Source: Candidatus Terraquivivens tengchongensis (lineage in GTDB: Archaea > Thermoproteota > Nitrososphaeria_A > Caldarchaeales > Wolframiiraptoraceae). Taken from it: DNA of 64,000 nucleotides. The notes under the pieces are model-generated. The model saw only the letters and a program-made list of their open reading frames with translations, made no database searches and was not told where the DNA came from. Both the position numbers and the translations under genes were made by a program. The stretch lies in contig JALNJZ010000002.1 of the NCBI GenBank assembly GCA_023261845.1, forward strand, positions 64,001-128,000, given 5' to 3'. Numbering within the stretch: the stretch's first letter is position 1; the number at the start of each line of letters is the position of its first letter. Positions 1 to 64,000 of the stretch are shown here, piece by piece.

Positions 1-3000
1 TTCAAGTAGTCCACCTCACCTCTGGCTGCCGCGTCGAGCAGTACTTGAACGCTTATTTCAAAGGCTGCTCTAGCAAGCACGCTCTCTTTTAGCTTAATTA
101 CACCGTGCCTACCTACCTGTCTCACATTACCGCTAACGGTCATCATATCTGCCAGGAGTATGAGGTGCCTAATGTCAACATCCAGTCCTTGCTCACGTAG
201 CACGTTCTTCGCCTCGTTTATTATCGCATTCCTTGCAGCCTCTATCCCTAGGACTTCTGCAATTTCATGTATGTCGTTCGTAATAACTCTAGTGGCATCA
301 ACACCAGGTACCTTCATCACTTCCCTTAGATTTGAGCCCTCCGTTAATATCACGTGCTCATCACCTTCTTGTACAACTATAGCTTTCGTTATTCTCTTAA
401 TTCCTTTGACCGTCATCTTGTCGTCCAGAAGTATTCTGTCTCTGAGCTTCTCGAGCGCTTGTACACTGTCTTCGGACGGTTTTAGTATGACTGTGTCCGT
501 GTCCTTTACTTCTGGCTTGTAAGCTTTTAAGGCATTCTTCACGTCACTTAACGTGATGCCCCTTTCATGCATTGCATCCGTATCTAACTTAATGGTTAAA
601 GCACCACGCTTATAGTTTATTACTACTTCAGAAACTATGTCCTTGAGAGCCGTATGTTGTATTTGGTTTGCGATTTTTTGTGCTTTATTCTTATCTTTTG
701 CGATGTCCTTTTGAAGGCATATCCTCATCGTGGGCGTGGATGGTACCTTACGTGCGTCAACTATCTCGATTAACCTTGGTAAGCCAAGCAATATACTCTG
801 CTCCCTAACGCCCGCAAAGTGGAATGTTCTGAGCGTAAGCTGAGTTCCTGGTTCACCTATTGATTGGGCTGTCACAACACCTACGGCGTCACCAGGCTCT
901 ACCCGAGAGTTCAGATAAACTTTGTATGCTTCTTCAAAAGATTTGTCAACCACAGGTTCTGAGGCTTTTACCTTTATGAGCTCGTTTACTAAATCTTCAA
1001 CAATTTTTTCAGGCATGAGCTTCTTGTACCGTTCAGACATTGATATGATATACTCACTAGAGGCAGGTTTGCCTGATGGCAAACTCTTCATGAACTTCTC
1101 TACAATCAGTACTGGGTTGACTGGTTGCCCATGCTCGCTCTTAGCTGGGTCGACACCATCTTCACCGTATTGGAACTGTATTATCCTCTTTTCATCCGTC
1201 GTCCTTACCGTACCGTCGTACTCAACATATAATGATTCTAGAGCGTTTATCAATCTGCGCTGCATATAACCGCTTTGCTGAGTTCTCACTGCCGTATCAA
1301 CTAGCCCATCCCTTCCACCCACCATGTGGAAGAAGAATTCCAATGGGTCTAGACCGCTCATGAATGAATTGTAGACGAAACCCCTAGCCCTAGGTGAGAG
1401 ATCTCCCGGCTTAAAGAACGTTAGAACCCTATCTGTGTATCCTCTCTTTATCCTTTCCCTTCTGACTGCTTGCTGACCGACGACCGCTATCATTTGGTCA
1501 ATGTTAAGCGACGTGCCCCTTGCTCCAGTCTTTATCATTATCAATGCATTATTTGATAGAGGTATGTGTTGCCTCACAATCTTGCCAGCCGTGTCCCTAG
1601 TCTTTGAAAGCAATGACAGGATGGCAGATTCGAATGATTGTTCGGGTGTCTCTCCGGGATAGACAGGAGCCTTACCCTTTTCGTAGTCCGTTTTAAGTTT
1701 AATGAATTCCTCATCCATCTTTACAAAAAGTTTGGATACTTCTCGGTAGACTTCAGCTGGCACTGTTAGGTCATCTATAGTGAACGTAAAGCCCCTGATA
1801 CGCAGGTATGTGTTAGCAAGCCTCACTACCCTGTCTAAAAATTCCCTAGCTACATCAGGGCCGTAATCTCTCACTAACCTGTGTATTATGTTGTTTGCTT
1901 TCTCTACACCTATGCCGCCCTTATCTATCACACCCTTTATGAGTTTGCCGTCTTGTATAACAACAGGTTCTTCGGGCATGAAGCTAGATCTGAATTTATG
2001 ACTAAAGTCCTTCGGAAGCAGCAGGCTAAATATCTGCTTGCCGCTCCACAATGGCTGCGGTTCTTTTACTGCTGGTTCTGGTAGCTTACCGTCATATCCT
2101 ATCGCTGAGAGCAGATAAGACGTCTCCTTTAGGTCGAGCAACGTATCATCTTTCGTTAGCAAGTACGTGGCCGTGAGGAAATCTCTAATGGCTCCGATTA
2201 TGGGCGTACCATGGCGCGGAGATATTATGTTGTTCTGTACTAGGAGCAGTATTCTGGCTTCGGTTTGAGCTTCTTCACTCTGTGGAACGTGCAGGTTCAT
2301 CTCGTCACCGTCAAAGTCTGCGTTATACGGCGTGCAGACCGCAAGATTAAGGCGGAATGTCTTGTAAGGAAGTACCTTTACTATGTGGGCCATTATTGAC
2401 ATCCGGTGGAGTGATGGCTGCCTGTTAAACAACACGATGTCTCCATCAATAAGGTGCCGCTCGACTATGTACCCAGGCTCTAGAGCGTTTGCCAACTCGT
2501 TCAAATCGTGCGCAAGTTTTAGCCTGATGGTCTTGCCATCTGGCCTGATTATGTACTTAGCGCCCGGATATTTGTCTGGACCGTTCCTTACGTACTCCCT
2601 TAATCTTTCAATGTTCCAGACCGTAACCTTTTCTGGTACGGTAAGCTGCATCGCTATCTCTATAGGAACGCCAACCTCGTTTATTCCTATGTTGGGGTCT
2701 GGAGATGTGACAGTCCTAGCCGAAAAATCAACCCTCTTGCCGGAAAGGTTTAACCTGAACCTACCTTCTTTGCCCTTCAGTCTCTGTGCTAGCGTCTTCA
2801 GTACACGGCCAGACCTGTGAACAGACGGGGATATTCCGACCGCTTCATTATTGATGTAAGTTGTTACATGATACTGAAGAAGGTCCGATAATTCCATTAT
2901 AACTGGAGAAGGTGATCCGGCAGCCATGTTTTCTCGAAGCCTTTGAGCAACCCTGAGTATGTCCACCAACTTGTGAGTCAGGTCGTCCTCTGACCTGAAA

Positions 3001-3683
3001 CCGGATTCAAGCGTAATGGATGGTCTTACATAAACAGGCGGCACAGGTAAGACCGTGAGTACCATCCACTCCGGTCTTGCACTCTTAGGGCCTATATCCA
3101 GCAGCACCAGGTCATCGTCGGGTATCCTCTCAAGCCTAGCCCTGACCACGTTAGCCGGAAGCCTTACAAGCTCTGACTCTGTCGCTTCTATGAAAGTTGT
3201 TGGTTTCTCTAACTCGATCTTTAGTTGCTTTTCACCGCAGTGTGGACACGTCTGCGTTGACGTGGCCTTCTGTATTACTTTGAAGTAAACATGCCTATAC
3301 GGTTTACCGGCTTGTTTCTCCCTTTCTAACTCTTCCTTGAAACTCTTTATCTCTTCGTCATTTAGAAGTATTCTACCACACGACCTGCATGTGGCTTTTA
3401 GAAGCGTATGTATGATCTTGGCAAATCCAACGTGTATAACGGGAACTGGTAATTCTATATGTCCGAAGTGTCCTGGGCATCCGAGGTAGGTATTACCGCA
3501 CGTCTTACAGCGTTGACCAGGTTCTAGAGTTCCTAGCCTTGGGTCCATCACGCCGGTCGGTATAGGAAGACCGTCGTCGCCGTACGTGTCAGGGTTTTGT
3601 ATCTCAGCTACGGACATCCTTCTAATTAAGTCGGGTGAAAGGATGCCAAACTTTATAGCAGCCACAGAACCCCTGTAGGACAT
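1..3683 (-). CDS. rpoA: DNA-directed RNA polymerase subunit A, unsplit A'+A'' (3' end outside window)
   Basis: Read manually: ATG at 3683 (MSYRGSVAAIKFGILSPD); catalytic NADFDGDEMN near 2295-2324 and the A''-type AQSIGEPGTQLTLRTFHFAG near 869 are in the same frame, and the A'/A'' junction reads through without a stop. Confidence 0.95.
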   Translation of the reverse strand, partial: MSYRGSVAAIKFGILSPDLIRRMSVAEIQNPDTYGDDGLPIPTGVMDPRLGTLEPGQRCKTCGNTYLGCPGHFGHIELPVPVIHVGFAKIIHTLLKATCRSCGRILLNDEEIKSFKEELEREKQAGKPYRHVYFKVIQKATSTQTCPHCGEKQLKIELEKPTTFIEATESELVRLPANVVRARLERIPDDDLVLLDIGPKSARPEWMVLTVLPVPPVYVRPSITLESGFRSEDDLTHKLVDILRVAQRLRENMAAGSPSPVIMELSDLLQYHVTTYINNEAVGISPSVHRSGRVLKTLAQRLKGKEGRFRLNLSGKRVDFSARTVTSPDPNIGINEVGVPIEIAMQLTVPEKVTVWNIERLREYVRNGPDKYPGAKYIIRPDGKTIRLKLAHDLNELANALEPGYIVERHLIDGDIVLFNRQPSLHRMSIMAHIVKVLPYKTFRLNLAVCTPYNADFDGDEMNLHVPQSEEAQTEARILLLVQNNIISPRHGTPIIGAIRDFLTATYLLTKDDTLLDLKETSYLLSAIGYDGKLPEPAVKEPQPLWSGKQIFSLLLPKDFSHKFRSSFMPEEPVVIQDGKLIKGVIDKGGIGVEKANNIIHRLVRDYGPDVAREFLDRVVRLANTYLRIRGFTFTIDDLTVPAEVYREVSKLFVKMDEEFIKLKTDYEKGKAPVYPGETPEQSFESAILSLLSKTRDTAGKIVRQHIPLSNNALIMIKTGARGTSLNIDQMIAVVGQQAVRRERIKRGYTDRVLTFFKPGDLSPRARGFVYNSFMSGLDPLEFFFHMVGGRDGLVDTAVRTQQSGYMQRRLINALESLYVEYDGTVRTTDEKRIIQFQYGEDGVDPAKSEHGQPVNPVLIVEKFMKSLPSGKPASSEYIISMSERYKKLMPEKIVEDLVNELIKVKASEPVVDKSFEEAYKVYLNSRVEPGDAVGVVTAQSIGEPGTQLTLRTFHFAGVREQSILLGLPRLIEIVDARKVPSTPTMRICLQKDIAKDKNKAQKIANQIQHTALKDIVSEVVINYKRGALTIKLDTDAMHERGITLSDVKNALKAYKPEVKDTDTVILKPSEDSVQALEKLRDRILLDDKMTVKGIKRITKAIVVQEGDEHVILTEGSNLREVMKVPGVDATRVITNDIHEIAEVLGIEAARNAIINEAKNVLREQGLDVDIRHLILLADMMTVSGNVRQVGRHGVIKLKESVLARAAFEISVQVLLDAAARGEVDYL

Positions 3684-3684
3684 G

Positions 3685-6600
3685 CTACACCAACTCCTCC
3701 AACTTTACTCTTGGATAAATACACATGCTTAGCAACTCGTTCAGTAGAAGGTAGAATGCGTACGACATGACGACGGGTTTTATGCTTGCCTCCTTTCCGC
3801 ACACTCTGCATACAAAACGCTCTTGTTTAAGGTCGTAGTAGGCAGGCAAGCCGCATTTTTCACAGAAGTACGCAGTATATTTATCGGACTGTTCGAGTAA
3901 CCTATCCAAGAGCAGATAAGCGGCACCATGCGCGATCAAGCAATCACGTTCCATCTCTCCAAACTTCAAACCACCACCTCTGGCCCTTCCTTCGGTCGGC
4001 TGCCGAGTCAGCAACTGTACCTGTCCACGTGCCCTTGCATGTATTTTATCCCTAACGAGGTGGTGTAACCTCTGATAGTAAACTACACCAATGAAGATTT
4101 CTGCTTCAAACTTCTTACCGGTTAGACCATCGTACATAACGGAAGTTCCCGAGCTTTTGAAGCCCAATGCCTCAAGCTCCGCCCTTAATTCCTCGATCTT
4201 TTTGCCAAGGAAGGGCGTTCCGTCAACAGGTTCAGCCTTTATGGCCGCAACCTTTCCCGCTATACTCTCGATAAGTTGACCGATGGTCATTCTTGAAGGG
4301 AATGCGTGCGGGTTTATTATTAGATCAGGCACTATGCCATCCTCAGTATATGGCATATCCTCTTGCGGGAATAGCATGCCGACGACACCCTTCTGTCCGT
4401 GCCTCGATGAAAACTTGTCACCTATCTCGACAAAGCACGTAGTCCTTACCCTTGCCTTTACAAGCTTGTTACCCTCATCCGTCCTAGTTATGAACATATT
4501 GTCAACGACACCACTCTCAGACTGCCTAACTACTTCGGATGCATCTCTCCACACCATTTCTCTTGCCGGCGCACGCGTGTACTCCTCCATGAATCTTGGC
4601 GGGCTCATGACACCGACTATCACCATATTTCCGCTCACGTCGGCTTCTACGTGAGCCAGACCATCAGCATCAAGTATTCTGTAGTACTGCTCGCCCTTGT
4701 AACCCCTTATGTTAGGTTCGGGTATCCCAAACTTATCCTTCTGGCCTCCGAGGTACTGTCTTGACTCTACCTCGTAGGTTCTATAGCTTAAGGAGAGACC
4801 TAATCCTCTCTCCACAGATGATTTGTTGAGTACGACAGCATCTTCCATGTTGTAGCCCTGAGCCGACAGTATCGCAACCACCATATTCTGACCTATCGGT
4901 CTGTTGTTAAGACCTATTAACTCAATAGATTTGGTCGTAACGAGAGGTTTCTGGGGATAAACTAGCAGGTGCATTCTGGAATCTGTTCTTATCTCATAAT
5001 TCGAGGCGAAGAAGCCTAAAGCCTGCTTTCCCATAGCACACTCGTAAACGTTTCTCGGGGACTGGTTATGCTCGGCATATGGGATTATCGATGCAACAAT
5101 ACCAAACATCAGGTAAGGGGATATCTCCATATGCGTATGCTCGGGCGTTACGGAATCTGGCGTTAAGGCAACAAACGCGTTCTCTTCTTCTTCCGCATCT
5201 AAGAATTCGATGATGCCCGTAGACACGAGGTCTCTGAACCTAGATATCCTATTCTTTATGGCCTCTACGTGATTGCGGTTTAATTTCGACACACCCTTCT
5301 CGACGATTATTAGCGGTCTTCTAACTCTACCCTCATCAGTGTTTATCCAGACCTCTTGCACGTGTTTGTAATTGTATAACGCAACGTTCACGTTATTATT
5401 TATCTCACCGTTCCTCCTCAGGTTTCTGAGTTCTGTGACAAGTTCCTGTCCGTTGGAATGGAAGCCCACCAATAAGCCATCAACAAATACCTTTGCAGGC
5501 AAGAACTTTTTCCGGTTTATGGCCTCGCTTAGGGGCATAACACCAAGGATGTAGAGTTTATCCAAAACTTCGCGCTTATTCATAGAGAATGAAAACTCTG
5601 CTGACAGTGCTAGATTCTTGACTAGGCCACAATTACTACCCTCAGGCGTCTCGGCAGGACATATCCTGCCCCAATGGGTTCCGTGAAGGTCTCTCGCTTC
5701 AAAATGCGGTTGGCTTCTACTCAAAGGTGACTGTACCCTTCTTAGATGGCTCAACGTTGCCAGGTAGTTAGTTCTGTTCAACAACTGAGTAACACCAACC
5801 CTTCCACCAGGCCAGTTCCCAGTCGCGAAGGCATGCTTGACAAAGTCGGCAACTATTCCTGGCCTGACGAACGTTGATATTGATGTCGGCTGTCTTATGG
5901 TTAACAGCTTTTCCAGCTGATACCTTATGTCCCTTATGAGCTTTAGGAATGCCATTCTGTACAATTCCATCAGCAGAGGCGTTGCGAGCTTCACGCGTTT
6001 ATTGGCATAATGGTCCTTATCGCTGGGCTTCCTAAGACCTAAGCTGGTCTCGAGTACCCTGCCTACCATATCGCATAAGAATATCGCCTTAAGATATCTC
6101 GATGCCTTATCCGTCCCGATATGCGGTAGTAGAACGTTATCTATCAGTTGCTCGGCCCTTTGTATCCTGTACTCTTCAGCATACCCGAACGCTATCTTAT
6201 TGCCTATGTACTTTAAGGCATCCTCAACAGTCTCTATCCCTTCTGCTTCCTTGAATGGAAGCTCCAGCAGTTCCTGGACTTCCTTAACTTGCGATACGAA
6301 GTTTACGATTTCTCTGTCGTTTGTCATGCCCAATGCTCTGAGAAGAATTATGATAGGTATGCCTTTGTAGATTCTTGAGAAGAAAACCCTTATCGGGCCA
6401 CCTTCTTTGTATGTAACTTCGACTTTAGCCTGCCTACCGAACGCAGAAGATAGCACGACGGCAGAGTATTGTGGTTTACCACCAACATCCTTTTCCGTTA
6501 CGAGTATCTTGTTGGGTGCTAAATCCTCTATTGCAACTATCACACGCTCCGAGCCGTTGATTATGAAATAACCTCCTGGGTCCATTGGGTCTTCTCCTAT

Positions 6601-7041
6601 GGCCAATAGCTCGTCGTGGGTCATCTTTGATAGCGGACATATGTCGCTCTTCACCATCACCGGTATTATCCCAACCTCTACGCGTTCTGAGGATAGCAGC
6701 CTACCGTCTAAGTACAAGTTCATCTTGGCGTATATCGGTGCTGCGTATGTGAGCTTCCTAAGCCGACATTCGGAAGGAGTTATGTTGTCGTTAATCGTGC
6801 CGTCTATCTCGATAATACGTGGCTTGTCTATTTCTATAGTCCCGAACTTGAAGGTTAACGTCCCGTGCTTCGTCTTAATCTCTTGAACTTCTAGAGAATT
6901 GACAAGATCTTGGAGACCTTTCCTAACAAAATAGTTGTATGACCTGATTTGATGTTGGACTAAACCTTCCTCTTCTATGAAACTCCTAGCGATGTACCAA
7001 AGGTCTTCCGTGGTGAGCTTGTGGTCCTTATCTTTCTGCAT
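3685..7041 (-). CDS. rpoB: DNA-directed RNA polymerase subunit B (unsplit)
   Basis: 1118 aa; GGYFIINGSERV, GDKFSSRHGQKG, GGLKFGEMERD and C-terminal Zn finger. Confidence 0.98.
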   Translation of the reverse strand: MQKDKDHKLTTEDLWYIARSFIEEEGLVQHQIRSYNYFVRKGLQDLVNSLEVQEIKTKHGTLTFKFGTIEIDKPRIIEIDGTINDNITPSECRLRKLTYAAPIYAKMNLYLDGRLLSSERVEVGIIPVMVKSDICPLSKMTHDELLAIGEDPMDPGGYFIINGSERVIVAIEDLAPNKILVTEKDVGGKPQYSAVVLSSAFGRQAKVEVTYKEGGPIRVFFSRIYKGIPIIILLRALGMTNDREIVNFVSQVKEVQELLELPFKEAEGIETVEDALKYIGNKIAFGYAEEYRIQRAEQLIDNVLLPHIGTDKASRYLKAIFLCDMVGRVLETSLGLRKPSDKDHYANKRVKLATPLLMELYRMAFLKLIRDIRYQLEKLLTIRQPTSISTFVRPGIVADFVKHAFATGNWPGGRVGVTQLLNRTNYLATLSHLRRVQSPLSRSQPHFEARDLHGTHWGRICPAETPEGSNCGLVKNLALSAEFSFSMNKREVLDKLYILGVMPLSEAINRKKFLPAKVFVDGLLVGFHSNGQELVTELRNLRRNGEINNNVNVALYNYKHVQEVWINTDEGRVRRPLIIVEKGVSKLNRNHVEAIKNRISRFRDLVSTGIIEFLDAEEEENAFVALTPDSVTPEHTHMEISPYLMFGIVASIIPYAEHNQSPRNVYECAMGKQALGFFASNYEIRTDSRMHLLVYPQKPLVTTKSIELIGLNNRPIGQNMVVAILSAQGYNMEDAVVLNKSSVERGLGLSLSYRTYEVESRQYLGGQKDKFGIPEPNIRGYKGEQYYRILDADGLAHVEADVSGNMVIVGVMSPPRFMEEYTRAPAREMVWRDASEVVRQSESGVVDNMFITRTDEGNKLVKARVRTTCFVEIGDKFSSRHGQKGVVGMLFPQEDMPYTEDGIVPDLIINPHAFPSRMTIGQLIESIAGKVAAIKAEPVDGTPFLGKKIEELRAELEALGFKSSGTSVMYDGLTGKKFEAEIFIGVVYYQRLHHLVRDKIHARARGQVQLLTRQPTEGRARGGGLKFGEMERDCLIAHGAAYLLLDRLLEQSDKYTAYFCEKCGLPAYYDLKQERFVCRVCGKEASIKPVVMSYAFYLLLNELLSMCIYPRVKLEELV

Positions 7042-7044
7042 CGC

Positions 7045-7320
7045 TCACTCCCTCACGACTAGTCTGTAGTAGACAGACTTCCCAGCAGTTTCGGTCTGCC
7101 TTATAATCCTTATCACATCGCCCGGCTTCGCACCAATTTCCTTAACGATCGGGTCCGAGGCCAGAATGTAGGGGAGTTGTTGGGGCTTTATGCGATATTT
7201 TTCCAATAGCTCTTCCACTTCTTCTTTCGTCATTATTTCATGTTTCGGAACTAAAACGTGTTTGCTGGGTGAAAACTCTTGGGTTCTTTCTTGCTCTGAG
7301 AGCTTGGTCTTATCTGTCAT
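7045..7320 (-). CDS. rpoH: RNA polymerase subunit H (Rpo5)
   Basis: HVLVPKHEIM...QLPYILASDP...GAKPGDVIRIIR...YYRLV; first gene of rpoH-B-A. Confidence 0.96.
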   Translation of the reverse strand: MTDKTKLSEQERTQEFSPSKHVLVPKHEIMTKEEVEELLEKYRIKPQQLPYILASDPIVKEIGAKPGDVIRIIRQTETAGKSVYYRLVVRE

Positions 7321-7412
7321 CTATATGTTCCTCCAAATAGATAGACAAATTAATATCAAGTCTAAATTTGGAAACTGTCTTAGGTTATTAATAAATTTTC
7401 AATGGTCCCGTT

Positions 7413-8873
7413 CTAATAATTATTAGGTTTTTGTGTGGAAATCCGTCCTTTTAACCTATTTAGGGCAAATTCGAGGCTTGTCCTTTTATTTCGTACCCAC
7501 CTTTTCTCTTCCTCAAGGTTTATCATACTGTCCTCCACGGCACGTTTCACCAACGTTGGGTTAGCCGATCCGATGGTCGCATAAGAGCGCACAACCCTCT
7601 TTGGTTCCATCAGGTTCATAACATCTTCGAGCGTTAAGGGAACTTCTATGTTAAATTCTGCCTTAGTTCTTTGGAACGAAGTCTCGTTAAGGTTTCCCTC
7701 ATAGATAAGCTTGCTGATCTTACCTGCAAATATATGAGCGTTACGGAAAGGTACTCCATATTTTAGGGAGAGATAGTTTGCGACCTCCACGATACCTGTC
7801 GGCGGACTGCATGTAGCCATGCACCTGTTTTCATTGACTCTTAGGCTTGGTATGAGCTTTGTCATTATATGTAATGTTTCTTCAATAATTTCAAGCGCTT
7901 GCCATAATTTTGGCGTTATCTGTTGGAGGTCAAGGTTGTAACCGCTAACTTGCCTTGCGCTCATCATGAAGGCAGATGTTAATAGACCCAACAACTCTGC
8001 AACCTTCGTCCTCGCTATTTCCGCGACCACAGGGTTACGCTTCTGGGGCATGATGCTACTCGTAGCTGAAAACTCTTCGGGGAATACTATGAGGCCGAAC
8101 TCCTCAGAGCTGAAGACTACTAGCTCTTCAGATAAGGACGACAGTATAAGGACAATAACGCTCAAGCATGACAATGCTTCAACTATGAAGTCCCTTGAGG
8201 CTGTGGACTCGAGTGCATTCTGACTTACTCTGCTGAAGCCCAGAAGCGAGGCCGCATACTCTCTATCCAAAGGTACGCTGGTTCCTGCCACAGCTGCTGA
8301 GCCGAGCGGCGATTCATCAGACAGCTCATAGACAAGCTTTACATGCTGAAGCGCTTTAAGCAATCTGACGGCATAAGAATGCATGACAAAACCAAACGTT
8401 GCTGGTGCGGCCCTCTGCAGATGCGTATACACAGGAAATATCGTCCCGAATTCCTCCAACGCTTTTCTCAGCAGGGCTTCACAGAACGTTATGCAACTTT
8501 CGTGAAGGTTCAAGAGTCTTTCTTTAAGTCTAAGCCTTATGGCAGTAGCGACTGCATCGTTCCTACTCTTACCAAGGGCAAGCGAGGTACCGATTTGGGG
8601 CACGTGCTTTGTCAATTCGGCCTCGATTACCATATGCACATCTTCATACCTCGGGTCATCTAGGCTTGGCGGCTTTTTCAGCATCTCTTGGAGATGCTTT
8701 TCCGCCTTCTCGGCCAGATCCGAGGGTATTATACCTGCTTTCTCTAGAAGCTTTACATGTGCTATGTTTACCAAGATCACGCTTTCCAGTATCTCTTTAT
8801 CAAAGTGGAGCGATGAGGTGTACTTAGCAGCATCTACGTCAAATTCGCGTTCGATTCTACCTCTTCTATGCAT
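7413..8873 (-). CDS. argH: Argininosuccinate lyase
   Basis: GKSRND, YTHLQRA, SSIMPQKRNP fumarase/ASL signature. Confidence 0.95.
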   Translation of the reverse strand: MHRRGRIEREFDVDAAKYTSSLHFDKEILESVILVNIAHVKLLEKAGIIPSDLAEKAEKHLQEMLKKPPSLDDPRYEDVHMVIEAELTKHVPQIGTSLALGKSRNDAVATAIRLRLKERLLNLHESCITFCEALLRKALEEFGTIFPVYTHLQRAAPATFGFVMHSYAVRLLKALQHVKLVYELSDESPLGSAAVAGTSVPLDREYAASLLGFSRVSQNALESTASRDFIVEALSCLSVIVLILSSLSEELVVFSSEEFGLIVFPEEFSATSSIMPQKRNPVVAEIARTKVAELLGLLTSAFMMSARQVSGYNLDLQQITPKLWQALEIIEETLHIMTKLIPSLRVNENRCMATCSPPTGIVEVANYLSLKYGVPFRNAHIFAGKISKLIYEGNLNETSFQRTKAEFNIEVPLTLEDVMNLMEPKRVVRSYATIGSANPTLVKRAVEDSMINLEEEKRWVRNKRTSLEFALNRLKGRISTQKPNNY

Positions 8874-8955
8874 TCAAGTCACCTTCATTAAAGACCGATG
8901 AGCTATAACAAGGTTGCGAGTTCTTATAAAAAAGGCTTGTGTAATAAGCACATAC

Positions 8956-10023
8956 TCATCGTGTTTGGTCAATGGATGCGAGTTCAATTATGCAATTCTT
9001 GTAAACCTCTGCCGCGGTCAAAATATCTTTTATGGATATCCTCTCCAGCGTGGTGTGAGCTAAAAGGGAATCTCCAGGTCCATAGGCAGCTATATCAGAC
9101 GATATTCGGTACATCACATTCATATCGCTCGTCCCAGTCTTCATCACAGCCTTCGGCTTCATGCCCATCTTTAGCATGCTCCTGATTAATGACCTTGGGA
9201 CTGGGCTGGATAGGCTGACCTTGACGGGTTCCGTCCTTTCTAGCACCGAAAGCTCACAACCATGCTCCAGACATAACTCTTCAAGCTTGCTCAAGATTTG
9301 CTTCGAAAGAATGTTGCATGGAATTCTTATGTTTATGACGGTTCTCACGAATTCTGGAAGCTTTGTTGGCCAATCTCCGGCCTCTAAAACGGTTATGCAC
9401 GCCGAAGTCTCATCGTAGCCTCTGCCTGAGAAATTACGTTTTATTTCTTCCCAGAGGGTGAAGAATTTATCAAGTGCCGACTCTCCCATGTATGGTGCGC
9501 TACTATGACCTCCGCTTGCGGATACGTTGACCCTAACCGTCAAGCTCCCTCTATAGCCTATTGCAACACCAGTAGTCCCAGTAGGCTCGCCGATTATTAT
9601 GTGGTCGGCTTTAAAGCCAGAGCTTACCAGATAGTTTGCGCCCTTGCCTTCCCTCTCCTCATCAATAAGACATGCTACGATGACCCTAGCACCTTTAACG
9701 CTGTCCTTGGCCTTGGCTGCGCCTAGAAGCATCGCCATAAGCGGCCCCTTGGCATCAACAGCGCCCCTGCCCCAGACCTCATCGTTTGAAACCTTTACCT
9801 CGAGTTTACCTGGAACAGTATCCATATGACCAGCAAGCAGAATAGTTTTGCCAGAGCCATACTCTGCGATGAAGTTGCCTACCTTGTCTACATAACAATT
9901 TTCGTAACCCAGACGCGAACATATACCTTGGAGCGGTTCATGGAGCTTCCACTCTTCACCAGAAGGCGTATAAATATCTAAAACCCGGATGAATGCCTCC
10001 TTTATTTCGTTGACGGACATCAT
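8956..10023 (-). CDS. lysK: [LysW]-lysine/[LysW]-ornithine hydrolase (M20 family)
   Basis: GHMDTVPG, GRGAVDAKGP, DEE, YGPGDSLLAHT; in lysW cluster. Confidence 0.9.
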   Translation of the reverse strand: MMSVNEIKEAFIRVLDIYTPSGEEWKLHEPLQGICSRLGYENCYVDKVGNFIAEYGSGKTILLAGHMDTVPGKLEVKVSNDEVWGRGAVDAKGPLMAMLLGAAKAKDSVKGARVIVACLIDEEREGKGANYLVSSGFKADHIIIGEPTGTTGVAIGYRGSLTVRVNVSASGGHSSAPYMGESALDKFFTLWEEIKRNFSGRGYDETSACITVLEAGDWPTKLPEFVRTVINIRIPCNILSKQILSKLEELCLEHGCELSVLERTEPVKVSLSSPVPRSLIRSMLKMGMKPKAVMKTGTSDMNVMYRISSDIAAYGPGDSLLAHTTLERISIKDILTAAEVYKNCIIELASIDQTR

Positions 10024-11216
10024 GATCCGGAACCTCCACTTTCAGGTTTCCAAACCGACAGGACTTCGTTAATCGTATCCGCGCAGAACCTTATATCCTC
10101 ATCAGTTATCAGGTATGGCGGCAGTAGTCTTAAAACAGAGGTTCCTGCCTTGAGGCAGAGTAAACCTTTCGTCTGCAACTTGCGTATAACTTCATCTGGA
10201 GCGAACCTCAACTCTATCCCCAGCATAAGCCCCTTCCCTTTGACGTTGCGTGCTACATGTGAGCAGCATTCCACCACTTTCCTTAGCTCTGCGGATAACT
10301 TTTCTCCTGAAAGTGAGCTCTTCGATGGGACAGAGTCGTCGACCAAAACATCTATACCTCCTGAGATTGCAGCCAAGGCTAATGGATTTCCACCATGCGT
10401 AGAGCCGTGGTCGCCCTCGCGCAGCCTTTCACCTATTGAGGCTTTAACCGCCACTATGCTTACTGGGAAGCCTCCACCTATCGACTTACCTGCGACCATT
10501 ATATCAGGTTTTATATTCAGGTGCTCATGCGCCCAAACCTTACCAGTCCTGCCAAAACCTGCTTGAACCTCATCTATTATGAGAAAGGCTCCAGCCTTCT
10601 CGCAGGCTTCCACCAAAGCTTTTGCAAATTCCTGCGTAGCAGGCGTTAGACCGCCCTCGCCTTGGACGGGTTCGAATAATACGGCAGCAACGTTTTCGTT
10701 GACCGCCGACGTTATTGCATTAGCATCGTTGTAAGGGACGAATATCGTCTCCCATGGGAAAGGCTCGTAACCTTCTCTATACTTCGGGTTCCATGTGACG
10801 GAAAGAGCACCTATCGTCCTGCCATGGAAGGAATTCCTGAACGATACAAAACACTTCCTTCCGGTTACCTTGCGTGCGATCTTCATGGCCAGCTCGACAG
10901 CCTCACTACCGCTGTTTAGAAAGAATACGTAATCCATGTCGCTTGGTAGTATCTTCGAAAGCTTGGATAATGTCTCGTCAGCGATATCTGTCTGGAAAGC
11001 TGGTGTGGCTGTCATGATCAGGTCCATCTGCCGCTTTATACTCTCTACCACTTTTGGGTTCCTATGGCCAAGAAAAGCAACACCATACCCAGTGTGACAA
11101 TCCAAATACTTCCTTCCCGTATCGTCCCATACATACTGCCCGTAAGCCCTTGATAGTCTGAGGAGCCTTGGCTTGGCGAACTGTATTATCTTCAAGCTCC
11201 TCTCTAATGCGCTCAT
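10020..11216 (-). CDS. lysJ: [LysW]-aminoadipate/glutamate semialdehyde transaminase (class III PLP)
   Basis: NSGSEAVE, FHGRT, DEVQAGFGRTG, GKSIGGG, HGSTHGGNP. Confidence 0.9.
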   Translation of the reverse strand: MSALERSLKIIQFAKPRLLRLSRAYGQYVWDDTGRKYLDCHTGYGVAFLGHRNPKVVESIKRQMDLIMTATPAFQTDIADETLSKLSKILPSDMDYVFFLNSGSEAVELAMKIARKVTGRKCFVSFRNSFHGRTIGALSVTWNPKYREGYEPFPWETIFVPYNDANAITSAVNENVAAVLFEPVQGEGGLTPATQEFAKALVEACEKAGAFLIIDEVQAGFGRTGKVWAHEHLNIKPDIMVAGKSIGGGFPVSIVAVKASIGERLREGDHGSTHGGNPLALAAISGGIDVLVDDSVPSKSSLSGEKLSAELRKVVECCSHVARNVKGKGLMLGIELRFAPDEVIRKLQTKGLLCLKAGTSVLRLLPPYLITDEDIRFCADTINEVLSVWKPESGGSGS

Positions 11217-12058
11217 GCTCTTAGCACTTCTATAGTTGAAGAGACTATCTTGCGAGGTAGATCGTAGCCGGTAACCCTAACCGTGTTCTTGAACTCGACC
11301 ACAGCGTTCACCTCGGATACCAATATCCTACCGTCCTCGTCCTCCATCAAGTCCACACCCAAGACACCTCCGCCCATCGCCTCGCCTGCCTTTATGACCA
11401 ACTCCTTTGTACTCTCGTCCAGGTTGGCTGGCTCCGCCCTCGCACCGAGTGCAGTGTTCGTCTTCCAGTTCTGACTTACCCTGTAGATGGCAACAGGGAC
11501 TTCTCCCCATACATAGTACGCTCTTATGTCCCTTCCGGGCTTTCTGATGAACTCTTGGATGTAGTGTATCTGAAAGTGGGGCGAGGGCATATTCTCCCTG
11601 AAATCCAGTATATCTAATAACGAGGACTCATCGTCGGCCTTAGCTATCATCCTGCCCCAGCTTCCATATATCGGCTTCACCACAACAGGATATCCAATGC
11701 TCTTTGCGGCCTCAAGCGTCCTTACCTTGTCGAAAGTTATCATTGTCTTTGGTACGGGCACACCTTTCTTTGCAAGCATCACAGTTGTAAACATCTTGTC
11801 GCCACAGTTCCTTATGATATCGAAGTTATTAACGACGACGACTCCCTGAGCTTGTAACATAAGCGAAGATGCCAAAGCCCTATAGAAGCTTACGCATCTT
11901 TCGAAAACTATGTCAAGTCCTCTAGCGTTGGGCTCCGTAAGGTGAAAAACGGATTCTGGAACGTGGATAAGCTCAAGTGTGTGACCTAGGTCCTTGACGG
12001 CATACGCGAGGGCTTTCTCTTCCCATCTTATGATGTCGTATGCCAGCCCGATCCTCAA
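11213..12058 (-). CDS. lysX: Alpha-aminoadipate--LysW ligase (ATP-grasp)
   Basis: RWEEK, GSWGR, WKTNTALG, EFKNT (LysX-type signature); TTG start directly after lysW. Confidence 0.88.
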   Translation of the reverse strand: MRIGLAYDIIRWEEKALAYAVKDLGHTLELIHVPESVFHLTEPNARGLDIVFERCVSFYRALASSLMLQAQGVVVVNNFDIIRNCGDKMFTTVMLAKKGVPVPKTMITFDKVRTLEAAKSIGYPVVVKPIYGSWGRMIAKADDESSLLDILDFRENMPSPHFQIHYIQEFIRKPGRDIRAYYVWGEVPVAIYRVSQNWKTNTALGARAEPANLDESTKELVIKAGEAMGGGVLGVDLMEDEDGRILVSEVNAVVEFKNTVRVTGYDLPRKIVSSTIEVLRA

Positions 12059-12065
12059 TCGAGTT

Positions 12066-12239
12066 TCACTGTCCCCAGTCTTCGGCTATCTCCTCGGCCA
12101 GCTTCAACTCGAACTTTCCTTCATTTATGGCAAGCTCTAAATGTGCGCCGCACTCTTCATGTTCGAACAGTTCGCCGGGCAACGAGTCTTCGGGTATATT
12201 CAGCTCGCCGCCGCATATCGGACACTTAACCTTTACCAT
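12066..12239 (-). CDS. lysW: Amino-group carrier protein LysW (57 aa, not in ORF track)
   Basis: Translated manually: MVKVKCPICGGELNIPEDSLPGELFEHEECGAHLELAINEGKFELKLAEEIAEDWGQ; Zn-ribbon and acidic EDWG tail, upstream of lysX. Confidence 0.93.
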   Translation of the reverse strand: MVKVKCPICGGELNIPEDSLPGELFEHEECGAHLELAINEGKFELKLAEEIAEDWGQ

Positions 12240-12386
12240 GGTTTGAACACCACGATTCTACTACATTTTTCGTATTGAAAGTGATATAAATGTTTTAATT
12301 TTTTGTGTAATAAACCTGTATTTCGGATTAAAAATACGATATTCGGATATATTTTCGACATAAAACGTAATCAGATTCTGCAATTG

Positions 12387-13190
12387 CTAAAAGCTGCGCA
12401 TGCTTACCACTGTACCGTGCTCTTGCTCAAGCACAGAGAGGGGCTCCTCGGTAAGCCCTGAGCAGATTATACAGCGCTCGACGCCCGCCTCGACGGCCTC
12501 GGCCGCCAGCATCATCTTCCTGTTCATACCTGCGCCTATTCTGGGTAATAGGTTGCGCGCCTCTCGGGGCGTTATCTCACGTACGAGTTGCCCGTCTAGA
12601 ATCAGACCCTCTACATCCGTCAGTATAACTAAGACCTCAGCCCTCAAAGCCTTTGCTATAGCCGCGGCGGCTTGGTCACCATCAACGTTAAGGAGCTCAC
12701 CTTCCGTACCTATTGCCACTGGTGAGAGTATCACGACATATCCTTGTTCTATGAGTAACCGGGGCAGCTCCGTGTTCACAGAAACTATCGTTCCAGTATA
12801 TCCACCGTCTATAACTCTCTTCCTTCCGCGCTCATCAACCACCACTATTTTCTTCTTCCTCTCAGCCTTCAGCACGCTGGCATCAACGCCGCTTATCCCA
12901 ACGACCTTAACCCCTTGCTTTCCAAGATACGAAACCATCTCTTTGTTAAGCTTGCCCGACATCACCATGTTGTAAACGTCCATCTCGTTCTCGTCGGTAT
13001 ATCTGCTCCTTATGCCCTGCGGTGATGTGACAAACTTAGGCTCTATACCCATCTTTTTGGAATATTCAGAAACTATATCGCCGCCACCATGTACAAAAAT
13101 TATTCCCATCTTCGCCCTTGAGGCTATACTATCCAGTATCTTGTTCCTATTCTGCATCAGAGCCCTTCCGCCAGCCTTAACCACTATCAT
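12387..13190 (-). CDS. lysZ: [LysW]-aminoadipate/glutamate kinase
   Basis: MIVVKAGG, VHGGG, SRYTD, GGYTG, LNVDGD. Confidence 0.92.
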   Translation of the reverse strand: MIVVKAGGRALMQNRNKILDSIASRAKMGIIFVHGGGDIVSEYSKKMGIEPKFVTSPQGIRSRYTDENEMDVYNMVMSGKLNKEMVSYLGKQGVKVVGISGVDASVLKAERKKKIVVVDERGRKRVIDGGYTGTIVSVNTELPRLLIEQGYVVILSPVAIGTEGELLNVDGDQAAAAIAKALRAEVLVILTDVEGLILDGQLVREITPREARNLLPRIGAGMNRKMMLAAEAVEAGVERCIICSGLTEEPLSVLEQEHGTVVSMRSF

Positions 13191-13292
13191 AACTCTCGCG
13201 GATTCCTAGAGGCGCTGCTGCAAATTATACATTTCCTTTGTACCAACGTTTATAAAATTCTAACGATCACGTACGTACACTGTAATCTAATA

Positions 13293-14084
13293 GTGGTGGT
13301 TAATGTGTTCAAAAATAAGGTCAAGCGATTGCTACATGAAGGTAAGGTGGCCATAGGTGCATGGGTTACTATCAACAGCACAGACGTTATTGAAGCTTTA
13401 TCGAGAGTTGGTCTCGATTGGCTTTTGTTCGATATGGAGCATGGTTCTTTAGAGGTGAGCGACATTCAAAGGCTTCTGCCCGCGACTAATGGCACAGATA
13501 CCGTTCCGCTCGTTAGGATTCCGTGGAACGATTTTGTGATAATCAAAAGGGTTCTGGACATAGGTGCATATGGCATTATGGTTCCGTGGGTTAACACACG
13601 TGAAAACGTTGAGGCGGTTGTCAAAGCCGTAATGTACCCGCCTCAGGGCATCAGAGGTTTTGGACCTAGAAGAGCCGTATATTATGGGCTAGAACCCAGC
13701 AACGAGTACTTTAAAAGCGCCAGCGATGAAATTTTGGTGGTTGTTCAAATCGAGACGGAGGATGCGATAAACAACATAGATGAGATACTTTCAGTCAAAG
13801 GTGTTGATGTAGCGTTCATAGGGCCGTACGATTTATCCGCAAATTTAGGGATATTCGGAGACTTTGAACACCCGAAGTTTAAGTCGGCCATCGATAAGGT
13901 TTTGAATTCGTGCAAAAGAAAAGGGGTTGCGCCAGGAATGGCCGCACTTTCTGTCGACGATGCTATGAATGCCCTCAAGATGGGCTTTAGGTTCGTATCA
14001 ATAGGTTATGATATATTTGATCTGACGAGGGCCTATCGTTCAAACATTGAGAAGGTGAGACGTTACCTGAGCTTCCTTACGTAG
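13293..14084 (+). CDS. HpcH/HpaI-family 2-keto-3-deoxy sugar-acid aldolase
   Basis: DMEHG, PLVRIP, KRVLDIGAYGIMVP, YPPQGIRG, VQIET, FIGPYDLS. Confidence 0.88.
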   Translation: MVVNVFKNKVKRLLHEGKVAIGAWVTINSTDVIEALSRVGLDWLLFDMEHGSLEVSDIQRLLPATNGTDTVPLVRIPWNDFVIIKRVLDIGAYGIMVPWVNTRENVEAVVKAVMYPPQGIRGFGPRRAVYYGLEPSNEYFKSASDEILVVVQIETEDAINNIDEILSVKGVDVAFIGPYDLSANLGIFGDFEHPKFKSAIDKVLNSCKRKGVAPGMAALSVDDAMNALKMGFRFVSIGYDIFDLTRAYRSNIEKVRRYLSFLT

Positions 14085-14923
14085 TTTACCAACGTTCCTA
14101 TTTTTTCTATGTAGATTTCTACCCTGTCACCGTCTTTGAGTTGTACGTCTTTGCCCGGAATTATGCCCGTGCCAGTCGATATTAGTGTACCGGAAGACAC
14201 TATGTTGTCCCTAAGCAGGTATGCAACTATAGTTTCAATTCTCTTCTTCATCTTTGAGGTGTTCGTTTCGCCAACGAATATCACGTCTCCATTTCTTAAA
14301 ATTCTCATCTTTATAACGAGGTTGTGCGGGTCTGCAATTTCGTCTGGGGTTGTTATGGATGGTCCGAAGGAAAAACAGCCTCTATATATTTTCGCTTGTG
14401 GCAGGTATAGAGGGTTCTGGGCTTCGATATCACGCGCCGTCACGTCGTTGCACACAGTATAACCGAGGATCGAACCGTCCGAGTCCAGCACGACGCCAAG
14501 TTCAGGTTCAGGCAACGTCCAATTAGAGTCGCTTCGGACGTTGATGAAGTCTTCGTGACCTACGGAGCGCCTCCCGCTGACGTCTTTAAAGAATAGCTCG
14601 GGCCTCTCAGATACGTAGGCTATCTCGTAGATGCTCTCACCCTTAATCATCGCCACGTCCTCCTCCGTATACCTAACCCTAGCCCTTTCGTAAACTATGC
14701 CTGCGCCCCATATTTCTGGCGGGTCATAAGGCGTGATTAGTTTCTCATTCTTGAGCAACTCCTCCATGGTCAAGCCTACCTTCTCGTGAAGGGCCACCTT
14801 ACCTTCTTTCTTGAACGTTACTAGAATGCTTAACGGCTCGCCAGACCATCTAAATACCTCATGGTCTTTCTGGACATACACGTTAATCTTACCTTTCCCA
14901 TTTATAGTCCGGAATACTTTCAT
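14063..14923 (-). CDS. kdaD: FAH-family 2-keto-3-deoxy-pentonate (arabinonate/xylonate) dehydratase
   Basis: PPEIWGAGIVYE, RPELFFK, VRSDSNWTLPEPEL, ARDIEAQNPLYLPQAKIY closely resemble Sulfolobus KdaD (from recall). Confidence 0.8.
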   Translation of the reverse strand: MKVFRTINGKGKINVYVQKDHEVFRWSGEPLSILVTFKKEGKVALHEKVGLTMEELLKNEKLITPYDPPEIWGAGIVYERARVRYTEEDVAMIKGESIYEIAYVSERPELFFKDVSGRRSVGHEDFINVRSDSNWTLPEPELGVVLDSDGSILGYTVCNDVTARDIEAQNPLYLPQAKIYRGCFSFGPSITTPDEIADPHNLVIKMRILRNGDVIFVGETNTSKMKKRIETIVAYLLRDNIVSSGTLISTGTGIIPGKDVQLKDGDRVEIYIEKIGTLVNYVRKLR

Positions 14924-14980
14924 CGTACTTCGCTGGACATATGTTATACCAGCTATTAATTTTTTGGTGGAGTATTTTCG

Positions 14981-16039
14981 TCAAACAGGCCTAATGGCTG
15001 GAAAGTTTAAGCCGGTTTTCTCGTCGAACCCAAGCATTATGTTCATGCACTGTATGGCCTGACCTGCCGCACCCTTTACTAGGTTATCGATTGCGGCCAT
15101 CAAAGCAGCCCTGCCAACTCTTTTCTCGACGGCAAAACCTACATCCGCGAAGTTACTGCCTATGATGTGCTTTGGGTCGGGATATTGGTACGGTTTACCC
15201 CTGACTATTCTAACGAACGGTTCTTTTCCATACTCAGCAGCATAAACTTTCCAAACATCTTGTTCATCCATGTTAGAATCAACGAGCCAAACGTGTGAAG
15301 TTGCCAGTGCGCCCCTTACGCTTCCTACAGCATGCGGAACAAATGCTATCTTTAACTCTCTACCTGCTATTTGTGAAAGTTCTTGTTCAACTTCTGCCAC
15401 ATGCCTATGACCGGATGCTTCGTACGGTCTCATAACGTTAGCCCTCTCTGGATGGTGCGTACCAGCTGTTGGTATTCTTCCTGCCTCGCTACTTCCAACT
15501 TTGACGTCAACGGCTACATGGTCTAAGTCTATGATGCGAGCTTTAACTGCGGGTATGAGGGAAAGAAGGGCGGCTGTAGAGTTGCAACCTGGACATGCTA
15601 CAAGTTTTGCGGAGGCTATTTCTTTCCTGTGAAGTTCTGGTAGACCGAACACTGCTTCCTTGAGTAAATCTGGCCTCGGGTGCTTCATCTCGTACCAGAG
15701 CTCGTAGTCCTCTGTTCTCTTTAACCTAAAGTCGGGGCTTAAGTCTATGACCCTTAGGCCTACCTCCAGTAACTTTGGAGTATAGTTTACTGACGTGCCA
15801 GCAGGCGTATTCACAAACACTAGGTCAGAATCCGAGGAGATTTTGTCTATGTTTACGTCTGAGAACTTCATACCTGAAAAGAAGCCCCTCAGGTTTGGAT
15901 GAACTGTCGTTAGGGGTTTTCCCGCATACTCCCTCGACGTTGCGTAGAGCAGCTCTATCTTATCGTGATTCGCCAATAGTCTAAGAAGCTCGCCCCCAGT
16001 GTAGCCCGAGGCGCCTATTATTGACACCTTAACCGTCAT
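14981..16039 (-). CDS. lysY: [LysW]-aminoadipate/glutamate phosphate reductase (ArgC family)
   Basis: GASGYTGGELLR, DLSPDFRL, ACPGCN, DNLVKGAAGQA. Confidence 0.92.
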   Translation of the reverse strand: MTVKVSIIGASGYTGGELLRLLANHDKIELLYATSREYAGKPLTTVHPNLRGFFSGMKFSDVNIDKISSDSDLVFVNTPAGTSVNYTPKLLEVGLRVIDLSPDFRLKRTEDYELWYEMKHPRPDLLKEAVFGLPELHRKEIASAKLVACPGCNSTAALLSLIPAVKARIIDLDHVAVDVKVGSSEAGRIPTAGTHHPERANVMRPYEASGHRHVAEVEQELSQIAGRELKIAFVPHAVGSVRGALATSHVWLVDSNMDEQDVWKVYAAEYGKEPFVRIVRGKPYQYPDPKHIIGSNFADVGFAVEKRVGRAALMAAIDNLVKGAAGQAIQCMNIMLGFDEKTGLNFPAIRPV

Positions 16040-16896
16040 CGCTTAAGCACCTTAATGACGTATTTTGCCAAATCTGCCGCCACATTTCTTTTGGTCGCTT
16101 CTATGAAAGCCTTAAACTCTGGTACACCGTTCACCTCGTTTAAGAAATATCCATCCGATTCAAGCACGTCCACAGACACGAACACCCCTTTGATGGCGTT
16201 TGCAGCTTTTATGCAGATCTCTGCCAACTCTTCATCCGGCTTGAAGCCTATAGCCTTTGCTCCGAGTGCGACGTTTGACCTCCATTCATTCTCCTGCTTG
16301 TACCTGTACATAGCGCCCAAGACTTCATTGTCTAAAACTATTACCCTTACATCCCTTCCGGGCGTCTTTATGTATTCTTGGATTATGTGGGTCTTAAGCT
16401 GCTGACTCGTCATCATCTCGCGATGTTCCAAAAGGCTCCTGTAAGCGGTCTCATCCGATACGAGGGAGACCAGCCTGCCCCATCCACCGATCGGAGGCTT
16501 ATCGACCAGCGGCAAGCCTATCGATTTGTACGCTTCTTCAGCAGATTGTATCGTCAGCGCCACCACGCTCTTCGGTATCCTCAATCCGGCCGATGCCAGC
16601 TTGGATAGCGTTAGCACCTTATCGCCGCAGGCAATTATAGCCTCAGAGCTGTTTATCGTGAAGCTTCCAGAGGATTCCCTTACGGCGGCTGAGTACGCTG
16701 CCCTGTACATGGACATCGGTCTAACTATGCACACACTCGGTGCGCTCTCTTTAAAAACCAAAGGAGTATCCTTGACGGGTGTCAGCTTGGGCTTTATTCC
16801 TAAATTCGTTAAAGCCCTGATTATCAGCTTCTCTTCTATTCTCGGGACGTCATATAATACCTCTACATCGTATTCAGATGCTTTAGTAGGCGGCAA
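16036..16896 (-). CDS. argX: Glutamate--LysW ligase (ATP-grasp)
   Basis: RPMSMYRA, DKPPIGGWGRLVSL, EHREMM, WRSNVALG, VPEFKAF resemble the Sulfolobus ArgX type rather than LysX. Confidence 0.82.
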   Translation of the reverse strand: MPPTKASEYDVEVLYDVPRIEEKLIIRALTNLGIKPKLTPVKDTPLVFKESAPSVCIVRPMSMYRAAYSAAVRESSGSFTINSSEAIIACGDKVLTLSKLASAGLRIPKSVVALTIQSAEEAYKSIGLPLVDKPPIGGWGRLVSLVSDETAYRSLLEHREMMTSQQLKTHIIQEYIKTPGRDVRVIVLDNEVLGAMYRYKQENEWRSNVALGAKAIGFKPDEELAEICIKAANAIKGVFVSVDVLESDGYFLNEVNGVPEFKAFIEATKRNVAADLAKYVIKVLKR

Positions 16897-17078
16897 TTTC
16901 CAGCTTCACTACCTTAAATTCTTTGGATGGAAGGTTTACCATCCTTAATATAAATTTATAGCTTTAAAAGCCTATCAAAAAAGTTTATACAGATAATTTA
17001 AGCCATATTTTAAATTTTTAAAATTTGGATAGCAAACACCTAAAGAAATATAGGGCCTCGCCTTGGCTGGTAGGACGG

Positions 17079-17129
17079 AATTAGTTCAGCACGTGCAGAG
17101 AAATTTTTTCCGAGGATGCTGAACTAATT
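17079..17129. repeat. Perfect 13-bp inverted repeat with 25-nt spacer (intergenic hairpin)
   Basis: AATTAGTTCAGCA (17079-17091) ... TGCTGAACTAATT (17117-17129). Confidence 0.85.
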
Positions 17130-17175
17130 GGCTACTGTGTGCCTTTATAAGAATCTTTGATGCTCTTGGAGCTGA

Positions 17176-17823
17176 ATGGAAAGGTCGGCGTACCTTTTGG
17201 ACCTTGAATCGCTTACGTATGAGGAAGCAGTCGAGCTTCAAGTGAGAATGGCATCCATGGTCTCAGAGTACGACTTCTCCAAGAAGTATGAGTTGTTCTG
17301 CGGAGTTGACGTAGCTTACTCCAACCAGCATGCCGTCGCAGTTGCCGTTATACAAAACGAGGATGGGAGCGTAGTTGAAGTCAGCAAGCGCAGGTATACA
17401 GTTCGACATGCTTATGTTCCGGGCCTTCTCTTCCTTCGTGAGGCGCCTCCCATGCTTAACGTAATCAAGAGCTTGAAGAACGATTTTGACGTGCTTCTCG
17501 TTGACGGTAACGGGAGGCTCCATCCTAGAAAGTTTGGTATAGCATGCTACGTTGGTATCATGTTGGACAAGCCGACGATAGGTGTAGCGAAAAGGCTCCT
17601 CTGTGGCCAAATTAAAACTGTGAATGGAAGGAGGGTCGTGGTGTTGAACGGCGACATAGTTGGTGAGGCGGTGGCGAAAGACGTGTACGTCAGTGTTGGC
17701 CATAAAATATCCTTGAGTACGGCAGTAGAAATTGTTAAGAAGCTAATGAGAGCCGGCCGGCTACCATCACCGATTCTCGTTGCACATAGAATGGCGAATG
17801 AAGAATTGGGGCGAAGGAAGTAA
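17176..17823 (+). CDS. nfi: Endonuclease V
   Basis: GVDVAY, YVPGLLFLRE, LVDGNGRLHPR, PTIGVAK, YVSVGH. Confidence 0.93.
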   Translation: MERSAYLLDLESLTYEEAVELQVRMASMVSEYDFSKKYELFCGVDVAYSNQHAVAVAVIQNEDGSVVEVSKRRYTVRHAYVPGLLFLREAPPMLNVIKSLKNDFDVLLVDGNGRLHPRKFGIACYVGIMLDKPTIGVAKRLLCGQIKTVNGRRVVVLNGDIVGEAVAKDVYVSVGHKISLSTAVEIVKKLMRAGRLPSPILVAHRMANEELGRRK

Positions 17824-17842
17824 AATTAGTTTATTCGGTACT

Positions 17843-20063
17843 TTATCCCTCTTCCACGAAATCGGATATCTTCGGTATCTCCGGCGGGAGGCCCTTCCTC
17901 TTCCTTATCTCCGCTATGACTTTGTCCCTTATTGACGCTGGAACGGGTTTCCAAGAAGAAAACTCAGTAGCCCAGAAGGCCTTGCCCATCGTCACGCTTC
18001 TCATGACCTCGCTAAGGTCGAAAGTCTCAGCTGCTGGAATCTCACCCTGTATTACTGTTATGTACTCGGCTTGTTTTATGTCCAGCACCTTTCCTCTCTT
18101 GGAGCTTATGACACTGGTTACGGCGCCCATAAATTCGGGCGATACCTTTGCCTCCAGCTTTAGTATGGGTTCAAGCAGCACGGGGTCGGCGCTCAGTATG
18201 CTGGCATAGAGGCTCCTCCATGTCGCCGGCGCTATCTGGGCATAGCCTCTGTGTACAGGGTCCTCATGTAACTCCACGTTAACTAAAACCGCCTTTACTC
18301 CCCTCATAGCTTCGCCGGCGAGCGGACCTTCCGACACTACCCTTTGGAAACCGCCTATTATCATCATCTTGGATTCATGAAGATATTGTGCCCCTTTCGT
18401 CATGTCAACGAGTATGTTGCCTCTGGGGTCGATGCACCAAACGTTCCTAGCTTCTTCTGCATCCCATCCATGGTCCCGCAGTATCTTCGCCACCTGTTTC
18501 CTGTCCATCTCGTCATAAAGCTCACCTGACCTTATCAGCTCTATTACTTCAGGCTCCAACGGTTCTGCCCTAATGTATATCCTATTGTGTTTGTTCGGCG
18601 ATTTACCTTCGAAGACCTTCCCCACTTTCTGGACAGCTTCTCTGTAGAGGATTATCGGTTTGCTTGGGATGACTTCCAGACCTGCCTTCGCTATCCATGT
18701 TAAAGCTATCTCCAGATGTAAAGTACCCATACCGCTTATCAGATACTCACCGGTCTCAGGTCTTACAGTTGTGACTAGCGTTGGGTCTTCTATGCTCAGT
18801 TTATTTAAGAAATCTACCAGCTTTGGTAAATCCTTGCTATGCTTTGGCTCTATCGATATTGTTACGACGGGTTCCGACACGTACTTTAACGTTTCGAACG
18901 GAACCATATCTACGGTTGCAAGCGTATCACCCGCCCTTGCATTTTCTACACCTAAGAGTGCAGGTATGTTACCAGCCGGTAGGCTACCGACTATCTCCCT
19001 TGCGGGACCCATGTATACGGCAACTTGTTGAACTCTTTCTGTTATATTCCTTCCGACCAGCAACAAAGTATTGCCATCACTCACGATACCGCTGAATAGC
19101 CTACCTGTTACCACGACACCGGCTTGTGGATCAACCTTTACGTCAGTTACTGCCATAACCGTAGGACCGTTCTCGTCGCATTCCATCATGGCCCTGCCGA
19201 CGTCGCTATCTAGCGGCCCCTTCCATATCTTCGGTATTCTGTACTTTTGAGCCACGTGCGGAGGCGGATGGTGGTTTATTACCATCTCGAGAATCGCTTC
19301 ATGTAACGGTGCATTTTCTCTGAGCCACTCTATATCGCCCTTCGCAAACGCATTAATTACATCGCTGAACTTTATGCCCTTCTTCTGGGCTTGTTGTAGA
19401 GTGAATCCCCACCTGTCTTTTGCGCTACCTATCGCCACGCTGCCGGCGGCTATACTAACCTTCCACTTATCCCTAAACTCTGGTTCGGCATACATTTCTA
19501 TCAGTCTGTTGATGTCCATTATTATCCTACCCAGCGTCTCCTGGATTCTTTCAGGGGTCAGCTTCAGCTCCTTAACCAGCCTATCGATTTTGTTTATGTA
19601 GAGAACCGGCTTAACCCTTTCTTGCACTGCCTGCCTTATCACGGTCTCCGTCTGCGTCATGACACCCTCAACTGCATCCACCACGACCACCGCGCCGTCT
19701 ATCGCTCTCAGAGCCCTCGTGACCCTTCCAGAGAAGTCAACATGTCCAGGCGTGTCTATGAGATTTATTATGTAAGGCTTTGAGTCCATCTCATAATATA
19801 GGCTGATGTTAGCTGCCTTGATCGTCATCTGACGTTGTTGTTCTTCTTCGAGATAGTCTAAGGCCAATGCCTTCCCAGCTAAAGATGGTGAGAGTAACCC
19901 TGCTGCAGCTAGAAGACTGTCCGTAGTTGTTGTCTTTCCGTGGTCTACTTACCCCCTAAGGATGTTACGGTCCTTAGGTATGGGCTATGATGCCGACGTT
20001 CCTTATACTATCTTTATTTTTCAGAATGTCTACGACTTCGCTGATCTTCTTCACCCTAGGCAT
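17843..20063 (-). CDS. fusA: Translation elongation factor 2, two exons (20063-19980 and 19948-17843), 729 aa after splicing
   Basis: Exon 1 MPRVKKISEVVDILKNKDSIRNVGIIAH joins exon 2 VDHGKTTTTDSLL...; DTPGHVDF, NKID and diphthamide loop HEDPVHRG present; ORF track shows only the truncated 674 aa. Confidence 0.95.
19949..19979 (-). other. Putative 31-nt bulge-helix-bulge intron in EF-2 mRNA
   Basis: Insert ACCTAAGGACCGTAACATCCTTAGGGGGTAA; 8-bp stem CCTAAGGA/TCCTTAGG; central helix GCCC/GGGU; 3-nt bulges AUA and AAG; cutting after bulge nt 2 restores frame and P-loop. Confidence 0.88.
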
Positions 20064-20297
20064 TTTCCTTCAACACCTGAGGACTCGTTTAAAATACTGC
20101 CATATATAGTTGCCACCAGCGGACTTTTGTCTTGGAAAGCCATTGTCAGGCTTGTATCAAGCTTTTTAACGGTCTCATAGCTCGTATAATGCCTTATTTT
20201 CAACATTTACTCTAACTCTAAAAGTCAAGGATGCTTTTTAGTTATAAAACTTACTTGCGGTTTAGTTGGAGGGCGCTGAGGGGCGTAAGTGTCGTCT

Positions 20298-20603
20298 TTA
20301 AGCACTCTTTCCAAGTTTTTCCATTACGTCGTTGTATATTTCAGTCCTTGTTCTTCCTTCCGTCGGTACACCTAGCTTCTTCGCCATATCCATAAGCATA
20401 TCAACGTCTTTCTTCAATTCTTGAACGTCTATAGTTGATGCGGCCTGTTCCTTAATTTCCTCTGCCTCTTTCATAGCCTTCTGAAACTCTTTCTTAGCCT
20501 TACCCAACGATCTCGCCAACTCAGGTATCTTGCTCGGACCCCATATGAGGAATATTACTACAAGTATTATAATGATTATCCACTCGATGCCAACTATCGC
20601 CAT
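20298..20603 (-). CDS. tatA: Twin-arginine translocase TatA/E subunit
   Basis: N-terminal TM helix then WGPSKIPELARSLGKAKKEF. Confidence 0.9.
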   Translation of the reverse strand: MAIVGIEWIIIIILVVIFLIWGPSKIPELARSLGKAKKEFQKAMKEAEEIKEQAASTIDVQELKKDVDMLMDMAKKLGVPTEGRTRTEIYNDVMEKLGKSA

Positions 20604-20728
20604 GGCCGTTCTACCGTTAAATACCCAAAACTTGTTAAAAAGGGTTACGCACCAACCAAATTTAACGCTGCTTATTCATCGCATCTCCATATGTTTTTAT
20701 ATAGGCGAAGGGTTTGGATGCTCGAGAA

Positions 20729-21199
20729 ATGTCGGGAGAATTCAAGTACATCGTCAGAATCTTGGGCACGGACATAGACGGGACGCTTAAAATACCGTAT
20801 GCCCTTGCGAAAGTGAAGGGCATAGGAATAAACCTTGGCTATGCTATAGCAAGGGTCTTAGGACTCGATACTGAGACGAGGATAGGTTATCTGACAGAAC
20901 AGCAACTCCAACGCATAGAAGCTGTCGCGAAAAATCCCTTAGAATATGGCATACCAGACTGGATGGTAAACAGAAATAGTCCAGCTCCAACAGAAAAGAA
21001 ACATCTCATCGGCGCAGACTTAGAGCTTGCAATCAAAGAGGATATTGAAAGAGAGATAAGGATAAAATCTTGGAGGGGAGTTAGGCATTCGTTAGGTCTT
21101 AAGGTGAGGGGACAAAGAACCAGGACTACCGGTAGGAAAGGCGGCCCGGTCGGAGTATCAAGAAGGGCGGTTAAGGCTACTGAAAAGGAAAAAAAGTAA
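20729..21199 (+). CDS. rps13: 30S ribosomal protein S13
   Basis: FKYIVRILGTDIDG, SWRGVRHSLGLKVRGQRTRTTGR; ATG at 20729 preferred over upstream TTG. Confidence 0.96.
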   Translation: MSGEFKYIVRILGTDIDGTLKIPYALAKVKGIGINLGYAIARVLGLDTETRIGYLTEQQLQRIEAVAKNPLEYGIPDWMVNRNSPAPTEKKHLIGADLELAIKEDIEREIRIKSWRGVRHSLGLKVRGQRTRTTGRKGGPVGVSRRAVKATEKEKK

Positions 21200-21208
21200 A
21201 ACACCTAA

Positions 21209-22342
21209 CTATTCAAATTCTCTCCTAGCCAATCCTGCACCTGCCACTAGAGCTTTTTCTTTCTCGTAAGCAACCTCCCATGTCCTCGTCCTAAGACCAC
21301 AATCATTCGATGCTATTATCTTGGAAGGGTCATCCAATAATCTGGCCGCGTAGAGCAGCCTATCCCTCACAAGTTCTGGCGATTCTATAAAGTCCGTATG
21401 CACATCTATCACGCCGGGCGCAACCTTCATCTCCGCTCCATACTCCTTGAACAATCTTAGTATGGAGTAACCGGGTCTAGAGCTTTCGTCCCTGCCAAGC
21501 ATTTTCGTATCTCTGTTAGCACACTCAATCGATATGTGTTCGGCCTTCAGGTCCAGTATGTGTGGGAAGAGGAGCCTATAGTCGCTATAGCATATGTGTA
21601 CAGAGAAGATGCAATCGAGTCCCTTCACGGCTTCGTTGAACCCTTCCACGAATATGTCAACTTCATTTGGTTTTGTCGTGGCAGCAGGTTCGTCTATCTG
21701 AATCCTTTTTGCCCCAACCTTTATGAGAGCTTCTAAGTTTGGTCTTATGACTTCTTTTACAAGGTCGAGTACCATATCGCGTTTATTTACTCTTCTTCTT
21801 TCAAACGGGTCATCGATGTTTAACTTTCTTTTTGCATAAAATTCATCAAAAGACCAGTCTGCCAACGTGTAAGGCCCAGTTATCGGAATCTTGAGCTCGC
21901 GTCTTGCTTTCTTTTTTGCAAACTCAAACTCTTCTATGTGATAAGGTTTTATTAGCGATGGTTTGTCGAAGACTGCTGCTTTTTTGAATATTTCGAAGTC
22001 CCAGACTTTAACGTAACCTACAAACTTGAATCCTTTTACATGCATCAGCGGGTATTCGTACATCTCGACCCTTCTTTGTTCACCATCGTAAACGATGTCC
22101 AACCCTGCCGATTCATGAAACCTTATACCGTATAACGATGCCCAATCTTCTAAGCTTTTTAGCTTATCATCACTTTGTATGCCAGGCTTAAGCTGTGCAA
22201 TTAACTCTTCAAAATTCTCTACACCAATGCGAATGGCCCAATCCTTTGATATTCTTATGTGCTCCTCGGACAACCTTCTTCGCAAGAACGGTGCTTTTGA
22301 GAGACTTCCGACTTCTTGCGTTGGGAACAGCTTTTTGGTTAT
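21209..22342 (-). CDS. metE: Cobalamin-independent methionine synthase, catalytic half of split MetE (probable ATA start)
   Basis: DGEQRR, TGPYTL, IQIDEPA, HICY, PGVIDVH, NDCGLR Zn ligands; frame extends upstream of the annotated TTG through FPTQEVGSL. Confidence 0.85.
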   Translation of the reverse strand: MTKKLFPTQEVGSLSKAPFLRRRLSEEHIRISKDWAIRIGVENFEELIAQLKPGIQSDDKLKSLEDWASLYGIRFHESAGLDIVYDGEQRRVEMYEYPLMHVKGFKFVGYVKVWDFEIFKKAAVFDKPSLIKPYHIEEFEFAKKKARRELKIPITGPYTLADWSFDEFYAKRKLNIDDPFERRRVNKRDMVLDLVKEVIRPNLEALIKVGAKRIQIDEPAATTKPNEVDIFVEGFNEAVKGLDCIFSVHICYSDYRLLFPHILDLKAEHISIECANRDTKMLGRDESSRPGYSILRLFKEYGAEMKVAPGVIDVHTDFIESPELVRDRLLYAARLLDDPSKIIASNDCGLRTRTWEVAYEKEKALVAGAGLARREFE

Positions 22343-22345
22343 AGG

Positions 22346-23293
22346 TTACACCTCCTTCAGGAGCTTTAGAGCGCTACCTATGTTCCTTATTTTTATGTTT
22401 GCCACATCCTTTGGTAAAAACTCTAACCCAGAGCTCGGGTTCACATACACTTGTTTGACTGAGGTCTCTGATAGGACTTTCATAACGGACGAGACAATTT
22501 CGTCTGGTGTCTCGAGTACCGTATTTCGAGCGTCAACGCACCCCATCCCTAAAATTTTTGTGAAGTCGTATTCCTTTAAGTCCTTAAATGGTGTAACCGT
22601 CATATCTACGCCGATCATGTCGACCGGAAAATCTAGAAGCTCGGGCATAGCATTACCAACCCTTCCAAAACACGTATGGATAGACAACATACCTCCGTAT
22701 CTCCTTCTTATTATATCAACGGCATTCATCGCCAACTCTATCTCAACTTTAGGAAGTTTTTCGTAGACTAGGCTGGGCGCTGTTAACTGAACGTGTACGG
22801 CGGGAAGTGCGCGAATTTCTTCCGCCATGGCTTCGGCAACGTCGTAGACCAAATCTTCAAATCGTCTATAGCTTTTGTTAACTGAAAGTTTTAAAAACGT
22901 GTACGGGTCAGGAATGATTACCTTGAGCCTTTTGGGTGGCACTAGGTCATAAAAAAGCATATCTTCAAGTATTGGTCTCGTCCTTTCAACCTTTCCTACA
23001 ATTACAGGCTGTTTGTAGAACGCGTTGTTATCAAACCATCTGGCAAGACCGCCAACCTCTACACCGCTTAATCTCTCCGTGAATGGTCTTAGGAGGTCAT
23101 GCCAGTTCAGCATGCCGTCTATGATTACAGTAAACTCGTTTTCCAGTTGGACCTTAATGTTTTCTTCAGCTTCTTTCCTTATCAGATCGTCCAAAGCTTG
23201 CTTAGCAAGCTTACCTTTTGCATACTCTCTATAAGCTTTCATGAGCTCTTCCGAGCGAGGTTGTGGACCTACGAGGTGTCCTGATATCTTCAT
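22346..23293 (-). CDS. Split MetE, N-terminal-like half
   Basis: VGPQPRSEEL, DGMLNWHDLLRP, RWFDNNAFYKQP, GCVDARNT, PSSGLEFLP; adjacent to catalytic half. Confidence 0.8.
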   Translation of the reverse strand: MKISGHLVGPQPRSEELMKAYREYAKGKLAKQALDDLIRKEAEENIKVQLENEFTVIIDGMLNWHDLLRPFTERLSGVEVGGLARWFDNNAFYKQPVIVGKVERTRPILEDMLFYDLVPPKRLKVIIPDPYTFLKLSVNKSYRRFEDLVYDVAEAMAEEIRALPAVHVQLTAPSLVYEKLPKVEIELAMNAVDIIRRRYGGMLSIHTCFGRVGNAMPELLDFPVDMIGVDMTVTPFKDLKEYDFTKILGMGCVDARNTVLETPDEIVSSVMKVLSETSVKQVYVNPSSGLEFLPKDVANIKIRNIGSALKLLKEV

Positions 23294-23371
23294 ACATCAA
23301 CCCTAACTGTCCGATTAAAGCTCAGTTTGTTTTTAAATAAGTTTTATACGTTCCGTTACGTTGTTTCGCCA

Positions 23372-24376
23372 TCACCTTAGCTTAACAGTATATCCTGGAA
23401 ATATGGGAGAACTTGGGTCGATGTAGTGTTTAGCGCAGTTGACGGCTATTATGGCTTGCGCGAAACCTATCGCTATTAAGTTTAATTTGGGAGAATCTAC
23501 CGGGCTTGCTACGTCTCCTGCCGCGAAAACGCCGGGTATATTGGTCTCCATTTTTCCGTTCACTCTTATACCATGCTCATCCATATCAAGCCCCCAACTC
23601 TTATAGAGTGAGTTGTTCATTTCGTAACCAATCTGCGGTATGAGACAGTCTGTCTCTAAGGTAACTTCTTCGCCTGTCTCCACATTAGTTAACGTAACGG
23701 ATTCTAGTTTTTCCGTACCATGTGCATCCTTTACAACATAAGGGATTAGTACGCGGACATTTGAATGAAAGAGTTCAATTACTTTTGCTTCATGTGCTCT
23801 AAAACCCGCCCTACGATGGACAAGTATTACTTCAGATGCTATATCTTTTAGATTTAATGCCCAATCGACAGCAGAATCGCCGCCGCCCACTATTATGACC
23901 TTTTTATCTCTGAACATCCACTTATTTGTGATTGAGTAGTAGACCCCCCTACCCTCAAACCTATCAACGCTTGGTATTCCAAGCTTCTTCATAGATAGCG
24001 CACCCATACCGGTCGTAAGCAGAACGGTTTTACTGTAATGAAGGCCTTTTGTAGTCTCCAGTTCTATGAGTTTTTCATCTAAGCGTCTTAAAGCGACGAC
24101 CCTTTCGTTTAATCTTATGGTCGGGTTAACTTGCATAGCCTGCTCCTCTAACCTCTTGACAAGGTCCTGTGCGGGTATCTTCGTGCATCCAGGCACATCG
24201 TATATGTACTTGTCAGGATAAAGGGCCGAAAGTTGACCGCCAAGATGGGGAAGTGCTTCGATCAACTTTGTTTTCATGTTCCTAATGCCTGAATAGAAAG
24301 CAGCAAATAAACCGACCGGCCCGCCACCGACTATCGTTATGTCGTACACTTCTTTATCTATATCGTGAAGAGACAT
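23372..24376 (-). CDS. Thioredoxin-reductase-like ferredoxin--NADP+ reductase (YumC-type)
   Basis: GGGPVG, GGQLSALYPDKYIYDVPG, GGGDSAVDWA, FAAGD; lacks the TrxR CxxC. Confidence 0.82.
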   Translation of the reverse strand: MSLHDIDKEVYDITIVGGGPVGLFAAFYSGIRNMKTKLIEALPHLGGQLSALYPDKYIYDVPGCTKIPAQDLVKRLEEQAMQVNPTIRLNERVVALRRLDEKLIELETTKGLHYSKTVLLTTGMGALSMKKLGIPSVDRFEGRGVYYSITNKWMFRDKKVIIVGGGDSAVDWALNLKDIASEVILVHRRAGFRAHEAKVIELFHSNVRVLIPYVVKDAHGTEKLESVTLTNVETGEEVTLETDCLIPQIGYEMNNSLYKSWGLDMDEHGIRVNGKMETNIPGVFAAGDVASPVDSPKLNLIAIGFAQAIIAVNCAKHYIDPSSPIFPGYTVKLR

Positions 24377-24513
24377 GGACCGTCAACCTGATTATTTAAA
24401 AAAGCCCGAAAAATTAAAATGTTATGTCAGTTTATTCTTGTTCAAGTTTTATACAGTGATAGCAGATATTGGGGCAAAAAAATAGAGGGAGTTTTTATAT
24501 TGCAAATTTATTT

Positions 24514-25182
24514 TTATAATTCGTAGGATTCGCCAGGCTTTAACACTACGACTTTCACATTTTTTGCTTTTCTTCGTACAAATTTTACGAATTCGTTCGG
24601 GTCCTGCTTTATGATATCAAATGTTCCATAGTGGTGCGGTATCACGACTTTAGGTTTTATCAGAGCAGTAGCCACGGCCGCCTCTAGCGGGCCCATTGTG
24701 TAGAAGCCTCCAATCGGCAGGAGCGCTACACGGGGCTTATAGAGTTGACCGATCAGCTTCATGTCACCAAATAGCGAAGTGTCACCAGCGTGGTAAATTG
24801 ATACTTTGCCATCAGAAAGAACAACACCGGATGGGTTGGACGTACATGAATGGAAGGCAGGTGTTAAAGTAATAGACAATCCGTCTATCTTTGCCGTTCC
24901 ACCAACGTTAAGTCCCACAGTTTTCTCAACACCCCGTTCTGCAGCTGCACTAGCAGTTTCGTAAACTGCGACAATGCCGGCACCGTGCCTCTTGGCAATG
25001 TCAACGGCATCCGAGAAATGATCAAAATGGTTATGTGTTACAACTATTATGTCAACTTTCTGTATCTCGTCAGGCTTTACTGCTGCTTGAGGATTATCCT
25101 TCAGGAATGGATCTATTAAAACAATTTTATCAGCTATATTAACCTCAAACGCCGCATGACCAAGCCATTTTATCGTTACCAT
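24514..25182 (-). CDS. Metallo-beta-lactamase-fold hydrolase (UPF0173-like)
   Basis: WLGHAAF, THNHFDH, YHAGDT, LPIGG, IPHHYGTF. Confidence 0.88.
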   Translation of the reverse strand: MVTIKWLGHAAFEVNIADKIVLIDPFLKDNPQAAVKPDEIQKVDIIVVTHNHFDHFSDAVDIAKRHGAGIVAVYETASAAAERGVEKTVGLNVGGTAKIDGLSITLTPAFHSCTSNPSGVVLSDGKVSIYHAGDTSLFGDMKLIGQLYKPRVALLPIGGFYTMGPLEAAVATALIKPKVVIPHHYGTFDIIKQDPNEFVKFVRRKAKNVKVVVLKPGESYEL

Positions 25183-25239
25183 GCATAAATTTTATTAATT
25201 ATTGATACTTATAAGAGTTTAAGACCTCTTGTCGCTGAG

Positions 25240-26241
25240 TTATTGTGGACTTCTAATAGTTATCGGAGCTGTCAGCTCAGCTATGTCGATGTTATTCTCA
25301 TTTATTCTTTCAATGTTCAGAACGATCTTTGTCATATAGTTTCGGATGTTATCAGGCGTGTAGCTTAAGGAAGAAAGCATCATTTCATAAAGCTTGCTAT
25401 ACTCGTTCCTTTTCTCTAAAACCTTAAGCGCTAAGAAAACGTCCTCCGAGAGGAAGGCCTCTATCGATTCTATACCAACTTTCGTAACTATGTCGTCTAA
25501 CTGCTTGAAAATGCTTAGTAGATTTTCAGGTATCTGCAGTCCCTTATTTTTCAACACTTCCATAGATACCGAGGCGGCATGGTCACCACTATCTTCAAGG
25601 AACTTTGCAACGAGTCTGAAATCCATTAGCCTGAGTGGGGAAAGACCCATTTTCTTAGCAATTTCTGGATCTCTTATTGCGAATCGCACTATCCTAACGA
25701 GTGTGAAGTAATGCCTGTCAACTTCTTCGTCGCGCTGCAAACTTTTTTCGGCCAGATTCAAGTCACTGTTCATAACTGACGCCAAAGAATCCGACACCAT
25801 ACTATTTACGAGTGAGCCCATGCGTCTTAGAACCTTATCTGGGGTTACTGCTTCAGGGTCAAGCAATATCTGTATCTCCATACTGTTAGGTAGTTCTTCG
25901 ATTATCTCGGCTCCAGCCAGCCTCCTTACGCATTTCCTTATCTCGTTAATCGTCTCACTCTTGAATGGTTTTGACGATTTTAACTTGATGATGTTAAAGC
26001 CCATCAGATAGCTGCCGACTATATCTCTCACGACCACCGGGCTATCTTCTATTACTATCTCGCTCGTGTCCCTCGCCAGCTGCCTGCCCTCGGGCGTTAT
26101 GAGTAGGGAGCCATCTTCCAGTACTTCAACGTTAAGTGTGGCACCCTCCGCAATATCCAGCCTCTTAACCCAACTCTTTGGAAGCGTTATCGCGTATGAT
26201 CCACCACCAGTGAGCTGTAAGACCCTTTTGTGGGAGGGCAT
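25240..26241 (-). CDS. AbrB-PhoU domain phosphate uptake regulator family protein
   Basis: RVLQLTGGGSYAITLPKSW (AbrB/SpoVT) plus PhoU repeats (RDEEVDR); start set at ATG 26241. Confidence 0.82.
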   Translation of the reverse strand: MPSHKRVLQLTGGGSYAITLPKSWVKRLDIAEGATLNVEVLEDGSLLITPEGRQLARDTSEIVIEDSPVVVRDIVGSYLMGFNIIKLKSSKPFKSETINEIRKCVRRLAGAEIIEELPNSMEIQILLDPEAVTPDKVLRRMGSLVNSMVSDSLASVMNSDLNLAEKSLQRDEEVDRHYFTLVRIVRFAIRDPEIAKKMGLSPLRLMDFRLVAKFLEDSGDHAASVSMEVLKNKGLQIPENLLSIFKQLDDIVTKVGIESIEAFLSEDVFLALKVLEKRNEYSKLYEMMLSSLSYTPDNIRNYMTKIVLNIERINENNIDIAELTAPITIRSPQ

Positions 26242-26382
26242 TATTTCCCAGTTTAGGTGTGATAGCCTGCTAAAAACGTTTTTCGGCACCCAAAGCCCAT
26301 TTTAGGCAAAGGACCGTTTTCTAAAGTTTTTGTGCTAAAAAGGTTTATTACTACCACATTCCGCTAGGGCAACTAGCGCATC

Positions 26383-26838
26383 ATGCCAGAATGGGGATAC
26401 TCAATCCAAGGATTGGACCCGGACAGGACTGTCAAGGCTAGCCTTAGGGAGGTAGATTTATCTCCAAAATTTTCGAGGGAAGTTTGTAAAGCCATCGTAG
26501 GATTGAAACTTAACGAGGCAAAGCAGCTCATGGAAGATGTCATTAATGGGAAACGCATGATTCCTTACAGACGTTATAGGAAAAAACGGGCCCATAAACG
26601 GGCCACGAAAGGGCCTGGCGGGTACCCCGTTAAGATTGCACGAAAGATGTTGAAGCTGTTGGAAAGCCTGGAAGCTAATGCAGAATTTAAAGGGCTATCA
26701 CCCGAGAACATCAAGATAATTCACGCTGCTGCTCATAAGGGTAGGACTCTAAAAAAGTATATCGAAAGAGCGTTTGGCAGGTCTTCACCGTACTTCAAAA
26801 CGCTCGTGCATATAGAGGTGATAGGTGAGGCGATATAG
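26383..26838 (+). CDS. rpl22: 50S ribosomal protein L22
   Basis: SPKFSREVC, GGYPVK, RAFGRSSP. Confidence 0.95.
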   Translation: MPEWGYSIQGLDPDRTVKASLREVDLSPKFSREVCKAIVGLKLNEAKQLMEDVINGKRMIPYRRYRKKRAHKRATKGPGGYPVKIARKMLKLLESLEANAEFKGLSPENIKIIHAAAHKGRTLKKYIERAFGRSSPYFKTLVHIEVIGEAI

Positions 26839-26840
26839 CC

Positions 26841-27464
26841 ATGTCTGCAATTAAGAAGTTACTTAGAACGAGTATTCAAAAACAAGAAATAGAGGAATAT
26901 TTGAGGGAAGAGCTTAAGGACGCGATATTCGGCGGTGTTGATATAGCCTTTACCCCAATTGGTACGAGGGTTACGATATATGCTATGAGGCCCGGGCGCG
27001 TTATAGGTGCCAAGGGACGTGTTATAAAAGAGATATCTAGCGTGCTTGAGAGCAGGTTTGGTGTCGAGAACCCGCAGGTAACTGTAGCTGAGGTTGAGGT
27101 CCCAGAGCTTAACCCTTACGTCATGGCTCAACGTATAGCATCTGCTATCGAGAGGGGAGCAAGGTACAGACGCGTGGCTTTCTGGGCATTAAGGAGGATT
27201 ATGGATGCTGGCGCAAAGGGGGTTGAGATAGAAATCAGCGGAAAACTTACCTCGGCCAGAGCCAGAAGTGAGAAGTATAGCGAAGGAATAATACCGAAAT
27301 CTGGTGAGCCTGCAGAAAAATACGTTAAGAGGGGCACGGCTAGCGTTCTGCTTAAGACAGGCCTTTACGGCATAAAGGTCTCGATATATCCTCCGGATGC
27401 TCCCTTGCCAGAAGAGGTTAAGATTGGTCAGCTTACGCAAGCAGAGAAGGTAGGTGAAGGATGA
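26841..27464 (+). CDS. rps3: 30S ribosomal protein S3
   Basis: RPGRVIG KH domain, GAKGVEIEISGKL. Confidence 0.96.
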   Translation: MSAIKKLLRTSIQKQEIEEYLREELKDAIFGGVDIAFTPIGTRVTIYAMRPGRVIGAKGRVIKEISSVLESRFGVENPQVTVAEVEVPELNPYVMAQRIASAIERGARYRRVAFWALRRIMDAGAKGVEIEISGKLTSARARSEKYSEGIIPKSGEPAEKYVKRGTASVLLKTGLYGIKVSIYPPDAPLPEEVKIGQLTQAEKVGEG

Positions 27465-27682
27465 TGATCAAAGAGCTTAAAGAATTAAGGAGCATGAGCA
27501 ATGAGGATTTGTTGAAAGAGCTCGACAATTTGAGGACAGAATATAGGGACCTTATGACTAAGATAGCGACTGGTGGAGCTGTCGAGAAGCCTGCAAGGGC
27601 CCGTAACATTAGAAGGAGAATCGCCAGAATACTTACTATACTCAGGGAAAGGGGAGCGAGGGAATATGCAATTACACGCTGA
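27461..27682 (+). CDS. rpl29: 50S ribosomal protein L29
   Basis: KELRSMS, RRRIARILTIL; operon position. Confidence 0.93.
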   Translation: MMIKELKELRSMSNEDLLKELDNLRTEYRDLMTKIATGGAVEKPARARNIRRRIARILTILRERGAREYAITR

Positions 27683-27956
27683 GCCCACAGCAAAGAACAT
27701 TATAAGACACGAACTGTTAGGTCTTAGTGTTGATGTGGAATGGAAAAATGGAAAGCAGCAGAAATGCTCCGGAGTAGTGGTCGGTGAAAGTAGGAACATG
27801 CTCAGCGTACAGTCGTCTAAAGGAAAGCGATTTTTCCCGAAGGCTGCATGCATATTCTCATTTAGGCTTCCGGATTGTTCGTGCGTAAAGGTGGATGGAG
27901 TCGTTTTGATAGGAAGACCTGAAGACCGATTGAAAAAGGTGGTGAGAAAATGGTAA
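27666..27956 (+). CDS. rnp1: Ribonuclease P protein Rpp29/POP4
   Basis: [33 protein letters not shown]; between L29 and S17. Confidence 0.9.
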
Positions 27957-28294
27957 ACGTGAGAAATATAGGTATTCAAGTAAAACCTCCAGAGGGGACG
28001 TGTAACGACAAATTATGTCCGTTTCATGGTCACCTGAAAGTTAGGGGAATCATTCTTACGGGTACAGTTTACAAGAAAAAGATGAAGAACACAATAGTTG
28101 TGAGAAGGGATTATCTGCATTACGTGAAGAAGTACAAGCGTTACGAGAGAAGAAGAAGCAACATACCAGCCCATTGTCCACCATGTATAGAAGTCCAAGT
28201 AGGCGACCAAGTGAAGATAGCCGAGTGTAGACCCATCAGCAAGACAGTCAGCTTTGTGGTCATAGAGAAGCTAGGAGGTGGCAAGGTTGGCTAA
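27950..28294 (+). CDS. rps17: 30S ribosomal protein S17
   Basis: [31 protein letters not shown]. Confidence 0.96.
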
Positions 28295-28721
28295 GAAGTC
28301 TAGGGCAGTTGCAGCAGTAGGTATTCTCGAAAGAAGACCTAACATACCTAGAACGATAAACGTTGGGGCCCACGTTGTATGTGCAGACAACACAGGAGCG
28401 CGCATTTTAAAAATAATACAGGTGCATGGTTATAAAGGTAGGCTGAGACGTCAACCTGCTGCATGTGTAGGCGACTTGGTCTCGGTCACTGTTGCAAAAG
28501 GACCCATAGACCTCAGGAAGAAAGTCATGCAAGCAGTCATCATAAGACAAAAGAAGCCTTACAGGAGGCCAGATGGTACTTGGATATTCTTCGAAGATAC
28601 TGCCGCCGTTTTGATGACCCCAGATGGTGGACTCAAAGGCACGGAGATAAAAGGCCCTGTGGCAAAGGAGGCAGCTGAAAGGTGGCCGAGAATAGCTAAC
28701 GCTGCCAGCATTATAGTGTAG
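28287..28721 (+). CDS. rpl14: 50S ribosomal protein L14
   Basis: [32 protein letters not shown]; TTG after GGAGGTG. Confidence 0.95.
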
Positions 28722-28731
28722 GTGATGTAAT

Positions 28732-29106
28732 GTGAAAGTTTTATCAAAGAAGCCCAGAAAACAAAGAAAGTTCTTGTACAACGCCCCACTTCATAAGCTT
28801 TCTAAGCTTATGTCAGCCCATCTTTCTCCAGAGTTGAGAGAAAAGTATGGCAGAAGGTCGTTTCCCGTAAGGAAGGGCGATACCGTTAAGATACTCGTGG
28901 GAGAGTTTAAAGGTGTCGAAGGAAAGGTAACGGGCGTTGATAGGAGAAAGCAAGTAGTGTACGTTGAGAACGTGACAATAAAAAAGGCTGATGGGCGTGT
29001 TAAACCGAGACCCATACATGTATCAAATGTAATGATAACGTCGCTGAACCTTGAAGATAAGTATAGAAAGCAAGTCTTAGAGGCTAAAATGCCCAAGGAG
29101 GGGTAA
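28732..29106 (+). CDS. rpl24: 50S ribosomal protein L24
   Basis: PRKQRKFLYNAPLH, VRKGDTV, PIHVSNV. Confidence 0.96.
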   Translation: MKVLSKKPRKQRKFLYNAPLHKLSKLMSAHLSPELREKYGRRSFPVRKGDTVKILVGEFKGVEGKVTGVDRRKQVVYVENVTIKKADGRVKPRPIHVSNVMITSLNLEDKYRKQVLEAKMPKEG

Positions 29107-29112
29107 AGTGGC

Positions 29113-29832
29113 ATGGGTCATTTAAAGAGGTTTGCTGCTCCACGACATTTTAGAATACCCGTAAAGGCAGCAAAGTTTACTATCAAGCCCTCTCCAGGTC
29201 CTCATCCAGCAGAAGAATGCATACCCCTTGCTATATTGCTAAGAGATCACCTCAAGTATGCGGAGACGATGGCCGAGGCTAAGAAAATAATTAAGGAGAG
29301 GAAGGTACTCGTGGATTGGAGAGTTATAACAGATCACAAGTTCCCTGTCGGTCTCATGGATGTGATTTCAATACCTGAAGCGGGCGAGCATTTCCGCATC
29401 GTTTCAATATATAGAAAAGGTCTTAGTTTAATCAAAATACAAGAAGATGAGGCAAAACTCAAGATAGGTAAAATTATTAGAAAGATGCATGTGAACAATG
29501 CTCATCTTCAGATAACACTTCACGATGGGAATAACTTTAGGTTTAAGGAAGTTGGAGTCGACGTATTATCGTATAAGACTGGAGATTCTTTGTTTATATC
29601 CTTCCCTGAGAAGAATATAATCAAACACTTGAAGCTTTCTGAGGGCAATTATGCCCTCGTAATTAAAGGACCAGAAGAGGGAAAACATGGTAAAATAATC
29701 GAAATCAAAAGGGACGTCACTTACCCCGCCAAACCCACAGTTACCCTTGACACTAAAGATGGAAAAGTAACGACGCTTCTCTCGTATATTATGGTGGTTG
29801 GTGAAGGTATTCCTATGGTGACCTTACCATGA
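29113..29832 (+). CDS. rps4e: 30S ribosomal protein S4e
   Basis: HLKRFAAP, PSPGPH, FPVGLMDV. Confidence 0.96.
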   Translation: MGHLKRFAAPRHFRIPVKAAKFTIKPSPGPHPAEECIPLAILLRDHLKYAETMAEAKKIIKERKVLVDWRVITDHKFPVGLMDVISIPEAGEHFRIVSIYRKGLSLIKIQEDEAKLKIGKIIRKMHVNNAHLQITLHDGNNFRFKEVGVDVLSYKTGDSLFISFPEKNIIKHLKLSEGNYALVIKGPEEGKHGKIIEIKRDVTYPAKPTVTLDTKDGKVTTLLSYIMVVGEGIPMVTLP

Positions 29833-30371
29833 GCCTGTTGGAAGTTAGTAACGTGATGAGGCGGTTGAGAATAGAGAAGGTAACTGTCAATTGTTCGGTA
29901 GGTGAGAGCGGGGCCAAATTGGAGAAGGCCGCCAAGATACTTGAAAGCCTGACTGGACAGAAGCCACAGATCAGAAAAGCGAAAAAGACCGTTAAAGGAT
30001 TTGGGATACATAAAGGTGAACCAATAGCTCTTAGGGTTACGCTGAGAAAACAAAAGGCCATCGAGTTCTTAACGAGGGCGCTGAAAGCCGTTAACAATAC
30101 GCTCAAGGCATCCAACTTTGATTCTAATGGTAATTTTTCTTTTGGAATCAAAGAGCACCTAGACATACCTGGTACAAAGTACGATCCAGCGCTCGGAACA
30201 ATTGGTATGGACATCTGCGTGCATATTTCGAGGCCAGGCCTCAGAGTGTCGCTGAGGAGGAGGGCGAAGTCCAAGATTGGTAAGAGCCACAAAATAACGC
30301 CGCATGAGGCGATGGAGTACATTAAGCAGAACTTTAACGTTAAGATAGTAGGTGAGGGGCATGAAGCATAA
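29829..30371 (+). CDS. rpl5: 50S ribosomal protein L5
   Basis: IEKVTVN, LTGQKP, GNFSFGIKEH. Confidence 0.96.
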   Translation: MSLLEVSNVMRRLRIEKVTVNCSVGESGAKLEKAAKILESLTGQKPQIRKAKKTVKGFGIHKGEPIALRVTLRKQKAIEFLTRALKAVNNTLKASNFDSNGNFSFGIKEHLDIPGTKYDPALGTIGMDICVHISRPGLRVSLRRRAKSKIGKSHKITPHEAMEYIKQNFNVKIVGEGHEA

Positions 30372-30522
30372 ACCACCGAAGGAAAGAAAGTTCGGGAAGG
30401 GTGTCGTGAAGTGTAGACGTTGTGGAACGACTGACGGAGTGATAAGGAAGTATAAGCTCTATATATGCAGGCGTTGCTTAAACGAAGTGGGTCCTGAGAT
30501 GGGCTTTAAGGTTTACGAATGA
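30361..30522 (+). CDS. rps14: 30S ribosomal protein S14 (Zn-binding; not in ORF track)
   Basis: Manual translation MKHKPPKERKFGKGVVKCRRCGTTDGVIRKYKLYICRRCLNEVGPEMGFKVYE. Confidence 0.94.
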   Translation: MKHKPPKERKFGKGVVKCRRCGTTDGVIRKYKLYICRRCLNEVGPEMGFKVYE

Positions 30523-30527
30523 GGTGA

Positions 30528-30923
30528 ATGTCTTTGACGAGACATGACTTAGTCTCAGGTCTTTTCACAACCCTACAAAATAATGAGATGGCAAGGAAGA
30601 GGGAATGTATCTACCCGGCCTCAAAGCTTATTGCGAACGTGTTAAAAGTGCTTCAAAGACACGGCTATATAGGCGCGTTTGAATACATAGAAGATGGTAG
30701 GGGCGGAAAATTTAGGATACAGCTCCTTGGCAGAGTTAACAGATCGGCCCCTATAAAGCCCCATTTCAGCGTTCGGAAAAATGAATTTGAGAAGTGGGAA
30801 AAGCAGTATCTACCAGGTAAGGACATAGGTATATTGATAGTAACCACACCGAAAGGGGTCATGTCGCATACCGAGGCGAAATCTCTCGGAACAGGAGGGA
30901 GGTTACTTGGTTATGTCTACTAA
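30528..30923 (+). CDS. rps8: 30S ribosomal protein S8
   Basis: PASKLI, GYIGAFEYIEDGRGG, TTPKGVMSH, GGRLLGYVY. Confidence 0.96.
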   Translation: MSLTRHDLVSGLFTTLQNNEMARKRECIYPASKLIANVLKVLQRHGYIGAFEYIEDGRGGKFRIQLLGRVNRSAPIKPHFSVRKNEFEKWEKQYLPGKDIGILIVTTPKGVMSHTEAKSLGTGGRLLGYVY

Positions 30924-31467
30924 GCTAGAGAGTCTTGAAGAAAGAATACAGATACCCGATGATGTGAAGGCGAACCTAGAGGGCTTTAGGCTTAAAATTA
31001 CAGGAAAGCTGGGTTCAAACGAATACGACTTCTCACATATGGGCATAGATCTATCCTTAGAAGGTAAGGAAATCACGGTAAAAATATTGGGTAACAATAG
31101 GAAAGCGAGAGCAATGCTAGGTACAGCGGTATCTATCATTAAAAACATGATAACGGGCGTTACAAAGGGCTTTACATATAAGATGAAGATCGTTGCCTCT
31201 CACTTTCCAATGAGTGTCAAGGTTTCAGGGAACGAAGTTATAATCGAGAACTTCTTAGGTGAAAGGTACAAGAGGCGGGCGAAGATCGTCGGCAACACCA
31301 AAGTTGTCGTAAAAGGCGATGATGTGATAGTATCAGGCATAGACAAGTATTCCGTTGGGCAAACCGCCACCAATATAGAAAATGCCACACGCATCAAGAA
31401 AAAAGACCCGAGGAAGTTCCTCGATGGCATATACGTGTACAGGAAGTTGGAGGGGATTGAAACTTGA
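30913..31467 (+). CDS. rpl6: 50S ribosomal protein L6
   Basis: NMITGVTKGF, SHFPM, NFLGE, DPRKFLDGIYV. Confidence 0.95.
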   Translation: MSTKLESLEERIQIPDDVKANLEGFRLKITGKLGSNEYDFSHMGIDLSLEGKEITVKILGNNRKARAMLGTAVSIIKNMITGVTKGFTYKMKIVASHFPMSVKVSGNEVIIENFLGERYKRRAKIVGNTKVVVKGDDVIVSGIDKYSVGQTATNIENATRIKKKDPRKFLDGIYVYRKLEGIET

Positions 31468-31931
31468 GCGAAGAAGCACCTAAATCCCAAGAAGAAAAGA
31501 CAGCACTAACAGAAGGTGCACCGAGTATAAAGAAGGCAGCAATAAAACTACCGTCGCGTATAATTGAGCTGAGAAGGAAAAGGCCAGAATTCGTCAGGCA
31601 AGAGAGCTGGAGATATAAGCGGCTTGATGAAGCATGGCGCAGACCGAGAGGAAAAGACAGCAGGATGAGGTTACAAAAAAGCGGCGCACCTCCCCTTGTT
31701 AAAGTTGGTTACAGAGGCGATAGGAACTTCAGAGGACTACATCCATCCGGCTTTGAGGAAGTCTTAGTTAGCAGACCGGAAGACTTGGAAGGAATAGACC
31801 CGAGTAGACAGGCCATAAGGATTGCGGCCACTGTTGGAAGGCTAAAAAGGATACGGATAGCAGAGGTTGCACGCGAAAAAGGTATAAAAATTCTAAACCC
31901 GCCGCCGCAATTTAAGGAGGAGACAGCATGA
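31464..31931 (+). CDS. rpl32e: 50S ribosomal protein L32e
   Basis: FVRQESWRYKRL, WRRPRG, RGLHPSG. Confidence 0.95.
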   Translation: MSEEAPKSQEEKTALTEGAPSIKKAAIKLPSRIIELRRKRPEFVRQESWRYKRLDEAWRRPRGKDSRMRLQKSGAPPLVKVGYRGDRNFRGLHPSGFEEVLVSRPEDLEGIDPSRQAIRIAATVGRLKRIRIAEVAREKGIKILNPPPQFKEETA

Positions 31932-32368
31932 GCCTTACGCTTCAGAAGAGGTTAGCGGCAGAGCTCTTGAAGTGTGGCGAAAGCAGGGTTAGATTCGATG
32001 AAGAAAGGCTTGATGAAATAGAGGCAGCAATATCTCGAGAAGAAATAAAACGGCTAATAGAGGATGGCGCGATCTACAAAATTCAGGAAAAAGGTATAAG
32101 CAAAGGGAGGTTACGCGAGCGGAAAAAGCGCAAAGGGCCAGGCAGTAGAAAGGGCGGAAAATACTCCATAATCCCAAGAAAAACGCAATGGATATTAAAG
32201 GTTAGAGCGCAAAGGAAAGCCCTGAAAAAACTCAGGGATTCGAAGATGCTCGTGGAAGGAGCTTACAGAAAAGTTTACAAGATGGTGAAGAGCGGAGCCT
32301 TCAAATCTGTGAGCGCTATGATGGAATACCTAAAGCAGAACAAGCTGTTGAGGAGGGTTTTCGCATAA
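31928..32368 (+). CDS. rpl19e: 50S ribosomal protein L19e
   Basis: LQKRLAAELLKCG, GPGSRKG. Confidence 0.95.
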   Translation: MSLTLQKRLAAELLKCGESRVRFDEERLDEIEAAISREEIKRLIEDGAIYKIQEKGISKGRLRERKKRKGPGSRKGGKYSIIPRKTQWILKVRAQRKALKKLRDSKMLVEGAYRKVYKMVKSGAFKSVSAMMEYLKQNKLLRRVFA

Positions 32369-32947
32369 ATGTGCGGATGTGTAGCCTTACTTAAACGTAC
32401 ACCTCCAAAAAGAAGGCGCATGGGTCTAACGAACTACAGGAAAAGATTAAAGCTGATAAAGTCCGGCCTGCCGAGGTTAGTCATTAGAAGGACAAACAGG
32501 TACGTAATAGTTCAAGCAATACAAAGCCTAGCCGGCGGCGATAGGACCTTAACGGCAACAGTGTCTAAAGAGCTCAGGAAGTTAGGTTGGAACGGAGGAT
32601 TAAAGAACACACCTGCAGCTTACCTTACAGGACTCCTTGCAGGCATGAAGATGAGGAGGCTAGGCATAAAGAAGCTTGTAGCTGATTTGGGTCTATTTTC
32701 AAAAGCATCTAGATTATATGCTGTTATAAAAGGCATAATAGATGCTGGTATAGAGGTACCGGTCAGTGAAGATGTACTTCCCTCAGAGGAACGACTCAAA
32801 GGCACGCATATAAGAGAGTATTTTGAAAAAGTTTCCCAGGAACCTTTTGTGAAGATTTTTACAAAAGTTGACAAGGAAGCTTATTCAAAGCTTGAAGAAC
32901 ATGTAGAAGAGGTTAAACAAAAAATTCTCTCGGAGGTGTCAAAGTGA
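32369..32947 (+). CDS. rpl18: 50S ribosomal protein L18
   Basis: TNYRKRLKL, RLVIRRTN, NTPAAYLTG. Confidence 0.94.
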   Translation: MCGCVALLKRTPPKRRRMGLTNYRKRLKLIKSGLPRLVIRRTNRYVIVQAIQSLAGGDRTLTATVSKELRKLGWNGGLKNTPAAYLTGLLAGMKMRRLGIKKLVADLGLFSKASRLYAVIKGIIDAGIEVPVSEDVLPSEERLKGTHIREYFEKVSQEPFVKIFTKVDKEAYSKLEEHVEEVKQKILSEVSK

Positions 32948-33564
32948 GCGAGACAGAATGGGTACCTAAAACAGAATTAGGTAGGCTTGTAAGAGATGGA
33001 AAAATAACATCCATAGACGAAATCTTTTCGAACCATTATAAGATAACAGAGCCCCAGATAGTTGATATACTTTTACCAAACCTCGAGCAGGAGGTCCTAG
33101 ACATAAAGCTTGTCCAGAAACAGACGGATGCAGGTGAGAAAAGAAGGTACAAAGCAATCGTTGTAGTCGGTAATAGAGACGGTTATGTTGGAATAGGAAC
33201 GGGGAAGTCCGTTCATATCGTACCAGCCATAGAGAAGGCGATAAACCAAGCAAAACTCAATATAATCCCGGTAAAAAGAGGTTGTGGGAGCTGGGAATGT
33301 GCATGTAATGAACCACACAGTCTCGTAACAAAAGTTGAAGGAAAGTATGGGAGTGTGAAGATGGTATTGATTCCAGCTCCAAAAGGCTTAGGCATCGTGG
33401 CGGGCGATATGCAGAAAGCTGTCCTGGAGATGGCGGGCATAAAAGACTGCTGGACTAGGAGTTTTGGGGAGACGAGGACCACGCTTTCAGTAGTCGGAGC
33501 AACCTACATGGCCCTTAAGAATACGAATAAAGTAGTTCTACCATCCCTCTGGAAGACTGTTTAG
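32944..33564 (+). CDS. rps5: 30S ribosomal protein S5
   Basis: WVPKTELGRLV, VQKQTDAG, RGCGSWEC. Confidence 0.96.
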   Translation: MSETEWVPKTELGRLVRDGKITSIDEIFSNHYKITEPQIVDILLPNLEQEVLDIKLVQKQTDAGEKRRYKAIVVVGNRDGYVGIGTGKSVHIVPAIEKAINQAKLNIIPVKRGCGSWECACNEPHSLVTKVEGKYGSVKMVLIPAPKGLGIVAGDMQKAVLEMAGIKDCWTRSFGETRTTLSVVGATYMALKNTNKVVLPSLWKTV

Positions 33565-33576
33565 GGGGATGTAATT

Positions 33577-34062
33577 TTGGAGGTGAGTACGAACACGTTT
33601 TTAGTGGTGAGGATAAAAGGCTCAGTTGGCGCGAGTGAGGAGGAACGGTCAACGCTTAAGTTGCTGAACCTACCAAGGGCCAACTACGCCACGGTAGTTA
33701 AGAATACGCCAAGTTATCTCGGTATGTTAAGGAAAGTTCAACATTACGTGACTTGGGGCGAGCCCACGTTAAAGACTATAAAAAGGCTCTTGGCGAAAAG
33801 GGGCGAACTGAATGGTGGGAAAAAGCTTAATGAAGAACTGATTAAAACCCTAGGTTTCAACTCGATCGATGAATTGGCAGAGAAGATATTCTCTGGAGAA
33901 GTCACACTATCGCAACTAAAAGAAAAGGGACTGAAGCCTTTCTTCAGACTACACCCACCAAGAAAGGGCTTTAAGCACAGCATTAAGAGACCGTTCAAAG
34001 ACAAGGGAGAATACGGGTATAGGGGCCAGGAAATAAACGAACTAGTAGTAAGGATGTCCTAA
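33577..34062 (+). CDS. rpl30: 50S ribosomal protein L30
   Basis: VVRIKG, YVTWGE, FRLHPPRKG, GYRGQEINEL. Confidence 0.95.
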   Translation: MEVSTNTFLVVRIKGSVGASEEERSTLKLLNLPRANYATVVKNTPSYLGMLRKVQHYVTWGEPTLKTIKRLLAKRGELNGGKKLNEELIKTLGFNSIDELAEKIFSGEVTLSQLKEKGLKPFFRLHPPRKGFKHSIKRPFKDKGEYGYRGQEINELVVRMS

Positions 34063-34181
34063 AGTGTTAAAACGGCAGCCTTTTTCGTTCATATTTTTCT
34101 ACAAAAGTGTTGCTAGCTAAACTTAACATCGCGAGGAATTTTATAAAAGGCTTAAATAGATTTGAAGGCTTTATAAAAATC

Positions 34182-34781
34182 ATGGCTAAAAAATACACCC
34201 TTCCGGAATTACCGTACCCCTACAACGCTCTCGAGCCTTATCTCTCAGAAGAAATTTTGAGAGTTCACCATGACAAACATCACCTAGCTTATGTGAATGG
34301 CGCAAACGCCGCTATCGAAAAGTTGGAGAAAGCAAGGACGACTGGTGAGGTAGTAGACTTCAAGGCTGTAGCACGCGATCTGTCGTTCAACCTGTCGGGC
34401 CACATACTCCACTCAATCTACTGGGAGAACATGAGTCCAAAGGGTGGTGGAAAGCCTGGCGGAATCTTGGCGGACAGGATTGATAAAGATTTAGGCGGTT
34501 TCGAGAACTTTAAAGCACAGCTAAGCTCCGTTGCCGCAACCGTCGAGGGGTCGGGCTGGGGCCTCTTGGCTTACGACCCTGAGGGCGATAGGTTGATAAT
34601 CCTGCAGATTGAGAAGCACAACAACCAGCTAGTTCCTGGTGCAGTCCCGCTCTTGGTTCTCGACACGTTCGAACATGCTTACTACCTTCAGTATAAGAAC
34701 GACAGGAAGGCATACATAGATGCATGGTGGAACGTAGTAAACTGGAGCGATGTGGAGAGAAGACTGACTAAAGTTTTGTAG
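34182..34781 (+). CDS. sod: Fe/Mn superoxide dismutase
   Basis: LPELPYPYNALEP, HHDKHH, GHILHSIYW, DTFEHAYY; ATG at 34182. Confidence 0.96.
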   Translation: MAKKYTLPELPYPYNALEPYLSEEILRVHHDKHHLAYVNGANAAIEKLEKARTTGEVVDFKAVARDLSFNLSGHILHSIYWENMSPKGGGKPGGILADRIDKDLGGFENFKAQLSSVAATVEGSGWGLLAYDPEGDRLIILQIEKHNNQLVPGAVPLLVLDTFEHAYYLQYKNDRKAYIDAWWNVVNWSDVERRLTKVL

Positions 34782-34813
34782 CGTGCAGCATTTCCTACGA
34801 TTTTTACATCATC

Positions 34814-35350
34814 CTAAACTTTTTTTGTTTTAACCTCCTCCAGCACTTTCTCGAATATTCTATATGTTTCTTCATCATAAAGGCAGAAGACAACCTTCTT
34901 GAGGCTCTTTGCCTCTTTTTCCAAGAACTCAGCTACTGTCGGCACCATGATCCTGGCGCACCTGTCCTTCGGGAAGCCAAATATTCCCGTCGATATGGCC
35001 GGAAAGGCTATACTCTTCAGACCGTACCGTTCTGCCAACCTGAGGCTGTTGAGTGTTGCATCTTTTAGTTTCCTGTCTTCGTCACCCTCACCGTATCTCG
35101 GACCGACAGCATGTATCACGTACTTAGCCTTCAACTTACCCGCTCCCGTAATGACCGCACCGCCTACAGGACAATAACCCATCTTATCGCACTCTTTTTG
35201 AATTTCATAACCTCCTTTCCTTAGTATGGCGCCAGCCACTCCGCCCCCCATCTTTAGGCTACTGTTGGCAGCGTTAACTATAGCATCTGTGTCTAAATCT
35301 GTTATATCACCCTTAACTAGCTCTATGCGCGGCTCAGCTTCCGACCCCAT
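34814..35350 (-). CDS. Macro domain (ADP-ribose binding/hydrolase) protein
   Basis: [39 protein letters not shown]. Confidence 0.92.
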
Positions 35351-35408
35351 ACAACACCTAAACATTTGGAATGATGTTTAGGACAAAAGGTTTTCGGAAC
35401 ATTAGGCT

Positions 35409-35894
35409 CTAATTGTACCCCCTTGCTCTGTAGATGGCTTTTTTTATGGCTTTCATGGCATCGGACTTCCTCTTGAAGTAATGTAAATGTGATGGACAGT
35501 CGCAGTCAGTCGAGCCGACACCAACCAAACTGTAATCTGCCATCAAGGATACACAACGCGAAAGAACGCATTCCGTTTTCCTCTTAGAAGGCAGGACACC
35601 TATCGTTATAACTCTTGCAGTCCTTTTATTCAGAAGCCTGTCTATGTGCCAATGGGGTCTTCTTCTGAATGGGCCTACGTGACGAAGCAACCTCCATCCA
35701 GCTTTTCCGATGGCCGAGCCAGCATAGACGTAGTAACCCGGTTTCAGGAGTAGCGTGCCCGCAGAGCCGAAGGCCACTCTGGCCGCTCTAGACAGTTTGA
35801 TAAGCAACAAATAACCGCCAGAGAAATCCCTCGAAATCTCCTTGACCTTTTCAGGGTCGTACAGCCTCGGGGCAACCTTGAATTTCAACAACAA
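35409..35894 (-). CDS. DUF123 / GIY-YIG-like nuclease family protein
   Basis: GYYVYAGSA, HWHID, GSTDCDCPSHL. Confidence 0.78.
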   Translation of the reverse strand: MLLKFKVAPRLYDPEKVKEISRDFSGGYLLLIKLSRAARVAFGSAGTLLLKPGYYVYAGSAIGKAGWRLLRHVGPFRRRPHWHIDRLLNKRTARVITIGVLPSKRKTECVLSRCVSLMADYSLVGVGSTDCDCPSHLHYFKRKSDAMKAIKKAIYRARGYN

Positions 35895-35971
35895 GTTTTT
35901 GGTGGAATGTTGCCTATTTTAGTTTTGAGATAGATTAATATAATAGTTAACGGCGTTATAACTGGACAGGT

Positions 35972-36538
35972 ATGATTGCACCAACAGAGGTATTAAAAAG
36001 CGAGCACAGGGTGATAGAGAAAGTAATAACAACGATGGATTGGGTCGGGCGGACACTCTTAAGAGGCAAAAGAGTTGACCCATCCCTTATAGAGGAGATA
36101 ACGGACTTCATGGAAAAATTCGCCGACAAGTGCCATCATGGAAAAGAGGAAAATGTGCTCTTCGAGTGGATGGAGCGCATGGGTGTCCCTAAAGAAGGTG
36201 GGCCGATAGGCGTTATGCTATATGAACATGAGCTGGGCAGGAGCTACAGGAAGGCCATAGTTGAGGCGCTTCCGAGCTACAAAGAAGGGTCGCTCGAGGC
36301 GGCGAAGGTTATAGCCGAAAATGTTCAGGCTTATGCAACTATGCTGAGCCAGCATATAATGAAAGAGGACAACATACTATTCAAGATAGCTGATGAGCTC
36401 ATAGCCGAAAAGGACGATGAGACATACCTTATGGAAAACTTCGAGAAGGTTGAGAGGAAAATCATGGGAAAGGGCGAACATGAAAGATTACTAAAGCTGG
36501 CGGACAAGATAGCTAGCGCATTAAAGGAGCAAACATAG
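35972..36538 (+). CDS. Hemerythrin/HHE cation-binding domain protein
   Basis: EHRVI, DKCHHGKEENVLF, GPIGVMLYEHELGR, HIMKEDNILF. Confidence 0.9.
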   Translation: MIAPTEVLKSEHRVIEKVITTMDWVGRTLLRGKRVDPSLIEEITDFMEKFADKCHHGKEENVLFEWMERMGVPKEGGPIGVMLYEHELGRSYRKAIVEALPSYKEGSLEAAKVIAENVQAYATMLSQHIMKEDNILFKIADELIAEKDDETYLMENFEKVERKIMGKGEHERLLKLADKIASALKEQT

Positions 36539-36539
36539 C

Positions 36540-37610
36540 TTAGCTGTCGGTAGCTTTGGGTTTAAGTCTCCCGAATCTCCTAACGTAAGATAACGGATTC
36601 TTTATTCCACCACAAAGCCTGCCTTGTTCAATGCATAAACCATGCGTCTGCATTGTGCTGCAAGAAGGTGACGTGTACTTCGTTCTGCTACCCCTCATAC
36701 CTGCTATATGCTCAATCTGGTATCTCGCGATTTTCTCATCAAAGTCGCTCCTGTTAGCATAGATACTCACGATGTCTTCCACGTTCATACCGATGTTAAT
36801 TAGAAACGATGCGAGCGCAAAGTTGGCAAAGTGGGATAAAGCCTCACCTTTGATAAGGTTTTTATGGAGTACTTTCATGCATGGTGGCCAACTGTTTGGC
36901 GATATGCCGGAGGCTAGCGACTCTATCTTATACTTTCTTGCAAGCAGCTTATCCTTCTGCTCTTTGATGAAGTCTCGCATATAATCTGGCGGTCTGACGC
37001 TACCGATTGCTTTTACCCTCGCTACTATATACCGCTCGATCGAGCTCCTCATCAGTCTTGCCAGTTCTCTTTGGGTTATGTAGACGTAGCCGTTCTCCAA
37101 GCATCTATTAACGAGTTTCCATTCGTTTGCGTTAAACCTAGACGCTTCTCTAAGGTAATCCGTAAAATGTATCGCAAGCTCGTAATCTTTGTCAAGCTTT
37201 TTTCTTACCCTCTTTAAGTTAAAGCCCAGCTCTTCTTTAGCTAAAACCTCGACTACTTCTAACCGTTCCCTTGAAATGAGTACTTCTGCCCTTATGGCCT
37301 CTGCCAGCCCAAACCTTCTCGATGCAAAATCTTCATCAAGGGCCGCGACCATGAACAAGGCCAATGGAAACGACAAAAGCTCGACCTCTAAGTCCTTATC
37401 CATGATAGTCCTCGCATCACCAACCCCGTACGACCTCCCGCCCCTTTCTAATGCTTCTTCAACTCTAAATTTCGCCCTTTCATAGACGCGAGCGAACTCG
37501 GGGCTTCCTAAACTTTCTATGTCTATGCGGAGAGATGAGACGTAATCTTTGGCGGCCTTCGTGAATGGGTACTTCGCTATCATCTCAAGGCTTAGCAGTA
37601 TGCTCATCAT
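36540..37610 (-). CDS. priL: DNA primase large subunit
   Basis: AKYPF, WKLVNR, PPCM, YQIEHIAG, Fe-S cysteines in PSCSTM...LC...C. Confidence 0.93.
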   Translation of the reverse strand: MMSILLSLEMIAKYPFTKAAKDYVSSLRIDIESLGSPEFARVYERAKFRVEEALERGGRSYGVGDARTIMDKDLEVELLSFPLALFMVAALDEDFASRRFGLAEAIRAEVLISRERLEVVEVLAKEELGFNLKRVRKKLDKDYELAIHFTDYLREASRFNANEWKLVNRCLENGYVYITQRELARLMRSSIERYIVARVKAIGSVRPPDYMRDFIKEQKDKLLARKYKIESLASGISPNSWPPCMKVLHKNLIKGEALSHFANFALASFLINIGMNVEDIVSIYANRSDFDEKIARYQIEHIAGMRGSRTKYTSPSCSTMQTHGLCIEQGRLCGGIKNPLSYVRRFGRLKPKATDS

Positions 37611-37677
37611 ATTATTCTGGTTCGAAGGACGTATTTAAGTTCCCTTAAACCCTAAGGAAAGTGCAGAAATGCATACA

Positions 37678-38250
37678 TTACTTTTGAGTCTCGATAGCAT
37701 ACTGTAATATGGCGTATAAAGATCTGTCCTGCGAGGTTTTTAGGAACTCTTCCCAGAAGTGCTTTAAGACCTTCTTGAGACGTTTATTCTTTGCATATTT
37801 GACAGCCTGTAGGGCCCTTTCAAAGCGGTCCAGCTCTTTTATGAGTCTTGCCTCAGCTGTAGACCCTGTTTTATATTCCTTCCATAAATTAAGATATTTT
37901 TTGGCGAGTGCCGGCGGTAAGAACGATAGGATGTACTCCATCGCTTTATGTTCTTCTTCCATTGATTTTTCGATGCCGAATTTGGCCCTATCTTTTGGTG
38001 TTAAATCGCCGACTATCGATTCGCAAAGGTCATGTAGCAACGCCATCCCAACAGACCTTTCTACATTAAGACCTCTCAGGTCGGTTATCACCATGGATAA
38101 TAGAGCAAGGTTGAAAGAATGGTCCGCAACCGATTCAATCCTTGAGATTTTCTTCCTCATCCAGCCCCGCCTCTTTATTCTCTTTAAAGCGTAAGCATGC
38201 TCGAGGAATTCCAGAAATCGCTTCGGCTCAAGTTCCGATAAGTCCATCAC
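37678..38250 (-). CDS. HD-domain phosphohydrolase (YfbR/HDDC2-like)
   Basis: LKRIKRRGW, ESVADHS, LLHDLCE, GDLTP. Confidence 0.88.
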   Translation of the reverse strand: MMDLSELEPKRFLEFLEHAYALKRIKRRGWMRKKISRIESVADHSFNLALLSMVITDLRGLNVERSVGMALLHDLCESIVGDLTPKDRAKFGIEKSMEEEHKAMEYILSFLPPALAKKYLNLWKEYKTGSTAEARLIKELDRFERALQAVKYAKNKRLKKVLKHFWEEFLKTSQDRSLYAILQYAIETQK

Positions 38251-38325
38251 TTATCACTCATTACCCAACCTTTGGTTTCATTAAGATTTTTATAATTAAC
38301 GGGAATTAGAATTTTAGACGCATGC

Positions 38326-38781
38326 ATGCTAGACGAGATGGATTTAGCAATAATACGCGAGTTGATTAAAGACGGCAGGGCATCTTATAGGAGCATAGCA
38401 AAAAAACTCGGAATATCGGTCGCGACTGTGGCTTCAAGGGTGGCGGCTTTGGAAAAAGACGGCATTATCAAAGGGTACGCAGCCCTCGTTGATTACGAGA
38501 AATTGGGCTATGAGATAACGGCCATAATAGAGCTAACTATCTCTAAGGGAAAGCTGATAGAGGTTCAACATCAAGTGGCTGAGAAGCCTAATGTGAGCAG
38601 CGTATACGACGTAACGGGTGAAACCGACTCCATAATCATTGCAAGGTTCAAGAATAGGGATGAGCTTAATAGGTTCGTGAAGTGGCTCCTGTCAATGCCT
38701 TACATCGAAAGGACCCTCACACATTTGGTGCTGGGCATAGTCAAAGAAGACCCTAGGTATCCCCTGAAGGCTGAAGGCTGA
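38326..38781 (+). CDS. Lrp/AsnC family transcriptional regulator
   Basis: LDEMDLAIIREL-DGRASY HTH, GIIKGY, YDVTGETD. Confidence 0.92.
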   Translation: MLDEMDLAIIRELIKDGRASYRSIAKKLGISVATVASRVAALEKDGIIKGYAALVDYEKLGYEITAIIELTISKGKLIEVQHQVAEKPNVSSVYDVTGETDSIIIARFKNRDELNRFVKWLLSMPYIERTLTHLVLGIVKEDPRYPLKAEG

Positions 38782-38853
38782 TAGAAAGTATTTATCTTGC
38801 CCCTTTTGATGGGTTATCGATAAAATTCCTCAACAGATGACTGGTGCTAGGGA

Positions 38854-39837
38854 ATGGGTCATAGAAAGTACTCTGCACCAAGGAGGGGTTCGTTGGCATT
38901 CTTACCTAGGGGCAGGGCCAGTCGTCTAGTGCCTAGAGTAAAGTACTGGCCTGAATACAAAGGAGAGCCGAGGCCCTTGGGTTTTTTGGCATACAAGGCC
39001 GGCGTAACGTCGGTCTACTATGTAGATACGACACCCAACTCTCCAACGCAAGGGGTTGAAGTGCAGAAACTTGCAACGATACTCTCAGCACCGCCCGTGA
39101 TCGTCGCAGGCATAGTCCTTTACAAAGACGAGGGAGGAAAGCTGGTCGAGCTGACAAAGATATGGAGTAAGAACCTCCCTCCTGATATTAAGAGAAAGAT
39201 ACCCACGTTAAGGTCAAACGAAGACGAAATGCTGGCACGTATAGAGGAGTTCAGGAAGAGCGTGTCTGAGGTCAGGTTAATAATAGCATCCCAACCTAAA
39301 CTCGTCAGACTTCCTAAGAAAAAACCCGACATACTAGAGGTGAAGGTCGGCGGTGGTGACGTGCAAAAATGTTTGGATTATGCCCTCTCTAAGCTCGGTA
39401 AGGAGTTGTCACCTACTGAGGTATTCCGAGAGGGGGAGTTTGTTGACGTTATTGCAGTTACCACTGGACATGGATTTCAAGGCGTAGTTAAGCGGTATGG
39501 TGTTAAGATACTACCTAGGAAGTCTAGGAAGACGAAAAGGGGTGTTGGCGCTATCGGACCCTGGAAGCCATCATACGTTATGTATACCGTTCCTAGAGCT
39601 GGACAGATGGGCTTTCACCGTAGGACGGAGTTCAACAAAAGGATACTCAAGCTGGAAAGTGATGGAGCAAAGCTCGTACCAAAAAGCGGATTTCATAAGT
39701 TTGGAGTACTGCGTAGTAGTGCAACAGTATTAGAGGGGAGCGTTCCTGGTACGCCGAAAAGACCTGTTGTATTAAGGATTGCAGCAAGACCTCCTACTCA
39801 TCAGGAACCTCCGCGCATCACGCTAATACAGGTGTAA
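38854..39837 (+). CDS. rpl3: 50S ribosomal protein L3
   Basis: PRRGSLAFLPR, GHGFQGVVKR, AGQMGFHRRTE. Confidence 0.97.
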   Translation: MGHRKYSAPRRGSLAFLPRGRASRLVPRVKYWPEYKGEPRPLGFLAYKAGVTSVYYVDTTPNSPTQGVEVQKLATILSAPPVIVAGIVLYKDEGGKLVELTKIWSKNLPPDIKRKIPTLRSNEDEMLARIEEFRKSVSEVRLIIASQPKLVRLPKKKPDILEVKVGGGDVQKCLDYALSKLGKELSPTEVFREGEFVDVIAVTTGHGFQGVVKRYGVKILPRKSRKTKRGVGAIGPWKPSYVMYTVPRAGQMGFHRRTEFNKRILKLESDGAKLVPKSGFHKFGVLRSSATVLEGSVPGTPKRPVVLRIAARPPTHQEPPRITLIQV

Positions 39838-39841
39838 GTAC

Positions 39842-40675
39842 ATGAGTGTCACGTCTTCTTTATTAACATCCCAGAAGGAACAAAGACCTAAGGTTCCGGT
39901 ACTTAACCTTGAGTGTAAAGAGGTTGAGCTTGTAGAGTTACCGAGAGTTTTCGATACACCACTACGTGAAGATCTTATCAAAAGAGCATACATTCATCTG
40001 ATGACACACATCCTTCAACCGAAGGGCGCTTCAAAGGCTTCTGCCCACAAGTACTCCGTAGAATCATGGGGAGCGGGCTATGGTATGGCGAGGGTATCAA
40101 GGATTAAGGGCGGTGGTACAGGAAAAGCCATGGCAGGCGGTTTTGTACCTTCCGCTGTTGGTGGCAGACCCACACATCCGCCAAAACCTGAGAAGAAAAT
40201 CCATAAGAAGTTAAATAAGAAAGAAAAGCTTGCATCCCTGCTCTCGGCGATTGCTTTTACCGCTGTACCGAGTGCAGTAAGATTAAGGGGCCACAAGCTT
40301 CCCGATAATTTGAAGCTCCCCATAGTTGTTACGGACGATATCGAAGGCGTTAGTAAAGCGAAAGAATTGAAAGTGTTCTTAGAACGGTTAGGCCTTAAAG
40401 AGGAGCTAGAAAGGTGTGAAGAAAAGAAAATCAGGGCCGGAAAAGGAAAGATGCGGGGCAGGAGGTACAAACGTAGAGTCGGCCCATTAATAGTGTGTAT
40501 GAATGACAAGGGCATCAAAAAAGCAGCTTCAAGCATTCCTGGTGTTGATTTTACTAAGTTGAGCGAATTGAGCGTGCTACACTTAGCACCTGGGGCAAAA
40601 CCCGCAAGGCTTGTGATATGGTCAAAATCAGCGTTACTATCTCTTGACTCAAAATTAGAAAAACTCTTAGCTTAA
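39842..40675 (+). CDS. rpl4: 50S ribosomal protein L4
   Basis: ESWGAGYGMARV, RAGKGKMRGR, HLAPG. Confidence 0.96.
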   Translation: MSVTSSLLTSQKEQRPKVPVLNLECKEVELVELPRVFDTPLREDLIKRAYIHLMTHILQPKGASKASAHKYSVESWGAGYGMARVSRIKGGGTGKAMAGGFVPSAVGGRPTHPPKPEKKIHKKLNKKEKLASLLSAIAFTAVPSAVRLRGHKLPDNLKLPIVVTDDIEGVSKAKELKVFLERLGLKEELERCEEKKIRAGKGKMRGRRYKRRVGPLIVCMNDKGIKKAASSIPGVDFTKLSELSVLHLAPGAKPARLVIWSKSALLSLDSKLEKLLA

Positions 40676-40708
40676 AACCCAAGGACAACGATAGAAGGAG
40701 TTGAATAC

Positions 40709-41902
40709 GTGGAGCAACTAGCAATCCTGATCGGAACGCTTATAGCTATACTTATCGCGATTGTCATATTTAAGATAAATATTGGCATATCTCTGTTTTT
40801 AGGCACCCTATTCTTTGGTCTTATGACCCAGCCGCTTCATAATATGCCCAGTACATTATTTTCAACACTTACTAACGAAACGACTATTTTACTAATAGTA
40901 ATCTCGATAGAGATTGTTTTCTTCGTGAACATTTACTCTACTACAAAAATGATTGATGAAGCTCAATCTTATATAATGACAAAAGTCCGAAAACCTAAAC
41001 TTATTACTGTGACCATTCCTTCATTTCTGGGTCTCCTACCCATAGCAGGTGGTGCCCTTCTATCCGCACCTTTCGTCGACAAGATCGGTAACGACCTTGG
41101 ACTAAATAAAGGCGAAAAAGTTTTCATAAATGTATGGTACAGACATACGTTGCTTTTTGCTTGTCCAATCAACGATGCCCTTGTACTTACTGTTGCATTA
41201 ACTTCTATTAAACTCTCGGACTTAATATCAGGTCTACTTCCATCAATGTTCATAATGTTTACATGCGGATATCCATTGCTTATGAAAAGGAAGAGACATA
41301 TAACTACAGAGTTTGTTGAACAGCATTCTAGCGGCATGTCACTTGTCCCATTCTTGTCAGCAGTTATAGTTGCCACAATTTTATCAGTAGTCCTTAACAT
41401 GGGGCTCTATGGAATAGTCTTGGGAACTGCGACGGGCATAATTAGCGTGTTATTGATAAGTAAGCCAAAGGGCGTGAGTATTTTAAGATCGTTTATGGAT
41501 AAGAGAACGTTAACAATAACACTCGTGCTTTATTCTGCTATGTTGCTAAGAGGACTTATCATAAACACAAGCATACCGGCATCGATTAATACGTTCAGCC
41601 TTGTACTTCCACCGCTCATTATTGAAATTTTGCTCCCATTCTTTTTGGGCTATATGTTAGCCTCGATATCCGGAGCAATTGCCCTCTCATTCGCCACCTT
41701 CGCGTCCGGAATTGCATCAACCATACATGATGTTGCTTTAATTTACGGTTCCGCATTTATAGGTTACACAGTTTCACCGTTCCATCTTTGTCTTGTTTTC
41801 ACAGCAGAATACCTAAAAACCAACGTCATGAGTGCTTACAAATACATGCTACCTGCAGCTACCGTAACAATAGCCTCTCTAATCGCCTTAACGTTTGTTT
41901 GA
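40709..41902 (+). CDS. Multi-pass membrane protein, DUF401-like
   Basis: About 11 hydrophobic segments; GLLPIAGGALLSAP, NVWYRH, SPFHLCL. Confidence 0.75.
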   Translation: MEQLAILIGTLIAILIAIVIFKINIGISLFLGTLFFGLMTQPLHNMPSTLFSTLTNETTILLIVISIEIVFFVNIYSTTKMIDEAQSYIMTKVRKPKLITVTIPSFLGLLPIAGGALLSAPFVDKIGNDLGLNKGEKVFINVWYRHTLLFACPINDALVLTVALTSIKLSDLISGLLPSMFIMFTCGYPLLMKRKRHITTEFVEQHSSGMSLVPFLSAVIVATILSVVLNMGLYGIVLGTATGIISVLLISKPKGVSILRSFMDKRTLTITLVLYSAMLLRGLIINTSIPASINTFSLVLPPLIIEILLPFFLGYMLASISGAIALSFATFASGIASTIHDVALIYGSAFIGYTVSPFHLCLVFTAEYLKTNVMSAYKYMLPAATVTIASLIALTFV

Positions 41903-41904
41903 TG

Positions 41905-42474
41905 CTACTGTTCTCGTGCATTTAACATCCTAACCGACATGATAACGACCAATGCTGAAATCGTTAAGGATGCTATCAATTCCGGAATGGCCACACCTCT
42001 CCACGGAAAGAGCCAAACCACTATCGCTATAGCAGATAGAAGCAACAACGCAGTGCCCAATACTACTGAGCGCGGAGGATAGATTAAATTGTATGCTCCA
42101 AAGATTATCAGCGTTAGCGCTACGAATACGAAGAACGCGACCGAGACGTAATAATGTATTATTCCTGCAGTTTCCGGAAAGAATCCTATCATGAAGAGCG
42201 AGATCGTGCTTAGTGCGTAGAGCGTGACGCCGACCGTGCCCAAAGCACCCTTGTGAAGTCTTCTCAGACCTATGAGAAAGAAAAAAGCTAAGACGGCTGA
42301 TAACATCAATCCTAGATTGAATATAACGTTTGAAGGTTGTCTTGCGCCCAGATCACTTAGAGCATTTTCCATCCAGCTAAACCAAGGAGATATAGAGATG
42401 CTCAGCGCTATAGAAGAGTACGCCACCACGAGGCTCAATAGTCCAACTATTCCTATTAACTTCAGGCGAGGCAT
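41905..42474 (-). CDS. DUF998-like membrane protein
   Basis: PWFSWMENALSDLG, IGFFPE, AIPE; start set at ATG 42474. Confidence 0.75.
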   Translation of the reverse strand: MPRLKLIGIVGLLSLVVAYSSIALSISISPWFSWMENALSDLGARQPSNVIFNLGLMLSAVLAFFFLIGLRRLHKGALGTVGVTLYALSTISLFMIGFFPETAGIIHYYVSVAFFVFVALTLIIFGAYNLIYPPRSVVLGTALLLLSAIAIVVWLFPWRGVAIPELIASLTISALVVIMSVRMLNAREQ

Positions 42475-42628
42475 GTAATGATGAAAAAGAATGCAAGAAA
42501 TAAATTTAATTAAGTCAGACCGCATTTTGTTGCTGTCAAGTTATCATCAACCATTACCTCTAAGTTTAAGTAGGTCGCTTTTTTGAGAATCAAGTTATTT
42601 AATTAGCGCTGTATTTTTCAAAATAAGC

Positions 42629-43606
42629 ATGGAATACGTTGAGTTAGGTAAAAGTGGTTTTAAAGTTTCTGTGATAGGACTCGGCACTTGGCAAATAGGG
42701 ACAAGGCTCTGGGGATGGGGTACAGATTACAATGAGTCTGATGCTATCGCTACTATTCATCAAGCTATAGATTTAGGAATCAACTTTATAGATACTGCAG
42801 AAATTTATGGTGGAGGGAGGTCTGAAGAGATTATTGGCAAGGCCATAGCCGGTAGAAGGGATGAAGTCTTTTTAGCCACAAAAGTTTGGCTCACTAACCT
42901 TTCCTACGACAAAGTTATCAAAGCTGCCGAAAGAAGCATTAGGAGGTTAGGCGTTGATGTAATAGACCTTTATCAAGTACACTGGCCTAATCCCTTCATT
43001 CCTATAGAGCAAACGATGAGGGGTATGGAAAAACTGGTCAAGGAAGGAAAGGTGAGGTGTATAGGCGTTAGCAACTTCTCTGTTAATCAACTGAAAAGGG
43101 CACAAGAGGCGCTTTCCTCAGAAGAAATCGTCTCGAACCAGGTCGAGTACAATTTGCTGAACAGAAAAATCGAAAGGGACCTGCTACCCTATGCTAGACA
43201 AGAAAAGGTTACGATCATAGCTTATAGTCCTTTGGCTAAGGGCATATTGACTGGAAAGTATGCTCCTGGAAACGTTCCTAGAGACCTTCTGAGAAAAGTT
43301 GATATTTTGTTTTCCTCTGAGAATCTAAGAAGGGCAAATAAAATCCTTGAGGTTTTGCGCGAAATTGCTGAGCGGCGGGGGAAAGATGTATCACAAGTGG
43401 CCCTAAATTGGTTAATAAAGGAACCTACCATTCTTGCAATACCTGGTGCAAAGAGGCCGCAACATGTGAAGGTAAACGTTGGTGCTACCGGATGGAGGTT
43501 AACTGATGAAGAAGTAAAGAAAATAGATGAGGTTTCGAGTTCATTCAAACCCGAAAGACTAAAAAGTTATGCCTCTATACCCTTTAGATTGCTTAGATTT
43601 TGGTAA
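42629..43606 (+). CDS. Aldo/keto reductase
   Basis: IGLGTW, IDTAEIYG, DLYQVHWP, IGVSNF, AYSPLAKG. Confidence 0.93.
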   Translation: MEYVELGKSGFKVSVIGLGTWQIGTRLWGWGTDYNESDAIATIHQAIDLGINFIDTAEIYGGGRSEEIIGKAIAGRRDEVFLATKVWLTNLSYDKVIKAAERSIRRLGVDVIDLYQVHWPNPFIPIEQTMRGMEKLVKEGKVRCIGVSNFSVNQLKRAQEALSSEEIVSNQVEYNLLNRKIERDLLPYARQEKVTIIAYSPLAKGILTGKYAPGNVPRDLLRKVDILFSSENLRRANKILEVLREIAERRGKDVSQVALNWLIKEPTILAIPGAKRPQHVKVNVGATGWRLTDEEVKKIDEVSSSFKPERLKSYASIPFRLLRFW

Positions 43607-43654
43607 TTTAAACAGTTAAATATGGTTATCCGGCTGTATTTGTCGGAGTAAGGC

Positions 43655-44017
43655 ATGAGTATAAAGGATGAGGACGTACAGCGTATGTCCCAAGCCCTAA
43701 AGTCTGGGGCAAAACTGACATCTGAAGTATGCCCTGTATGTTCGAGTCCGATTTTTGAAATAAAAGGGGAACTTTGGTGCTTAAAATGTAATAAAAAGGT
43801 TGTTAAGATAAGAGAAGAGTCAGAGATAGCGGATGCCGTATTGCCCTACACTTTAAATAATTTAAGCGCTGTTGTTGTTGAGAAGTTAGAACAACTTTCC
43901 ATAACTCTCTCAAAACTTACGGATCCTTCTGATATAAAAAACGTGGCTGATACAATTTCTGCCCTTTTAGAGGTCCTTTCACAAAGTGAAAGTTTAAAGG
44001 AGAAATTGCGAAAATAA
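43655..44017 (+). CDS. Zn-ribbon protein, Sjogren autoantigen p27/UPF0148-like
   Basis: LKSGAKLTSEVCPVCSSPIF...WCLKC. Confidence 0.8.
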   Translation: MSIKDEDVQRMSQALKSGAKLTSEVCPVCSSPIFEIKGELWCLKCNKKVVKIREESEIADAVLPYTLNNLSAVVVEKLEQLSITLSKLTDPSDIKNVADTISALLEVLSQSESLKEKLRK

Positions 44018-44326
44018 ATGTGAAGTCACCAGACCTCTGCATCCTCGTTTTGTAATACATAAGTAATCGTCTTATGTCTAAGGCTTGAATATGTGATAAT
44101 ATATGTTAACATTATGTGAAGTGACTTTGTTAAGAATTTGTGATATGTTGGGTAACCCCACTCAATCATTTTTTGACAATTTCGGAATCATTATTAACTA
44201 ATATTACTTATTTTTTGAAAAATGTTTGTTATTGGTTGCATGAAGAATTTGTTAAATAAGCATAATTCATATTTCACAACATTATTCACAAGCTCTCATA
44301 GATGCATCCTCTATATTCCTTTATCC

Positions 44327-44354
44327 ATTTTCCATAGGAAATGCAGGGGTGTTT
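44327..44354 (+). promoter_or_regulatory. Origin recognition box ORB1
   Basis: ATTTTCCATAGGAAATGCAGGGGTGTTT: TTCCA-N-GGAAA dyad plus G-string. Confidence 0.9.
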
Positions 44355-44499
44355 GATTTTTAATTGTTAACTGTGAATAACAAATATATGGGGTTTTTCG
44401 TAAAAAATCGCCAAGGAAGTAGGCTTATTGGTCATCTAAGCTCTTATTCATTCTCAATTTGTGAAGCTTTCATTTTTTGTTGAATTTTGGTGGTAAGAG

Positions 44500-44527
44500 A
44501 AACACCCCTGCATTTCCTATGGAAAAT
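44500..44527 (-). promoter_or_regulatory. Origin recognition box ORB2 (perfect inverted copy of ORB1)
   Basis: AAACACCCCTGCATTTCCTATGGAAAAT is the exact 28-bp reverse complement of ORB1. Confidence 0.9.
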
Positions 44528-44676
44528 AGGATTTTCTATTGTTCCTTTTTATTGTGCTCTGTTTTTAATAAAAATAGAAGTTTTTGTTGAAAAAAGTAAA
44601 CCAAGAAATTTTTTCATGTAATCTATAATGACCGTACAGAGAGTAACATTCTGTTCAAAAGAAAAAGTGAGAAACA

Positions 44677-45948
44677 ATGAACAGAGAGTCAGATTTCCAA
44701 TGGAAAGTATGGGGTGCCCGGCTAGATCCGCTATCTGACCTCTTATCCACCTCATCCAAAAAAACAATATTCAAAAACAGAAATGTTTTGAGGTCGGATT
44801 ATTTACCCAATAACCTACCACATAGGTGGGAGCATATTAGACAGTTAGGTGAAATACTCGCACCAACGCTTAATAATACTAGACCTTCAAACGTCTTTAT
44901 ATATGGAAAGACAGGTACAGGTAAAACGGCTGTAGTTAAGTACACATTCAAGCGTTTTAATGAAGAAACAATCCGTAACAATTTACCGTTGAAGTTTATA
45001 TACATCAACTGTCGGATGGCCGGTACAGAGTATCGAGTATTAACGGAGCTTTGTTCATCAATAGGGCAAAAAGTACCCTTCACGGGTTTATCTAAAGCTG
45101 AGGTATTCAACAGATTCGTATCTGGTCTTTCCTCGTCTAACTTAATGGTGGTGGTTTGCTTAGATGAGGTTGACATTCTTGTTAAAAATTTTGGCGATGA
45201 TTTGCTTTATGAGCTTACAAGAGTTAACGAGTCCCTTAATAACGGACAGGTTGCCCTTGTCGGAGTTTCAAATGACTTAATGTTCAAAAATATGTTAGAC
45301 CCTAGAGTGTTAAGTAGTCTAAGCGAAGAAGAAATAGTCTTCCATCCATACACAGCATCCGAACTTATGGATATATTGAGCGAAAGGGCCGCTCTCGCAT
45401 TTAATGAGGGTACGATCTCTCAAGATATAATAGCGTTATGTGCAGCGCTTGCGGCGGCAGAACATGGCGATGCTAGGAGGGCTTTAGACTTGCTAAGGGT
45501 AGCTGGTGAGGTAGCGGAAAGGGCTGGAGCACAAAAAGTCGAGGAAAAGCACGTAAGGATGGCCCAAGGAATAATCGAAAGGGGAAGAGTCTTTGAAGCA
45601 TTATCGTCCCTTCCCTTACATAGCAAGCTGGTTTTGCTTTCTGTAGTGCTAGCGATAAAAAACGGGAATGAAATAACTTCAGGGACCTTATATACGGTCT
45701 ATAAAGAGCTATGTGAACTGCTTGGTATAGAACCCTTGACAGACAGAAGAACTAGTAGTTTGTTATCAGAACTGAACATGCTAGGGGTATTAGACTGTGA
45801 ACTCGTAAGTCTCGGAAGATATGGCAGGACCAGAAAGGTGTTCCTTACGCTACCTTTAGACGAAGTCATTGGTGTTTTTGAGAAAGATGATGTGCTTTCG
45901 AACATGTTAGGTTATGTGCCCACCTCTCTCAAAAAACGCAATACATAA
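44677..45948 (+). CDS. cdc6: ORC1/Cdc6 replication initiator (start uncertain)
   Basis: YGKTGTGKT Walker A, LDEVD Walker B, LDPRVLSSL, HGDARRALDLLR, C-terminal wHTH with GRYGRTR. Confidence 0.96.
   Translation: MNRESDFQWKVWGARLDPLSDLLSTSSKKTIFKNRNVLRSDYLPNNLPHRWEHIRQLGEILAPTLNNTRPSNVFIYGKTGTGKTAVVKYTFKRFNEETIRNNLPLKFIYINCRMAGTEYRVLTELCSSIGQKVPFTGLSKAEVFNRFVSGLSSSNLMVVVCLDEVDILVKNFGDDLLYELTRVNESLNNGQVALVGVSNDLMFKNMLDPRVLSSLSEEEIVFHPYTASELMDILSERAALAFNEGTISQDIIALCAALAAAEHGDARRALDLLRVAGEVAERAGAQKVEEKHVRMAQGIIERGRVFEALSSLPLHSKLVLLSVVLAIKNGNEITSGTLYTVYKELCELLGIEPLTDRRTSSLLSELNMLGVLDCELVSLGRYGRTRKVFLTLPLDEVIGVFEKDDVLSNMLGYVPTSLKKRNT
44694..44715 (+). promoter_or_regulatory. Third ORB overlapping the 5' end of cdc6
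   Basis: TTTCCAATGGAAAGTATGGGGT, same spacing as ORB1 core TTTCCATAGGAAATGCAGGGGT (16/22 identical). Confidence 0.75.
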
Positions 45949-45982
45949 AAACTCTCTTTAGCTAATAAGGGCAGAAGCTTAG

Positions 45983-47458
45983 TTGTCCTCAAATAATGAT
46001 AGAAAAATAATCCTAGCGGCTTTAAAGAACGGTTACCATTTAACTGAGGACGCCTTGGAAATTTTAAGAAGATCAGAAGATCCCGTCAGAACGTTAAATA
46101 TGGTGATAGAGCATGTGAGAAAAGCAGACCCAAGCTGTATAGTGCTCAATGCCAAACTTATTGAAGCACTCGTCCAACAAACAACGAAGCCGCAGGAATC
46201 AAAGCCTGTACATGAACACGAAGAGGAGCCTCTAATATGCCCTGAGATTCAAATTATTCGATATTATCCTGAGGATGCTATAATCGAAGGCCATCTCGAA
46301 GAATTTTACAGACACTTCCACAGCCGCTATATAAAACTCAGGAAAATACTCGAAGAAAGGGGCATTAAATTCGTGCCTTTATCTGAAATTATGAGGATGA
46401 GAAAAGACCAAGACGCTATCGCCGCGGTTATGGTACTGGACAAAAAGGACACGGAGAAGGCTCTAATATTTGAATGCGAGGACCCTTCAGCAAACACAAC
46501 GGTTTTCGTTCCAAAGAAAGCCAGCGATATCTTCACAAAGGCTGAGATGGTGTTGGTTGACTGTGTAGTTGGCATGAAGCTTAGAAAGGTTGACGATACG
46601 CTTCTCGTTCAAGACATCATCCAACCGGACGTTCCAATAAACCAAAAACACCCATCAACAGGGCCCGATATGTACGTGTGTTTCATATCTGACGTCCACA
46701 TTGGGAGTAAAAATTTCCGGAAAGATTTGTTTGAATCGTTTCTCGATTGGATAAATAGGAGCAGGGATGGTGAGGTTAAAAGAACGGGATATGTGGTTTT
46801 GTGTGGGGATTTAGTTGACGGTGTAGGTGTATATCCTGGACAGGAAAAGGAACTCGAAGTCGTTTCAATAAATGAACAATTTAGCATGGCTGCTAAATTT
46901 TTATCGGAAATTCCTGAACGTATTGAATTAATATATCTGCCTGGTAATCATGAACCTGTTAGAAAAGCTTTACCTCAACCTTCAGTACCAGAAGTTTACA
47001 AAAAAATATTAGAGAGTAAGCGTAAAATAACGTTCATCAGCAACCCAGCAAAAATTTTGATCGGGAACAAGCTCATATATCTATATCACGGCCAAAGTCT
47101 TGACGATTTAATTCAAACATTGCCAAACGTCTCATACAGCACATTACACGAAAGCATAGGCAAGATACTCGAGGTTATGCTACAGGTTAGACACCTTGCA
47201 CCATGTTACGGTCAGAACACGCCTATCTTACCGCTTGATAGTGACCCCTTGGTTATTGATGATGTGCCCGACATACTTTGCACAGGTCATGTACATGTAG
47301 CCGGTGTTAAGTCCTATAAGGGTGTGCTGCTTATAAACTCAGGTTGCTGGCAAGAACAAACATCATTTCAGCAAAGTTCTGGCCTTAAACCAACAGTCGG
47401 AACCGCTGTGCTTGTAAACTTGGCTGATATGTCAACGAAGATAAAGCTTTTCAGTTAA
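45983..47458 (+). CDS. polB: DNA polymerase D small (exonuclease) subunit DP1
   Basis: ISDVHIGS, GDLVDGVGVYPGQ, PGNHE, YHG, RHLAP, GHVH. Confidence 0.93.
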   Translation: MSSNNDRKIILAALKNGYHLTEDALEILRRSEDPVRTLNMVIEHVRKADPSCIVLNAKLIEALVQQTTKPQESKPVHEHEEEPLICPEIQIIRYYPEDAIIEGHLEEFYRHFHSRYIKLRKILEERGIKFVPLSEIMRMRKDQDAIAAVMVLDKKDTEKALIFECEDPSANTTVFVPKKASDIFTKAEMVLVDCVVGMKLRKVDDTLLVQDIIQPDVPINQKHPSTGPDMYVCFISDVHIGSKNFRKDLFESFLDWINRSRDGEVKRTGYVVLCGDLVDGVGVYPGQEKELEVVSINEQFSMAAKFLSEIPERIELIYLPGNHEPVRKALPQPSVPEVYKKILESKRKITFISNPAKILIGNKLIYLYHGQSLDDLIQTLPNVSYSTLHESIGKILEVMLQVRHLAPCYGQNTPILPLDSDPLVIDDVPDILCTGHVHVAGVKSYKGVLLINSGCWQEQTSFQQSSGLKPTVGTAVLVNLADMSTKIKLFS

Positions 47459-47481
47459 AAAATAATTTTTAGGTTACCTTA

Positions 47482-48306
47482 ATGTTTGCTGGAAGTATGC
47501 TCATAGGTTTTATGAATAATCCTTGGCTACCGGTGTTAGGCGAAGTCAAATTCGCTGTGGATAACAAATTCGATTTTATAGAGATGACGATAGAATATCC
47601 TGAGGCTATGCCAGAAAGGCTGCTACCTCTTTGCAAAGATATAAGGGACACACTCAGGAAAAGTGGGTTGGACATTATATGTCACGTGCCTTGGTATTTT
47701 CACATAGCTCACCCCTATTCAAGCGTGAGGATGCGTTATGTCTCAGAAACATTAAACGTCATGGAAGTGGCAAGGGCTTTAGGTGCAACCAAGATAGTCA
47801 TCCATACAGAATTTGCTGAAGGACTTCCATCAAAATATTTCTCAGAGAACCGGAACGAGATGCTCGAAAACTTCTCATCAAGCTTGGACAAGATAAAAGA
47901 GAAAGCAAACGAGTATGGTATGATGATTATGTTGGAAAATACAGACGATAAGGCTGCAACACTTGAAGAGTTGATTTGCTTACTCGATTCAAAGAATATT
48001 AAGGCAACGCTTGATGTAGGCCATGCGTTCTCGAATTACCATGGCAACAATAAATCATTAACAGACTTCATAAAGATGCTTGGTAGTAGGATAACTCATG
48101 TCCACTTAAGTGATAACTTCGGGGCTGGGGATTTGCACTTACCGATAGGTGTTGGTAGGATATGCTGGCGAGAAGTTATGTCCGAACTAAAAGATTTGGG
48201 GTATGATGGAACCATCACTTTAGAAGTTCACTCACCAGATAGGGATTACCTGCTGCTGAGCAGGGATAAGGTTTTAAAGATTTTACAGGATTTGAACTCT
48301 GTGTAA
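47482..48306 (+). CDS. Sugar phosphate isomerase/epimerase (AP endonuclease 2 TIM barrel) family
   Basis: LEN, LDVGHA, HVHLSDN, DLHLPIG, TITLEV. Confidence 0.82.
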   Translation: MFAGSMLIGFMNNPWLPVLGEVKFAVDNKFDFIEMTIEYPEAMPERLLPLCKDIRDTLRKSGLDIICHVPWYFHIAHPYSSVRMRYVSETLNVMEVARALGATKIVIHTEFAEGLPSKYFSENRNEMLENFSSSLDKIKEKANEYGMMIMLENTDDKAATLEELICLLDSKNIKATLDVGHAFSNYHGNNKSLTDFIKMLGSRITHVHLSDNFGAGDLHLPIGVGRICWREVMSELKDLGYDGTITLEVHSPDRDYLLLSRDKVLKILQDLNSV

Positions 48307-48476
48307 TTTTGAACATGCTGATGTGTTTTTATGCAGACGCACTGTTGACAACGAGTGCGGCAATCTGACATCTGTCTTGTCGTTATTCCGTCTTTATGAG
48401 GTCAGGGAATAGATGGACTTGTTGCTAGATGTTTTAAATAGAATGTATAGACCTAGGCTGACCAGAGTAATGCCCC

Positions 48477-49112
48477 TCATCGCTTGCGATACCTTTCGCT
48501 AGTTACGATATACTCCACGGATTCACCAATGTATGTAGCATGGTCAGCTATCCTCTCTAAATACCGCAAAATCAGCGTTGTAGCCATGTCACATTTCTTT
48601 CCAGATGTCGGATTTCCGATGGCTTGTTTAACAAATCCTATATACGCCTTATCAACTTCGTCGTCCATTAATTCTAATTTTTTAGCCAACTCGACATCTT
48701 TGTTCTTGAAAGCAGTTACACTTATTTGTATCATTTCACATACCTTTTTACCCGTTTTCTGGACTATTTCTTTATTACATTCGCTCAAATCGCCGAACAT
48801 GCTGAGAACCTGAGATATGTCATAAGCATATCTTCCATATCTAAAGAAACCATATGCAATTTCCATACAGGAACGGATGTAGCGAAGGTCGCTTGCAACG
48901 GGTTGGTACCTAGCAATTAACTCCATACTCAACTCTGCCACCTCGTCCTCCAAGATGCGCAGTTGGTTAGATGTCTGAAACACTTCTTTGGAAACATCGC
49001 GTCCGTTCACATACCCCTCGATGGCCATTTCAACGACCTTGCTGCTGATCGATGCCATGTCCAATATCATGTTAGTAAGCTTTTCCAACCCTTCATCCAA
49101 AAGCCTCTTCAA
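48477..49112 (-). CDS. phoU: Phosphate signalling protein PhoU
   Basis: RYQPVASDLR, MDDEVD, RYLERIADHA. Confidence 0.92.
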   Translation of the reverse strand: MKRLLDEGLEKLTNMILDMASISSKVVEMAIEGYVNGRDVSKEVFQTSNQLRILEDEVAELSMELIARYQPVASDLRYIRSCMEIAYGFFRYGRYAYDISQVLSMFGDLSECNKEIVQKTGKKVCEMIQISVTAFKNKDVELAKKLELMDDEVDKAYIGFVKQAIGNPTSGKKCDMATTLILRYLERIADHATYIGESVEYIVTSERYRKR

Positions 49113-49906
49113 ACTTTTACACCATCCAGAACTCTGCCTGTTATGAATAATTCCGTCAACTCATTAGCTGGAGACTTGAGTACGGATGCGGCCGAGCCAA
49201 ACTCTATCAGCTTACCGTTGTAAATAAAGGCTATGAAGTCTGCTATCCTGCCTGCTTGGTCAACGCTATGTGTAACGGCTATAACCGTGTATTTCTCCTT
49301 CAATCGAACCATAAGTTCCTCTATTTTTTTTGTGTTATATAAGTCGAGACCGGTTGTCGGCTCATCAAATAATATAATCTCTGGCTCGAGTGCAAGGGCC
49401 CTTGCGATACAGAGTCTTTGTTGCTGGCCACCGCTTAACCTCCATGCCGCATCATTCAACCTGTCCTTCACCTCATCCCATAAACCGGCCTCTTTTAGTT
49501 TTTCTTCTGCTAACCTCTCCAAGTTTTTCTTACCTTTAGCTATGCCGTTCAGCATGGGTCCTATTGTCATGTTCTTTAAGATTGAGAGATGAGGGAACGG
49601 GTTTGGTTTCTGAAATACGTATCCTACCTTCCGTCTAAGGTAAGATGGATCGAGTGTATAAGCATCATGGAGTTCGTCTCCTATCCTAACCCAGATTTTT
49701 CCTGAAACCTTCACATCCGGTATTAACTCAACAAGCCTGTTGATGCTTCTTAACAACATGGTTTTCCCACTACCTGACGGTCCTATTATGGCGGTAACAG
49801 CATATCTCGGGAAGTCTATGCTGATACCCCTGATTATCTCCTTGTTATTTATGCTAACGCGCAGGTCCCTTACGCTGACGGCTACATTATCCAACAAACT
49901 CTGCAC
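49109..49906 (-). CDS. pstB: Phosphate ABC transporter ATPase
   Basis: GPSGSGKT, FQKPNPF, LSGGQQQRLCIARALA, DEPT. Confidence 0.93.
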   Translation of the reverse strand: MQSLLDNVAVSVRDLRVSINNKEIIRGISIDFPRYAVTAIIGPSGSGKTMLLRSINRLVELIPDVKVSGKIWVRIGDELHDAYTLDPSYLRRKVGYVFQKPNPFPHLSILKNMTIGPMLNGIAKGKKNLERLAEEKLKEAGLWDEVKDRLNDAAWRLSGGQQQRLCIARALALEPEIILFDEPTTGLDLYNTKKIEELMVRLKEKYTVIAVTHSVDQAGRIADFIAFIYNGKLIEFGSAASVLKSPANELTELFITGRVLDGVKV

Positions 49907-49912
49907 TCCCGT

Positions 49913-50761
49913 CTACAATAATTTCTTAGTAAGTCGCCTGGCTAAAAATCCAACCCCCATTACTAGTAGTAAAAGAAACAAGGATGCGGCCCATGCCTGG
50001 GTTTGCCACTCCTTAAATGGTGACGATCCATAGACGTATATAAGGACTGGTATGGACGGTGCTGGCTCGGTCCACTTACTGAACCAGAAGTTGCTGATAC
50101 CGTTGCTGACTATTACGGGTGCGGATTCCCCAATGATCTTCGCAAACCCTATTAGCACGGCGGTAACAACACCGGCCTTAACAGCGGGTAGAAGTATTCG
50201 GAAGATGACTTGGCCGCTAGAAAAGCCAAGAGCATACGCCCCCTCTCTAATTTCGCTAGGTATTGTTAAGAACGTTGCCTCGACACTCCTAGCGACTATT
50301 GGTATCATGATTAAAGCTAGTGCAAGTGATGCAGCGAAGGCTGCCGGACCTGTTGCCAGTATGCCGGTAACTTTTGATGCTAAGAATATGTAGGTAACGA
50401 TTCCGACGAGTATCGTAGGAAACTCAACTAAGATATCGCTCACAAAACGGGCCGCCTTGGCTATGGGGCTGTTCCTGCGTTCAGCCAAATATATGCCAGC
50501 GAACATGCCGGTTGGCACACCTATCAAAAGTGCCAGGCCCAACATGTAAAGAGAGCCTTGGATTGCATGCCCTATGCCCCCGCCTTCAACGCCCGGCGGT
50601 CTGCCTATGTCCGTGAAGAACTCAAGAGGTCTGCTGACGATGTAGTATCCTCCTCTTATGATACATTCAAAAATTATCCAGGCTAGTGGAATGATCAATA
50701 ATAGGAGGGACAGGTATGCTAAACCTGTATAAACAACGTCCCTGAGCTTTTTCAAACTCAT
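49913..50761 (-). CDS. pstA: Phosphate ABC transporter permease PstA
   Basis: GGIGHAIQGS, REGAYALG, IGESAP; start ATG 50761 overlaps pstC stop. Confidence 0.9.
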   Translation of the reverse strand: MSLKKLRDVVYTGLAYLSLLLLIIPLAWIIFECIIRGGYYIVSRPLEFFTDIGRPPGVEGGGIGHAIQGSLYMLGLALLIGVPTGMFAGIYLAERRNSPIAKAARFVSDILVEFPTILVGIVTYIFLASKVTGILATGPAAFAASLALALIMIPIVARSVEATFLTIPSEIREGAYALGFSSGQVIFRILLPAVKAGVVTAVLIGFAKIIGESAPVIVSNGISNFWFSKWTEPAPSIPVLIYVYGSSPFKEWQTQAWAASLFLLLLVMGVGFLARRLTKKLL

Positions 50762-51675
50762 CTCATGTACCCTCCAAGAAGCTTGCCGTATATTAACCTG
50801 GATACGAGGACCATTAAGATCGAAATCACGAAAAGGACCAAACCAAGTCCTATAAGGGCCGCAGCCTCGATACCCGTCGCCTCGGCAAAGTTGTTGATTA
50901 TAAGTGTCGTTAAGGTGCACGCTGGCTCTAAGAGGGATACTGAGAAGCTACACGTGTTACCTATTACCATGGAAACGGCCACGGCCTCCGCCACCGCTCT
51001 TCCAAGTGCCAACATTAGCGCCGCGAATATTCCTGGCTTAATGTAGCTTAATGTAATGCGTATGACTTCCCATTTGGTGAGCCCAAGCGCGTATGCCGCC
51101 TCCTTTATCTCCATAGGCACTAGGCGTAGATTCTCTTTTATGACCGATACGGCAAAAGGTGTTATCATATAGCCGAGCATTAGTGCCGCGGTCAGCTTGT
51201 TATACGCCGTAAGGGTCGTAGTTTGGAATATTGGTATAAAGCCCAAATTTTCTACTAAGAACTTGTAAAGGGTATCGGAGAGGAATGGCCCTAAGCTCGC
51301 AATTCCCCAAAGCCCCATGACGACGCTCGGAACAGCTGCTATCACATCAACAATTATTCCTAATTTCTCCGATAACCATTCGGGTAGCAACTCTGTCATA
51401 GCTACTGCCGCCGCTATACTTACGGGCATGGTGATCAGCAGTGCCAAGCCTGCCGTTGTCAGGGTACCATAAATGGCCGGAAGCGCACCGTATTTCTGTT
51501 CAGATAAGCTCCACTCCCGACCCAAAATGAAATCCAGAAAAGAGAATTTTGAGAAGAACTCAGAAGCACCATAAAGTTCACCAAAGAAGTATAGTGGCAA
51601 GATGAGGGCTAAAAATAAGGCGAAACCTCCTAAAAAAATAAAAATAGATTTTCTTACGATTGTCATACGAACCAA
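50758..51675 (-). CDS. pstC: Phosphate ABC transporter permease PstC
   Basis: YGALPAIYGT, AAVPSVVMGLWG, KEAAYALG, SMVIGN. Confidence 0.92.
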   Translation of the reverse strand: MVRMTIVRKSIFIFLGGFALFLALILPLYFFGELYGASEFFSKFSFLDFILGREWSLSEQKYGALPAIYGTLTTAGLALLITMPVSIAAAVAMTELLPEWLSEKLGIIVDVIAAVPSVVMGLWGIASLGPFLSDTLYKFLVENLGFIPIFQTTTLTAYNKLTAALMLGYMITPFAVSVIKENLRLVPMEIKEAAYALGLTKWEVIRITLSYIKPGIFAALMLALGRAVAEAVAVSMVIGNTCSFSVSLLEPACTLTTLIINNFAEATGIEAAALIGLGLVLFVISILMVLVSRLIYGKLLGGYMR

Positions 51676-51681
51676 CCAACC

Positions 51682-52833
51682 TCATGTCAACCTTATATAA
51701 GATACTCCCTTCAGACCTATCTGCGCAGCGTTATCTGGTAGGGGGGCGTAGCCAGGTACATCGGCGACGTATTTCTGTCCTTTTTGGTATGCCCATGCTA
51801 GGAACTCACGTAGGGCTGCCGCCTTTTCGGGTGAGTTCTCGACATACAGCATAACGTAGCTGAAGCTCACGATGGGGTACGCGTTCGGACTTGGAGGCTC
51901 GAGCTTAATTAATGAAACAGTACTCCAGTCATCAAGGGGGTCTGGCAATTTCAAATGTTCAATAATCGACCTTACTGCCTCCACTACGCTTTCTGTGGAT
52001 GCCTTTACGAAGTTGCCCGCCTTGTTCTGTACCGCAGCATGATTCAGCCCACTCAGCACAGCATACGAGAGTTCTACATAACCTATGCTGTACCGCGTAT
52101 TCTTCACAACTTCAGTGACACCTTCGTTGCCCTTAGCGCCTATGAAGCGTGCCTTTTCAACTTCTTCGTCCGGAAGCTTAAATGATAGGTCCCTCGGAAA
52201 CTTCCCCTTACTAACCTTCTCCAAAAAGTCCGTCCAGATGAACGTCGTTCCGCTCCTGTCCGCCCTGTATACGACGATTATGCCCTTATCCACGTTCTCA
52301 AGTTGCGGATTGAGCTCCACCAATTGGGGATCGTTCCACTTCTTTATGCTCCCATCGAAGATCTTTAGAAGAACCTCCTGCGAGAGCTTAAGCTCGTCCA
52401 AGCCTGGTATGTTGAATATCGCGACAACCGAACCTATAGTTATGGGCATTTGTATGACGCCTCCTCTGACATTCTTCAGTCCCTCCCAATCACTCCTCGT
52501 TAATGGAGCATCGCTGGCCGCGAAATCCACGGCTTGCTCCTTAAGTTTCGCTATTCCCTGCCCGCTGCCTATGCTTTGATAGTCAACGCCGAAAAGACCT
52601 TTTTCTCGCTTGAATTCATAGGCCCATTTCTGCATCAACGGATTAACGAAAGTGGCTCCACCGCCTAAGAGCTTTTCTGGCCACTGGATGGTTGGTGTTG
52701 GGCTAGGAGAGTGCGTAGATGTCGGTGCCGGCTGTTGCCCTCCCAACGTGATCAGGGCCGCTACAGCAACAATCACGACGACCGCGATTATGGTGCCTAA
52801 AACTGCAATCTTTGAGATGCCTTGTTTGTACAC
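51682..52833 (-). CDS. pstS: Phosphate ABC transporter substrate-binding protein
   Basis: N-terminal TM and P/T linker, GGGATF, YQSIGSGQG, FAASDAP, RADRSGTT, IGYVE. Confidence 0.93.
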   Translation of the reverse strand: MYKQGISKIAVLGTIIAVVVIVAVAALITLGGQQPAPTSTHSPSPTPTIQWPEKLLGGGATFVNPLMQKWAYEFKREKGLFGVDYQSIGSGQGIAKLKEQAVDFAASDAPLTRSDWEGLKNVRGGVIQMPITIGSVVAIFNIPGLDELKLSQEVLLKIFDGSIKKWNDPQLVELNPQLENVDKGIIVVYRADRSGTTFIWTDFLEKVSKGKFPRDLSFKLPDEEVEKARFIGAKGNEGVTEVVKNTRYSIGYVELSYAVLSGLNHAAVQNKAGNFVKASTESVVEAVRSIIEHLKLPDPLDDWSTVSLIKLEPPSPNAYPIVSFSYVMLYVENSPEKAAALREFLAWAYQKGQKYVADVPGYAPLPDNAAQIGLKGVSYIRLT

Positions 52834-52942
52834 GTCCTTTTTACCTCAACGGCCAACACAGGTTTTGCCATATATATAGATTATGATCCAAAAATATATT
52901 GAGGTAAAGATATATATAGCGAAATATAGTTGCACCTGTAGT

Positions 52943-53980
52943 ATGGAGCAAGCATACCTCAGAAAAATTCAAATGTCTGGAGGCTCAACATTAATAGTTT
53001 CGCTACCAAAGGAGTGGGTAAGAGCAGTCAATTTGAAAAAGCTTGATGAGGTACTCATGGTGCCGCAACCCGACGGCACGCTCTTCGTTATGCCTTATAA
53101 AAAAGGTGTTGCTAATGAGGCATGTATAGAACCTTCTTCTCAAACCACGGCAGATGAAATCATCAGGGCCTATATATCTTACTACTTGGCGGGTTATGAC
53201 GCCATCAGGATAAAGTTTGAGAGACCGTCGCCCGAGCTTGTTCAAAAGGTCAAAGAAAGCATCAGACGGTGGATTGTTGGTGCAGAGATAGTAGAGGAAT
53301 CTTCGATAGATGTGCTCACAATATGTCTTCCTATACATACAAACCTTCCGTTAAAAAATGCAATCGAAAGGATGGGCAAGATAGCTTCTGCCATGCAAAA
53401 AGAGTCGCTTACGGCATTTATAGAGGGCGATAAGTCTTTGGCACAAGAGATAATTATAAGAGATGACGAAGTTGACAGATTGTACCATTTTGTAGTAAGA
53501 CAACTAAACCTAGCAATTTCCAACCCACTTACGCACCTCTCTTTAGGACTTTCCAGCAGACAAGACTGTCTTGGATACATGCTTGTTGCCAAGAGTATAG
53601 AGAGGGCAGCGGATCATGCGTTGGCTATAGCAGAATCGGTAGGCACCTTAAAAATTAACAATTCCAACATTATGGAGACTATCGAAAATATTGGTAAACT
53701 TTCCAATGAGTTATTTGAAGACGCCCTTTCAGCCCTATTGAAAGGGGATACTAAGCTTGCGAACGATGTTATAGTTAGGACCTATGACTTAGTGAAGAAA
53801 ATAGAGGACATCGAGGTACGGTTGTTATATCCAAAGTACAACGTGCCGTTCGTGATTCTAATAAGGTCGGTACTCAGCAACGTGAAAAGAATATCAGAGT
53901 ATAGTGCGGACATTTCTGAGGTAGCAGTTAACATATCCGTCACGAAGCCTAGGGTAACAATCGACTCCATTTCACACTAG
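52943..53980 (+). CDS. AbrB-PhoU phosphate uptake regulator, divergent from pstS
   Basis: RKIQMSGGSTLIVSLPKEW, RDDEVDRLY, IERAADHA; start set at ATG 52943. Confidence 0.88.
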   Translation: MEQAYLRKIQMSGGSTLIVSLPKEWVRAVNLKKLDEVLMVPQPDGTLFVMPYKKGVANEACIEPSSQTTADEIIRAYISYYLAGYDAIRIKFERPSPELVQKVKESIRRWIVGAEIVEESSIDVLTICLPIHTNLPLKNAIERMGKIASAMQKESLTAFIEGDKSLAQEIIIRDDEVDRLYHFVVRQLNLAISNPLTHLSLGLSSRQDCLGYMLVAKSIERAADHALAIAESVGTLKINNSNIMETIENIGKLSNELFEDALSALLKGDTKLANDVIVRTYDLVKKIEDIEVRLLYPKYNVPFVILIRSVLSNVKRISEYSADISEVAVNISVTKPRVTIDSISH

Positions 53981-54837
53981 ACTTCTGCAACGACTCTGTT
54001 TCTGATGGTTCCTATGTTCTCTATCGATACCTCGACGACATCCCCGACTGATAACAGCTTAGGCTCGGGCTTCATGAAATATCCAACACCAGCCGGTGTG
54101 CCCGTTGATATCATATCGCCCGGCTCAAGGGTCATGACCATGCTCATAGAGGACACTATCCGAGGTATCTTAAACACCATGTTGTTAGTTGACGAGTTTT
54201 GCCTTAACTCGTTGTTCACTTTTGTGAATATCTTAAGCCTATGTGGGTCAGGGATTTCGTCTTTAGTTACAATCCAAGGGCCGCACGGAGCAAAAGTGTC
54301 AAAGCTTTTTCCGCGAGTCCATTGCTTATCGCCAAACTGTATATCTCTCGCTGAAACATCGTTCATTATAGTATAGCCGAAGACATATTCTATCGCATCT
54401 TCTTCACGAATATTCTTGCCACGTTTGCCTATGATGATGACCAACTCGCCCTCGTAGTCAAGCTGCTTAACAATCTTCGGGTAAACAATATCATCGTACG
54501 GTCCTGTAAGGCTAGTCCTTGGCTTAAAGAATATTATTGGCTCAGCAGGTGGTTTTACGCCCTGTTCTTCGGCATGGTCGATGTAGTTTAAACCTAAGCA
54601 GATAATCTTGCCCGGTTTTAAAATTGGTGGTAGAAGATGGAATTTATCCAAAGGCTCGGCATATCTTTGAAATCTTTGCAGATCCTTTCTAAGCACCTCC
54701 ATAAATGCTCTTTCAGCTATGAAATCGATGATGTCATCCGGAAGTTTGGTACCTGTTGTAACCCTTCTCACAAGCTTGCCGTCTAAAACTATGCCATAAT
54801 CTACTTCGTCACCTATCTTGTAACTTGCAATTTTCAT
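53977..54837 (-). CDS. Fumarylacetoacetate hydrolase family protein
   Basis: KIICLGLNY, DYEGEL, NDVSARD, KSFDTFAPCGP, STGTPAGV. Confidence 0.92.
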   Translation of the reverse strand: MKIASYKIGDEVDYGIVLDGKLVRRVTTGTKLPDDIIDFIAERAFMEVLRKDLQRFQRYAEPLDKFHLLPPILKPGKIICLGLNYIDHAEEQGVKPPAEPIIFFKPRTSLTGPYDDIVYPKIVKQLDYEGELVIIIGKRGKNIREEDAIEYVFGYTIMNDVSARDIQFGDKQWTRGKSFDTFAPCGPWIVTKDEIPDPHRLKIFTKVNNELRQNSSTNNMVFKIPRIVSSMSMVMTLEPGDMISTGTPAGVGYFMKPEPKLLSVGDVVEVSIENIGTIRNRVVAEV

Positions 54838-54869
54838 GAATTTAACACCGTGACCTAAGATTAAAACAG

Positions 54870-57787
<2,918 letters not shown>

Positions 57788-57818
57788 CCAACTTAACCTC
57801 AAAACTCTTAAAATACAA

Positions 57819-58529
57819 TTATGCTCTTAAAAACTTTTTGAAATTTTCCGCCACTACTTCTTCAATAACTTCCTTGCTCATGTTTTTTACTTCAGCTATT
57901 ATGTTCAGTGAGCTCTCTACCATCGGTGGCTCGAGCTTCACGCCCCTATATACATATGGACCATCGCTCTCCGTTAATACCGAGCGCACGTCTACTGCCT
58001 TGGCAACTTCCTTATGCCTCTTTTGAATAGCACACATTGGGTTTATCGATACAAAATAACCGACAGACGATATCTTTTCCAACAAATCCAGCGGACCAGT
58101 ATACCAGTGGAAAAGCGCTCTAGGTACGTCATTTTTTAGGAGTATGTCTAAAGCTTTCTGCCAAGCGTCAAGACAGTGCAAGTTCATCGGTAGTGAATAC
58201 TCGTATGCTAGCTTAGTAAAAGTATCAAAGACTTCAAGCTGTCTCTCAAAAGAATCTCTGGCATAACGTCTATCAAGACCGACCTCACCGATGCATTTGA
58301 CATCATGTCTACTAATTAACGTGCAAACGTTTCTAACTTCTTCGTCATTAACTTTTGAAAGCTTCCAAGGATGAACTCCTACAGAGGGGAACACATTATC
58401 GAATTTTTCGCCTAACCTTAGCGCTTCCAAACTCGTATGGTAATCTTCTGCGACAACGATTATGGCTATCGTTCTAAACTTTTCTGGTTTTTCAAACTCG
58501 TAAAGATGAGCATGAGCGTCCACTAACAA
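57819..58529 (-). CDS. tatD: TatD family hydrolase/DNase
   Basis: DAHAH, GVHPW, IGEVGLD, FHWY, TESDGP. Confidence 0.9.
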   Translation of the reverse strand: MLVDAHAHLYEFEKPEKFRTIAIIVVAEDYHTSLEALRLGEKFDNVFPSVGVHPWKLSKVNDEEVRNVCTLISRHDVKCIGEVGLDRRYARDSFERQLEVFDTFTKLAYEYSLPMNLHCLDAWQKALDILLKNDVPRALFHWYTGPLDLLEKISSVGYFVSINPMCAIQKRHKEVAKAVDVRSVLTESDGPYVYRGVKLEPPMVESSLNIIAEVKNMSKEVIEEVVAENFKKFLRA

Positions 58530-58600
58530 TTTTTTCTCGACAAGTCTTCACAATAAACCTGTATTTATATTATTGCAGTCAATGTTTTATTGTGAAAGCC

Positions 58601-59197
58601 TCAACGGTAGGATAATGGTTCGTTCAAGTCTTCGATAATTTTTTCATTCTTTAATCTTTGAGCTGCAACTTCGCTAGCTTCCATCAGTATTTTTCTAACT
58701 TCTTCATCATTAACAGTCGGCTCAACGATCGTATCGCTAACGGTTCCTATGCCGTATATGGCGTCCTCTACTGCTTCCTCTACCTCGCGTATGCTCCTCG
58801 AAGCATTTGGCAATATTCCTGAGAGCTGACCCTTAAGCTCGTCAAGCACGCCCTTGATCGGCGATATGGCCTCACGGAGCTCAGCTACATCGTTAATCGT
58901 CTGAAGCCTATTAATCAGCCCCTCGATAGAAAACTGGCTCTTCATAACAGTGCTCATCGTTTTTCTCATGTTTGATAGTTCATTTGCGTACACTATTGCC
59001 TTATCTTTTTCACTACTCATTAAAGCCTTAACACACGCCTCAAACAGTTCTCTACTCCTAGCTGAGTATTGATTTTGCCTCTGCCGGATTCTCTCGCTTA
59101 TTAGCGTAAGTTTCGTAGTAACCTCATTTAGCTTATCCCTTAGGGGTTTTGGGGGAGATTGTGGTTTTTTACGTCTGAACAAATTAATCAAGTTCAC
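58601..59197 (-). CDS. ESCRT-III/Snf7-like CdvB family protein
   Basis: Coiled-coil with AIVYANELSNMRK, IEGLINRLQT, EEVRKILMEASEVA, as in crenarchaeal/thaumarchaeal CdvB paralogs. Confidence 0.75.
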   Translation of the reverse strand: MNLINLFRRKKPQSPPKPLRDKLNEVTTKLTLISERIRQRQNQYSARSRELFEACVKALMSSEKDKAIVYANELSNMRKTMSTVMKSQFSIEGLINRLQTINDVAELREAISPIKGVLDELKGQLSGILPNASRSIREVEEAVEDAIYGIGTVSDTIVEPTVNDEEVRKILMEASEVAAQRLKNEKIIEDLNEPLSYR

Positions 59198-59289
59198 GGA
59201 CGCTTATGTTTTAATGCGAGATTTAACGGTTTGCACGTCATCCACTATACATCTTATTCATGAATATACGCTAAGAATTCACAGATATT

Positions 59290-60660
59290 CTAATGCCGCA
59301 TCTTATCTAATATCCGTCTCACTACCTTCCAAACGCCGGAACCATACTGAACCGCTAATTTTGGTGCGTTGACAACTTCATCGGGCATGCCAAGTAGCTT
59401 AGCTGCAACTCTCAAGATATGCTTCCGCGAATAACCCGTAACTTCTCTCTTGAGTTTTTCTTCGACGGGTATTCTGAAGGCACATTTAACGACTGTAGTA
59501 TCAAGATACGGATAGGCCGGTTCAATGGAGTTCGCAAGATATACGTTATAATCACGTTCTAAATTCTTTTCATGTAAATGTGAAAAGTCTTTCAATAATT
59601 CGCCCTTAAGAAGCTCATAGCCACCCATTTCTAATGTCCTTTCGTACCTTTTATAGCCTGCGAATATTTCATCAGCACCTTGGCCTACTAAAACATAACT
59701 CAACTTCACCTCTTTAGCTTTGTTTAAAGCAAAGTACAACGGCATGCTAATAGAAACATCAAGCGGGTTACATCTCTCTATAATCTGGGCGATATGCGGT
59801 AACGTTTCTTCAATCTCTTTCTCATTTAATTCGCGTATGTTGATGCGCAACCCAAGCAACTCAGCAATCCTTTTAGCTCTTAAAACGTCCTTGGATGCTA
59901 AAAGACCGGCGCATAGAAGCTCAGGCTCCGCACCTAAATCATCCAATAACTTTGCTATGATAGAGCTATCGAGCCCACCCGAAAACAGGACACCTATGTC
60001 TTTTCTCTTTGTCAGTTTTACGAGTGCACACCTTAATGTTTCCAACAAAATTGATGCAATTTCCTGAGACGATCCAGTGAAGGGTTGAAGTGTTTGAAGC
60101 TCTTCTAAGAGACTGTAAACCTCAAATTCCAGTAAACCATCTTCATCTATAATGGCAACGTGGCATGGTTTAAGCGACTTGACCTCCCGAAAGCCCGCTG
60201 CTAGTAGCACCTTCTGTTCGCTTGCAAAAGCATAACCTCTGCTATCCGATGCAATATAAAGCGGCCTAGTCCCTATAGGATCTCTCATTAGTACGATGTT
60301 TCCATCATATATTATCGCAAACGCGTAACTTCCATCCAAATTTTTCATTTTGCTTATGTCCTGAGCGTTTATCAAGGTGAAGAGCTTTGCGATTTTATGA
60401 GAATCTTCAAGGTTGTATATTTCTCCGTCAAGCGCTATGACAGAACCTTGAAAAATTGATAGTTTGTTTGAACACAAGCAGGTCTTTCCCTTCAGCGCTA
60501 ATTGGTTTAGCCCCTCAATTCCTTTTACATGAAAGAGTTCACCATCCATCCATAAGCTTAGGTTCGACCATTGATAACAACTTGCACTCAACATCCTTAA
60601 GATTATCTTTAAAACATCAACATCCTTTTTGCTCACAAAACCCACAAAAGGGTTAAGCAA
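59290..60660 (-). CDS. asnB: Asparagine synthetase B family protein (N-terminal Cys of the glutaminase domain not evident)
   Basis: DGEIYN, RDPIGTRPLY, FSGGLDSS, GQGADEIFAGY. Confidence 0.8.
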   Translation of the reverse strand: MLNPFVGFVSKKDVDVLKIILRMLSASCYQWSNLSLWMDGELFHVKGIEGLNQLALKGKTCLCSNKLSIFQGSVIALDGEIYNLEDSHKIAKLFTLINAQDISKMKNLDGSYAFAIIYDGNIVLMRDPIGTRPLYIASDSRGYAFASEQKVLLAAGFREVKSLKPCHVAIIDEDGLLEFEVYSLLEELQTLQPFTGSSQEIASILLETLRCALVKLTKRKDIGVLFSGGLDSSIIAKLLDDLGAEPELLCAGLLASKDVLRAKRIAELLGLRINIRELNEKEIEETLPHIAQIIERCNPLDVSISMPLYFALNKAKEVKLSYVLVGQGADEIFAGYKRYERTLEMGGYELLKGELLKDFSHLHEKNLERDYNVYLANSIEPAYPYLDTTVVKCAFRIPVEEKLKREVTGYSRKHILRVAAKLLGMPDEVVNAPKLAVQYGSGVWKVVRRILDKMRH

Positions 60661-60699
60661 ACATCATTCCCTCCAAAACATGGCCTTTATCACTTGCAG

Positions 60700-61107
60700 T
60701 TAATAGATACCTATGACACCGAGTGTTTGGTACCTTCTAAGAAACTCTATGACAAACGATCTATATGTATAATAACCTTCAGCTGATTTGTGTATGCTGG
60801 ATAAACCTAATACTAACCTGAATGCCTCTGCCTCGTTCTTCTCGCCCTTAATTATATAAACTCCCTCTCCTAACTCTTTCCGCTTGATGAAAATTAGCGG
60901 AAGGGAAACATCAAACCCTTTAGGAAGGTTTTTCTTGAATTCTTCCAATTCCCGTTTGTCAAAATAATGCATCGTCCCACCTACAGTCCTGACGCAAGGC
61001 TCATCTAAGCTCAAAAGAACACTAAGAGGAACGGTATAGGCGGGCAACGTCATGTTGATCATCTTGAGTTCATGCTTAAGCCATTCGTCTAATTCATTAG
61101 GGAACAT
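60700..61107 (-). CDS. DUF61/UPF0216-like protein
   Basis: INMTLP...LSVLL...HYFDKREL...LPL pattern. Confidence 0.6.
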   Translation of the reverse strand: MFPNELDEWLKHELKMINMTLPAYTVPLSVLLSLDEPCVRTVGGTMHYFDKRELEEFKKNLPKGFDVSLPLIFIKRKELGEGVYIIKGEKNEAEAFRLVLGLSSIHKSAEGYYTYRSFVIEFLRRYQTLGVIGIY

Positions 61108-61163
61108 GTGCTTATATGTTTAGTTTGTGTCGCTTGTTATAAGCTTATTACATAACATGTTAG

Positions 61164-61237
61164 TGGGGCCGCTGGGATTCGAACCCAGGACCTCGCGGGC
61201 CCGAGCCGCGAATCATACCATGCTAGACTACGGCCCC
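61164..61237 (-). tRNA. tRNA-Pro(CGG), intronless, CCA not encoded
   Basis: GGGGCCG/CGGCCCC acceptor, anticodon stem CGCGG/CCGCG with loop CT-CGG-GC, T arm CTGGG TTCGAAT CCCAG. Confidence 0.95.
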
Positions 61238-61282
61238 TTACCAACACGATCAGCTTACCAAAAGTTAAGCTTTCTGCCAGAT

Positions 61283-61789
61283 TTAGACCTTGAGTGTAAA
61301 GCATGTATACGTTGACGTAAGGTTAACCTCAGTAAGTAGCCAAAGCCTTTTGAAGACCCTCTCAAAATATTCTTCCCTTGCTTCTTCCCTAACAGAAATC
61401 ACAACATCATACATGCCAAAGAGTTGATGCGCCTCCGTTACATCTTCTATACTTTTTAAGAAAGTATCCCAGAGCCTTGGTGCTGCTGGTCTCCTTAATT
61501 TTATAAATATATAGGCGCATTTCTTTATCTTATCAACATCTTTTACTTCAAACGTCAGCCCGCCCTCTTCATTAACTATTAGCGTGTTAGTATCAATGAC
61601 CTCGCTATCATGAAGCAAATCTAACACAGTGTTCAGCTGACCTAATGAAGAAACCTCTACCTTGCAAAGCATATCATAAGGTCCCCATATCAAATAGGCC
61701 TCCTTCACGAGACCCGAATCCCTTATTGCCTTTAAGCTGTCTATAAGTGCGCTTCTCGTGCTTACGGACCCCAAAATGAATGCTTTCAT
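61283..61789 (-). CDS. Tandem AsnC/RAM ligand-binding domain protein without HTH
   Basis: Two repeats: KAFIL...EAYLIWGPYDML and AYIFIK...EAHQLFGMYDVV. Confidence 0.72.
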   Translation of the reverse strand: MKAFILGSVSTRSALIDSLKAIRDSGLVKEAYLIWGPYDMLCKVEVSSLGQLNTVLDLLHDSEVIDTNTLIVNEEGGLTFEVKDVDKIKKCAYIFIKLRRPAAPRLWDTFLKSIEDVTEAHQLFGMYDVVISVREEAREEYFERVFKRLWLLTEVNLTSTYTCFTLKV

Positions 61790-61881
61790 GATAATTTATG
61801 ATTATGAAGTATTATTTAATCTTCGCCTAATTAATGCGCCCCTATAATCTTATTAATTACGTATATTAATATCAATATTTT

Positions 61882-62343
61882 GTGGAAAAGGAAGAGCGCT
61901 CCCTTCACGAAACTCTATACATAGAGACTACGCCAAGGGAACATGCAGAAATGTATCTTAAGGCTATAAAACTTCTAAATGAGTTTGGTGAAGACCCTGT
62001 AAGGGTAGTAAGCTTGGCGAAAAAGCTCGGGGTTGCGTCATCGAGTGTAGTTCAGATGTTGTCAAAGCTTGAACATGAAGGATACGTGTCTTACGAAAGA
62101 AGGTCCGGGGTTAAGCTGACCAAGTTGGGCGATGGTGTTGCGACTAAGATTTTAAGAAATGCTAGGCTACTCGAAGTCTTGATGGAGAAACACCTTGGAA
62201 TAGTGGCTGACGAAAGAGTAGTATGCGGTGTGGAACATCACATGACAGAGAAACTGGCCGAAGCCTTATGCAAGTTCTTAAATCATCCAAGGAAATGTCC
62301 TCACGGCATCGATATACCGCCAGGAAAATGTTGCAAAGTTTAA
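61882..62343 (+). CDS. DtxR/MntR metal-dependent transcriptional regulator
   Basis: EMYLKAI, LAKKLGV HTH, RLLE, VEH, CPHG..IP. Confidence 0.9.
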   Translation: MEKEERSLHETLYIETTPREHAEMYLKAIKLLNEFGEDPVRVVSLAKKLGVASSSVVQMLSKLEHEGYVSYERRSGVKLTKLGDGVATKILRNARLLEVLMEKHLGIVADERVVCGVEHHMTEKLAEALCKFLNHPRKCPHGIDIPPGKCCKV

Positions 62344-62400
62344 ACAAAGAGCAGTAATATCTTAACCGTAGATAAGTTTGAGATAGTCGTTAAATTGTGA

Positions 62401-63168
62401 CTATGCGGTCTCTATCCTAGGAGCTACTAGGTAGCCTAGCTTTCCTGATGGAATAGGGAAGCTAAATCTGATAGGTTTATTTGTCGAGAGCTCAATAGTA
62501 AGCTCTTCAGAGAGTGTTTTGGCGGCTTTAATGATTTTCTCGACATAATTTATGCTGAAATTAGCCCATACCTCTTTATCAGCCTTTACCTCGTATACAG
62601 CAGCGCCGGTCTTGCTCAATTTTATTTGAACTGCTCCAACTTCGCCTTTGGCAGAAAGTATGACAGCATCAGGACTTATAGTGAACTTAACATAATCGCT
62701 TACTAAACTACTGTCCTCTATCGCATCAGCCAGCGCATCCGTGTTAATTCTTGCAGCTGCCTCGAAGGTAAGATTTGGAACGGCCGTTCTGGAGATTACT
62801 GGTTCCAAGGCATTGATGGTGAAGCTTCTCTCTTTCGAGCTAGCAACATCGCTCAGTATAATCGTTAGTTTCTTTTTGTCACTCTCGTACGCTATCGTTA
62901 TACTTTCGCTTTTCTTACCCCTCTTCAAGAATTTTAAAAGCTCAGTTATGCTAACGGTTATGTTCATGGGCTCTGAGCATACGTACTCTTCGGCCGCACT
63001 CTTATCCAATTCAAAGTCAACTAGCGATATGTGCGCAGGGTCCATCGATACCATCTTTATGGAGTTCTCATCTACTACAAACGTCCCCTCCTCGACGACT
63101 GCAGATATCGCCTTGATAAGGTCCGCGAAGTACTCTGCGTTGGGCAAACGCATTCTAAACGACATCAA
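62401..63168 (-). CDS. pcn: DNA polymerase sliding clamp PCNA
   Basis: MDPAHISLV, C-terminal YLVAPRIE; 255 aa. Confidence 0.94.
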   Translation of the reverse strand: MMSFRMRLPNAEYFADLIKAISAVVEEGTFVVDENSIKMVSMDPAHISLVDFELDKSAAEEYVCSEPMNITVSITELLKFLKRGKKSESITIAYESDKKKLTIILSDVASSKERSFTINALEPVISRTAVPNLTFEAAARINTDALADAIEDSSLVSDYVKFTISPDAVILSAKGEVGAVQIKLSKTGAAVYEVKADKEVWANFSINYVEKIIKAAKTLSEELTIELSTNKPIRFSFPIPSGKLGYLVAPRIETA

Positions 63169-63336
63169 ATAAATTCAATATGTTGTTATGTATAAGGATT
63201 TCTTGCAGTTCAAAGTTTAAGCATTATGTACATAATACTGGCGGAAAAAGTATGGGGTACGTTTTCTTCAAAACGATTGACTCCAAAAAGCTGATGGTTG
63301 CAAAAGATTTAAATCAAAAAATCTTTTTCAAAACCT

Positions 63337-64000
63337 ATGAAGCAGATGAACAAACAGCACCATCTTCATGAACCCATTAAACCCATCAGACTTGATGAGA
63401 ACATTAATCTTGTGGGTTTAGTCGAACAATTCAGATACACGTCTTACCAAAGTAGGAATCTTTACAACGCTTTTCATGTGATGGAGCTTATGCAAACGGA
63501 CCCAGATAGACCAATAATCTTTTTGACACTTGCGGGCGCGATGATTCCAGCTGGCATGAAGGGCGTGCTGAACGAGATGATGAAGAGAAAGATGGTGGAC
63601 GTAATAATATCAACCGGTGCGAACGTAACGCATGATGTGGTCGAGAGTCTCGGCTTTCCCCACTATAAAGGGTCACCGTATGCTGATGACGAAGAGTTAA
63701 GAAAAGCTGGGATATGTAGGATTTATGACACGTTCCTTCAGGAGGATGGTTTTTGGAAGGAAGAGGAAGTCGTCCTTAAAGTTGCGGATAGAATCGGAGA
63801 TAAAACTTGTTCCAGTCGAGAATTTATTTACGAACTTGGAAAGGAACTCAGAAACCATGAGTCGTTTGTAGGCTTAGCGGCGGAGCTTGGTGTACCCATA
63901 TTCTGCCCAGCGTTAAATGATAGCGATATAGGCATAGCACTCACAAAATACTACGAACAAAAACGTGGCAAAGATAGATGCAGGATAGACCCTATCAGAG
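63337..64000 (+). CDS. dys: Deoxyhypusine synthase (3' end outside window)
   Basis: Manual translation: FLTLAGAMIPAG, ISTGANVTHD, RIYDT, VPIFCPALNDSDIG. Confidence 0.88.
   Translation, partial: MKQMNKQHHLHEPIKPIRLDENINLVGLVEQFRYTSYQSRNLYNAFHVMELMQTDPDRPIIFLTLAGAMIPAGMKGVLNEMMKRKMVDVIISTGANVTHDVVESLGFPHYKGSPYADDEELRKAGICRIYDTFLQEDGFWKEEEVVLKVADRIGDKTCSSREFIYELGKELRNHESFVGLAAELGVPIFCPALNDSDIGIALTKYYEQKRGKDRCRIDPIR

Follow-up and report, generated by a model that had tools for sequence, protein, structure and literature searches.

A putative bulge-helix-bulge intron in the GTP-binding loop of the single elongation factor 2 gene of a hot-spring archaeon

The only archaeal elongation factor 2 (aEF-2) gene of Candidatus Terraquivivens (Caldarchaeales), a hot-spring archaeon, is broken by a 31-nt insert, and we consider it highly probable (about 0.88) that this insert is a genuine tRNA-type bulge-helix-bulge (BHB) intron, cut from the pre-mRNA by EndA and followed by joining of the exons by RtcB. 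Because the sole EF-2 gene is interrupted in its GTP-binding loop by a tRNA-intron-like insert, the cell very probably must splice EF-2 mRNA with its tRNA-splicing enzymes. This reading draws on the sequence and its geometry, conservation, covariation and selection, and on the single gene copy, the enzymes encoded and a cbf5 intron in the same genome; from these we infer cleavage, ligation and any regulatory effect. The host genome is a metagenome-type assembly of 1.22 Mb in 14 contigs, 99.42% complete, and "the window" is the whole 64,000-nt stretch of it that was analyzed.

The interrupted EF-2 gene and its fold

The insert occupies window positions 19949-19979 on the minus strand and separates the His codon from the Val codon in the P-loop AHVDHGKT (the GTP-binding loop), where the strand reads ...ATC ATA GCC CAT / A CCTAAGGA CCGTAACA TCCTTAGG GGGT AA / GTA GAC CAC GGA AAG... 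(slashes mark the predicted splice sites). The features of the locus are as follows.

17176..17823, plus strand: endonuclease V (PF04493, Pfam), a repair enzyme rather than a homing endonuclease; downstream neighbor
17843..19948, minus strand: EF-2 exon 2, GTA GAC CAC GGA AAG... to the stop, 701 codons plus stop
19949..19979, minus strand: predicted BHB intron, 31 nt, assigned from geometry, fold and comparison of same-site inserts
A19979, 19978-19971 / 19962-19955 and 19970-19963, minus strand: intron parts from the 5' end, namely the third nucleotide of bulge 1, the two strands of the stem, and the 8-nt loop between them
19954-19951 and 19950-19949, minus strand: intron 3' parts, namely GGGT, the 3' strand of the central helix, and AA, the first two nucleotides of bulge 2
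19980..20063, minus strand: EF-2 exon 1, ATG to CAT, 28 codons, MPRVKK...NVGIIAH
20298..20603, minus strand: TatA/B/E family protein (PF02416, Pfam); upstream neighbor

Ribosomal protein S13 is also among the neighbors of EF-2.

An in-frame TAA inside the intron (19976-19974) closes the unspliced upstream ORF (19974-20063, minus strand) after 29 aa, ending in IIAHT, and downstream an uninterrupted frame of 701 aa, beginning with VDHGKT, runs from 19948 to 17843. EndA is established to cut after the second nucleotide of each bulge; applied to this sequence, that rule yields a CAT/GTA junction, and joining the two pieces (28 + 701) gives a 729-aa EF-2 with AHVDHGKT restored and a predicted junction-spanning peptide of NVGIIAHVDHGK. 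A preliminary description of this DNA had claimed as much: its 31-nt insert, frame break and 29-aa peptide are borne out by the sequence and the ORFs, and its arithmetic for a 729-aa product is correct, the 701-aa frame alone scoring 828.6 bits against the aEF-2 profile TIGR00490 (cut-off 738.45) over profile positions 28-720 of 720. That description also named an intact EF-2 paralog, together with the absence of a spliced transcript, as grounds for refutation. No such paralog was found in this 99.42%-complete genome, which has one aEF-2 locus; two further weak matches belong to different GTPases, whose frames are open for 438 and 602 aa.

Both pieces of the gene are open, and a TTG-started ORF of 674 aa lies at 17843-19867, as might be expected if the 29-aa peptide and an N-terminally truncated EF-2 were made apart and cooperated, or if the truncated form sufficed. 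However, exon 2 begins without a start codon, and the first candidate, TTG 19867, would remove the P-loop. The GTP-binding loop itself contains the break, exon 1 is in frame and conserved up to the splice site in six species, and a split gene gives no reason for the covariation of the BHB described below; we regard it as extremely improbable.

The final six nucleotides of exon 1 are the 5' strand of the central helix H, GCCC (19985-19982), and the first two bulge nucleotides, AT (19981-19980). H pairs G19985-C19982 with G19954-T19951 (GCCC/GGGT; one G-U and three C-G pairs) and is flanked by two bulges, A19981 T19980 A19979 (ATA) and A19950 A19949 G19948 (AAG), the last nucleotide of which belongs to exon 2. 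On the intron side, the inner stem h' consists of eight Watson-Crick pairs (19978-19971 with 19962-19955) closed by the 8-nt loop; on the exon side, the outer helix h joins A19986 to T19947 and T19987 to A19946, with two further pairs past a bulged A. By the hBHBh' definition given in a passage of PMC7714728, the exon-side helix h and the intron-side helix h' must each have two or more Watson-Crick pairs; the EF-2 intron has a 4-bp H, two 3-nt bulges on opposite strands, two such pairs in h and eight in h'. Judged by this geometry, the insert is confirmed as a canonical BHB motif, in agreement with the preliminary description (GCCC/GGGU, bulges AUA and AAG, 8-bp stem) and with the added backing of covariation.

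The energetics of the fold are less distinctive. The centroid fold includes H and the inner stem, and ensemble pair probabilities are 0.96-1.0 for the inner stem and 0.55-0.58 for H, but just 0.024 for the outer helix, which is weak, with only two contiguous pairs. At -13.8 kcal/mol, the complete BHB structure has a higher energy than the MFE structure (-17.5 kcal/mol), and stability relative to shuffled sequences is unremarkable (z = -1.80; 8 of 200 shuffles were as stable). Despite this z score, the BHB goes beyond chance because 15 distinct sequences share its geometry at this codon boundary and show compensatory changes.

Same-site inserts in related archaea

Among 76 Caldarchaeales genomes searched, 73 had an EF-2 match and 10 of these carried an insert at the same site: six of seven Terraquivivens genomes (G000-G005), all three of genus g7 and the single g10 genome. 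The remaining genomes had EF-2 open frames of at least 729 aa or partial matches only. Further same-site inserts were found in a Bathyarchaeia locus (L094) and on metagenome contigs (L172-L176, L201 and L203). From 22 loci compared, 15 distinct inserts were drawn, all at the exact P-loop site, representing Terraquivivens, a second Caldarchaeales family and Bathyarchaeia, so that the alignment proposed in the preliminary description did reveal both presence and absence and compensatory changes. Uninterrupted AHVDHGKT was present in 30 related loci read at sequence level. A second insertion site, at an Arg-Asn codon boundary six codons upstream of the His/Val site, is occupied in at least 10 loci. 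When 150 loci were examined, 27 were broken and the cut rule restored ...IRN[IV]GIIAHVDHGKT in 26 of them; the 27th requires two introns. In a phylum survey, large P-loop introns were also considered in genomes with two EF-2 matches, and the five that were checked proved to have full-length paralogous copies or contig breaks instead.

Across the 15 inserts, central-helix pairs were standard in 60 of 60 cases. Pair 3 of H is C-G in 10 inserts and G-C in 5, a two-sided change that tracks the Ala codon from GCC to GCG. Pairs at inner-stem positions 1-3 were likewise standard (45 of 45), with two to five pair types at each position. In the six Terraquivivens species, loop sequence and loop length differ in every case while stems, H and bulges are invariant. 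Inserts of the g7/g10 type have an outer helix of one pair in strict register and are relaxed BHBs, because h has only that one pair.

Insert lengths range from 30 to 46 nt, and an in-frame stop lies one to six codons past the 5' splice site in 15 of 15 inserts, including the nine whose length is a multiple of three. These features bear on the alternative that ribosomes hop or shift through the insert by translational bypass or recoding, with no RNA splicing. In the window the stop falls one codon past the break and within a stable hairpin, an arrangement somewhat like the take-off site of phage T4 gene 60. Matching take-off and landing codons are absent, however, as neither CAU nor ACC has an in-frame twin before GUA GAC, and a simple frameshift is unworkable because the inserts, 30-46 nt long and found in all three phases, contain stops. 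Furthermore, the conserved parts are a 4-bp helix, two 3-nt bulges and flanking stems with compensatory changes, none of which a bypass signal needs, and we therefore hold bypass to be highly unlikely.

An artefact of assembly or sequencing, or a decaying pseudogene, would be the simplest dismissal of the insert. The genome is a metagenome-type assembly in 14 contigs, and although the entire stretch including the insert occurs in contigs of DNA runs X1 and X5, these are near-identical to the window, which may derive from them. The same caution applies to one JGI contig (L128), whose insert is identical to the window's and which may also be its source; L129 carries the insert of G002, and L130 and L196 that of G003. 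A Terraquivivens EF-2 gene that lacked the intron or resembled cDNA was sought in the JGI contigs, and all four Terraquivivens-like contigs have the insert. Six species-level genomes and JGI contigs of other samples thus bear same-site inserts whose loops are species-specific and whose helices are maintained by covariation. As for decay, exon 2 has a dN/dS of 0.012-0.032 at dS of 0.34-1.22 in all 15 pairs of the six Terraquivivens species, and exon 1 shows zero to four amino-acid differences among them and is in frame and conserved up to the splice site; by these sequence comparisons, both exons are under strong purifying selection. Because separate runs yielded DNA contigs with the insert, six species-level genomes carry it and there is no second EF-2, sequencing error and pseudogene, which the preliminary description had called unlikely, can be excluded, and we attach next to no weight to either.

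Splicing machinery, RNA data and the proposed pathway

A heteromeric EndA is encoded by the genome, with an alpha subunit of 189 aa and a beta subunit of 183 aa that both contain PF01974 and PF02778, and so is RtcB (578.8 bits). Introns are predicted by aragorn in 12 of the genome's 35 tRNAs, and its cbf5 gene is split by a 20-nt BHB insert, with TIGR00425 positions 6-70 and 71-322 in two frames 20 nt apart. Genome-wide scans of G000 gave no enrichment, either with a loose search for a BHB plus frame restoration (3837 of 67173 motif matches passed, versus 3496 at random positions) or with a strict mini-intron search (23 of 637 passed, versus 19.85 expected). Four other scan candidates that were inspected are adjacent separate genes. 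Since the strict filter missed the real cbf5 intron, such a scan cannot establish EF-2 and cbf5 as the sole cases.

In the proposed pathway, the GCCC at the end of exon 1 would pair in the transcript with GGGU at the 3' end of the intron, with the 8-bp intron hairpin on one side and the short exon-exon helix on the other, leaving two 3-nt bulges exposed. EndA, with its catalytic alpha and its beta subunit, would cut past the second nucleotide of each bulge (AU/A and AA/G), and RtcB would then ligate ...GCC CAU to GUA GAC..., giving AHVDHGKT and the 729-aa EF-2. The 31-nt intron would probably be circularized by RtcB, and unspliced mRNA would give only the 29-aa peptide.

RNA data touch the predicted 5' splice site. 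Record 13 of the X16 metatranscriptome, a 435-nt contig (depth 7), matches 19979-20384 and leaves the genome at that site; its match extends one base past the predicted 5' exon end at 19980, and its other 29 nt remained unaligned to exon 2. Comparison of the X16 contigs with the locus gave no joint across 19948/19980 and none aligned to 19842-19977. Record 13 is therefore compatible with cleavage near the site, without demonstrating the predicted junction. A contig that stops at the 5' splice site with no visible continuation into exon 2 would also suit a mainly regulatory or decay switch, in which most transcripts are cut without religation or splicing efficiency sets the EF-2 level. In a section of PMC7714728, Haloferax HVO_1309 is described as having a 5' UTR BHB that affects expression. 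However, a single low-depth contig says nothing of efficiency, and productive ligation must dominate because EF-2 is essential and single-copy; a role mainly as a switch is thus improbable, and productive splicing by EndA and RtcB remains our preferred reading.

If EF-2 mRNA does need EndA and RtcB, a core part of the translation machinery hangs on the tRNA-splicing pathway, since no round of translation can proceed without EF-2, and splicing would be in competition with ribosomes that load onto the mRNA as it is being made. In these genomes EF-2, a common phylogenetic marker, will be truncated or split by gene callers. With 15 variants at one site and no fewer than 10 loci at the second, EF-2 offers natural material for the study of intron recognition, gain and loss.

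Possible mobility and relation to known systems

Support for the intron as a remnant of a mobile intron is circumstantial. In its favor, inserts at this site occur in separate lineages, and the same P-loop holds an intein in a related genome, G060 (Calditenuis); this intein, about 614 aa long and bearing a LAGLIDADG domain, lies between DHGK and T, 15 nt downstream. Against it are the lack of a homing endonuclease gene at the locus and of an exon co-conversion signal. The 31-nt intron has no ORF, and no homing endonuclease gene adjoins it, its neighbors being EndoV, TatA and S13. LAGLIDADG_3 (PF14528), the sole endonuclease family searched genome-wide, had no matches in G000, G001 and G035, and its matches in G026 and G032 lie away from EF-2. 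An ungapped comparison of Terraquivivens with genus g7 gave no signal of exon co-conversion; between G000/G005 and G026, exon 1 flanks matched at 72-75% (62-75% for intron-less genera) and the first 60 nt of exon 2 at 65-73% (60-75%).

We propose only tentatively, as an idea that may well prove wrong, that ORF-less BHB mini-introns are (or until recently were) mobile and site-specific, colonizing two fixed points in the EF-2 5' end (His/Val and Arg-Asn) again and again. The separate lineages hit would be Terraquivivens, the second Caldarchaeales family and Bathyarchaeia. On this view, gain and loss through DNA-level homing or recombination would have left several traces: inner stems that are unrelated although the insertion point is identical, a patchy distribution within a family, the Calditenuis intein, and a T. 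tikiterensis gene whose 5' end is mosaic and lacks an intron.

The closest known system is the BHB intron in cbf5 pre-mRNA, reportedly described in Desulfurococcales and Sulfolobales by Watanabe in 2002 and Yoshinari in 2006. The portions of PMC2738675 (Yokobori 2009) relevant here place this intron of the pseudouridine synthase gene in the same two orders, record no cbf5 introns in Cenarchaeum, Nitrosopumilus, Korarchaeum and Thermoproteales, and give no confirmed BHB intron in other protein genes; a passage of PMC7714728 likewise speaks of "only one example" in a protein gene, cbf5. The literature search returned no EF-2 BHB intron in the main texts covered, although supplementary files could hold split EF-2 annotations, and the preliminary description's tentative suggestion of novelty holds for that literature. 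One paper that the search returned (PMC3082918) has only unrelated passages, and in PMC6143161, on EF-2 evolution, "intron" occurs only in a reference title. Like the cbf5 intron, the EF-2 intron is a short, ORF-less BHB in a protein gene, in a genome with a two-subunit EndA, with the frame restored and a patchy occurrence among relatives; it differs in its host gene, its P-loop site, its predicted rather than known splicing, and its occurrence in Caldarchaeales, which were unsampled in PMC2738675. EF-2 would thus be a second, essential host gene for protein-gene BHB introns, beside cbf5.

Archaeal tRNA introns share the 4-bp helix, the 3-nt bulges on opposite strands and the flanking helices, with H formed from the 5' exon and the intron 3' end, as is the case for tRNA introns at position 37/38, and EndA and RtcB presumably process both. 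The EF-2 substrate differs in being an mRNA without a tRNA body, with an exon-exon helix of just 2 bp. A BHB in mRNA is also found in the 5' UTR intron of Haloferax volcanii HVO_1309, which a section of PMC7714728 reports as an EndA substrate verified in vitro, a property predicted for EF-2; there, however, the BHB lies in an untranslated leader and the coding frame is intact. Finally, the EF-2 intron resembles inteins and homing-endonuclease introns in its insertion into an invariant nucleotide-binding motif, but it has no ORF and would be removed at the RNA rather than the protein level.

The EF-2 insert and its fold

The 31-nt insert in the gene for elongation factor 2 (EF-2) of Candidatus Terraquivivens tengchongensis is a real bulge-helix-bulge (BHB) intron in the only EF-2 gene of the genome. 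It is conserved and under structural constraint, and its splicing by the tRNA splicing endonuclease EndA and the RNA ligase RtcB is very probable. The genome holds one EF-2 locus, two other weak matches being different GTPases, and the neighboring genes encode endonuclease V, TatA, and ribosomal protein S13. The minus-strand sequence is GGC ATC ATA GCC CAT, then the insert, then GTA GAC CAC GGA AAG ACA. The preliminary description had proposed this intron from sequence alone, and its insert coordinates, 29-aa peptide, and 729-aa total all proved correct when the sequence was read again.

Features of the EF-2 insert in the window
19979 down to 19949, minus strand: insert, 31 nt
19974-20063, minus strand: upstream open reading frame, 29 aa, C terminus IIAHT followed by a stop
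19948 to 17843, minus strand: downstream open frame, 701 aa, N terminus VDHGKT
G19985-C19982 with G19954-T19951, minus strand: central helix (G-U, C-G, C-G, C-G)
19981-19979 (ATA) and 19950-19948 (AAG), minus strand: bulges
19978-19971 with 19962-19955, minus strand: inner stem, 8 Watson-Crick pairs
Minus strand: intron loop, 8 nt
A19986-T19947 and T19987-A19946, minus strand: exon-exon helix, with two more pairs beyond a bulged A

The 701-aa frame is an aEF-2 (NCBIfam TIGR00490, 828.6 bits; cutoff, 738.45) whose match spans profile positions 28 to 720 of 720, thus lacking only the first ~27 positions, the part that exon 1 would contribute. Cuts predicted after the second nucleotide of each bulge leave the junction CAT-GTA. 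Production of EF-2 as a two-piece protein is implausible, since exon 2 does not open with a start codon, and translation from the first candidate, a TTG at 19867, would omit the P-loop. The centroid structure from ViennaRNA includes the central helix and the inner stem, with pair probabilities of 0.55 to 0.58 and 0.96 to 1.0, respectively, and 0.024 for the outer helix. The full BHB structure has an energy of -13.8 kcal/mol versus -17.5 for the minimum free energy fold, comparison with shuffled sequences gives a z-score of just -1.80, and folding energy alone would not carry the case for a BHB.

Conservation of the insert

The runs containing this stretch of the window are hot-spring metagenomes. 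DNA runs X1 and X5, possibly the source samples, each cover all 1001 nt of the stretch with a single contig, and a contig from X15 spans 19725-20006, reaching just 27 nt past the insert on one side. Four JGI contigs also carry an insert: that of L128, which may be the source of the window, is identical to the window's, that of L129 is the one in Terraquivivens genome G002, and those of L130 and L196 are the one in G003. RNA data on the stretch come from one library, X16, as contigs and not reads. A 435-nt contig of this library (depth, 7) aligns to 19979-20384 apart from one difference and has 29 letters outside the match. It diverges from the genome at the predicted 5' splice site, the match being one base longer than predicted; no X16 contig matching 19842-19977 was found. 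We treat the behavior of this contig as unexplained, not as support for splicing.

Among 76 Caldarchaeales genomes, 73 had an EF-2 match, and in 10 of these EF-2 is broken at the exact insert point: six of the seven Terraquivivens genomes (G000-G005), all three of genus g7, and the only one of genus g10. All 10 broken loci were read at the sequence level, as were 30 others with a contiguous AHVDHGKT; the remaining genomes have either an open EF-2 frame no shorter than 729 aa or partial matches only. Same-site inserts were also present in a Bathyarchaeia genome (L094) and in metagenome contigs L172-L176, L201, and L203. From 22 loci, 15 distinct inserts of 30 to 46 nt were obtained, and their central-helix pairs are standard in 60 of 60 cases. 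Where the Ala codon is GCG and not GCC (5 of 15 inserts), the intron has GCGT and not GGGT, a change of the pair from C-G to G-C; in one Bathyarchaeia insert the corresponding sequence is GGGC. At inner-stem positions 1 to 3, pairing holds in all 45 cases and involves two to five pair types per position; the stem sequences are unrelated between lineages. The alignment of relatives' EF-2 genes called for by the preliminary description yielded both a presence/absence pattern and compensatory central-helix changes among the 15 inserts.

Within Terraquivivens, loops differ in sequence and length in all six species, and stems, central helix, and bulges are invariant, a pattern indicative of selection on an RNA structure and unlike that of decay. 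Exon 2 has a dN/dS of 0.012 to 0.032 at a dS of 0.34 to 1.22 (all 15 pairs), and exon 1 shows zero to four amino acid differences, with its frame kept up to the splice site; by these comparisons, both exons are under strong purifying selection. An assembly artifact or pseudogene is ruled out by the DNA-run and JGI contigs, the six species-level genomes with the insert, and selection on the exons, bearing out the earlier view that a sequencing error or pseudogene was unlikely. Translational bypass or frameshifting across the insert does not fit either: matching take-off and landing codons are absent, insert lengths fall in all three phases, an in-frame stop always lies within one to six codons (15 of 15 inserts, including 9 of length divisible by three), and it is exactly the BHB architecture that is conserved. 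Cleavage of the BHB intron may be partly regulatory.

As a separate observation, inner-stem arms are often interrupted palindromes themselves (CCTAAGG/CCTTAGG, GCTTAGC/GCTAAGC, GCGCTTAGCGC, CTTAAG), as in the window (19971-19978 and 19955-19962) and at L033-L035, L172, L174, L102, and L108.

Possible gain and loss, and neighboring insertions

EF-2 has a second recurrent BHB intron site, six codons upstream of the P-loop site, between the first and second bases of the Asn codon in I-R-N-I-G. Its helix, T[CT]CG / CG[GA]A, shows a compensatory C-G to T-A change, the bulge pair is aaa with a[ag]a/aca/ata, and inserts range from 26 to 43 nt; in 10 loci a single canonical-cut BHB restores ...IRNIGIIAHVDHGKT. 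Genome G035 and contig L176 have both introns. Further Bathyarchaeia loci appear shifted at this site (e.g., L095, L097, L100, L103, L109-L111, and L115). The same P-loop holds an intein of ~614 aa (Intein_splicing and LAGLIDADG_3) in Calditenuis genome G060, inserted as DHGK-C...HN-TTTTD, between DHGK and T, 15 nt downstream of the P-loop intron.

Other interrupted or mosaic EF-2 loci
L036/L093 (G035), L176, and Bathyarchaeia L102, L108, L178, L179, L182, L185-L189: second-site introns
L126 (G060:C23:8000-13300), 514-4545, minus strand: intein-bearing EF-2 open reading frame
L008 (contig of G006), positions 1-1800: intron-less mosaic EF-2

The P-loop intron is patchily distributed, occurring in one genus of five in Wolframiiraptoraceae, the family of Terraquivivens, and in all of another family, and inner stems at this identical insertion point are unrelated. 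The sole Terraquivivens genome without it, T. tikiterensis G006, has a gene of mosaic make-up, in which exon 1 and ~300 nt following the P-loop are 78 to 86% identical to a Pelearchaeum-type gene and 65 to 71% identical to Terraquivivens, and the remainder is of Terraquivivens type. The upstream region has an IS240-type DDE transposase fragment and a small open reading frame, where the window has TatA and S13. This mosaic could be a product of recombination or a chimeric contig. Patchiness, unrelated stems, the G060 intein, and the G006 mosaic together make gain and loss of the intron by recombination plausible. A genome-wide profile search found no LAGLIDADG_3 in G000 (the source genome), G001, or G035; the g7 genomes G026 and G032 have eight to nine matches each on several contigs, none adjoining EF-2, and comparison of exon flanks between Terraquivivens and g7 gave no sign of co-conversion. 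Several of the g7 matches lie in open frames of 281 to 360 aa and are seemingly free-standing.

Relation to known archaeal introns

The searchable literature, with subscription journals and supplementary files lying outside it, yielded only cbf5 work and a Haloferax EndA study and no EF-2 BHB intron, in keeping with the novelty that the preliminary description had guessed at. A paper on EF-2 evolution leaves introns in EF-2 unmentioned (PMC6143161). One statement in the literature has cbf5 as the only mRNA intron reported (PMC7714728); another has splicing confirmed for cbf5 alone and other protein-gene introns only predicted, citing for the predictions a paper on a rudivirus and a book chapter on Sulfolobus (PMC2738675). 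The cbf5 intron is known from Desulfurococcales and Sulfolobales, and the table of the latter source has none for Cenarchaeum, Nitrosopumilus, Korarchaeum, and Thermoproteales (PMC2738675).

In the source genome (1.22 Mb, 14 contigs, 99.42% complete), cbf5 is split, its match to profile TIGR00425 being divided between two frames 20 nt apart (positions 6-70 and 71-322), with a 20-nt BHB motif exactly at the break (CCCT agg AGGCTTAAAGCCT GGGG aca, 9-bp outer helix). The organism therefore has the one archaeal mRNA intron kind confirmed experimentally elsewhere. It also encodes RtcB and two proteins of the EndA family (189 and 183 aa) that both have the N-terminal and catalytic-type domains, as in the two-subunit form, and aragorn found 35 tRNAs, 12 of them intron containing. 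The best-scoring hits of a genome-wide scan were two near-identical, strong BHB-like motifs (11-bp outer helix, CATG ctg GAAAAAATTTTC [CT]GTG gtg, L = 19).

BHB loci outside the window
G000:C8:80177-81147, plus strand: split cbf5 (locus L127)
G000:C5 near 61646 and C6 near 89876, both minus strand: BHB-like motif pair

In a tRNA intron at position 37/38, the 5' exon pairs with the intron's 3' end over the 4-bp helix, and each helix strand is followed on its 3' side by a bulge. Rederived from tRNA numbering, this layout is that of the EF-2 insert, and the intron is of a known kind, with EF-2 as a new host gene.
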